From: a virus
Taxonomy: Duplodnaviria; Heunggongvirae; Uroviricota; Caudoviricetes
Strand: one strand, 5' to 3'
IMG/VR virus record: IMGVR_UViG_2534681697_000026
Length of the DNA: 14,190 bases
Shown: piece after piece, positions 1-14,190 of the stretch
How the letters are laid out: the number at the start of each line of letters is the position of its first letter
Position numbering within the stretch: position 1 is the first letter of the stretch
Notes under the pieces: generated by a model
What the model was told of the DNA's origin: nothing
Seen by the model: only the letters and a program-made list of their open reading frames with translations
The model's database searches: none
Position numbers and translations under genes: made by a program

Positions 1-723
1 GCTGTCACGGAAACCGGAAGTGACTGGTACGGCTGGGACGGCGACCGCCTGACCACGATACAGAACGACAGAACCCGCATCCAGACGATTTATCAGCCGG
101 GGAGCTTCACGCCACTCATCAGAGTTGAAACCGCCACCGGTGAGCAGGCGAAAATGCAGCGCCGCAGCCTGGCGGATGCCCTTCAGCAGTCCGGCGGCGA
201 AGACGGTGGTGATGTGGTGTTCCCGCCGGTGCTGGTGCAGATGCTCGACCGGCTGGAAAGTGAAATCCTGGCTGACCGGGTGAGTGAGGAAAGCCGCCGC
301 TGGCTGGCATCGTGCGGCCTGACGGTGGAGCAGATGCAAAACCAGATGGACCCGGTGTACACGCCGGCGCGAAAAATCCACCTGTACCACTGCGACCATC
401 GCGGCCTGCCGCTGGTGCTTATCAGCACGGAAGGGGCAACAGAATGGTGCGCAGAATACGATGAGTGGGGCAACCTGCTGAATGAAGAGAACCCGCATCA
501 GCTGCAGCAGCTTATCCGCCTGCCGGGTCAGCAGTATGATGAGGAGTCCGGCCTGTATTACAACCGCCACCGCTATTATGACCCGCTGCAGGGGCGGTAT
601 ATCACTCAGGATCCGATTGGACTGAAGGGGGGATGGAATTTTTATCAGTATCCGTTGAATCCGGTTCAGTATATAGATTCAATGGGGCTGGCATCTAAAT
701 ATGGACACTTAAATAATGGCTAG
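1..723 (+). CDS. Rhs-family protein, C-terminal part of the core (5' partial at window edge; C-terminal toxin region truncated by IS2)
   Basis: Frame 1 is open from nt 1 ([17 protein letters not shown]...) and runs into the track ORF 154-723. Contains the Rhs core end signature [39 protein letters not shown]. Only 10 codons ([10 protein letters not shown]) follow before a TAG stop supplied by the first 3 nt of IS2. GC-rich compared with the rest of the window. Confidence 0.8.
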
Positions 724-811
724 ACTGGCCCCCTGAATCTCCAGACAACCAGTATCACTTAAATAAGTGATAGTCTTAATACTAGTTTTTAGACTAGTCA
801 TTGGAGTACAG

Positions 812-1177
812 ATGATTGATGTCTTAGGGCCGGAGAAACGCAGACGGCGTACCACACAGGAAAAGATCGCAATTGTTCAGCAGAGCTTTGAACCGGGGAT
901 GACGGTCTCCCTCGTTGCCCGGCAACATGGTGTAGCAGCCAGCCAGTTATTTCTCTGGCGTAAGCAATACCAGGAAGGAAGTCTTACTGCTGTGGCCGCC
1001 GGAGAACAGGTTGTTCCTGCCTCTGAACTTGCTGCCGCCATGAAGCAGATTAAAGAACTCCAGCGCCTGCTCGGCAAGAAAACGATGGAAAATGAACTCC
1101 TCAAAGAAGCCGTTGAATATGGACGGGCAAAAAAGTGGATAGCGCACGCGCCCTTATTGCCCGGGGATGGGGAGTAA
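812..1177 (+). CDS. insC: IS2 transposase OrfA (InsC), helix-turn-helix DNA-binding subunit
   Basis: Translation [41 protein letters not shown]... (121 aa); GGAG Shine-Dalgarno 7 nt upstream of ATG 812. The track ORF start at 767 is an upstream in-frame extension without an RBS. Confidence 0.85.
1129..1135 (+). other. A_AAA_AAG slippery heptamer for programmed -1 ribosomal frameshift (IS2 insC to insD)
   Basis: In the insC frame the codons read gcA AAA AAG tgg (GRAKKW); insD is in the -1 frame and begins at the same position. Classic IS3-family frameshift window. Confidence 0.6.
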
Positions 1178-2040
1178 GCTTAGTCAGCCGTTGTCTCCGG
1201 GTGTCGCGTGCGCAGTTGCACGTCATTCTCAGACGAACCGATGACTGGATGGATGGCCGCCGCAGTCGTCACACTGATGATACGGATGTGCTTCTCCGTA
1301 TACACCATGTTATCGGAGAGCTGCCCACGTATGGTTATCGTCGGGTATGGGCGCTGCTTCGCAGACAGGCAGAACTTGATGGTATGCCTGCGATCAATGC
1401 CAAACGTGTTTACCGGATCATGCGCCAGAATGCGCTGTTGCTTGAGCGAAAACCTGCTGTACCGCCATCGAAACGGGCACATACAGGCAGAGTGGCCGTG
1501 AAAGAAAGCAATCAGCGATGGTGCTCTGACGGGTTCGAGTTCTGCTGTGATAACGGAGAGAGACTGCGTGTCACGTTCGCGCTGGACTGCTGTGATCGTG
1601 AGGCACTGCACTGGGCGGTGACTACCGGCGGCTTCAACAGTGAAACAGTACAGGACGTCATGCTGGGAGCGGTGGAACGCCGCTTCGGCAACGATCTTCC
1701 GTCGTCTCCAGTGGAGTGGCTGACGGATAATGGTTCATGCTACCGGGCTAATGAAACACGCCAGTTCGCCCGGATGTTGGGACTTGAACCGAAGAACACG
1801 GCGGTGCGGAGTCCGGAGAGTAACGGAATAGCAGAGAGCTTCGTGAAAACGATAAAGCGTGACTACATCAGTATCATGCCCAAACCAGACGGGTTAACGG
1901 CAGCAAAGAACCTTGCAGAGGCGTTCGAGCATTATAACGAATGGCATCCGCATAGTGCGCTGGGTTATCGCTCGCCACGGGAATATCTGCGGCAGCGGGC
2001 TTGTAATGGGTTAAGTGATAACAGATGTCTGGAAATATAG
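1135..2040 (+). CDS. insD: IS2 transposase OrfB (InsD), DDE catalytic domain; normally made as an OrfAB fusion by -1 frameshifting
   Basis: 301-aa ORF in the -1 frame relative to insC, overlapping its 3' end; rve/DDE integrase-like sequence (…WCSDGFEF…DNGSCY…[11 protein letters not shown]…). Confidence 0.85.
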
Positions 2041-2127
2041 GGGCAAATCCACATACCGAAATGGTACTATTGAGTATTTATCCAGTAGGTTACGATGCCA
2101 TTCCACCCAACTGGTGAGGCATCAAGG

Positions 2128-2394
2128 ATGTACAGCAAATACGACGAGGCGCAGTTTCACTTGATACTTCCGCATGAACTCCACGCGAAAATTAAACAGC
2201 GTGCGAAGATGAATAACAGATCGCTGAACTCAGAGATAATTGCAGCGATTGAGGAATCATTGGATAAACAAAGCTCTGCATCAGTTTACATTGACGATGC
2301 AGAGCGTATGGCAGAACAACAATCTGATATGGTTAAGAAAATGGTTTTTGAAACGCTTAAGACCATGTATAGCAATAATAAAAAGGAAACATAG
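2128..2394 (+). CDS. mnt: Mnt-like ribbon-helix-helix (Arc/MetJ superfamily) repressor
   Basis: N-terminal RHH motif QFHLILPHELHAKIKQRAKMNNRSLNSEIIAAIEESL; C-terminal DDAERMAEQQSDMVKKMVFETLKTMY resembles the P22 Mnt tetramerisation region (…NDAERLADEQSELVKKMVFDTLKDLY…, from memory). Start chosen at ATG 2128 (GAGG 9 nt upstream) rather than the track start 2095, which has no RBS. Opposite strand to the late genes, as for P22 mnt. Confidence 0.65.
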   Translation: MYSKYDEAQFHLILPHELHAKIKQRAKMNNRSLNSEIIAAIEESLDKQSSASVYIDDAERMAEQQSDMVKKMVFETLKTMYSNNKKET

Positions 2395-2464
2395 AAATCT
2401 AGTTTCCGGCTAAAATGGCATTGCCTTCATGATATCCTGTGAAAAACTAAGGAGAGTTAACCAT

Positions 2465-2689
2465 ATGAAAAAATCACTGTTAATTATCCCGCTTCTGCTG
2501 GTTGGATGCGCAAAAGTAAGTGACTATCAAGCAAGTTGCGAACAACGCTATCAAAAGCTTAGCGATATGGCTAATTGCCTTGATGCCAGTGTGAAGAACG
2601 ACTCACGCATGGCATCAGCACCAACACCTAAGCTGTATGTCCTTGCTGCAAAGATGCTCGGGCAAGGTGTCGATGAAGGCAAGACTTGA
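2465..2689 (+). CDS. small secreted lipoprotein (74 aa precursor)
   Basis: AAGGAG Shine-Dalgarno 9 nt upstream of ATG 2465; signal peptide plus lipobox MKKSLLIIPLLLVG|C; mature part about 55 aa with two further Cys. Track ORF 2429-2689 starts 12 codons earlier without an RBS. Confidence 0.55.
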   Translation: MKKSLLIIPLLLVGCAKVSDYQASCEQRYQKLSDMANCLDASVKNDSRMASAPTPKLYVLAAKMLGQGVDEGKT

Positions 2690-2930
2690 GCTTCAGAATC
2701 TTTATGTTCAATTACAAAGCCAAGAACAAGCCCAACAAATAGCACAAAGCCAAGCATTCCAGCAGGCTTTATTGAATTACCAGGCTGTAAACACAATGCA
2801 AGCGATCGAGCAAAAAGCGCGCCAGCCTGTTATAACTCAACCTTACCCAACACGCGTTGACACATATACAAACTGCAATTCAGGATTTGGAAACACGGTA
2901 ACATGCAACAGTAGCAGTAATATCAGGTAG
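2673..2930 (+). CDS. Gln-rich hypothetical protein (85 aa) with predicted coiled-coil-like N-terminus and Cys/Asn/Thr-rich C-terminus
   Basis: ORF overlapping the lipoprotein 3' end in another frame; AAGG 5 nt upstream of ATG 2673; strongly biased composition (QLQSQEQAQQIAQSQAFQQALLNYQ). Could instead be the continuation of the lipoprotein gene after a frameshift. Confidence 0.4.
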   Translation: MKARLELQNLYVQLQSQEQAQQIAQSQAFQQALLNYQAVNTMQAIEQKARQPVITQPYPTRVDTYTNCNSGFGNTVTCNSSSNIR

Positions 2931-2944
2931 TTATATCTTATCTT

Positions 2945-4792
2945 TTATTGCTGTTCTGCTGTAATTTGGCTTGAAAGTATAGGGCGTATCGCATTTGCAG
3001 CATTATTTAGCGCTCTTTCATAAGCTGGCGTTCCAGTTTTAGTGTTTGCCAGACGTAAGAGAGCATTCCTTGCTGCTTTGGACTCATACAAGCGCATCAT
3101 TGCACCAAAACCAGCCTCAAGCCCCATTGATACGCCAAGGGTCGCAGTTGCGCCAATCGTCCTTATCCTGTTGGCTTGCGATTGCCCCGTCTGAGTTACT
3201 ACATTTGCGGTGTCTGACCTTGCTGTTTGCTGTAGAACTTCATGAAGAGCATCAAGCTCTTTCATGTGCTTTCCAGAAAAAATAGTGTTGTAAATTTCAC
3301 CGCCTGACTGAGATTTCAGCTTATTAACTTCAGTGATGAACTTGGCTGGAGAGTCCCCGGCCTTTTCCGCTATTTTGCTGACGTAAGCTGCACGCATAGC
3401 ATCTTTCCCCTTATCATCCAGTGCGCTCCAGATTCGTTTCACGTCAGATGGTTTTCTGCTTAATACAACGGTATTTATAAGTTCAGGACTGGCTTCACTG
3501 CTTGCCTTGTTGAGCTTGTTAGCAATGTTTTTATTAAGCACCTTATTATAAACGTTTGCATAATCGGAATTTGCTTTAAGGTATTTTGCTGCGTCTGATG
3601 CACCGAGGTTTTTAGCAACTGCGTTACGAAGGTCTTTTGACATTGCATTCTCTACCATATTGGTAGCTGCTTTTGCCTGGTTGGGGAAGACCATAGCATC
3701 TCCCTGAACATTAGATCTAAATGCTGTTCTGTGCTGACGCAAGAGATCAAACGTAACATCCAAATCAGTTGCAGGGTTTGCTAATTCTTCACGTAGGTTA
3801 CGCAAGGATGTAAGCAGGCTTTGATTGGCAGACGTCCCAAGCCGTTCCTGTCTTGCGATCGCTGTATTCAGAGCATTCATGGTATTTGTGGTATCAACTG
3901 CGGCATTACCCATTTTATTGGTGACGTCATTGATAACAGCGCCAGCGGCATCCTTCCGCCCCCTTAACGTGGTGGTCAGAGATTTCACCACATCATCAGG
4001 GTTGTACTCACCAAAACGGTCAAAATAATTACTTACCAGCTTACTACGCGTTGCATATTGCTCCGCTCGCTTTGAGCCTGTCCCGAGCAAAGCCCCCTCG
4101 GCATCCTGAGTAAGGCCGCGAGTGAAAGCATTTTTCGGCGGGATAACATCAGATGTCATTGGTGTCACGCCCATCGATTCTGATGTGGCAATTTTCTTCG
4201 CCACTTCTGGCGCAATATCACCTTTTATAGCCGTTATTCCACGCCCTATTCCCTTTGCTGCTGCGGAAAGAACACCCTGAGCGGCAAGGTTAACTCCGGC
4301 ATTTTTAGCTGCATTTTGTGCGAAATCGCCTTTCTGATTTGCGGCCTCTGCCAGTGATCCAATAGCCATGCTTCCTGCCGTTCCAACTCCTGGAACTAAA
4401 TACCCACCAATTGTTTCACCGGCTTGCGCGTAGGTGTCTGTCGGTCTGTCTACTGGACGATAAACATCATCCAAAACCTTGGGTCCACCAAGCCCCTGAC
4501 TGATTGCATTAATCAGACTTGCGCCGCCCTGCAATACGTCAAATGGTATGTTTACCAGACCACGACCAGCCTGCTCTGCAATTTGCCCTGCACTTTGCCC
4601 GCCTGTGAGCCAATCGCCAGCTTGTTGCATCAATGATGGTTCTTCACGTGCTGGTTCATTATTGGCCTGATTAACTGTTTGTTGCTGAACAGCCTGACCA
4701 GCAAAATACTCATCAATGGCGGTGCCAATATCTTCCATGCTCGTACCATCAGGGAAGGTAAATGTCTTACCGTTTGCAGTTACTTTCATCAT
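2945..4792 (-). CDS. P22 gp16-like ejection (E) protein, 615 aa
   Basis: Last gene of the virion operon, length close to P22 gp16 (609 aa), Ala/Gly/Asn-rich low-complexity composition typical of ejection proteins; start overlaps the stop of the upstream gene by 4 nt (ATGA coupling). Confidence 0.75.
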
Positions 4793-6255
4793 TCCACCGT
4801 AAATTGAATGCCTGATTTTGAGGTATATGATCCGGATTGACTCTGCTGCTGTTGGGTATTTGCCGGTTGTTGGCTATTGCTCTGTTGTTGACTATTTGCA
4901 GCACTTGAAACCACCAAAGCATCATAAACGCGACCAGACTGACCACGTAATGAGTTATATTGGCCCTGCATTTTTCGCATTTTTGTTTCAGTAGCAGCCT
5001 TGGAATCACCGGGCTGAGGCAGGTACATTTTGGAATACTCCTGCATCTCTGGCAGAGTAATTGCTGCACCTGTTTCTGGGCGCAAAATTGCATACAAGGC
5101 GTCTCTCGCATTTACCATATATTGCTGCTCCGCTGGTGATAGGCTTAAATTTGCAATAGTCCCATCACCAAGAGAGCGATTTATTAATGCAACTCGCTTA
5201 GGGTCAATGCTTTTACTAAGCTGATTCATTGAGTCCATTGAATCTTTTAATCGCAAAGCAAATCCTGCCGCCTTCTTGGAACCCTCATTAGCCTTATCTA
5301 TGATGCTTTGCGCTTGTGGCAAGCTAATTGGTTTAATGCCATCACCAGATATAGGTTGGTTTAGTTTTCCGGCTTCCTCGCTGCCATCGGTGTAATACTT
5401 AGTTACCGAGCCATCAGGATTGGTTTCAACCTTAAGTAATTTCTTAGCATTGGGATTAATTCCCGCCGCTGCCGCAAATGCCGCTGCACCATCTGGATCC
5501 GCCTTTAACATTTGCGCGTACTGATTGTAATTCTGCATTGCGGCTGTTGGTGCATATGCTGACGTTAACGCATTTGCTCGGCTAATATCCTGCCCTCTCG
5601 CCTGAAGTGCTTCTCCAGCCTGATTGCTGCGGATTGTCTCTGCCAGTCTGCCTCGGTCAATCTCACGACCAGCCATCTTGTCCTGAACATTGAAGTAATC
5701 AATCGGACCAAGAGCAGCCATTCCAAGGTGATCAACAAACTCACCAAATCCTGAAGGGTTCTGCTGATACATCTGAGCAACGCTGTTAGGGTCAACACCG
5801 ACGCGAGTCAGTTCCTTGGCGTTGTTTTGCAGCCATGATTGCATTGCTTCTGGAGACGATGACGCAAGGCGTGCGCCAGCCGCTAAGGTGCCGATAGAAT
5901 TACGCTGATCTTCATCAATGAATCCCATGCCTTTACGAACGGATTCAATCTGGTCTGGATATTGAGTAGCCAACTGACGCAAAGCACCGCGATCACCAGA
6001 CGCATAAGCATTAGCGTATGCCTGCTGAAATTCTTTCTGCCGCTGAGCCTGCTTTTCCTGCTGAAACCCCCCCGCAATACCTGAAAGGCCTTGCAAAGCA
6101 GTCAGCCCAACATTGTTAGCGCCTGAACGCTCAATATCATTGTTCTGCCTGATAAGCTGAAGCGTATTGCCGATGTCATTTACGCTCGGAGCGTTTGAGT
6201 TGACGCCGCCGATACCAGCCAACAATCCGCCATTTGATCCTTGCCAAGTAGCCAT
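4789..6255 (-). CDS. P22 gp20-like ejection (E) protein, 488 aa
   Basis: Position between gp7 and gp16 homologs, size close to P22 gp20 (471 aa); AAGGGG RBS 8 nt upstream; Gln/Ala-rich. Confidence 0.75.
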
Positions 6256-6264
6256 GATTACCCC

Positions 6265-6418
6265 TTAAAACAACGAACCAAGCAATCCGATACCAGCACC
6301 AATGCCAGCGCCCCAAGGTGTTGATGTTCCCAAAAGGCTGGCAAGACCTGCACCGGCAATCGCACCAGACGTTCCGCCACTAATTGCAGTCTGAAGACTT
6401 GATGGTTTATTGGCATTA
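6265..6418 (-). pseudogene. 3' fragment of P22 gp7-like ejection protein gene, separated from its 5' part by an IS insertion
   Basis: Reverse-strand frame reads (A)NANKPSSLQTAISGGTSGAIAGAGLASLLGTSTPWGAGIGAGIGLLGSLF-stop, in frame with the 5' fragment when the IS and one TA are removed; stop lies 9 nt upstream of the gp20 start. Confidence 0.7.
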
Positions 6419-6429
6419 GGCTGTGTCCC

Positions 6430-6945
6430 TTAATTACGTAAGCGTTGATAAAAGAGTCGGATGCAGCCCAGTTTCACCATCGCCAGGTAATTTCTCGCCG
6501 TTTTGTCGTAACGCGTGGCGATGCGGCGATATTCTTTCAGCCGCCCAAAGCACCGTTCAACGACATTACGATTGCAGTACGCATCACGATCAAGCTGTGC
6601 ACGTCCATCCGATGCCATTTTCTCATTTGACTTTCGGGGGATTACTGCCTTTATACCGTTATTTTTCAGCTCGTTGCGCAATGCGCACCCTGAATACGCT
6701 TTATCAGCCAGTACCGCATGTCCACGGCGTTTCATGCTGCCGTTCTGACGCTGAACGCCAATCCCGTCCAGAAGTCGTTGCGCGAACTGGCTTTCATGAG
6801 CTTGTCCGGGGCTTAGCACGATATTTAACGGGAGGCCACTTCCGTCTGTTGCCAGATGGATTTTGGTGCCAAAACCGCCGCGAGAGCGACCCAGCCCATT
6901 ATCTCCGTCGATATCGGGATGTTTTTTTGAGCACCGGCGGCACAT
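6430..6945 (-). CDS. IS5-family transposase OrfB (DDE catalytic part), accessed by -1 frameshift from OrfA
   Basis: Acidic/conserved motifs DIDGDNG, LADKAYSG and NVVERCFGRLKEYRRIATRYDK, consistent with a DDE transposase; overlaps orfA in the -1 frame across an A7C run (plus-strand gtttttttgag at about 6921-6931). Confidence 0.8.
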   Translation of the reverse strand: MCRRCSKKHPDIDGDNGLGRSRGGFGTKIHLATDGSGLPLNIVLSPGQAHESQFAQRLLDGIGVQRQNGSMKRRGHAVLADKAYSGCALRNELKNNGIKAVIPRKSNEKMASDGRAQLDRDAYCNRNVVERCFGRLKEYRRIATRYDKTARNYLAMVKLGCIRLFYQRLRN

Positions 6946-7274
6946 TTCAGCGCCCGGATATTACTGCCATCCAGCGCGGTGGCAGACCAGTCAATAAAGC
7001 CGTTTGCATCAAGTAGCGAAAGCAACCTGTTGAAAATAATATTAATCACGCCTGACTTTGACCATCGGTTAAAGCGGTTATAAACAGTTTTCCATGACCC
7101 ATATCGTTCGGGTAAATCGCGCCATGGTGCACCGGAACATAACACCCAGAACATGCCATTGATGATTTTACGGTGCTCAGCCCATGGGCGTCCGGCCCGT
7201 GGTGTGGCGGGTTCAGGAGGTAACAGGGGCTTGATGATGGTCCATGCCTCATCGGGAAGGTCGTAGCGAGCCAT
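6825..7274 (-). CDS. IS5-family transposase OrfA (N-terminal DNA-binding part)
   Basis: MARYDLPDEAWTIIKPLLPP… N-terminus typical of two-ORF IS5-family transposases; starts 60 nt inside the IS end. Confidence 0.8.
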   Translation of the reverse strand: MARYDLPDEAWTIIKPLLPPEPATPRAGRPWAEHRKIINGMFWVLCSGAPWRDLPERYGSWKTVYNRFNRWSKSGVINIIFNRLLSLLDANGFIDWSATALDGSNIRALKCAAGAQKNIPISTEIMGWVALAAVLAPKSIWQQTEVASR

Positions 7275-7334
7275 AGTTCAATATGTTGTGTAAACAGACA
7301 GTTACTATAGCTCAGATGATTAAGGGACACAGCC

Positions 7335-7872
7335 TAGCAGCGGCAAGAGCTGCGCTTTGCTGTGCAATGCTGCTCATGTTGTTGGCGTACGTCTGCCCGG
7401 CGTTTGCCTGACCTTGAAGTGCACCAAGCCCAACGTTTGCCAGATTGTTGTAATTGCTCATCTGGTTTGATAACCAAGACTGACCGAGAGTAGGCGCGAT
7501 CGTAGCCAGTTGATTGCTTGTGGCTGTCGAACCAAGTCCACCCGTCGCCTCCGCAGCAGCAAGACTCTGGTAACGAGCCTGACCTGCAAGGTCTTTATAC
7601 TGCTGAGAGTTGTAATACTGATTAAGTGCCTGCCCCTGACCTTCTAAACTGGAAAGGTTCTGAAGCTGGTTAACATACTGCTCCGCAAGAGGCGTGAACG
7701 GAGCAAGGTTTTTCATGATCGTCTGCCACTGCTGATTTTGCAGGTCTGCGGCATACTTCTGAGCTTCTGCTGCATACTTTGCGCTTTTATCGGAGCCACC
7801 TTTCCCGCCTTTTTCAGGGCAATAAGGTTCCTCGCCGCGCAGTTTTCTGCCCAGCTTAAATGCATATAACAT
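7335..7872 (-). pseudogene. 5' fragment of P22 gp7-like ejection protein gene, interrupted by IS copy A
   Basis: N-terminus MLYAFKLGRKLRGEEPYCPEKGGKGG… in the position expected for gp7, immediately downstream of gp14; the track ORF 7312-7872 reads through into the IS end and stops there. With the 3' fragment it reconstitutes 229 codons. Confidence 0.75.
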
Positions 7873-7874
7873 AG

Positions 7875-8333
7875 CTATCTCCCGTGATTCAGGAAGTCGA
7901 TTAGTTCTTCGCGTGTGGCGCTGTAAAACGTCACGTCATCCACGCCTTTAAAGTATTTCTTGATGGTTCCGACACGCTTAAGGCCAATCATTGCGCAGTA
8001 CATCTGCCCGTGGCGGAATTTGCGTGCAGCGAACGATGTGACACACTGAACGGTGGTGTTAGTCAGAATGTATCGCCAGAACGCCAGCCCGATTTCCTTG
8101 CTGAAGCCGCGAATCTCTGGCAGGTACATGGCGTGGCAATCGAATGTCAGCGGCTGAATCTCCTGATAGTAAACAATGCCGCCGAACTGCCCATGCACGT
8201 TAACCTCAAAGTAACGGCATTCAGGCTTGTAGTCGTATCCATCGCCGTTGTTGCTCCCGGCGATAATGTCAGGGTGATTTCCTACTGCTTCGATCAGGTC
8301 GATGTTTCGCGTTGGTTTGAACTGAATCATCAC
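7875..8333 (-). CDS. P22 gp14-like protein (assigned by position), 152 aa
   Basis: Sits between the tail needle and gp7 homologs with 4-nt ATGA overlaps on both sides, as in the P22 virion operon; I cannot confirm the sequence itself from memory. Confidence 0.55.
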
Positions 8334-9178
8334 TGCTCCGCGATTATCTTGATGGTTGTGGCAGTAAACGCCGCACCATTTGACTGAATGGTTAACGTGC
8401 TGCCATTTGTGACAAGAAAGCCGTCTTTATCCACGCTGAAGAACGTAGCTAACAAGATGTTATCGGTTGTTGTCGCCGCATTACGACTGCTGACCAACGT
8501 GTCAGGAACAGAGCCGGAAAAGGTTAGCTGCATTGACCTGTTTGCGGTTCCACTGGGCCACGTCCCGACAATCGACAACTTGAAGAACAAGGTTTTGTTC
8601 TCGTTGAACACAACCATCTTGTTGTTAACGGTGTCGAAGAATGGTGCCAACGAGCCGGATGACGGCGTGAGCGTTTTCAGCAGGCTAACAAGGTTAGTCG
8701 GCGCTGTCGGGATGGTTACAGATACGCCAGAGTAAACAACCTCTGACTTCTTGCGAGTAGTGGCATACTCCAGAGCATCGATGCGCGTTTCATGGTCTGA
8801 AAGCGTGTTTTGAATGGCGACAACTTCATCAGTCAGATAATCAATATCGTTTTCTGCTGTCGTTAATCGCGAATCAAGGCCGACTATCGCTGCTTCTGCG
8901 TTAGTGATCCTTGTTTCGTGGTCCTGTATCTTCGCTTCAGCTGATGCCAGTCGAATTTCGTGATCAACCAGAATCACATCCTGCTCATCGTTCCTTACCT
9001 GCGCGTCATAAGCGCCCTGTCCGGACTCGTTGGCCTTATTCACCACGTTACCAACATCAGTACCCTGTGCGATAACGTAAAGCAGATACGACTGCGAGAA
9101 GATATTGCGTGGAAGGATTGATGTATCGAGCCGCGTCGCCTGAACAATAACAGGTGTATTGAGATTCGAATCCGCCAT
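8330..9178 (-). CDS. tail needle protein (P22 gp26 family) with an extended C-terminal domain, 282 aa
   Basis: N-terminal [43 protein letters not shown]… matches the conserved gp26 N-terminal region followed by coiled-coil heptads; C-terminal about 130 aa is Thr/Ser/Asn-rich and unlike the short P22 tip. Confidence 0.8.
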
Positions 9179-10596
9179 TACTCAATCCTTATCTGAGTGC
9201 CAGACAGAGTGACAGGTGACTTCGTGATAATGCGCAATTTGAAGCCGACATTTTTCCTGATGCGCCCTACTCGCTTCCACAAAACGCGTTTGTCGTAAAC
9301 GAACGGTTCATTCTGCTCAATCATCTGCTCACGTCCGTAATTGATGCCGTCAGTGGTTGCAGAGAGGAACAGGCGGTCGGCGTACTGAGCTACGCCAGTG
9401 GATGATTCCACCTCCAGATCGAAGCATCTGGCGTTATCCGCTTTGAACAACGGAGTAAACAGCAGGTGTTCCTGCTGCTTGTCGTACTGGCTGCTGATAT
9501 CGAACTGCAGTTTCCCGGTCACGGATTCCAGCTTATCGCCGCACGTTATCTGATTGCCTTCGTAAATGAAGTCGATAGCGCGGTACACATCGTCATACAG
9601 GCCTGTTTTCAGCACACACCATTGCGGACCATTGGCGCTTGAAGATGCATCGTACACAAGGACGTGACGCGGAAGATGGATAATCAGCAACTCATGCGCA
9701 TCAAATCGCAGAGACTCCATCACACCATCAGCCAGTTCATCAGCAGTGTAGGAGCGAAGTATTTTCTCAATGCTCGCGCTGGCGATTGGTGATACCTGAC
9801 CGGAACCGATGATGTACACAGACGGCGCACCCGTTGCCGGGTTGCTGATGAAAGCATAGGAATCAGCAAACGGCGTTTTGCAGTAAGTCCCGGCGATGCC
9901 TTTTTGCACCATCAATGATGGCTGGGCGACATACAAAGCAGCACCAACGGTGGTTGCACCAGTCAGGGAGAAATATTCAATCGTCGATGAACCAAAGCAG
10001 ACGATGAAGTCTCGCCATGTCCCTATGCCGATGATGCCATCAGGCTGAGATTCTGCGCGATATTGTGCGCTGTATCGGTCAGGATGTGATTCGTCTTCAA
10101 GGTCAGTGATAAACCATGAATCAGTACCGTCTTTTGACCACGCATAACGCCCACGTAAGCGCGTAATGTCACGAACCGAACCTAGCTCATACTGAGTGAA
10201 TCCGCTATCTGTAGGCCAGTTTGAGACGGTTTTAATCGTGCCATCATAGCGATACTCGACCAGTTGACCATTAACACCTATCGCCTGAGATGTACGACCA
10301 TGCGCCATTGATACGCGACCACTTCCGGCGACGTCACCGACTTCACTTTCTCCTTTGTACAGCTTGCCACCACACACACGATAAACAGCATTCTGCGCCA
10401 TGTTGTACTCGACGCCGCGAGATACACCGTTCACATCAGAGCGTTTGGCAATGCCAGGGAATGAGCGAAGATATCCGCTGCTGTTCAGGATTTCTTTGGG
10501 TGTAGCCAGCATATTCACTGGCAGATAGTCGATATAGTCGGCGTTTCGAAAGTCTTTGCCGACACCTTTCATAAGCGGAAGTTGCTGAATAGGCAT
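9178..10596 (-). CDS. P22 gp10-like tail accessory (portal-closure/tail hub) protein, 472 aa
   Basis: Same length as P22 gp10 and correct position between gp4 and gp26; stop overlaps the tail needle start (ATGA). Confidence 0.85.
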
Positions 10597-10604
10597 TTAT
10601 TCAC

Positions 10605-11087
10605 CTATGAATTTGGGATATCGCCATCAATCAGAGGGAGATCGCCTGGATAATATCGGTCAGATGTGAACACGTCATATTTATTACCCTGTCCTACAGG
10701 AAAATCTCCACGTCGTCGCATTGAAGGAACAACCAGAGTGTCGGTCATCAAGGCATCATATGAGCGTTGGGCGTTACTGAGAACTTGCGGAGTTGGCTCA
10801 AGGCTGTAATCAGATAGCATTCTCAGCAATAACTGATAGCCTACTGCGTGTTTGTATTTTCTTGGAAGACCTGACTCATCATCTGGTAATGGCTGCTCAT
10901 CTCCAGTTGCGAAAGCGTAACCAATGTCGCCGGGGTTAATCATCCACTCGGACATCATATCTTCCAGATCATTTACACCATCTTCAATTGATTGCGGCTC
11001 AACATCAGTCAGCGATGCATTAGAAGCAATAGCAAACTTACGAAGCGCAAAAAGGACGATCTCACCCTTTGTCAGTACTGTTGCCAT
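10605..11087 (-). CDS. P22 gp4-like head-to-tail adaptor / tail accessory protein, 160 aa
   Basis: N-terminal [42 protein letters not shown] resembles P22 gp4 (…[34 protein letters not shown]…, from memory); first gene after the coat-like gene. Confidence 0.85.
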   Translation of the reverse strand: [160 protein letters not shown]

Positions 11088-11247
11088 TGTCTGCCGCCTT
11101 ACGACCTCGCTTACTGGTCGGTTTCAATTCATCAACTGAGGCAACAAAGCCCAACTTTTCGAAAAACTGGAAGTCTTTTTCTGCGATAACGGCCTGTACA
11201 TGCCCGGATTCGTTATCTGCGGCAAGGAATACACTCATGCGATCCAT
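11062..11247 (-). CDS. hypothetical small protein (61 aa) between coat-like gene and gp4
   Basis: Good RBS (TAAGGAAACAAT-ATG) directly after the coat-gene terminator; overlaps the gp4 start by 26 nt in another frame. No recognisable motif. Confidence 0.3.
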   Translation of the reverse strand: MDRMSVFLAADNESGHVQAVIAEKDFQFFEKLGFVASVDELKPTSKRGRKAADNGNSTDKG

Positions 11248-11257
11248 ATTGTTTCCT

Positions 11258-11284
11258 TAAAACATAAAAGGGGCGTAAGCCCCT
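11258..11284 (-). terminator. rho-independent terminator/attenuator hairpin after the coat-like gene
   Basis: Minus-strand sense: GGGGC-ttac-GCCCC followed by TTTTATGTTTT, starting 6 nt after the coat-like gene stop. Confidence 0.55.
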
Positions 11285-11289
11285 TGTTA

Positions 11290-12306
11290 TTACGGATTAC
11301 CGAAGAACTGACCGCCCATGTGAGGGTTAAAGCACACATATGCAGGCAGTAAGTCAAAGCGCATTTTTTGCACGTTGGCATCGCCATCTGCGTATTTATG
11401 TACGCGGATGGAGAAACCTTCATATGTTGCAACAGCAGAATCAATACTGTGCAGTTTCGGCAGTGGGATAGAGCCAAGTCCACAGAAGAACTTGTTATAG
11501 AACAGGTTTGGCTTCATTGTCTGGCTAGCAGTGCCTACTACAGATACGGCATCGTTTGCCGCTACCTGACGACTTACAGAGTTGTACTGCGGGTTTGTAG
11601 TGTCATAAATCGGAACACCAGAAAGCGTAACCGTCACATTGCCACTGCTGTCTGAATTAGCATCAGCAGTAACCGTTGCAGTGAAGCTAATTGGTGTGGC
11701 TCCGTTATACAACGCCTGTTTGGTCTGCTGTTGCAGCCAGTAGGTATTGGTGAATTTAACCTGATCACCAGCTTTCAGAAAACCTGTAACGCTGGCTGTC
11801 GCTCCGGTCAATGTTACAGTGAACTGGTATGAGTCTTTAACTGCGTTATAGGTAACAGTTGGCTGTGTTTTGACTGTCAGTGTTCCGCCAAATGCCCCCT
11901 GCGTACGAGAGGCAAGCCCATTAGACATCAGTGCGCGAATGCCGCCAAAATTGGTTGGGATCTGTGCATTCTCCCATGCAGTACGAACCAATTGATCTGA
12001 AGCGTGCAAACCAGTCTGCGCATCAGCAAGTCGCTGTGCAGACCATGGATCCATTACAGCATAGTTTTCACCTTCATTAACGCCGAGGTCTTTCAGGAAA
12101 GATGCCGTCTGCGCAACATCAGACCATTTGGTGATTGGAGTATTGGGGCTACCAAGTGACAACGCACCGTTATTCATCATGAAGTGAGCAAGCTCTGTTT
12201 CAAGGTCGGTAACGATTCGCTGGCGAACCGGCGCGAGAATTTCTTCCAGTTGGTTAAGCTTGATCGCTTCCTCCAGTTGCTGATATTCAACAACAACAGT
12301 GATGTA
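11290..12306 (-). pseudogene. major capsid (coat) protein-like gene with Ig/telokin-like insertion, 5' end disrupted by IS copy B
   Basis: Track ORF 11290-12180 (296 aa) has no RBS at its Met, and the frame stays open for 42 more codons upstream, right up to the IS boundary. Position immediately upstream of gp4; C-terminal part has beta-rich Thr/Val repeats and a layout reminiscent of the P22 coat C-terminal half. Confidence 0.5.
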
Positions 12307-12366
12307 GGCTGTGTCCCTTAATCATCTGAGCTATAGTAACTGTCTGTTTACACAACATATTGAACT

Positions 12367-12816
12367 ATGGCTCGCTACGACCTTCCCGATGAGGCATGGA
12401 CCATCATCAAGCCCCTGTTACCTCCTGAACCCGCCACACCACGGGCCGGACGCCCATGGGCTGAGCACCGTAAAATCATAAATGGCATGTTCTGGGTGTT
12501 ATGTTCCGGTGCACCATGGCGCGATTTACCCGAACGATATGGGTCATGGAAAACTGTTTATAACCGCTTTAACCGATGGTCAAAGTCAGGCGTGATTAAT
12601 ATTATTTTCAACAGGTTGCTTTCGCTACTTGATGCAAACGGCTTTATTGACTGGTCTGCCACCGCGCTGGATGGCAGTAATATCCGGGCGCTGAAATGTG
12701 CCGCCGGTGCTCAAAAAAACATCCCGATATCGACGGAGATAATGGGCTGGGTCGCTCTCGCGGCGGTTTTGGCACCAAAATCCATCTGGCAACAGACGGA
12801 AGTGGCCTCCCGTTAA
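12367..12816 (+). CDS. IS5-family transposase OrfA
   Basis: Identical 149-aa product to copy A orfA. Confidence 0.8.
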   Translation: MARYDLPDEAWTIIKPLLPPEPATPRAGRPWAEHRKIINGMFWVLCSGAPWRDLPERYGSWKTVYNRFNRWSKSGVINIIFNRLLSLLDANGFIDWSATALDGSNIRALKCAAGAQKNIPISTEIMGWVALAAVLAPKSIWQQTEVASR

Positions 12817-13211
12817 ATATCGTGCTAAGCCCCGGACAAGCTCATGAAAGCCAGTTCGCGCAACGACTTCTGGACGGGATTGGCGTTCAGCGTCAGAACG
12901 GCAGCATGAAACGCCGTGGACATGCGGTACTGGCTGATAAAGCGTATTCAGGGCGCGCATTGCGCAACGAGCTGAAAAATAACGGTATAAAGGCAGTAAT
13001 CCCCCGAAAGTCAAATGAGAAAATGGCATCGGATGGACGTGCACAGCTTGATCGTGATGCGTACCGCAATCGTAATGTCGTTGAACGGTGCTTTGGGCGG
13101 CTGAAAGAATATCGCCGCATCGCCACGCGTTACGACAAAACGGCGAGAAATTACCTGGCGATGGTGAAACTGGGCTGCATCCGACTCTTTTATCAACGCT
13201 TACGTAATTAA
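12696..13211 (+). CDS. IS5-family transposase OrfB (DDE domain)
   Basis: 171-aa product, 2 aa different from copy A orfB; -1 frame relative to orfA. Confidence 0.8.
   Translation: MCRRCSKKHPDIDGDNGLGRSRGGFGTKIHLATDGSGLPLNIVLSPGQAHESQFAQRLLDGIGVQRQNGSMKRRGHAVLADKAYSGRALRNELKNNGIKAVIPRKSNEKMASDGRAQLDRDAYRNRNVVERCFGRLKEYRRIATRYDKTARNYLAMVKLGCIRLFYQRLRN
12714..12720 (+). other. A_AAA_AAC slippery heptamer, predicted programmed -1 frameshift site joining OrfA and OrfB
   Basis: orfA frame reads gcT CAA AAA AAC atc; shifting -1 at the A7 run gives …AQKK-HPDIDGDNG… and a fusion transposase of about 280 aa. Confidence 0.55.
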
Positions 13212-13348
13212 GGGACACAGCCTAGATGCCGCTATCAGATCCTCCACTTTGAAAGCGAAGCTTATACATATCTTTTACATCAGCAATCTATTGTTAATCT
13301 CCAATCAATGTTACGTTGTCATCTCACTCATGCTTTGGAGGTAGTGAT

Positions 13349-13528
13349 ATGTCTTGTCCAAAATGCGGTTCTGGAAATATTGCAAAAGAAAAAACAATGC
13401 GTGAATGGTCTGGTGATTATGTGTGCTGCGATTGCGGATACAACGACTCTAAAGACGCATTTGGAGAGCTTGGTAAAAACGAGTTTGTCAAAATTAATAA
13501 AGAACGCGAAGGCAACGAAAAAAGCTAA
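13349..13528 (+). CDS. small zinc-ribbon protein (59 aa), CxxC…CxxC
   Basis: GGAGG Shine-Dalgarno 7 nt upstream of ATG 13349; MSCPKCGSGNIAKEKTMREWSGDYVCCDCGY has two Cys pairs; Lys/Glu-rich tail. The track start at 13316 lacks an RBS. Confidence 0.5.
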   Translation: MSCPKCGSGNIAKEKTMREWSGDYVCCDCGYNDSKDAFGELGKNEFVKINKEREGNEKS

Positions 13529-13593
13529 TTTATTTATTCATATATGAAAACAATGTAACCAATATTCGAATTGAAGAACTGAAAGAACACCAA

Positions 13594-13616
13594 GCCGCCT
13601 GATGGCGGTTTTTTTA
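13594..13616 (+). terminator. rho-independent terminator
   Basis: CCGCC-tgat-GGCGG stem-loop followed by TTTTTTTT. Confidence 0.5.
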
Positions 13617-13629
13617 TTTGGGGTAGTAG

Positions 13630-13845
13630 ATGGCTGCAATTCACATTGTATCAATAACATGCAATGCAATTCAGATAGTTGCTTGCATTATCTTTGTTTT
13701 CTCAATCCTTCGCTCCCGACGATATTCTCCAGCAATTAACCGACATCCTGCACAGGTTGAAGCCGTCAGGATGGCTATAGAGTTACGAAATGAGATGAGT
13801 AAGGCATTACTGGAGATGGGGAAACCATTCACTGACAAACATTAA
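13630..13845 (+). CDS. hypothetical small protein (71 aa) with hydrophobic N-terminal segment
   Basis: ORF begins just after the upstream terminator with GGGG 6 nt before the ATG; N-terminal IVSITCNAIQIVACIIFVFSIL could be a transmembrane helix. No recognisable family. Confidence 0.3.
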   Translation: MAAIHIVSITCNAIQIVACIIFVFSILRSRRYSPAINRHPAQVEAVRMAIELRNEMSKALLEMGKPFTDKH

Positions 13846-13922
13846 GAGTGTAAATAAAGAAATCACACCGCCTCACACTCGATGAGGTATTTTCATTTAT
13901 CAAGATATCCAGACCTACCATC

Positions 13923-13945
13923 GCCGCATCAATGCGGTTTTTTTA
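13923..13945 (+). terminator. rho-independent terminator
   Basis: CCGCA-tcaa-TGCGG stem-loop followed by TTTTTTT, about 75 nt after the stop of the 71-aa ORF. Confidence 0.5.
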
Positions 13946-13989
13946 TTACCTGATTTGCAGGTTCGATTCCATATTCGGAGATAGCACTC

Positions 13990-14190
13990 ATGCAACACGA
14001 ACTACAACCTGATTCACTGGTTGATTTGAAATTCATCATGGCTGATACTGGCTTTGGTAAAACCTTCATCTATGACCGGATTAAGTCCGGCGACCTGCCA
14101 AAAGCCAAAGTTATCCACGGGCGAGCAAGATGGTTATATCGTGACCATTGTGAATTCAAAAATAAGCTCTTAAGCCGCGCCAATGGGTAA
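13990..14190 (+). CDS. AlpA/Vis-type prophage regulatory protein (small HTH regulator/excisionase-like), 66 aa
   Basis: LKFIMADTGFGKTFIYDRIKSGDLPKAKVIHGRARWLYRDHCEF fits the AlpA family pattern (L..TG.s.sTIYr.i..G.FPkp.k.G.r..W); GGAGA RBS; complete ORF ending at the window edge. Confidence 0.65.
   Translation: MQHELQPDSLVDLKFIMADTGFGKTFIYDRIKSGDLPKAKVIHGRARWLYRDHCEFKNKLLSRANG

Follow-up and report, generated by a model that had tools for sequence, protein, structure and literature searches.

The window, by which we mean the whole stretch of 14,190 nucleotides analysed here, begins with the C-terminal part of an Rhs gene, continues with a complete copy of the insertion sequence IS2 and then enters the mnt region of a defective P22-like prophage. 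It matches contig AERN01000049.1 (assembly GCA_000193915.2) from position 3 on with 100% identity; in a published strain table this assembly appears as Shigella boydii ATCC 9905 (PMC6397287). The same strain label is carried by the protein records EFW55272.1, 'core protein [Shigella boydii ATCC 9905]', which is the 189-residue Rhs product, and EFW55275.1, which is Mnt. AERN01000049.1 is part of a draft assembly and starts within the Rhs core, 722 nt to the left of IS2. Internally, it spans three IS copies, namely IS2 and two copies of a 920-bp IS, and their arrangement is the same as in the finished relative CP026875.1.

The Rhs core occupies positions 1-690 on the plus strand and runs off the start of the window, the source contig beginning 2 nt further left. 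Residues 126-162 of the 240-residue Rhs fragment match the Pfam family RHS (PF03527, E=1e-14). All 720 nt upstream of IS2 (1-720) align with the ybfO orphan Rhs of E. coli K-12 at 97.5% identity and with rhsC proper at 95.6%. The core boundary, which is of the PxxxxDPxGL type, is present as a DSMGL variant identical to that of K-12 ybfO. It is followed by the first 10 codons of a ybfO-type C-terminal tip (691-720, plus strand), the last 5 nt of which, ATGGC, correspond to the left half of a target site. The G+C content is 60.8% in the Rhs core and 37.8% in the segment 631-720. The variable toxin domain and the cognate immunity gene are missing here, since the 10 tip codons lead directly into IS2: the stop of the Rhs frame, 10 codons past ...IDSMGL, is TAG 721-723, the first three bases of the element. 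This arrangement, a core end followed by ten codons and a stop supplied by IS2, had been proposed in an earlier reading of the sequence alone and is confirmed in the translated frame.

On the other side, IS2 is followed by CATAC (2052-2056), and then by the mnt upstream region and the gene for an Mnt/Arc-family repressor (2057-2394, with the gene itself at 2128-2394), all on the plus strand. The gene product matches the Pfam families Arc (E=1e-12) and Repressor_Mnt (E=4e-12). Downstream of mnt lie P22-type gp16, gp20 and further virion genes for injection and tail. The same reading had called this side phage-derived and AT-rich, which agrees with its gene content and with a G+C content of 41.5% (2052-2950).

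The ends and flanks of the IS2 copy

The element is a complete IS2 of the IS3 family, 1331 bp long, on the plus strand (721-2051), with its left inverted repeat at 721 and its right inverted repeat at 2051. It starts with tagactggcc... and ends with ...ggggcaaatcca. Its two reading frames, orfA (812-1177) and orfB (1135-2040), overlap next to an A6G slippery run (AAAAAAG) at around 1128-1134, and they encode the expected Pfam domains HTH_Tnp_1 (orfA) and HTH_21, rve and rve_3 (orfB). E. coli copies labelled 'IS3-like element IS2 family transposase' match it at 99.8% identity, and the IS2 at the prophage site of CP026875.1 matches it at 100%. The orfB protein is very common, its exact sequence being listed in 23,327 blocks. 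Mosaicism inside IS2, considered as a possible trace of recombination, was uninformative given the complete identity to the CP026875.1 copy.

The 5 bp to the left of IS2 are ATGGC (716-720), whereas those to the right are CATAC (2052-2056); they agree at only one of five positions, and there is no 5-bp duplication. The ends were fixed by base-for-base alignment with 16 other distinct full-length copies in the fetched loci, and 15 of these 16 have a perfect 5-bp duplication at exactly the same ends. The boundaries are therefore not in doubt, and a shift that would restore a direct repeat is ruled out, since no offset works. Thus, the claim of the sequence-only reading that this IS2 lacks a target-site duplication holds. 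The missing duplication concerns the history of this particular copy, not its identity as IS2.

Two target sites at one IS2

Each flank was compared with intact versions of its own site. For the right flank, the exact Mnt protein is found on 5 contigs only in a large assembly collection, including the one encoding EFW55275.1, and one of the five is the complete 5.16-Mb chromosome CP026875.1. This chromosome differs from window positions 720-12394 by 1 mismatch in 11,675 nt; moreover, a 171-residue transposase allele of the 920-bp IS is on record only for the window contig and for CP026875.1. Both CP026875.1 and an IMG/VR provirus (L027) read GTGATTGCATAC[IS2]CATACCGAAATGG, with a perfect CATAC duplication, of which the window retains the right-hand copy. 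Three related E. coli-type prophages carry the site GTGATTGCATACCGAAATGGTAC uninterrupted, and GTGATTG-CATAC-CGAAATGG is intact in the loci L001, L008 and L015. These three loci and L009 also share the context of mnt, and in the relatives the prophage sits at argW. Relatives that are intact or less damaged have mnt and the tailspike gene side by side in divergent orientation, separated by about 120 nt in which no gene is annotated. Because CP026875.1 carries the CATAC duplication and the relatives carry the empty site, the element started out as a plain insertion separating tailspike from mnt. The right flank is thus shown to derive from a simple IS2 insertion 50 nt upstream of the tailspike start.

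The comparison with related P22-like prophages also reveals what belongs on the other side of this insertion, since CP026875.1 keeps the tailspike-side arm to the left of its CATAC-duplicated IS2. There, the start of the tailspike gene lies 50 nt away and the gene itself is cut by the 920-bp IS; beyond the tailspike remnant follow the acyltransferase gene, intS, argW and yfdC.

Three sequences carry the intact counterpart of the left flank, CACTTAAATAATGGC|GGATATGG, namely E. coli 90-3040, K-12 ybfO and a Logan read-assembly contig (DRR424344); AATA-ATGGC-GGATATGG is uninterrupted in the loci L007, L026 and L028. At the intact site the tip runs for about 143 more codons, and in 90-3040 and K-12 ybfC is annotated directly 3' of it. 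Approximately 65% of complete E. coli genomes contain this Rhs core/tip boundary region. The existence of the intact site ...AATAATGGC|GGATATGG in a ybfO-type Rhs tip points to a second IS2 insertion at this position, 30 nt into the tip, for which the expected duplication is ATGGC; the left flank of the window would be the left half of that insertion. The Rhs module resembles the ybfO orphan, which is already silent.

Each of the two flanks is half of an independently verified, distinct site that is intact elsewhere, and the single IS2 of the window appears to bear the flanks of two separate IS2 insertions.

Origin of the join

The sequence-only reading had proposed that IS2 marks a deletion or recombination junction at which the Rhs tip and the distal end of the prophage, including ant, tailspike and attachment site, were removed. 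That IS2 is a junction of two unrelated loci rather than a simple insertion is borne out; a direct deletion is not. In K-12 the ybfO site (around 735,224) and argW (2,466,309) share a strand and are separated by 1.73 Mb, so that loss of the interval would take the terminus half of the chromosome and would not be viable. Moreover, the acyltransferase and YfdC alleles of the left prophage arm were looked up by exact sequence and are annotated in ATCC 9905 itself (EFW53639.1 and EFW53641.1). Both alleles are lineage-specific, the acyltransferase allele being found on 5 contigs and the YfdC allele on 6. Since their accessions are numbered about 1,630 before those of Rhs (EFW55272) and Mnt (EFW55275), they lie on another contig of the ATCC 9905 assembly. 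The integrase/attachment end of the prophage is thus separated from mnt, not lost, and the proposed removal of the distal end is contradicted both by these alleles and by the sister genome, in which the arm adjoins the same IS2. Nor was ant lost at this junction, since the prophage relatives have mnt directly beside the tailspike gene with neither arc nor ant in between.

We surveyed sequence collections for the junctions and for the two parental insertions. Neither the Rhs-IS2 junction nor an Rhs-to-mnt adjacency was found in 5,426 complete E. coli genomes, and no relative among these genomes joins Rhs to mnt without IS2. The left junction had no match in genome_contigs (one representative genome per species), IMG/VR or the JGI metagenomes, and the reciprocal junction IS2|ATGGCGGATATGG had none in the E. 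coli genomes, genome_contigs, viral_contigs or metagenome_contigs. An Rhs::IS2 parent with an ATGGC duplication was likewise absent from the 5,426 E. coli genomes, genome_contigs, IMG/VR and the JGI metagenomes, collections that exclude the other ATCC 9905 contigs (GCA_000193915.2) and the rest of CP026875.1. Of the two parental insertions, the one at the prophage site is therefore present (CP026875.1 and L027) and the one at the Rhs site is absent from the searched collections. At the protein level, the exact 189-residue Rhs product is found only on contigs already known. Homology searches of cluster representatives with the tailspike remnant, the tip remainder and the Rhs fragment returned no protein from the lineage and none ending in ...HLNNG, and no guessed junction or tailspike product had an exact match in the protein collection. 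One apparent lead, P0157, which starts with ATGGCGGAT, was ruled out, as it proved to be a contig full of indels that has no IS2.

The join of the two flanks runs through the IS2 repeat and arose either in the cell, when two IS2 copies recombined, or in the draft assembly, as a mis-join; the present data are compatible with both. We give roughly an even chance to, and favour only slightly over a mis-join, a homologous recombination of two IS2 copies in the lineage of S. boydii ATCC 9905. This route would start from the insertion demonstrated above, in which IS2 enters between tailspike and mnt of the defective P22-like argW prophage and duplicates CATAC, a state still present in the sister genome CP026875.1. 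Another IS2 would have entered the AT-rich ybfO-type tip, 30 nt in, at ...AATAATGGC|GGATATGG, severing the toxin tip and supplying the TAG stop. RecA-type homologous recombination of the two copies would produce the arrangement Rhs-ATGGC[IS2]CATAC-mnt seen in the window and, elsewhere in the chromosome, a predicted partner tailspike'-CATAC[IS2]ATGGC-tip-ybfC. Because the two loci are so far apart in K-12 order, the viable outcome would be an inversion between oppositely oriented IS2 copies and not a deletion. The integrase arm of the prophage would thereby have been relocated, not lost, and the Rhs tip and ybfC would probably have been relocated as well.

Recombination between IS2 copies is consistent with the exact IS2 ends lacking a duplication, as opposed to the 15 of 16 other copies that have one, and with the retention of the parental prophage insertion in L027 and in the nearly identical sister CP026875.1, which has an identical IS2. 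Moreover, the contig crosses three IS copies, which suggests that repeats were resolved with linking data and lends some weight to a real join, and high rates of IS-associated rearrangement have been described in Shigella (PMC8072062). These arguments for an in vivo route are weak, though not negligible. Against it, neither the reciprocal junction nor the Rhs-site parent turned up in the collections searched; the Rhs side amounts to no more than 722 nt, right where a draft contig ends; and the closest relative is unrecombined. In the orientation found in K-12, furthermore, the two IS2 copies would be direct repeats, so that a genuine event presupposes a previous inversion in the S. boydii lineage. 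A mis-join, a possibility absent from the sequence-only reading and in our view a serious one although short of an even chance, would require only that ATCC 9905 harbours two ordinary IS2 insertions, one in the Rhs tip (ATGGC) and one between tailspike and mnt (CATAC), and no cellular rearrangement at all. With the IS2 copies collapsed into one consensus, the short piece between the Rhs core repeat and IS2 would have been attached to the mnt flank during draft assembly or finishing. Such an error is suggested by the start of AERN01000049.1 inside the repeated Rhs core, by the identity of IS2 to the sister copy, which leaves no copy-specific markers, by the unrecombined prophage of the sister genome, by the position of the left prophage arm on another contig of the assembly, and by the fact that in K-12 orientation the join would amount to a lethal deletion. 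However, the same passage through three IS copies speaks for repeats resolved with linking data rather than blind joins, and many other gaps appear to have been left open by the assembly, judging from its multiple contigs of 123-235 kb.

Two further routes are each very improbable in our estimation. An IS2-associated deletion, whether by recombination between direct IS2 copies or by adjacent deletion, would have taken out both the Rhs tip with its immunity gene and the tailspike/attachment end of the prophage. It would account for the missing duplication and for the incompleteness of both genes adjoining IS2, and only one contig is on record with the exact 392-residue protein of the tailspike remnant in the sister genome. 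The missing tailspike record is nevertheless explained by differing gene calls between the two annotations, as illustrated by gp16, for which one annotation gives 597 residues and the other 614 although the DNA is identical. More directly, deletion conflicts with the left-arm alleles annotated in ATCC 9905, with the inferred inviability of losing a 1.73-Mb interval and with prophage relatives that never had ant. The other route is a one-step intramolecular transposition, in which the prophage IS2 would hit the Rhs tip in cis, so that the IS is duplicated and the intervening DNA inverted. Each copy would then keep CATAC as its old flank and acquire ATGGC as its new one, and no prior insertion into Rhs would be needed. 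The pattern of old and new flanks is as predicted, though the two-step route predicts it too, and no Rhs::IS2 genome with an ATGGC duplication is found among the collections searched. IS2, however, is described as transposing through a figure-of-eight intermediate and then a minicircle that integrates (PMC3299598, PMC3219604), a route that gives simple duplicated insertions as in 15 of the 16 other copies and that makes the one-step event unlikely (PMC3299598); with present data, its products are indistinguishable from those of the two-step route.

The functional consequences are small, because the Rhs piece resembles a silent orphan and the prophage was already wrecked by IS elements: most of its genome was lost to the 920-bp IS, and it has other lesions too. 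The case is a further instance of an Rhs tip and an already decaying prophage being disrupted by IS2, and it introduces no new mechanism. It does provide a caution for IS-rich Shigella genomes, in which an IS without target duplication signals a recombination breakpoint or an assembly join, and in which claims of gene loss at such junctions, be it of a toxin tip, an immunity gene or a prophage end, should be verified against the whole assembly and finished relatives.

Properly duplicated IS2 insertions in or just after Rhs tips were also observed in several E. coli genomes. Six such insertions are independent and fall into three loci, but the sampling was biased toward these cases and no enrichment can be claimed. 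It is unlikely, though conceivable, that IS2 truly prefers the change in composition where the Rhs core meets the tip, together with the AT-rich DNA of tips and immunity genes. Were this so, loss of Rhs toxin tips to IS2 would be a recurrent event, and the element would give rise to large chromosomal exchanges, one example being a viable inversion on the megabase scale that links ybfO with the argW prophage in S. boydii.

Comparison with known systems

All components of the locus are of known kinds: an IS2, a ybfO-type tip, a P22-like remnant at argW, and either an IS-bounded breakpoint or a chimeric join. With the hybrid-flank IS elements at rearrangement breakpoints of Shigella and E. coli, the window shares a complete IS without duplication whose flanks come from two intact sites, and a close relative that keeps one parental insertion with its duplication. 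Unlike in those cases, the junction lies on one draft contig, and the reciprocal junction and the second parent are unobserved. With chimeric draft joins induced by repeats, it has in common that the join goes through a 1.3-kb repeat present in multiple copies, that the unique piece at the contig end is very short and that the closest finished genome disagrees; in contrast to such joins, the contig resolves its other IS copies as the finished relative does.

The left side corresponds to the orphan tip/immunity module ybfO-ybfC of K-12, which lies downstream of rhsC. The two are alike in their sequence over the 720 nt compared, in the ...YIDSMGL| boundary and in the drop in G+C, but in the window the tip is cut by IS2 after its 10 codons and ybfC is not adjacent. 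The right side recalls the P22-type immI region (mnt-arc-ant) in having an Mnt repressor with an Arc-like ribbon-helix-helix and an Mnt C-terminal domain, and differs from it in that the prophage relatives have no arc or ant between mnt and tailspike. The right side also corresponds to defective P22-like prophages at argW, the CPS-53/KplE1 site, as found in CP026875.1, E. coli GPEC87-32-644, OkiPb01684 and O26 strains. In the window, a fragment of Rhs replaces the tailspike/acyltransferase/intS arm to the left of IS2. Shared with these prophages are mnt, gp16, gp20, gp7, gp14, gp26, gp10, gp4, the coat genes and the ead/eag/torI end, and in CP026875.1 the positions of IS2 and of the 920-bp IS are identical to those in the window.

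Erosion of the prophage by a 920-bp insertion sequence

The prophage carries two copies of a 920-bp element of the IS5 family, which are 100% identical to each other and lie in inverted orientation. One of them (window 6417-7336) is located between gp20 and gp7. The other (window 12305-13224) cuts the coat gene short near residue 124 of the Pfam profile. Since this second copy also lies directly against the prophage's ead/eag/torI end, the prophage lacks its genes for scaffold, portal, terminase, lysis, replication and immunity. P22-like gene order is kept between the two copies and the segment they enclose is thus not inverted. Public records annotate the element as ISSfl7-like or as 'ISSfl1 ORF2', and it is rare in E. 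coli, being present in 46 of 5,426 genomes.

In the sister genome CP026875.1 (L009 6470-7393) the tailspike gene is broken by a third copy of this element and has lost 433 nt relative to an intact tailspike of 664 residues. The prophage was therefore non-functional before any exchange between IS2 copies took place. Within window positions 720-12394 the two genomes differ at a single nucleotide, position 6068, where the window has C and CP026875.1 has A. Because this mismatch falls in a C-run of the gp20 gene, the exact gp20 protein of CP026875.1 is not shared by ATCC 9905. Moreover, the gene downstream of mnt (window 2429-2930), which in its intact form in E. coli relatives encodes a hypothetical protein of 161 residues, has suffered a 20-nt deletion near position 2679, between direct AGGCAAGA repeats, that breaks it into ORFs of 86 and 97 residues.

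IS2 at Rhs tips and elsewhere

Five independent IS2 insertions, each flanked by a proper 5-bp duplication, were found inside or directly past Rhs tips of E. coli, at the rpmE/metJ (RhsF-type) and yibF (rhsA-type) loci. They occupy L002 5681-7011 (duplication GGATC), L003 6191-7521 (AGATG), L004 4726-6056 (TATTG), L005 4929-6259 (CATAT) and L006 5409-6739 (AATAT); one lies within the DPLGL codons and another 45 nt past them. These insertions may reflect a preference of IS2 for this AT-rich DNA, but the query biased the sampling.

In E. coli GPEC87-32-644 the same type of prophage also harbors an IS2, just past the mnt stop codon (L001 6344-7674). This copy differs from that of the window in being more divergent (95.7% identical), has a CATAG duplication and sits 345 bp away from the S. 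boydii site. Among the 16 copies examined, the only other IS2 that lacks a target duplication is that of CP026357.1 (L020 3587-4917), whose flanks are AAGTT and ATAAA, and which presumably marks another recombination breakpoint.

The ybfO-type tip

The ybfO-type Rhs C-terminal domain comprises 143 residues and is found in E. coli 90-3040 (L007 7129-7557) and as the tip of K-12 ybfO. A Pfam search with the 143 residues matched no family. Relatives at E<=1e-20 number only 24 at cluster level, and come from Escherichia, Salmonella, Phytobacter and unnamed metagenome sequences. The domain is an uncharacterised toxin-like tip that is paired with ybfC.

What the first reader, a model, noticed from the sequence alone, without database searches (positions are those of the whole stretch)
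2052..2930. Orphaned immI-like cassette: Mnt-type repressor, small lipoprotein and Gln-rich protein in the sieA/immI moron position
In P22-like phages the interval between gene 16 and the tailspike holds the immI region (mnt, arc, ant) and superinfection-exclusion morons, transcribed against the late operon. Here that interval has an Mnt-like repressor followed on the same strand by a lipoprotein (lipobox LLVGC, mature about 55 aa with 2 extra Cys) and an overlapping Gln-rich ORF, while arc, ant and the tailspike are absent (IS2 lies 76 bp upstream of the mnt ATG). The region is markedly more AT-rich than the flanking structural genes. Small prophage lipoproteins such as Cor and T5 Llp block phage receptors, so the lipoprotein is a candidate exclusion or lysogenic-conversion factor, and the three-gene unit is the best candidate here for an uncharacterised system. 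Function is speculative.
Basis: partly seen in the sequence, partly recalled or inferred. Interest (0 to 1): 0.7.

Follow-up and report, generated by a model that had tools for sequence, protein, structure and literature searches.

The report
Broken prophage lipoprotein gene beside Mnt
The supposed three-gene cassette is an intact Mnt repressor gene plus one conserved prophage lipoprotein gene of unknown function, which a recent 20-base deletion has split into two reading frames in a decayed P22-like prophage of Shigella boydii.

Summary
The ORFs are real, but the cassette is two genes, not three. ORF 2128-2394 is a genuine Mnt repressor with both the Arc domain and the Mnt tetramerisation domain. 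The "small lipoprotein" (2465-2689) and the "Gln-rich protein" (2637-2930) are the two halves of one 161-aa lipoprotein gene (PHROG 6067, unknown function). That gene is intact in phages Gally, VSe13 and vB_EcoP-720R6, in E. coli O26 prophages and in 80 of 80 IMG/VR loci. Here, 20 bp were lost between two copies of the 8-bp repeat AGGCAAGA, which shifts the frame at codon 73. The same allele is in five assemblies, two of them NCBI genomes, one being S. boydii ATCC 9905.

The prophage is defective. IS2 separates mnt from the tailspike gene, and two IS5-family copies interrupt gene 7 and the coat gene. Most intact relatives also lack arc and ant, so mnt is not "orphaned". Mnt and the lipoprotein are independent mosaic modules.

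The lipoprotein always lies convergent to gene 16, in the slot that sieA occupies in P22, and never together with sieA. Its Gally ortholog is transcribed in lysogens and induced in macrophages. It matches no curated family and no specific fold. An exclusion or conversion role remains a plausible but untested idea for the intact family. The copy in this window is almost certainly dead.

The parts
721..2051 (+). IS2 (1331 bp; orfA 767-1177, orfB 1135-2040), inserted in the tailspike-mnt intergenic region
   Evidence: It is 100% identical over 1331 bp to features annotated 'IS3-like element IS2 family transposase'. In sibling genome CP026875.1 the same insertion carries a 5-bp target duplication, CATAC. 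In the window the left flank (…AATAATGGC) lacks CATAC and belongs to an RHS fragment. The left junction therefore arose by IS2-mediated rearrangement.
2052..2056 (.). CATAC, the right-hand copy of the IS2 target-site duplication
   Evidence: against the uninterrupted O26 sequence.
2054..2066 (.). TACCGAAATGGTA, a short palindrome (TACC-N5-GGTA) at the position homologous to the P22 mnt operator; a candidate Mnt operator by inference only
   Evidence: Alignment by eye of the P22 mnt upstream region (…GGTCCACCGTGGACCTATTGAG…) with the window (…TACCGAAATGGTACTATTGAG…). In mosaic relatives L023 and L030, homology to this mnt module begins at the same point. Binding was not tested.
2128..2394 (+). 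mnt, an intact 88-aa Mnt-type ribbon-helix-helix repressor
   Evidence: Pfam Arc 1.1e-12 and Repressor_Mnt 4e-12. PDB 1mnt 1.1e-17 and 1qey 1.1e-6. The exact protein is EFW55275.1 of Shigella boydii.
2465..2689 (+). 5' fragment of the lipoprotein pseudogene: signal peptide, lipobox LLVGC (Cys15) and residues 1-72 of the 161-aa protein, then 2 out-of-frame codons and TGA
   Evidence: phrog_6067 positions 1-73, E = 2.4e-48. Alignment to the intact genes. The exact 74-aa product is EFW55276.1 / WP_000749293.1, 'putative lipoprotein [Shigella boydii ATCC 9905]'.
2677..2684 (+). Deletion junction: the single remaining copy of the 8-bp direct repeat AGGCAAGA. Intact alleles read AGGCAAGA-TAAGTGACGCAC-AGGCAAGA.
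   Evidence: Pairwise alignment to the O26 allele shows 20 bp missing and only 2 substitutions elsewhere in 466 bp. The four-way DNA alignment agrees.
2679..2930 (+). 3' fragment of the lipoprotein pseudogene (residues 79-161: end of the N-domain, Gln-rich segment, C-terminal Cys hairpin), read in the frame of ORF 2637-2930
   Evidence: phrog_6067 positions 72-161, E = 1.6e-52.
2945..4792 (-). P22 gene 16 homolog (ejection protein), convergent with the lipoprotein gene
   Evidence: Precomputed Pfam PF26808 Phage_P22_gp16 on the identical gene in L012 and L014. Synteny with Gally, VSe13 and O26.

Best explanation
The interval 2052-2930 is the accessory slot, between gene 16 and the tailspike, of a defective P22-like (Lederbergvirus) prophage of Shigella boydii. 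It holds two genes.

(1) mnt is intact and encodes a ribbon-helix-helix repressor with the Mnt tetramerisation domain. About 76 bp of its native upstream region survive next to IS2.

(2) The second gene encodes a 161-aa lipoprotein of PHROG 6067. It was inactivated by a 20-bp deletion between two 8-bp direct repeats, the signature of replication slippage.

Shown:
- one gene split by the deletion;
- the deletion is recent (2 other substitutions);
- the same allele is present in several independent assemblies;
- decay elsewhere in the prophage.

Inferred for the intact family: Cys15 is lipidated and residue +2 is Ala, so the protein should be sorted to the outer membrane and face the periplasm. 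It would consist of a disulfide-bonded helical N-domain, a Gln-rich spacer and a C-terminal Cys hairpin. It is expressed from the prophage, and its most likely role is an envelope-level lysogenic-conversion or superinfection-exclusion function. It occupies the slot that sieA holds in P22.

In this window the truncation removes the most conserved motif (G-x-I-S-D-x-Q-A-R-x-E-L-Q-x-x-Y) and the Cys hairpin. The gene is most likely non-functional.
For: - One gene, not two.
- Slippage repeat and only 2 other differences from the O26 allele.
- Not an assembly error: region 2052-2944 is identical in five assemblies (two NCBI genomes and three SRA-run assemblies).
- The intact gene is real and constrained: dN/dS is 0.035-0.052 among E. 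coli and Salmonella alleles. The lipobox Cys, C25, C38 and the C-terminal Cys are invariant in 35 homologs across Enterobacterales.
- 80 of 80 IMG/VR loci are full length.
- Position is conserved. The gene is always convergent to gene 16 where the flank is available, in E. coli, Salmonella, Providencia, Proteus and Yersinia.
- It never occurs with SieA: 0 of 80 loci, and 0 of the 5 lipoprotein-carrying phages among the 41 SieA-carrying records.
- Lysogen expression of the 97%-identical ortholog GALLYPH_13 in E. coli LF82: 70 normalised counts against a prophage median of 15.6 in LB. Log2 fpkm is 6-10 against 3.6-4.1 for the adjacent gene 16 homolog, and log2FC is 2.55 (q = 4.7e-27) in macrophages (PMC9928086, Tables S1 and S4).
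- Prophage decay: IS2; two IS5-family copies in gene 7 and the coat gene.
- Mnt identity.
Against: - The function of the lipoprotein family is entirely untested. There is no hit in Pfam, NCBIfam, PADLOC or PDB.
- The authors of PMC9928086 did not count GALLYPH_13 as a moron, because it fell just under their 5-fold cut-off.
- The 74-aa fragment keeps the signal peptide, the lipobox and about three quarters of the N-domain. Residual or altered activity cannot be excluded by sequence alone.
- Outer-membrane sorting rests on the +2 rule only.
Confidence: 0.9

Rival explanations
1. One reading: a functional three-gene cassette of Mnt, a small ~55-aa lipoprotein and a separate Gln-rich protein, acting together as an uncharacterised exclusion system.
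For: Three ORFs exist on one strand with short spacing or overlap. The 74-aa ORF is annotated as a 'putative lipoprotein' in GenBank.
Against: - The two downstream ORFs are collinear with one 161-aa gene in every relative.
- The Gln-rich ORF as such (97 aa from ATG 2637) is absent from a 15-billion-protein collection.
- Without the N-terminal half it has no signal peptide.
- Mnt and the lipoprotein occur independently of each other.
Confidence: 0.03
2. The truncated 74-aa lipoprotein is still made and keeps, or has gained, a function. The deletion would then be an adaptive change in Shigella boydii rather than decay.
For: - The signal peptide, lipobox, ribosome-binding site (AAGGAG) and the C25/C38 pair are intact.
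- The allele is shared by at least five assemblies, so it is fixed in a lineage.
- mnt upstream is intact, and no terminator-like site lies between mnt and the lipoprotein ORF.
Against: - The truncation removes invariant columns D76, A79, R80, L83, Q84 and Y87, the last predicted helix of the N-domain, and the conserved Cys hairpin.
- Even the most distant homologs keep profile positions 1-100.
- The surrounding prophage is riddled with IS insertions, as expected for neutral decay.
- Sharing within one clonal lineage does not require selection.
Confidence: 0.07
3. The intact lipoprotein family is not a phage-exclusion factor. It would instead be a host-interaction or envelope-stress factor (a Bor-like lysogenic-conversion function), or a general bacterial envelope lipoprotein that P22-like phages happened to capture.
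For: - The Gally ortholog is most highly expressed inside macrophages (log2 fpkm 10.3 at 1 h).
- The wider family has 242 representatives at E <= 1e-3. It includes short forms in non-phage genomic islands of environmental bacteria. None of these short forms was found in IMG/VR.
- The gene is linked to at least three different gene 16 types, so it is not tuned to one ejection protein.
Against: - Strict conservation of the slot next to the ejection-protein genes, and mutual exclusivity with sieA, fit an exclusion role.
- Nothing tested here discriminates between the two roles.
Confidence: 0.3
4. The 20-bp gap is a sequencing or assembly artefact, and the gene is intact in the organism.
For: None beyond the general possibility. 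The source contig is from a draft assembly.
Against: The junction is identical in a complete chromosome (CP026875.1), in the ATCC 9905 draft and in three independent SRA-run assemblies.
Confidence: 0.01

Closest known systems
P22 Mnt repressor (immI region; Arc/MetJ ribbon-helix-helix superfamily)
   Same: Both domains are present: the Arc-type RHH and the Mnt C-terminal coiled coil. The protein aligns with 1mnt over residues 6-78 at E = 1.1e-17. The gene is transcribed away from the tailspike side, and its upstream region is partly homologous to that of P22.
   Different: The N-terminal beta-strand residues differ (QFHLIL against HFNFRM), so operator specificity should differ. No arc or ant lies next to it, here or in most intact relatives, so its regulatory target is unknown. 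IS2 now abuts the presumed operator.
P22 SieA (superinfection exclusion, inner-membrane protein blocking the gp7/gp20/gp16 ejection conduit; PMC10883804)
   Same: Same genomic slot, immediately downstream of and convergent to gene 16, on the strand opposite the late operon. Similar size (161 against 163-164 aa). Expressed from the prophage. The two never co-occur in the loci examined.
   Different: There is no sequence similarity (BLASTP finds nothing at E <= 100). SieA is a multi-pass inner-membrane protein (PMC10883804). This protein has a lipoprotein signal peptide and a soluble helical body. No exclusion phenotype is known.
Cor (phi80/N15/HK022) and T5 Llp, phage lipoproteins that block the FhuA receptor
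   Same: They are small phage-encoded lipoproteins with a lipobox, expressed to protect the infected or lysogenic cell. The outer-membrane location is predicted.
   Different: The only similarity to the Cor PHROG is E = 0.005-0.03 over residues 1-30, which is the signal peptide. The carrier phages are O-antigen-specific podoviruses, not FhuA-dependent siphoviruses. No receptor is known.
Lambda Bor / Iss-type prophage lipoproteins (lysogenic conversion, serum resistance)
   Same: A prophage-borne lipoprotein gene transcribed in the lysogen independently of the late genes. In LF82 both Bor (Perceval prophage) and the Gally ortholog respond to host-like conditions (PMC9928086).
   Different: No family match of any kind. 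The protein is larger and has a different domain layout.

Membership tests
Mnt repressor (P22 immI) | N-terminal Arc-type ribbon-helix-helix DNA-binding domain | tested here: met
   Pfam PF03869 Arc, E = 1.1e-12, 48 bits against a cut-off of 20.4, residues 7-49.
Mnt repressor (P22 immI) | C-terminal Mnt tetramerisation coiled coil | tested here: met
   Pfam PF11423 Repressor_Mnt, E = 4e-12, 46.1 bits against a cut-off of 20.9, residues 57-81. PDB 1qey at 1.1e-6.
Mnt repressor (P22 immI) | Divergent arrangement with arc-ant, and an operator overlapping the ant promoter | tested here: not met
   There is no arc or ant in the window. 47 of 80 intact relatives place mnt directly next to the tailspike gene. 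A weak palindrome sits at the position homologous to the P22 operator, but it is unverified.
Mnt repressor (P22 immI) | Represses antirepressor synthesis in the lysogen | not testable with these tools
   This needs genetics or EMSA. No ant target is present here.
PHROG 6067 lipoprotein (unknown function) | Full-length match to the 161-position profile in one reading frame | tested here: not met
   The window gives two fragments in different frames, covering profile positions 1-73 and 72-161. Relatives match positions 1-161 in one frame. It is therefore filed as a pseudogene of this family.
PHROG 6067 lipoprotein (unknown function) | Lipoprotein signal peptide with a lipobox Cys | tested here: met
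   MKKSLLIIPLLLVG-C. Cys15 is invariant in 35 homologs. Lipidation itself was not tested.
PHROG 6067 lipoprotein (unknown function) | Position convergent to the gene 16 homolog of a P22-like (pro)phage | tested here: met
   Window 2930/2945. All related loci with an available flank show the same arrangement.
SieA superinfection-exclusion proteins | Sequence similarity to SieA types A-C, including the FxRYPxEAxxFNK motif | tested here: not met
   BLASTP of the intact lipoprotein against P22 SieA gives no alignment at E <= 100. The motif is absent from the sequence. Types B and C were not compared directly.
SieA superinfection-exclusion proteins | Multi-pass inner-membrane topology | tested here: not met
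   The only hydrophobic segment is the cleavable signal peptide. The remainder is predicted to be soluble helices. SieA topology is taken from PMC10883804.
SieA superinfection-exclusion proteins | Blocks DNA injection by P22-like phages | not testable with these tools
   This needs plating and injection assays.
Cor/Llp receptor-blocking lipoproteins | Sequence or profile similarity beyond the signal peptide | tested here: not met
   phrog_1119 (Cor) gives E = 0.027 for the full protein and 0.0048 for the fragment, over residues 1-30 only.
IS2 (IS3 family) | 1331-bp element with orfA/orfB and a 5-bp target duplication | tested here: met
   100% identity to annotated IS2 over 1331 bp. HTH_Tnp_1 plus rve ORFs. 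CATAC duplication in sibling genome CP026875.1. In the window itself only the right-hand copy is present.

The most novel reading that the evidence does not exclude
The intact PHROG 6067 proteins would be a previously unrecognised class of prophage-expressed outer-membrane lipoprotein. They would substitute for SieA in P22-like prophages of E. coli, Shigella, Salmonella, Serratia, Yersinia, Proteus and Providencia. They would block superinfection from the periplasmic side of the outer membrane, for example by interfering with assembly of the gp7/gp20/gp16 ejection conduit or with a secondary receptor, and they would be up-regulated inside macrophages. The S. boydii copy would be a natural loss-of-function allele of such a system.
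Probability: 0.25. Interest if true: 0.55.

Novelty: new member of a known kind. Interest (0 to 1): 0.25.

Why it matters
For this window it matters little. It is one more decayed, IS-ridden prophage of Shigella, and the cassette is an artefact of reading a frameshifted gene as two ORFs.

The useful by-product concerns the intact gene:
- It defines a conserved family that no curated library covers.
- It is under purifying selection and is transcribed in lysogens.
- It fills the sieA slot in many P22-like prophages that lack sieA.
- It has distant relatives in genomic islands of unrelated bacteria.

This makes a concrete and cheap experiment possible: compare the intact and Δ20 alleles in phage plating and injection assays. 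That could reveal a second exclusion mechanism for short-tailed phages, or a macrophage-responsive conversion factor.

Tried and rejected
- Family assignment of the lipoprotein gave nothing above threshold: Pfam, NCBIfam, PADLOC and PDB sequence search. The T2SS GspK hit (E about 1e-3, 18.8 bits against a cut-off of 130) is low-complexity noise.
- Promoter and terminator scans around the lipoprotein gene in the window, Gally and Y. ruckeri were no better than shuffled sequence. Whether the gene is co-transcribed with mnt or has its own promoter is unresolved.
- Rfam found no RNA family anywhere in the window, so no sar-like antisense RNA.
- A scan of one genome per species found only 5 loci.
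- The broad-family alignment was too diverse to scan with. The short-form subfamily has no relatives in IMG/VR.
- A literature search by accession numbers and locus tags found no paper on this protein.
- Programmed frameshifting was considered as a way to rejoin the two ORFs. It was rejected because the split is a lineage-specific deletion and is absent from all 80+ relatives.
- A dedicated pairing with one gene 16 type was considered. It was rejected because at least three gene 16 types flank the same lipoprotein.
Full report
**1. What is in the sequence**

The window is identical over positions 101-12000 to contig AERN01000049.1 of Shigella boydii ATCC 9905. It carries, on the minus strand, the late genes of a P22-like prophage. 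These are the coat gene (truncated), tail genes 4 and 10, the needle gene, gene 14, and ejection-protein genes 7, 20 and 16.

On the plus strand, left of the gene 16 homolog (2945-4792), lie the three ORFs of the finding. Left of them is IS2. IS2 occupies 721-2051, is exactly 1331 bp long, and is 100% identical to features annotated as IS2 in E. coli. The interval is moderately AT-rich, with GC of 0.37-0.46 against about 0.5 in most structural genes.

**2. The Mnt call is right**

ORF 2128-2394 (88 aa) matches Pfam Arc (E = 1.1e-12) and Repressor_Mnt (E = 4e-12), both above their curated cut-offs. It aligns with the P22 Mnt structure 1mnt over residues 6-78 at E = 1.1e-17. The exact protein is deposited as 'Arc family DNA-binding protein' of S. 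boydii.

**3. The 'lipoprotein' and the 'Gln-rich protein' are one gene**

- A megablast of the interval against phage genomes hit single genes in Escherichia phages Gally and vB_EcoP-720R6 and Salmonella phage VSe13. The subject span was 17-20 bp longer than the query span.
- These genes encode 161-aa proteins. Their N-terminal half is the window's lipoprotein ORF and their C-terminal half is the Gln-rich ORF.
- The DNA alignment shows one 20-bp gap in the window and nothing else that disturbs the frame.
- Against the allele of E. coli O26:H11 11368, the window differs by 2 substitutions in 466 bp plus loss of AGGCAAGATAAGTGACGCAC. This is one copy of the 8-bp direct repeat AGGCAAGA plus the 12 bp between the copies, the signature of replication slippage.
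- The two window ORFs match PHROG 6067 ('unknown function') at profile positions 1-73 (E = 2.4e-48) and 72-161 (E = 1.6e-52). The intact VSe13 protein matches positions 1-161 (E = 1.4e-108).
- The frameshift puts a TGA two codons after residue 72.
- The junction is identical in a complete chromosome (CP026875.1), in the ATCC 9905 draft and in three assemblies of independent sequencing runs. It is therefore a real lineage-specific allele.
- None of the top-listed E. coli complete genomes carries the deletion: all 40 listed matches span 929 bp against 909 bp of query. None of the 80 IMG/VR loci carries it either.

**4. The prophage is decayed, and the 'orphaning' is only partly due to IS2**

- In CP026875.1 the same IS2 is a simple insertion with a 5-bp target duplication (CATAC). 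It sits in the 121-bp intergenic region between a truncated tailspike gene and mnt. The prophage lies next to intS and yfdC, as it does in O26.
- In the window the left flank of IS2 is an RHS fragment without CATAC. An IS2-mediated rearrangement has therefore replaced the tailspike side.
- Two 100%-identical 920-bp IS5-family elements in inverted orientation (6417-7336 and 12305-13224) interrupt gene 7 and truncate the coat gene.
- The lack of arc and ant is normal for this phage group. Among 80 closely related IMG/VR loci, the commonest order is tailspike(-)/mnt(+)/lipoprotein(+)/gene 16(-), in 47 loci. Only 17 loci have an ant homolog.

**5. There is no obligate cassette**

- The lipoprotein gene occurs without mnt in 14 of the 80 loci and in a Yersinia ruckeri prophage.
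- It occurs with another, opposite-strand gene between it and mnt in Gally, 720R6 and VSe13.
- The same mnt occurs without the lipoprotein in Sf101 and IME10.
- The lipoprotein is flanked by at least three different gene 16 types.
- Mnt and the lipoprotein are therefore separate mosaic modules that often happen to be neighbours.

**6. What the intact lipoprotein looks like**

- 94 homologs were found across Enterobacterales: Escherichia, Salmonella, Citrobacter, Serratia, Klebsiella aerogenes, Cronobacter, Yersinia, Pectobacterium, Morganella, Providencia and Tatumella.
- In 35 full-length sequences the lipobox Cys15, C25, C38, the motif around D76-Y87 and a C-terminal Cys pair are invariant.
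- dN/dS among E. coli and Salmonella alleles is 0.035-0.052, so the gene is a real, constrained coding sequence.
- Residue +2 after the lipid-modified Cys is Ala. By the established +2 sorting rule this predicts outer-membrane targeting. This is an inference.
- The AlphaFold2 model is confident only for residues 18-96, a helical bundle with pLDDT of about 80-86. The Gln-rich segment and the C-terminal hairpin are poorly predicted.
- There is no match in Pfam, NCBIfam, PADLOC or the PDB.
- A profile search of 1.84 billion representatives found 242 relatives at E <= 1e-3. Many are 125-135 aa proteins with the same N-domain and Cys hairpin but without the Gln-rich spacer. No curated family covers these either.
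- Three such relatives lie in variable chromosomal regions beside integrase or toxin-antitoxin genes. That subfamily has no relatives in IMG/VR.

**7. Evidence bearing on function**

- Position: the gene always sits convergent to gene 16. This is the place of sieA in P22, where the order is 16/sieA/orf59a/mnt/arc/ant/9.
- SieA is found in 41 phage records, none of which is one of the five phages carrying the lipoprotein. No SieA homolog is present in any of the 80 loci.
- SieA is a multi-pass inner-membrane protein that blocks the ejection-protein conduit, and only about a third of P22-like phages have it (PMC10883804). It shares no sequence similarity with the lipoprotein.
- Expression: in E. 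coli LF82 the 97%-identical Gally ortholog GALLYPH_13 gives 70 normalised counts in overnight LB, against a prophage median of 15.6. That is 4.5-fold, just under the authors' 5-fold moron threshold.
- Its log2 fpkm is 6.1, 8.0, 8.1, 10.3 and 8.6 in the five conditions, against 3.6-4.1 for the adjacent gene 16 homolog. It is called up-regulated in macrophages (log2FC 2.55, q = 4.7e-27) (PMC9928086, Tables S1 and S4).
- The gene is therefore transcribed from the prophage independently of the late operon.
- Together these observations fit a lysogen-expressed envelope function such as superinfection exclusion or lysogenic conversion. They prove neither.

**8. Consequence for this window**

The truncation at residue 72 removes six invariant positions of the N-domain, its last predicted helix, the spacer and the Cys hairpin. 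Even the most remote homologs retain profile positions 1-100. The 3' ORF lacks an export signal. The simplest reading is a recent loss-of-function mutation in a prophage that is decaying as a whole, which is typical of Shigella. A residual role for the 74-aa lipoprotein cannot be excluded from sequence. I rate it at about 7%.

**9. The mnt upstream region**

The 76 bp kept between IS2 and mnt are conserved in relatives. In two mosaic relatives (L023, L030), homology to this mnt module begins at the very point where IS2 is inserted. The stretch aligns in part with the P22 mnt promoter/operator region. At the position of the P22 operator it has TACCGAAATGGTA (2054-2066). A second, better palindrome (ATGCAACCA-N5-TGATTGCAT) lies on the tailspike side in intact relatives, and here IS2 has cut it off. 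Which of the two Mnt binds, and what it regulates in phages without ant, is unknown. Promoter scans were uninformative.

**10. Verdict**

The Mnt assignment, the IS2 call, the lipobox and the slot are all correct. The three-gene system is not real, because two of its members are halves of a frameshifted gene. The window copy is a pseudogene in a defective prophage.

The intact family is an uncharacterised prophage lipoprotein, expressed in lysogens and sitting in the sieA position, that deserves a plating test. The finding as given is ordinary. The family behind it is of moderate interest.

Noticed in passing
window 6417-7336 and 12305-13224: Two 100%-identical 920-bp IS5-family elements (DUF4096 plus DDE_Tnp_1 ORFs, terminal inverted repeats TAGGCTGTGTCCCTTAAT…) lie in inverted orientation. 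The first interrupts the gene 7 homolog and the second truncates the coat gene. The 4968 bp between them could invert by homologous recombination.
   Followed up: partly
window 154-723 and the IS2 left junction at 720/721: An RHS-family fragment (PF03527, E = 7.7e-15) abuts the left end of IS2 without the CATAC target duplication seen in sibling genome CP026875.1, where a truncated tailspike gene lies there instead. This implies an IS2-mediated rearrangement, or a contig joined across IS2 copies, in ATCC 9905.
   Followed up: partly
L001 3464-3883 (Gally GALLYPH_14), between the lipoprotein gene and mnt: This is a second, unrelated small lipoprotein gene (MKRIIGVVAGAILLSGC…, weak PEGA-domain hit) on the opposite strand. 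In LF82 it is even more strongly expressed than GALLYPH_13 (log2 fpkm 9.4-11 outside stationary LB). It is present in 9 of the 80 IMG/VR loci.
   Followed up: partly
P0127-P0268 (profile search); loci L100-L103: The lipoprotein belongs to a much wider family that no curated library covers, with 242 representatives at 50% clustering. Members share the pattern GC-x-x-V-G-x-Y-Q-x-x-C-E … C-L … K-L-Y-x-L … D-A-R-x-x-L-Q-x-L-Y, followed by a terminal T-N-C-x3-G-N-x-x-x-C hairpin. Short forms sit beside integrase and toxin-antitoxin genes in non-enterobacterial genomes.
   Followed up: partly
L017 3520-3771 (P22 mnt in NC_002371.2), L019 4044-4337 (Sf101), phrog_795: Mnt-type repressors are annotated 'partition protein ATPase' in the P22 RefSeq record, in Sf101 and in PHROG 795/2685. 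This looks like a propagated misannotation for an 83-97 aa ribbon-helix-helix repressor.
   Followed up: no
window 13225-14190: To the right of the second IS copy lies an AT-rich stretch (GC 0.37-0.42). It has two similar terminator-like hairpins (13594-13618 and 13923-13947, GCCGC…GCGGTTTTTTTATT) and small ORFs (13308-13547, 13630-13845) with no Pfam match. Its identity was not established.
   Followed up: no
L023 and L030, upstream of mnt: In two mosaic relatives with a different tailspike-side sequence, homology to the window-type mnt module starts at …ACATACC. This is the same position as the IS2 insertion, so a recombination boundary of the mnt module coincides with the IS2 target.
   Followed up: no

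Follow-up and report, generated by a model that had tools for sequence, protein, structure and literature searches.

The locus raises the question of why tail-plug and ejection genes stand in full-length frames beside a truncated coat gene, with the packaging genes missing. The window (the whole 14,190-nt stretch that was analysed) matches the terminal part of draft contig AERN01000049.1 of assembly GCA_000193915.2 at 100% identity, starting 2 nt from the contig end, and this assembly is that of Shigella boydii ATCC 9905 (PMC6397287). We consider it very probable that the window carries what remains of the late operon of a temperate, Sf6-like phage (P22-like, Lederbergvirus type), located at tRNA-argW/dsdC of S. 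boydii and recently inactivated by insertion sequences.

Profile searches (Pfam E-values 1e-53 to 1e-300) placed late genes on the minus strand from 2945 to 12306 in the P22 late-operon order: truncated coat, a 61-codon ORF, gp4, gp10, an Sf6-type knobbed needle, gp14, an IS-split gp7, gp20 and gp16. The coat remnant (11290..12306; PF11651, 2.7e-99) comprises in-frame codons 87–423 of 423, the 5′ 86 codons having been cut away at an IS junction; its ATG-initiated ORF aligns to profile positions 124–423. Between coat and gp4 lie two features additional to those listed in the first-pass annotation, both on the minus strand: a terminator-like stem-loop (11268..11285) at the position of the annotated Sf6 't coat', and the intact 61-codon ORF (orf61; 11062..11247; phrog_3251, 2e-43), a homologue of Sf6 gene 6 and HK620 HKbT. 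There follow gp4, the head–tail adaptor (160 aa; 10605..11087; PF11650, 3e-74), gp10, the tail hub/plug protein (472 aa; 9178..10596; PF11134, 1e-300), and the tail needle, a gp26 homologue with an Sf6-type knob (282 aa; 8330..9178; PF16532, 1e-107, spanning residues 109–282), all intact and contiguous. The gp14 homologue (DUF2824; 151 aa; 7875..8330; PF11039, 6e-53), the gp20-type ejection protein (488 aa; 4789..6255; PF16928, 8e-77) and the gp16-type ejection (DNA transfer) protein (614/615 aa; 2945..4792; phrog_770, 6e-278) are also intact, and a gene identical to this gp16 matches PF26808. The gp7 ejection protein gene, between gp14 and gp20, is in two pieces, an N-terminal part of ∼179 codons (7335..7872; PF25688, 1e-106, profile positions 1–180 of 230) and a C-terminal part of ∼50 codons plus stop (6265..6418), the latter identified by reconstruction without 6419–7336. 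The 186-aa gp7 ORF as listed (7337–7872) runs into IS sequence.

Each gene named in the first-pass annotation was thus found at its coordinates with a very strong family match, and the sizes of 160, 472, 282, 151–152, 488 and 614–615 aa were confirmed, as was a restored gp7 of 229 aa. The HMM matches of these genes are to P22-type families. The proposed ATGA-type coupling at four junctions holds only loosely: ATGATG is present at gp20/gp16, GTGATG at gp26/gp14 and TAATG (a 1-nt overlap) at gp10/gp26, orf61 and gp4 overlap by 26 nt, and gaps of 2–9 nt separate gp4/gp10, gp14/gp7 and gp7/gp20. The label P22-like is right for the family, but the sizes and sequences are closer to Sf6-like prophages than to P22 itself.

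Sf6 (NC_005344; Lederbergvirus Sf6) has the same gene order from coat through the gp16 homologue (genes 5–13) and the same placement of the 't coat' stem-loop. Its coat, gp4, gp10, gp14, gp7 and orf61 proteins are 98.5–100% identical to those of the window, with values of 99.4% for gp4 (Sf6 gp7), 98.5% for gp10 (Sf6 gp8), 99.3% for gp14 (Sf6 gp10) and 100% for orf61 (gene 6); the coat remnant is 98.5–99.1% identical over 337 aa to the coats of Sf6 and E. coli prophages. In contrast, Sf6 gp13 is only 34% identical to the gp16 homologue, and the gp20 homologues share 64%, both being mosaic replacements. The needle knob is of the same type (∼3 residue differences across residues 140–282), whereas the Sf6 shaft is another allele, the divergence being confined to coiled-coil residues ∼71–126; the allele in the window is found at ∼96% nucleotide identity in many E. 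coli prophages. Such swapping of needle shafts and ejection proteins is known among P22-like phages (PMC3741392, PMC10883804). Unlike Sf6, the locus has an IS-split gp7 and an IS-truncated coat, and has lost scaffold, portal, terminase, and early and lysis functions.

Most proteins are also 98–100% identical to those of the Sf6-like tRNA-argW prophages of E. coli O104:H4 (e.g. NZ_CP027394) and O26:H11 (11368), the exceptions being the known mosaic segments (needle shaft, gp20 and gp16). For the O104:H4 prophage, gp16 (99.5%), gp20 (99.2%), gp7 and coat are 99–100% identical and equal in size, save for gp7 (230 versus 229 aa). These prophages and that of E. coli 90-1 are bounded by intS and torI, a neighbourhood that the window shares at its torI end. 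Their complete-looking virion modules have the gene order of the window, and lipoprotein and mnt genes come after gp16, as they do here. They differ from it in retaining full coat, scaffold, portal, terminase and tailspike genes and in having neither the ISSfl7 insertions nor the 20-bp lipoprotein deletion described below; those of O104:H4 and 90-1 are damaged at other places, by IS1 and by IS911/ISKpn26.

The element that splits gp7 is a 916-bp ISSfl7-like member of the IS5 family (6419..7334, minus strand; PF13340 and PF01609, NF033580), with 99.2–99.8% identity to annotated ISSfl7-family elements. Two overlapping frames encode its DDE transposase, its ends carry the terminal inverted repeats GGCTGTGTCCC/GGGACACAGCC with TA flanks, and TA is duplicated at its TTAG target, in keeping with the NTAG targets of the family. 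Removal of 918 bp (the IS and one TA copy) restores exactly a 229-aa gp7 that agrees with the O104:H4 protein at every one of 229 aligned positions, the latter being longer by one codon. A second copy (12307..13222, plus strand) is inverted relative to the first and 100% identical to it (inverted repeat of 920 nt), implying that transposition or recombination was recent. On one side of it lies coat codon 87, on the other a CTAG site close to where the early-left operon ends; in the O104:H4 prophage the two flanks map to the coat gene and the pyrophosphohydrolase/Eag region. Everything between is gone, namely the coat 5′ end and the scaffold, portal, both terminase subunit, lysis, late-regulator, replication and immunity genes. 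Upstream of the coat, as first annotated, small and large terminase, portal and scaffold were not found in the window; only ISSfl7 and torI-proximal early-left genes are there. The locus is a remnant of the P22-like family rather than a complete member, and the two IS-disrupted genes of the first-pass annotation are indeed the split gp7 and the truncated coat.

Draft assemblies may collapse or be mis-joined at IS repeats, and the lack of head, packaging and tailspike genes could be such an artefact, with an intact prophage in the true genome. The window does come from the extreme end of a draft contig, its left junction lacks an expected IS duplication (see below), and two contigs of other assemblies stop exactly at ISSfl7 copies. 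However, the finished chromosome CP026875.1 matches the window from 720 to 14190 in structure, with 2 SNPs (99.985% identity over 13,471 bp), and has the same coat′::ISSfl7::early-left junction, gp7::ISSfl7 insertion and 20-bp deletion; a single nucleotide differs in the phage genes (gp20 G63V in this sister genome). Mis-assembly of the deletion is thereby ruled out, the artefact idea is left with the 720/721 junction alone, and as an account of the whole locus we regard it as extremely improbable.

The two inverted, 100% identical IS copies enclose a 4,968-bp segment (gp7′-gp14-needle-gp10-gp4-orf61-coat′) in a geometry like that of Tn5 or Tn10, and the segment might be read as a composite transposon or invertible unit. 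Alternatively, it might act as an allele reservoir for Sf6-like phages, for homologous exchange with circulating phages is physically possible where gene blocks are 92–99% identical, and mosaic exchange of the needle shafts and ejection proteins has precedent (PMC3741392, PMC10883804). Against a mobile unit, the segment lies in its ancestral orientation and position with gp7 colinear across the IS, no copy flanked in this way was found in 72,556 plasmids or 5,426 E. coli genomes, and any two nearby IS copies would give the same geometry by chance. Both versions of this explanation seem to us hardly credible.

To the right of the second IS copy is the distal end of an early-left operon (13225..14190, plus strand), which matches the O104:H4 and 90-1 argW prophages at their torI-proximal ends with 93.8–98% nucleotide identity. 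It holds an ORF with weak Lar/zinc-ribbon matches (13349–13528), a 71-codon ORF (13630–13845) and the excisionase gene torI (13990–14190). With torI the window ends; in the sister genome dsdC/X/A come next, as in E. coli argW prophages, the argW/intS side being outside both the window and the sister sequence compared. The element is assigned to the Sf6 subgroup and, by its right flank, probably lies at the argW–dsdC site. The same site in E. coli K-12 is occupied by KplE1 (CPS-53), a defective prophage with IntS and TorI that retains torI at its dsdC-proximal end and has a different, much smaller gene set; it is not known to carry a P22-type virion module. The likeness, by description, is that of a decayed prophage at one chromosomal site. 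Again by description, a further parallel is EC4113-1 of E. coli O157:H7, a defective prophage that is a small P22-like remnant with an Sf6-type needle gene; it is an independent remnant at another stage of decay, and a precedent for the persistence of P22-like late-operon fragments with a knobbed needle gene in Escherichia and Shigella chromosomes (PMC3741392).

At the left, gp16 is followed by a lipoprotein moron (2465..2930, plus strand), a pseudogene by DNA alignment with three intact homologues; in O104:H4 the gene is annotated as coding for a lipoprotein of 161 aa. Loss of 20 bp between direct repeats of AGGCAAGA, at ∼2676, shifts its frame and makes it a third damaged gene beyond the two first noted. 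Beyond it is an intact Mnt/Arc-family repressor gene of the immI region (88 aa; 2128..2394, plus strand; PF03869 Arc, 1e-12; PF11423 Repressor_Mnt, 4e-12), whose product is 93–98% identical to its 90-1 and O26 homologues. The mnt–tailspike intergenic region is occupied by a 1331-bp IS2 (721..2051, plus strand) with TnpA at 812–1177 (NF006928, 4e-83) and TnpB at 1135–2040 (NF006918, 1e-219), and 1..720 on the plus strand is the C-terminal end of an RHS core protein ORF (NF041261 RHS_core positions 1084–1261, E = 1e-105; PF03527), which is outside the prophage. A tailspike with a P22-type head-binding domain is not present in the window, where IS2 and then Rhs stand in its place. Its reported absence is true of the window but not of the sister genome, in which the tailspike gene starts ∼50 bp past IS2 and ∼383 codons remain; a 392-aa ORF (PF09008 Head_binding) just past IS2 is itself cut by a third ISSfl7. 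The IS2 target duplication, CATAC, is perfect in the sister genome, whereas the IS2 flanks in the window are ATGGC and CATAC. The lack of a duplication at the Rhs–IS2 junction points to a rearrangement or an assembly chimera. The missing tailspike is explained by the junction that IS2 forms at the contig end rather than by a simple loss, and this left end goes beyond simple decay, requiring an IS2-mediated rearrangement or an assembly error; for the 720/721 junction, a true IS2 × IS2 rearrangement and a chimera are roughly equally probable.

HMM matches, together with 98–100% protein identity to intact Sf6-like prophages, bear out the first-pass description, a defective prophage remnant in which gp4, gp10, the needle, gp20 and gp16 keep intact frames; gp14 can be added to these. 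The full length of seven adjacent ORFs could mean that the host has domesticated the module, keeping tail-plug and ejection proteins (gp4, gp10, needle, gp14, gp20 and gp16) under selection, for example to hinder superinfection by P22-like phages or to serve as a bacteriocin-like device. The private substitutions of the remnant are mostly synonymous (43.5 synonymous and 9.5 nonsynonymous, pN/pS 0.07, leaving out the mosaic needle shaft), as such selection would have it. This value is far from neutral (p = 1e-18), but it is not different from that of live-phage lineages (Fisher p = 0.38), so the divergence is older than the inactivation and was followed by no long neutral phase. The hint of ongoing selection in the first-pass annotation is therefore not upheld; the substitutions fit recent inactivation instead. 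A random point change in the intact ORFs (6.7 kb) would give a stop in only ∼4% of cases, so few stops are expected and the absence of further disruptions fits a young remnant. There was no excess of sigma-70-like promoters (15 found versus 17.6 expected). Domestication is also hard to reconcile with a split gene for the essential ejection protein gp7, a truncated coat, the deletion of the late promoter and antiterminator region, and a frameshift in the lipoprotein moron, which belongs to the only class of gene that tends to be retained for the benefit of the host. Finally, the exact gp7::IS product is on only 5 contigs of the public collection, implying one small clone, and the two carriers 2 SNPs apart in 13.5 kb have had too little time for visible selection. 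Although weak selection would formally fit seven intact ORFs in a row, recency explains their integrity and selection is not needed; we judge domestication highly improbable.

The favoured history, which no observation directly contradicts, is then one in which an Sf6-like phage integrated at tRNA-argW/dsdC of the S. boydii chromosome and was inactivated recently through the IS expansion typical of Shigella. As the sequence shows directly, an ISSfl7-like IS entered gp7 at TTAG with duplication of TA, a second identical copy now bridges coat codon 87 and the early-left CTAG with loss of the intervening genes, IS2 inserted between mnt and the tailspike gene, and a slippage deletion of 20 bp put the lipoprotein gene out of frame. 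The large deletion probably arose by recombination between two ISSfl7 copies in the same orientation, or as an IS-adjacent deletion. Since the deletion took away the late promoter and its antiterminator gene, gp4, gp10, needle, gp14, gp20, gp16 and orf61 would be transcriptionally orphaned, barring read-through from IS or host promoters, and would survive only for want of time for neutral mutations. Lysis, replication and immunity modules are missing and three genes (gp7, coat and lipoprotein) are disrupted, which leaves the gene set of a functional prophage incomplete; the element is predicted to be unable to make particles.

IS-wrecked remnants of this sort are already well known, and the finding is in that respect an ordinary one. 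We give very little credence to the idea that the tail-plug/ejection block, lying between or beside active, identical ISSfl7 copies, is a usable genetic resource rather than inert junk, whether as an allele donor or as an IS-bounded mobile or invertible unit. Needle-shaft, gp20 or gp16 alleles might in that case be donated to superinfecting Sf6-like phages by homologous recombination. If true, such donation or IS-bounded movement would affect phage host range or exclusion in S. boydii.

Between 2945 and 12180 the ORF map gives an uninterrupted run of minus-strand frames, each of which was matched by profile searches to a P22 virion family: coat (PF11651, 2.7e-99), gp4 (PF11650, 3e-74), gp10 (PF11134, 1e-300), a needle with an Sf6-type knob (PF16532, 1e-107), gp14 (PF11039, 6e-53), gp7 (PF25688, 1e-106, over profile positions 1-180 of 230 only), gp20 (PF16928, 8e-77) and gp16 (phrog_770, 6e-278). 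A 61-codon frame between coat and gp4, orf61 (11062-11247; phrog_3251, 2e-43), is the homologue of Sf6 gene 6/HKbT, and the hairpin at 11268-11285 is the counterpart of the stem-loop annotated as 't coat' in Sf6. The family matches are far above chance and the gene order is the canonical P22 late-operon order; the first-pass annotation, which had observed this module and interpreted it as a defective P22-like prophage remnant, was thus essentially correct. Its list of intact genes holds for the genes named, with orf61 and gp14, both intact too, to be added. The ATGA-type coupling that it described at four junctions resolves into three start/stop overlaps and one 26-nt overlap, the literal ATGA occurring at one junction only.

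Protein identities were determined gene by gene between the window and four relatives, Sf6 and three E. coli prophages. Identity to Sf6 and the E. coli prophages is 98.5-99.1% for coat, with values of 98-99% for gp4, 98-98.5% for gp10, 99% for gp14, 99-100% for gp7 and 98-100% for orf61. The gp16 protein is 99.5% identical to that of the O104:H4 prophage and 34% to that of Sf6, gp20 is 99.2% identical to O104:H4 and 61-77% to the other relatives, and the needle is 84% identical to all four. The needle differences sit in coiled-coil residues about 71-126 (window 8803-8957), the knob being nearly identical. The shaft allele differs from those of Sf6, O104:H4 and O26 while the N-terminal domain is near-identical, giving a sharp mosaic boundary within the gene. 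Needle decay, considered on account of the 84% identity to Sf6, was rejected: the shaft allele has been swapped, and many E. coli prophages whose needle gene is annotated as intact share it at ~96% nucleotide identity. Mosaic variation of P22-like ejection proteins and needle shafts is documented (PMC10883804; PMC3741392), and small P22-like remnants keeping an Sf6-type needle gene are on record (PMC3741392). Given these identities and precedents, the element is an Sf6-subgroup P22-like prophage remnant, in no respect unusual and of a kind already known. The closely related argW prophage of E. coli O104:H4 (NZ_CP027394, 2011 outbreak lineage) is itself defective, with IS1 in place of the lysis-to-immunity region (26462-27364 of the fetched locus, L001) and a virion module that looks complete.

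The two genes reported as IS-disrupted are indeed so, and the elements of the window can now be named as ISSfl7-like and IS2. A 920-nt inverted repeat, 100% identical, pairs 6417-7336 with 12305-13224. Each ISSfl7-like copy (copy 1, 6419-7334, in gp7; copy 2, 12307-13222, at the coat remnant) belongs to the IS5 family and measures 916 bp; it encodes its transposase in two frames that overlap (PF13340 and PF01609; NF033580), ends in the inverted repeats GGCTGTGTCCC/GGGACACAGCC, has TA at either side, and is 99.2-99.8% identical to elements annotated by RefSeq as ISSfl7 family. Copy 1 is a simple insertion; removal of 6419-7336 from gp7 gives a 229-aa protein that equals gp7 of the O104:H4 prophage at 229/229 aligned residues and is one codon shorter. 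Copy 2 sits between coat codon 87 and sequence whose place in intact relatives is close to the end of the early-left operon that faces torI, and therefore everything from the coat 5' end through the immunity region is missing, including the genes for scaffold, portal and the two terminase subunits and the regions for lysis, late control and replication. The flanks keep no record of the route of this deletion, since NTAG targeting and TA duplication are constant features of the element; recombination between two copies in the same orientation could have produced it as readily as a deletion adjacent to an IS.

The two identical, inverted copies enclose 4,968 bp of phage genes. This IS-bracketed geometry is that of a composite transposon, but there is no evidence of mobility, and we consider a role for the block as a composite transposon or allele reservoir highly unlikely. 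A plasmid search with the 4,968-bp IS-bounded unit matched gene sets of P22-like phages or prophages. In related strains, draft assemblies split into ~5-kb contigs exactly at the ISSfl7-like copies (contigs L005 and L006).

The earlier list of disrupted genes had omitted a lipoprotein pseudogene (2465-2930), which lies between gp16 and mnt and is frameshifted by a 20-bp deletion at ~2676 bounded by 8-bp direct repeats AGGCAAGA. In the O104:H4, O26 and 90-1 prophages of E. coli the gene is whole, at 161 aa; in the window it is broken. Its place matches the P22 sieA region. The Mnt/Arc-family gene (2128-2394) is intact, with IS2 (721-2051, 1331 bp; NF006928, NF006918) just upstream of it. At the other end of the window, two similar terminator-like sites (GC hairpin plus T-run, GCCGC...GCGGTTTTTTTATT) at 13592-13618 and 13923-13947 stand 329 bp apart, either side of a 71-codon ORF upstream of torI.

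The window is 100% identical to AERN01000049.1 (GCA_000193915.2), beginning 2 nt from the contig end; the assembly is listed as Shigella boydii ATCC 9905 (PMC6397287). Over window 720-14190 the finished chromosome CP026875.1 (GCA_002950355.1) aligns without gaps and with 2 mismatches, and for this reason the truncation of coat, the large deletion, the insertion in gp7 and the lipoprotein-gene deletion are genuine. That the structure is an assembly artefact is refuted everywhere but at the 720/721 junction, leaving this a very improbable explanation. The sole differences over the 13,471 bp are at positions 6068, nonsynonymous in gp20 (G63V in the sister, the window retaining the ancestral G), and 12480, within ISSfl7 copy 2. 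Downstream of torI, CP026875.1 carries dsdC, dsdX and dsdA, the same neighbourhood as in the tRNA-argW Sf6-like prophages of E. coli O104:H4, O26:H11 and 90-1; the remnant is more exactly Sf6-like and probably lies at the argW site. Genes for the gp7::IS fusion protein are present on five public contigs. An exact-match scan of species-representative genome contigs gave no gp7/ISSfl7 junction, so the host species is evidently without a carrier of the insertion among those representatives, and no record among 5,426 complete E. coli genomes covered at least 80% of the window, which places its source outside that set.

The IS2 of CP026875.1 has a perfect duplication of 5 bp, CATAC, at its flanks, and a tailspike ORF (Head_binding, PF09008) begins ~50 bp past the element. 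At 17203-19276 of the sister locus (L003), a third ISSfl7 copy cuts this ORF (392 aa as called), leaving ~383 of its native codons, and an oac-like acyltransferase gene comes next. The sister remnant carries three ISSfl7 copies and one IS2 in ~15 kb (about 4.6-19.3 kb of L003). In the window, the sequence on the far side of IS2 is the C-terminal part of an RHS core frame, without the duplication (ATGGC versus CATAC), and the Rhs-IS2 hybrid junction is located where the draft contig ends. Either ATCC 9905 has undergone a genuine IS2 x IS2 rearrangement here or the join is chimeric, and the reported absence of a tailspike therefore describes the window and not necessarily the element. A look-up of the 189-aa Rhs ORF returned the window's own contig only, which is not diagnostic for the junction since an Rhs of full length would be predicted as another protein.

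Codon alignments of the window with three E. coli prophages and Sf6 were used to count lineage-private substitutions. With the swapped needle shaft left out, the private changes of the window are 43.5 synonymous to 9.5 nonsynonymous (pN/pS 0.07), indistinguishable from the 139 and 22 of live or complete lineages (Fisher p=0.38) and incompatible with neutrality (p=1e-18). It follows that the divergence built up in a still functional phage; the private substitutions show no sign of a long post-inactivation period, and equally none of selection after inactivation. The two genomes of the remnant-bearing clone differ at one phage-gene nucleotide, the nonsynonymous gp20 change in the sister strain. 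Only ~4% of point changes falling at random in the intact ORFs (6.7 kb) would make a stop codon, and the observed lack of further disruptions is as expected of a young remnant, to which the 100% identity of the two ISSfl7-like copies likewise points. Neutral decay was also considered for the coat remnant, in which all 4 private nucleotide changes are nonsynonymous, with none synonymous, and affect no more than 3 codons (A90V, D308N, G336N); it was set aside, as the changes are too few to interpret and two of the three codons lie in a stretch polymorphic among live phages.

Passive, recent IS-driven decay of an Sf6-like prophage is very probably the explanation. Judging from P22/Sf6 genome organisation, the late genes that remain would have lost their promoter and antiterminator to the deletion; a promoter scan of the window gave no enrichment. 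Domestication of the genes by the host is hard to credit, given the breaks in gp7, in coat and in the lipoprotein moron and the tiny size and youth of the carrier clone. Prophage finders should tag the locus as an Sf6-like remnant, probably at argW, and the left Rhs-IS2 junction of the window calls for caution as a possible rearrangement or chimera of the assembly. The locus has little significance beyond annotation, and is a clean, datable example of Shigella IS expansion (ISSfl7-like, IS2) taking a prophage apart, which also shows that selection need not be invoked for runs of intact phage ORFs in a remnant whose inactivation is recent.

Follow-up and report, generated by a model that had tools for sequence, protein, structure and literature searches.

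The gene for the DNA ejection protein gp7 in a prophage remnant of Shigella boydii ATCC 9905 is split by an insertion sequence (IS), and its present structure is almost certainly the outcome of one simple transposition of a 916-bp ISSfl7-type element of the IS5 family into a TA dinucleotide straddling gp7 codons 179/180. The window, by which we mean the whole 14,190-nucleotide stretch of DNA that was analysed, is a heavily decayed P22/Sf6-like prophage remnant and does not represent a viable phage. The element lies inside the homologue of P22 gp7 and Sf6 gene 11, which is encoded on the minus strand from an ATG at 7872-7870 to a TAA stop at 6267-6265, and a TA stands directly outside each of its ends. 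The locus is composed of the following features.

6265..6416, minus strand: gp7 3' fragment (bases 2-3 of codon 180, then codons 181-229 with the stop)
6417..6418, no strand: TA, second copy of the target-site duplication (sequence and empty-site comparison)
6419..7334, transposase on the minus strand: IS5-family insertion sequence, 916 bp (NCBI "ISSfl7 family"; profiles and repeats)
7335..7336, no strand: TA, one copy of the 2-bp target-site duplication (sequence and empty-site comparison)
7337..7872, minus strand: gp7 5' fragment (codons 1-178 plus bases 1-2 of codon 179)

Read on the plus strand, the sequence across the element is ...TTGGCATTA / GGCTGTGTCCCTTAAT...ATTAAGGGACACAGCC / TAGCAGCGG..., with the slashes at 6418/6419 and 7334/7335. 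TA makes up 4.8% of the dinucleotides of the window, and the chance of finding it at both flanks of the IS is about 0.2%.

Removal of the element and one TA restores gp7

The first-pass annotation of this DNA had proposed that taking out the IS together with a single TA yields a frame of 229 codons, and in-silico excision reproduced its coordinates, its TA flanks and its frame length exactly. Joining 7872..7337 to 6418..6265 gave 690 nt, that is 229 amino acids and a stop, with the product MLYAF...SAALAAA/NANKPSS...GLLGSLF, in which the slash marks the junction. The frame was lost when both TAs were kept (692 nt) and also when both were removed (688 nt). The same annotation had given 229 codons as the size of P22 gp7, and this is indeed the length of the P22 protein (690 nt, 229 amino acids, 9369-10058 of NC_002371).

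As it stands, the open reading frame at 7312-7872 comprises 179 gp7 residues followed by RLCPLII and a stop within the IS. This 186-amino-acid fusion matches exactly EFW55280.1, annotated as "Phage DNA transfer protein [Shigella boydii ATCC 9905]", and the gp7::IS junction string is TTGCCGCTGCTAGGCTGTGTCCC. The interrupted product is without its C-terminal 50 residues, which are conserved and hydrophobic and include, in the alignment described below, an STPWGA-IG-G-GLL-SLF motif that is nearly invariant from P22 to Sf6. The corresponding 3' fragment, which codes for this Gly/Ala-rich hydrophobic C-terminus (...STPWGAGIGAGIGLLGSLF), lacks a start codon in the gp7 frame.

The rebuilt protein and the empty site in intact relatives

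The rebuilt protein matches the Pfam family PF25688 (P22_gp7) over positions 1-230 of the 230 in the profile (E 3e-132; 439.9 bits against a cut-off of 28) and PHROG 598, "DNA ejection", with an E-value of 6e-99. Its gene occupies the place in the late operon that is typical of the family, between the gp14 and gp20 homologues, and the minus-strand order gp4, gp10, gp26, gp14, gp7, gp20, gp16 is colinear with P22 and Sf6. The rebuilt protein shares 83% of its residues with P22 gp7 and 99-100% with the gp7 proteins of Sf6, phage Dewey and an E. coli prophage. According to the annotation of the P22 record, gp7 is carried in the virion and leaves it upon infection, and the host protease OpdA cleaves off its N-terminal 20 amino acids; a PDB sequence search with gp7 found no solved structure. 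Compared with intact gp7 and Sf6 gene 11, the gene in the window is split at codon 179/180 and the hydrophobic C-terminus cannot be made.

A tblastn search of phages with the rebuilt protein covered residues 1-166 only, as low-complexity filtering hides the Gly/Ala-rich C-terminus. Since this search could not judge the junction, homologous genes were retrieved and aligned directly, the rebuilt protein being compared with Sf6 gene 11, phage Dewey, the E. coli MB50 prophage, vB_EcoP-611R6 and P22 gp7. In this alignment, which the first-pass annotation had put forward as the comparison that could overturn its reading, the junction was free of gaps and unshifted relative to all five intact proteins, and the residues AAANAN across it were invariant in 6/6 aligned sequences. 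The sole indel is one serine at position 27 (GGSDK versus GGSSDK), 152 codons upstream of the junction, and represents a natural length polymorphism, given that the 229-amino-acid form is common to P22 and 611R6. An indel at the junction had been raised by megablast matches 3 nt longer than the query; it was ruled out, as the Ser-27 codon proved to be their source.

The empty site itself is preserved in Dewey, Sf6 and MB50, whose sequence TTGGCAT-TA-GCAGCGGC contains one TA at the position that TA-IS-TA occupies in the window. Furthermore, the rebuilt 229 amino acids are identical, residue for residue, to a natural protein that is found on 112 contigs (P0121, "MULTISPECIES: DNA transfer protein [Enterobacteriaceae]"), and all ten of the loci coding for it that were examined carry one TA at the site (GCTGC-TA-ATGCC). 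The rebuilt gene differs from these ten intact genes by 12-17 nucleotide substitutions, all of which are synonymous. The proposal of a clean simple insertion was thus borne out by the single TA of the empty site and by the natural counterpart of the rebuilt protein, and the accompanying statement that no secondary decay has occurred holds for gp7, whose protein is that of a natural allele.

The element, its transposase and its target site

The IS is bounded by a perfect 16-bp terminal inverted repeat, GGCTGTGTCCCTTAAT, at 6419-6434 and 7319-7334; extended with the TA, the repeat matches at 23 of 27 positions. TA being palindromic, the placement of the ends is ambiguous, and the element can be described either as 916 bp with a TA duplication or as 918 bp including one TA. 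Its coding content is as follows.

6825..7274, minus strand: orfA, 149 amino acids, N-terminal part of the transposase (DUF4096; NF033580 positions 2-112)
6430..6945, minus strand: orfB, 171 amino acids, DDE catalytic part (DDE_Tnp_1; NF033580 positions 112-257)
6922..6928, minus strand: A7 run CAAAAAAAC in the orfA/orfB overlap, candidate -1 slip site

With scores of 132.7 bits for orfA and 173.5 bits for orfB (cut-off 110), the two frames contiguously cover positions 2-257 of the 258 in NF033580 (transpos_IS5_3), which identifies them as an IS5-family DDE transposase. The orfB frame is -1 relative to orfA, and a -1 slip on the A7 run would produce a fused transposase of 281 amino acids. In the NCBI annotation this transposase is a single CDS, "IS5-like element ISSfl7 family transposase", and its 845 nt are the length expected from such a slip.

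The same IS is annotated as ISSfl1 ORF1/ORF2 on the S. flexneri plasmid pCP301 (AF386526), with the same 916 bp and two-ORF layout; nothing substantive differs, and the gp7 element is another copy at another site. Virulence plasmids from S. flexneri, S. boydii and S. dysenteriae carry copies 99.3-99.8% identical to it, as do 46 of 5426 complete E. coli genomes. S. boydii genes inactivated by ISSfl7 have already been reported, for instance fimD in strain CIP52-54 (PMC4374849).

In its length of about 0.9 kb, its two ORFs and its 2-bp duplication, the element resembles the IS427 or ISL2 subgroup of IS5. Our search of the literature on the duplication length of IS5 subgroups yielded nothing decisive, and a survey of 150 distinct IS ends was therefore used as the basis for the target-site rule. 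For this survey, the 16-bp inverted repeat was scanned in one genome per species across other Enterobacterales, and the flanks were then read. TA adjoined 141 of the 150 ends (94%) and was present on both sides in all 27 elements with both ends present. Position -3, just outside the TA, was C or T in 142/150 ends, which defines the target as YTAR; the gp7 site, T-TA-G, fits this rule. That the duplication is 2 bp long is evident from the one TA of the empty gp7 site and the two of the filled site.

The survey also brought to light a 265-bp element of which Serratia aquatilis (CP173186.1) has at least 14 copies; these end in the 16-bp inverted repeats of the IS, are flanked by TA and are MITE-like derivatives of ISSfl7-type elements. 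Shorter MITE-like forms of 151-244 bp are present in Symbiopectobacterium and Xenorhabdus.

The proposed course of the insertion is as follows. A -1 frameshift on the A7 run would join orfA to orfB and thereby supply the DDE transposase. Judging from the behaviour of the family and from the sequence, this enzyme probably cuts with a 2-nt stagger at the YTAR target, and repair of the gaps would duplicate the TA, giving a net gain of 918 bp. In the sequence as it stands, translation of gp7 proceeds through the 179 native codons into RLCPLII and ends inside the IS, and neither gp7 fragment has gained any further change.

State of the prophage remnant and the order of events

The window is only partly colinear with Sf6 and P22, the shared part comprising gp16, gp20, gp7, gp14, gp26, gp10, gp4 and coat on the minus strand. 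Apart from the interrupted gp7, this part is well preserved: gp16, gp20, gp14, gp26, gp10, gp4 and orf61 have exactly the lengths that they have in the intact prophage of E. coli O104:H4, and a scan of these seven genes for internal stops found none. The remainder of the prophage has been reduced considerably, and a second copy of the IS lies at the border of the missing part.

12307..13222, plus strand: second IS copy, inverted, 100% identical (TA at 12305-6 and 13223-4)

One side of this copy adjoins coat at nt 256-257, for which the intact site reads ggtaac-TA-catcac; the IS::coat junction string is GACACAGCCTACATCACTGTTG. The other side adjoins early-left DNA that matches Sf6 from 18493 to 18188, near attP and attL-proximal. 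As coat is thereby joined to attL-proximal DNA, about 25.7 kb is missing at the locus, including the 5' end of coat and the scaffold, portal, terminase, lysis, replication, immunity and early-left genes. In the loci L007 and L008, host genes follow within 1-2 kb.

Further lesions were found towards the left of the window. A 161-amino-acid lipoprotein gene (phrog_6067; 2429-2930, between mnt and gp16), intact in E. coli O104:H4, has a 20-bp deletion at 2676/2677, which sits between AGGCAAGA direct repeats and, through a frameshift, divides the gene into two ORFs. This deletion is the sole lesion of the remnant seen without an IS association. An IS2 at 721-2051 adjoins mnt on the left side of the window. 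In the early-left part of the remnant, two terminator-like hairpins were observed at 13594-13618 and 13923-13947 (GCCGCnnnnnGCGG followed by T7), 329 bp apart, which flank small ORFs (phrog_2945 and phrog_15342); next comes an excisionase-like ORF that continues past the end of the window.

These lesions bear on the claim of the first-pass annotation that the IS event dates the inactivation of gp7. For the reading frame this claim stands, since gp7 carries no lesion other than the IS; as a statement about the event that disabled the phage it does not, since other lesions are present, and the IS need not be what killed the phage. It is quite possible, at a little short of an even chance, that the simple insertion struck an already dead prophage in which gp7 function had gone before the IS arrived, so that the IS would not date the functional inactivation. 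This order of events is favoured by the truncation of coat at nt 256, by the absence from the locus of the scaffold, portal, terminase, lysis, replication and immunity genes, and by the frameshift that the 20-bp deletion causes in the lipoprotein gene. Against it, gp7 and its six neighbouring late genes are without frameshift or nonsense mutations and their divergence is almost only synonymous; neutral evolution, whether it preceded or followed the insertion, can therefore have lasted only briefly. The remnant carries several IS-associated lesions, the gp7 insertion among them.

A possible rearrangement between the two IS copies

The two identical IS copies are inverted relative to each other and 4968 bp apart, and the gp7 halves might in principle have come to flank the IS through an IS-mediated rearrangement (deletion, inversion or recombination between copies), with the TA flanks being merely the usual neighbours of this IS. 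Indeed, 94% of the ends of this IS type adjoin TA anyway, and the second copy is TA-flanked on both sides yet joins unrelated sequences. For the gp7 copy we consider such an origin highly improbable, since its flanks are exactly contiguous in intact genes, with one TA as the sole change, and both gp7 fragments lie on the same strand in an order colinear with Sf6 and P22, which excludes an inversion. Readings of the inverted pair as a composite transposon or as the product of an inversion were also rejected, the gp7 halves being contiguous and colinear.

The second copy, judging from the sequences that it joins, is an endpoint of a deletion or rearrangement and not a simple insertion, despite its TA flanks. 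Since it bounds a deletion although a TA is present on both sides, the TA flanks of this IS are no proof of a simple insertion; the comparison with an empty site alone provides that proof, and for the gp7 copy this comparison supports the simple transposition.

The insertion in other assemblies

The window is 100% identical to AERN01000049.1, a draft contig of the 2011 era. The gp7-IS junction recurs in the complete chromosome CP026875.1 (2 mismatches in 13.5 kb), as well as in QWSH01000203.1 and in a read-level Logan assembly made independently from SRR4787083. Although the window is identical to a draft contig, and although this draft differs from the complete chromosome to the left of IS2, a repeat misplaced during assembly is effectively excluded as the origin of the IS in gp7 by the presence of the junction in CP026875.1 and in the assemblies QWSH01000203.1 and SRR4787083, whose contigs read through the gp7 junction into the IS. 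The discrepancy at IS2 consists of a C-terminal fragment of an RHS core (154-723) that precedes IS2 in the window and the draft contig, as against a truncated tailspike, a third ISSfl7-type copy and an acyltransferase gene in CP026875.1 (L007, 16700-20561), and reflects either a strain difference or a mis-join of the draft at IS2.

In five other assemblies (of S. flexneri, of a metagenome and at read level), contigs break off 3-4 nt short of the TA at which the IS entered gp7. They carry a different, 230-amino-acid gp7 allele and no IS sequence at their ends; in the assemblies with such ends, which include WPGH01, JAIQPS01 and AAVDSX01, the sequence runs to ...CTTGCCGCTG. One S. boydii contig stops 9 nt before the gp7 TA. 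If these ends represented independent IS insertions, gp7 would have been struck repeatedly at one site, and such a hotspot could hint at a structure in the target or reflect selection in prophage remnants against keeping the ejection protein intact. That the TA at codons 179/180 is a recurrent break or insertion hotspot seems unlikely to us. More probably, the contig ends are branch points of the assembly graph at a mosaic boundary inside gp7.

Discussion

Taken together, the IS, the gene family and the kind of lesion described here are all known, the genome is public, and nothing about them is new. Several IS, an IS-bounded deletion and intact neighbouring genes are the usual pattern of genome reduction in Shigella. 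With two ISSfl7-type elements and one IS2 within 14 kb, a deletion bounded by an IS and neighbouring genes that are otherwise intact, the remnant conforms to the IS-driven pseudogenisation and prophage decay of these bacteria, and we can name no difference from it. The result does not challenge the current understanding of IS biology, of P22-like phages or of Shigella genome decay.

Its value is small and lies in a verified 2-bp TA duplication by an ISSfl7-type element for which a natural empty site is available. The second copy adds a methodological caution, namely that matching flanks are no proof of a simple insertion when the IS is specific for TA. For the organism itself, the gp7::IS insertion is fixed in a small lineage and, being common to at least four assemblies, serves as a lineage marker for S. 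boydii ATCC 9905 and its relatives.

Follow-up and report, generated by a model that had tools for sequence, protein, structure and literature searches.

The closest described relatives of the locus analyzed here are the Sf6- and HK620-like phages and prophages (Lederbergvirus). In Sf6, the coat gene (gene 5; 4871-6142) encodes a major capsid protein of 423 aa (gp5) and is preceded by the genes for the small and large terminase subunits, portal and scaffold. The solved Sf6 capsid chains (PDB 5L35 and 7SP4) cover residues 1-423 or 2-423. Coats of 423 aa are also encoded by the intact relatives at 99% identity, HK620 and E. coli 631. The latter strain carries an almost intact prophage at the argW–dsdC (KplE1/CPS-53) site, again with terminase, portal and scaffold before the coat gene. 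Starting from the dsd/csc side, its order is torI, early-left, repressor/cro/cII, replication, nin, antiterminator and lysis genes, followed by terminase, portal, scaffold, coat, gp4, gp10, needle, gp14, gp7, gp20, gp16, immI, tailspike, intS and argW. In HK620, hkaE (DUF551, eaA-like) is followed by hkaD (Eag), hkaC (TorI/excisionase) and attP. Adjacent deletions made by insertion sequences (IS), for example IS1 and IS903, and recombination between IS copies drive genome reduction in Shigella. ISSfl7, the IS5-family element of the two-ORF, frameshift type that concerns us here, is reported to disrupt the fimD gene of S. boydii serotype 7 (PMC4374849). A literature search on the genome accessions used below returned nothing on this genome, only that mention of ISSfl7.

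We analyzed a stretch of 14,190 nucleotides (the window; IMG/VR record IMGVR_UViG_2534681697_000026) from a prophage at the argW–dsdC site of the Shigella boydii ATCC 9905 chromosome. The window contains two ISSfl7-like copies, and the second of these very probably marks the place of a deletion within an Sf6/HK620-like prophage. Over 1290-14190 the window matched AERN01000049.1, a draft contig of 235 kb, with 0 mismatches, and it differed from the complete 5.16-Mb chromosome CP026875.1 at 2 positions over 12.9 kb. A further IMG/VR record (UViG 2850796239_000003) equals the window across the junction. Short-read assemblies break at ISSfl7-like elements, and both copies form the ends of a 5,025-nt Logan contig, so that one might suspect contigs mis-joined across a 920-nt repeat. 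However, the same arrangement is present in the complete chromosome, in the independent draft contig and in the IMG record. The agreement of a draft and a complete assembly makes a mis-join unlikely, and we regard an assembly artefact as highly improbable.

The 3′ part of an Sf6-type coat gene occupies 11290-12306 on the minus strand. Between 11290 and the IS its frame has 338 open codons; upstream, a TGA that lies in frame within the terminal repeat of the IS closes it. The preliminary description had placed the IS near the 5′ end of a coat-like gene whose frame runs from 12180 to an IS boundary at 12306; we confirmed the ATG at 12180 and located the boundary at 12305/12306. It had also suggested aligning the product with coat proteins of P22-like phages. 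By BLASTP, the 338 codons aligned without gaps to residues 86-423 of Sf6 gp5, with 333/338 residues identical (99%), and in Pfam they covered positions 83-423 of the 423 positions of PF11651 (E = 4e-112). At the DNA level, the sequence from 12304 leftwards was 98.9-99.5% identical to Gally, N7, Sf6 and HK620. The match begins at Sf6 nucleotide 5128, which is nucleotide 258 of the coat gene. The TA at 12305-12306 doubles as the flank of the IS and corresponds to Sf6 5126-5127, with which codon Tyr86 (TAC) begins. Since Sf6 reads GGTAAC-TA-CATCACTG at this place, the TA adjoining the IS is native to the coat gene, and the window retains coat nucleotides 256-1272 (codons 86-423 and the stop). Judged against the Sf6 sequence, then, the coat gene is missing exactly 85 N-terminal codons. 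Just past its stop lies a terminator-like stem–loop (11267-11285, minus strand) that matches t-coat of Sf6; the Sf6 record annotates a terminator at the homologous place. Thus, the retained codons and the downstream terminator are like those of Sf6 gene 5 and its HK620, Gally and N7 homologues, whereas the first 85 codons and the scaffold, portal and terminase genes before them are absent.

The first start codon in the remnant is the ATG at 12180, which yields a callable ORF of 296 aa (11290-12180, minus strand). This ORF is called by gene callers, and it could be read as an intact gene with the IS merely in its upstream region; the preliminary description had stated that intact coat proteins aligning over their full length to it would mean just that. 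No such coats turned up, as intact coats are 423 aa long. The 296-aa ORF aligned to residues 128-423 of Sf6 gp5 and to positions 124-423 of the 423 in PF11651 only, and coat homology continues for 42 codons upstream of Met 12180, reaching the IS. The same 296-aa call is made in a metagenome scaffold (L006) within a full 423-codon gene that has a nonsense codon at position 39 and is preceded by a scaffold gene. This case, too, shows that the 296-aa ORF is a fragment, and the probability that it is an intact gene is close to nil. No coat of about 423 aa that covers the whole PF11651 model, including the N-terminal arm region, was found in the window. The solved chains of the Sf6 capsid include residues 1-85, and the missing residues therefore belong to the mature subunit. 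Without them, the remnant, whether taken as the 296-aa ORF or as the 338 open codons, presumably cannot build a capsid. In S. boydii ATCC 9905, the "major capsid protein" of 296 aa represents a pseudogene fragment, which matters for correct annotation.

Both IS copies are 920 nt long, counting the flanking TA on each side, and they lie in inverted orientation, copy 1 at 6417-7336 (minus strand) and copy 2 at 12305-13224 (plus strand). They differ at 3 of 920 positions, a similarity far beyond chance, and are 99.9% identical to E. coli copies annotated as "IS5-like element ISSfl7 family transposase". Terminal inverted repeats were found at both (arms of 27-30 nt, 83-85%). In each copy, two ORFs (149 and 171 aa) overlap. 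In copy 2, these are orfA (12367-12816, plus strand) and orfB (12696-13211, plus strand, in the -1 frame relative to orfA), with an A7 run within the overlap. Against the NCBIfam profile NF033580 (IS5-family transposase, length 258), orfA matched positions 2-112 and orfB positions 112-257, both above the cutoff; the transposase also matched Pfam DDE_Tnp_1. Related genomes are rich in the same IS, with a maximum of 36 places per genome.

Copy 1 is a simple insertion in a P22-gp7-type DNA-transfer gene. The uninterrupted target in Sf6 is GCCGCTGC-TA-ATGCCAA; in the window, one TA precedes the IS and another follows it. One TA in Sf6 against two in the window means that the ISSfl7-like element targets TA and duplicates it. 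In identity, in its overlapping ORF pair, in its terminal inverted repeats and in the TA duplication at copy 1, the element is an ordinary ISSfl7. Copy 2 also has TA at either side of the element proper (12307-13222, 916 nt), yet, unlike a simple insertion, it has flanks that are contiguous in no intact relative. Since every route by which copy 2 could have arisen would leave TA at both ends, target duplication is uninformative there.

Rightwards of copy 2, the window matched the early-left region of HK620, HK633, Sf101 and many E. coli prophages. Homology to hkaE of HK620, to Sf101 and to four E. coli prophages begins exactly at 13225, the first base after the IS. This base corresponds to position 2092 of the HK620 record, 28 nt before the stop of hkaE. 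Accordingly, 13225-13252 (plus strand) is assigned by homology as the last 28 nt (MPLSDPPL and the stop) of an eaA/DUF551/ead-type early-left gene; the remainder of this hkaE-type gene is missing. It is followed by a small early-left gene of the Eag type (13349-13528, plus strand, 59 aa), which is annotated as Eag in relatives and called in CP026875.1, and whose zinc-ribbon-like product gave a weak zinc-ribbon match. At 13990-14190 (plus strand) lies torI, which encodes the excisionase of KplE1/HK620-type phages (66 aa), identical to TorI of E. coli 631 (WP_001163428.1). This gene marks the attR-proximal end of the prophage, adjoining dsdC. In CP026875.1, torI is followed by dsdC, dsdXA, emrKY and evgA; dsdC, dsdX and dsdA are also present in AERN01000049.1. 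The GC content right of the IS is 0.37-0.44 versus about 0.49 in the coat region. Directly upstream of the coat remnant, in place of terminase, portal and scaffold, the window has the IS, the eaA-type tail, Eag and torI. The preliminary description was therefore right that this AT-rich DNA with small plus-strand genes is not a head-gene context.

That description had also noted that the coat frame resumes beyond the IS for about 15 codons, with a possible start at 13269 and then stops in all frames, and we reproduced this observation. When the IS and one TA are removed, translation from the ATG at 13269 yields MYKLRFQSGGSDSGI and runs on in frame into the coat remainder, for a product of 353 aa, with stops just upstream of this ATG in all three frames. 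The continuation raised the idea of a naturally shorter coat of about 354 aa (MYKLRF start at 13269, beginning MYKLRFQSGGSDSGIYITV) that suffered a simple TA-duplicating IS insertion and nothing else. An uninterrupted 353-aa frame and a TA on both sides of copy 2 are what such an insertion would leave. The flanking sequence, however, refutes it. What reads as 15 further codons is the antisense strand of the eaA/DUF551 gene tail (its last 28 nt) and of the spacer that follows, a sequence conserved among HK620, Sf101 and E. coli prophages at a distance of about 22.7 kb from the coat gene. The 15 codons are also unlike residues 71-85 of Sf6 gp5. Moreover, every relative with 99% identity has a 423-aa coat, and PF11651 is matched only from position 83. 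As the chance of an in-frame continuation across the IS is 1 in 3, the fusion may be pure coincidence. Taken together, these observations leave hardly any probability for a short coat. In a case like this, matching each flank to an intact relative settles the question quickly.

With the short coat set aside, the two flanks of copy 2 can be read as the ends of a deletion. In HK620 they lie 22,713 bp apart (positions 2093-24805). In E. coli 631, the distance from the start of torI to coat codon 86 is 24.6 kb; HK620 was taken as the ruler for the exact size, as the early-left module of E. coli 631 is without the conserved 28-nt tail. In the window, the minus strand carries the coat and late genes, and the plus strand has the eaA tail, Eag and torI beside dsdC, the same orientation as in intact prophages. 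Native order and orientation of both flanks make the junction one of the deletion type and not of the inversion type. Comparison with homologous prophages, as suggested at the outset, showed scaffold, portal and terminase upstream of the coat gene in both E. coli 631 and Sf6. The gene order of these relatives supports a lost stretch of about 23 kb that would have carried the recombination, immunity, replication, nin, antiterminator and lysis genes, both terminase subunits, portal, scaffold and coat codons 1-85. Along with it would have gone the remainder of the early-left operon. The preliminary description had offered, as its second option, a deletion at the IS in which the 5′ end of the coat gene was lost together with scaffold, portal and terminase. 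Our data support this option and show that it understated the loss, which on the HK620 scale (about 22.7 kb) also takes in the lysis, nin, replication, immunity and recombination genes.

Between the two IS copies, the late genes form a collinear block (7337-12304, minus strand) that contains the 5′ part of gp7, gp14, the gp26 needle, gp10, gp4, the homologue of Sf6 gene 6 and the coat remainder. By their Pfam families these genes follow the order of Sf6 and E. coli 631; the order in Sf6 (gene 6 homologue, gp4, gp10, gp26, gp14, gp7, gp20 and gp16 types) is alike. An inversion between the inverted IS copies was considered and rejected, as the gp7-type gene continues from one side of copy 1 to the other and the block that the copies enclose is collinear with gp20 and gp16. 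A composite transposon, that is, an IS-flanked block, is likewise unsupported: at copy 1, the outer flank is contiguous with the inner flank.

Intact-looking gp4, gp10, gp26 and gp14 genes are kept together with the truncated coat gene between the IS copies. It is very unlikely that this 6.8-kb IS-flanked block is mobile as a composite transposon or that the truncated coat ORF acts as a dominant-negative capsid subunit. According to the latter idea, the 296-aa ORF, expressed for example by read-out from the IS, would poison the assembly of incoming Sf6/HK620-like phages. A promoter scan for expression of the truncated coat ORF gave promoter-like sites at chance level, and nothing that we found supports either idea.

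How the deletion arose can be described in outline. We infer an IS-mediated loss in which ISSfl7 removed the DNA between coat codon 86 and the eaA tail. In one route, recombination would have taken place between two ISSfl7 copies in direct repeat, the first at the TA of coat codon 86 and the second at the eaA tail. In the other, a single ISSfl7 copy at one of these sites would have made a transposase-mediated adjacent deletion into the other site. We consider the two routes about equally likely. Like other IS-driven deletions in Shigella, this one has a single IS between formerly distant points in the same orientation. On the eaA side, all six of the six relatives examined have TG, not TA, directly before GATGCCGC. 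The TA that the window has there is thus not demonstrably native. A native TA at this place would create a TAG stop 9 codons early in the eaA-type gene; such a TA is possible. The 28-nt tail of the window also contains two private substitutions. Exact-match scans for an IS-free copy of this private allele returned only the window's own IMG/VR record from viral contigs and nothing from metagenome contigs.

The missing 22-24 kb could also have been moved rather than lost, if an IS-carrying circle re-integrated at another ISSfl7 or if a larger IS-driven rearrangement took place; in that event, another part of the genome would still contain the coat 5′ end, scaffold, portal and terminase. Related genomes, with this IS in up to 36 places in one of them, offer many sites for such an event, and the other end of the prophage is itself bounded by an IS-associated rearrangement (see below). 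On the other hand, the flanks of copy 2 come from the same prophage in native order and orientation, as a simple deletion gives. The reciprocal or intermediate junction (coat nucleotides 240-257 joined to an IS end) gave no match in viral, GTDB-representative and metagenome contigs, and this argues only weakly against a transfer as these collections are without the host genome. A search for the IS–coat junction in the GTDB representatives likewise gave no match, the host genome being evidently outside that collection. In CP026875.1, the analysis covered 10 kb to each side of the gene. We judge a relocation of the missing DNA to be improbable and favor its deletion.

Further damage was seen at the other end of the prophage. 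There, the late region ends in an Arc/Mnt-type gene, which is followed by an IS2-like element (721-2051) and an Rhs fragment. The IS2-like element has unlike flanks and is joined to the Rhs gene, an IS-bounded rearrangement, and intS next to the tRNA-Arg gene (argW) was not found in the window. With an IS also in the gp7-type gene and the IS2-like element cutting the other end, the element appears to be a dead prophage remnant. Such decay is ordinary for a prophage, and both the event and the element are of known kinds. The locus adds to the examples of gene loss driven by IS in Shigella, with a prophage inactivated to the point where no particles are possible; beyond correct annotation its importance is small.

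The remnant shares its site, with torI beside dsdC, with the cryptic prophage KplE1 (CPS-53) of E. coli K-12 and with HK620/Sf6-like prophages such as those of E. coli 631 and TUM1887. Its TorI is identical to that of E. coli 631, and it is also, like KplE1, the defective remainder of a P22-like phage. It differs in that its deletion endpoint holds an ISSfl7-like IS and that its intS/argW end is replaced by the IS2-like element and the Rhs fragment. E. coli TUM1887 carries an independent, IS-free internal deletion in a prophage of the same type at the same site.

The second IS copy (12305-13224, plus strand) abuts a short remnant of an early-left gene, and comparison with related genomes identified the nature of this boundary. 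The 28-nt gene tail at 13225-13252 is conserved in six relatives, at 4001-4028 in L007 and at 1501-1528 in L008 and L010-L013, where it encodes WMPLPEPPL followed by a stop codon. The genes located 5' of it vary among DUF551, ead/Ea22-like and dATP/dGTP pyrophosphohydrolase genes. Since the tail is conserved while the upstream genes are variable, lambdoid early-left regions have a mosaic joint here. The edge of this joint coincides exactly with the IS junction. The window's allele of the tail carries two private substitutions, and it has TA where the relatives have TG.

An intact coat gene is present in the prophage of E. coli TUM1887 (L001, 11742-14136), which shares the prophage type and the argW-dsdC site with the window but has decayed independently and without IS. 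The N-terminal end of the scaffold gene is missing there, and the remainder forms a direct fusion with a DUF551 gene; a gp4 fragment lies beside a DNA-transfer gene. A full-length Sf6-type coat gene was also found in an ENA metagenome scaffold (L006, 1963-3234). Its codon 39 has changed from GAA to the nonsense codon TAA, which explains why a 296-aa product identical to that of the window was called there as well.

IS copy 1 (6417-7336, minus strand) is a simple insertion with duplication of TA at nt 540-541 of a P22-gp7-type DNA-transfer gene, the halves of which lie at about 6265-6416 and 7337-7872. The final codons of the 186-aa ORF at 7312-7872 derive from the IS; the 52-aa ORF at 6258-6416 is out of frame and is an artefact. 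The inverted IS copies enclose 4,968 nt of late genes, and copies and genes together (6417-13224) have a composite-transposon-like layout. There was no sign that this block moves as a unit; in short-read assemblies of three samples it forms a separate contig of 5,025 nt.

A second IS-bounded rearrangement is present at the left end. An IS2-like element of the IS3 family (721-2051; 1331 nt) contains a called gene with Pfam HTH_21/rve and links the prophage's Arc/Mnt region to the extreme C-terminus of an Rhs protein (ORF 154-723). The Rhs ORF obtains its stop codon from the end of the element. IS2 duplicates 5 bp of its target; the 5-nt flanks here differ, being ATGGC (716-720) and CATAC (2052-2056). 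Antirepressor, tailspike, intS and argW, all expected at this end of the prophage, are missing.

Between Eag and torI, two GC stem-loops with T runs resemble terminators (13594-13618 and 13923-13947); the pair consists of GCCGCCTGATGGCGGTTTTTTTATT and an 84% copy at a spacing of 329 nt. They flank a 71-aa ORF (13630-13845) that gave no family match.
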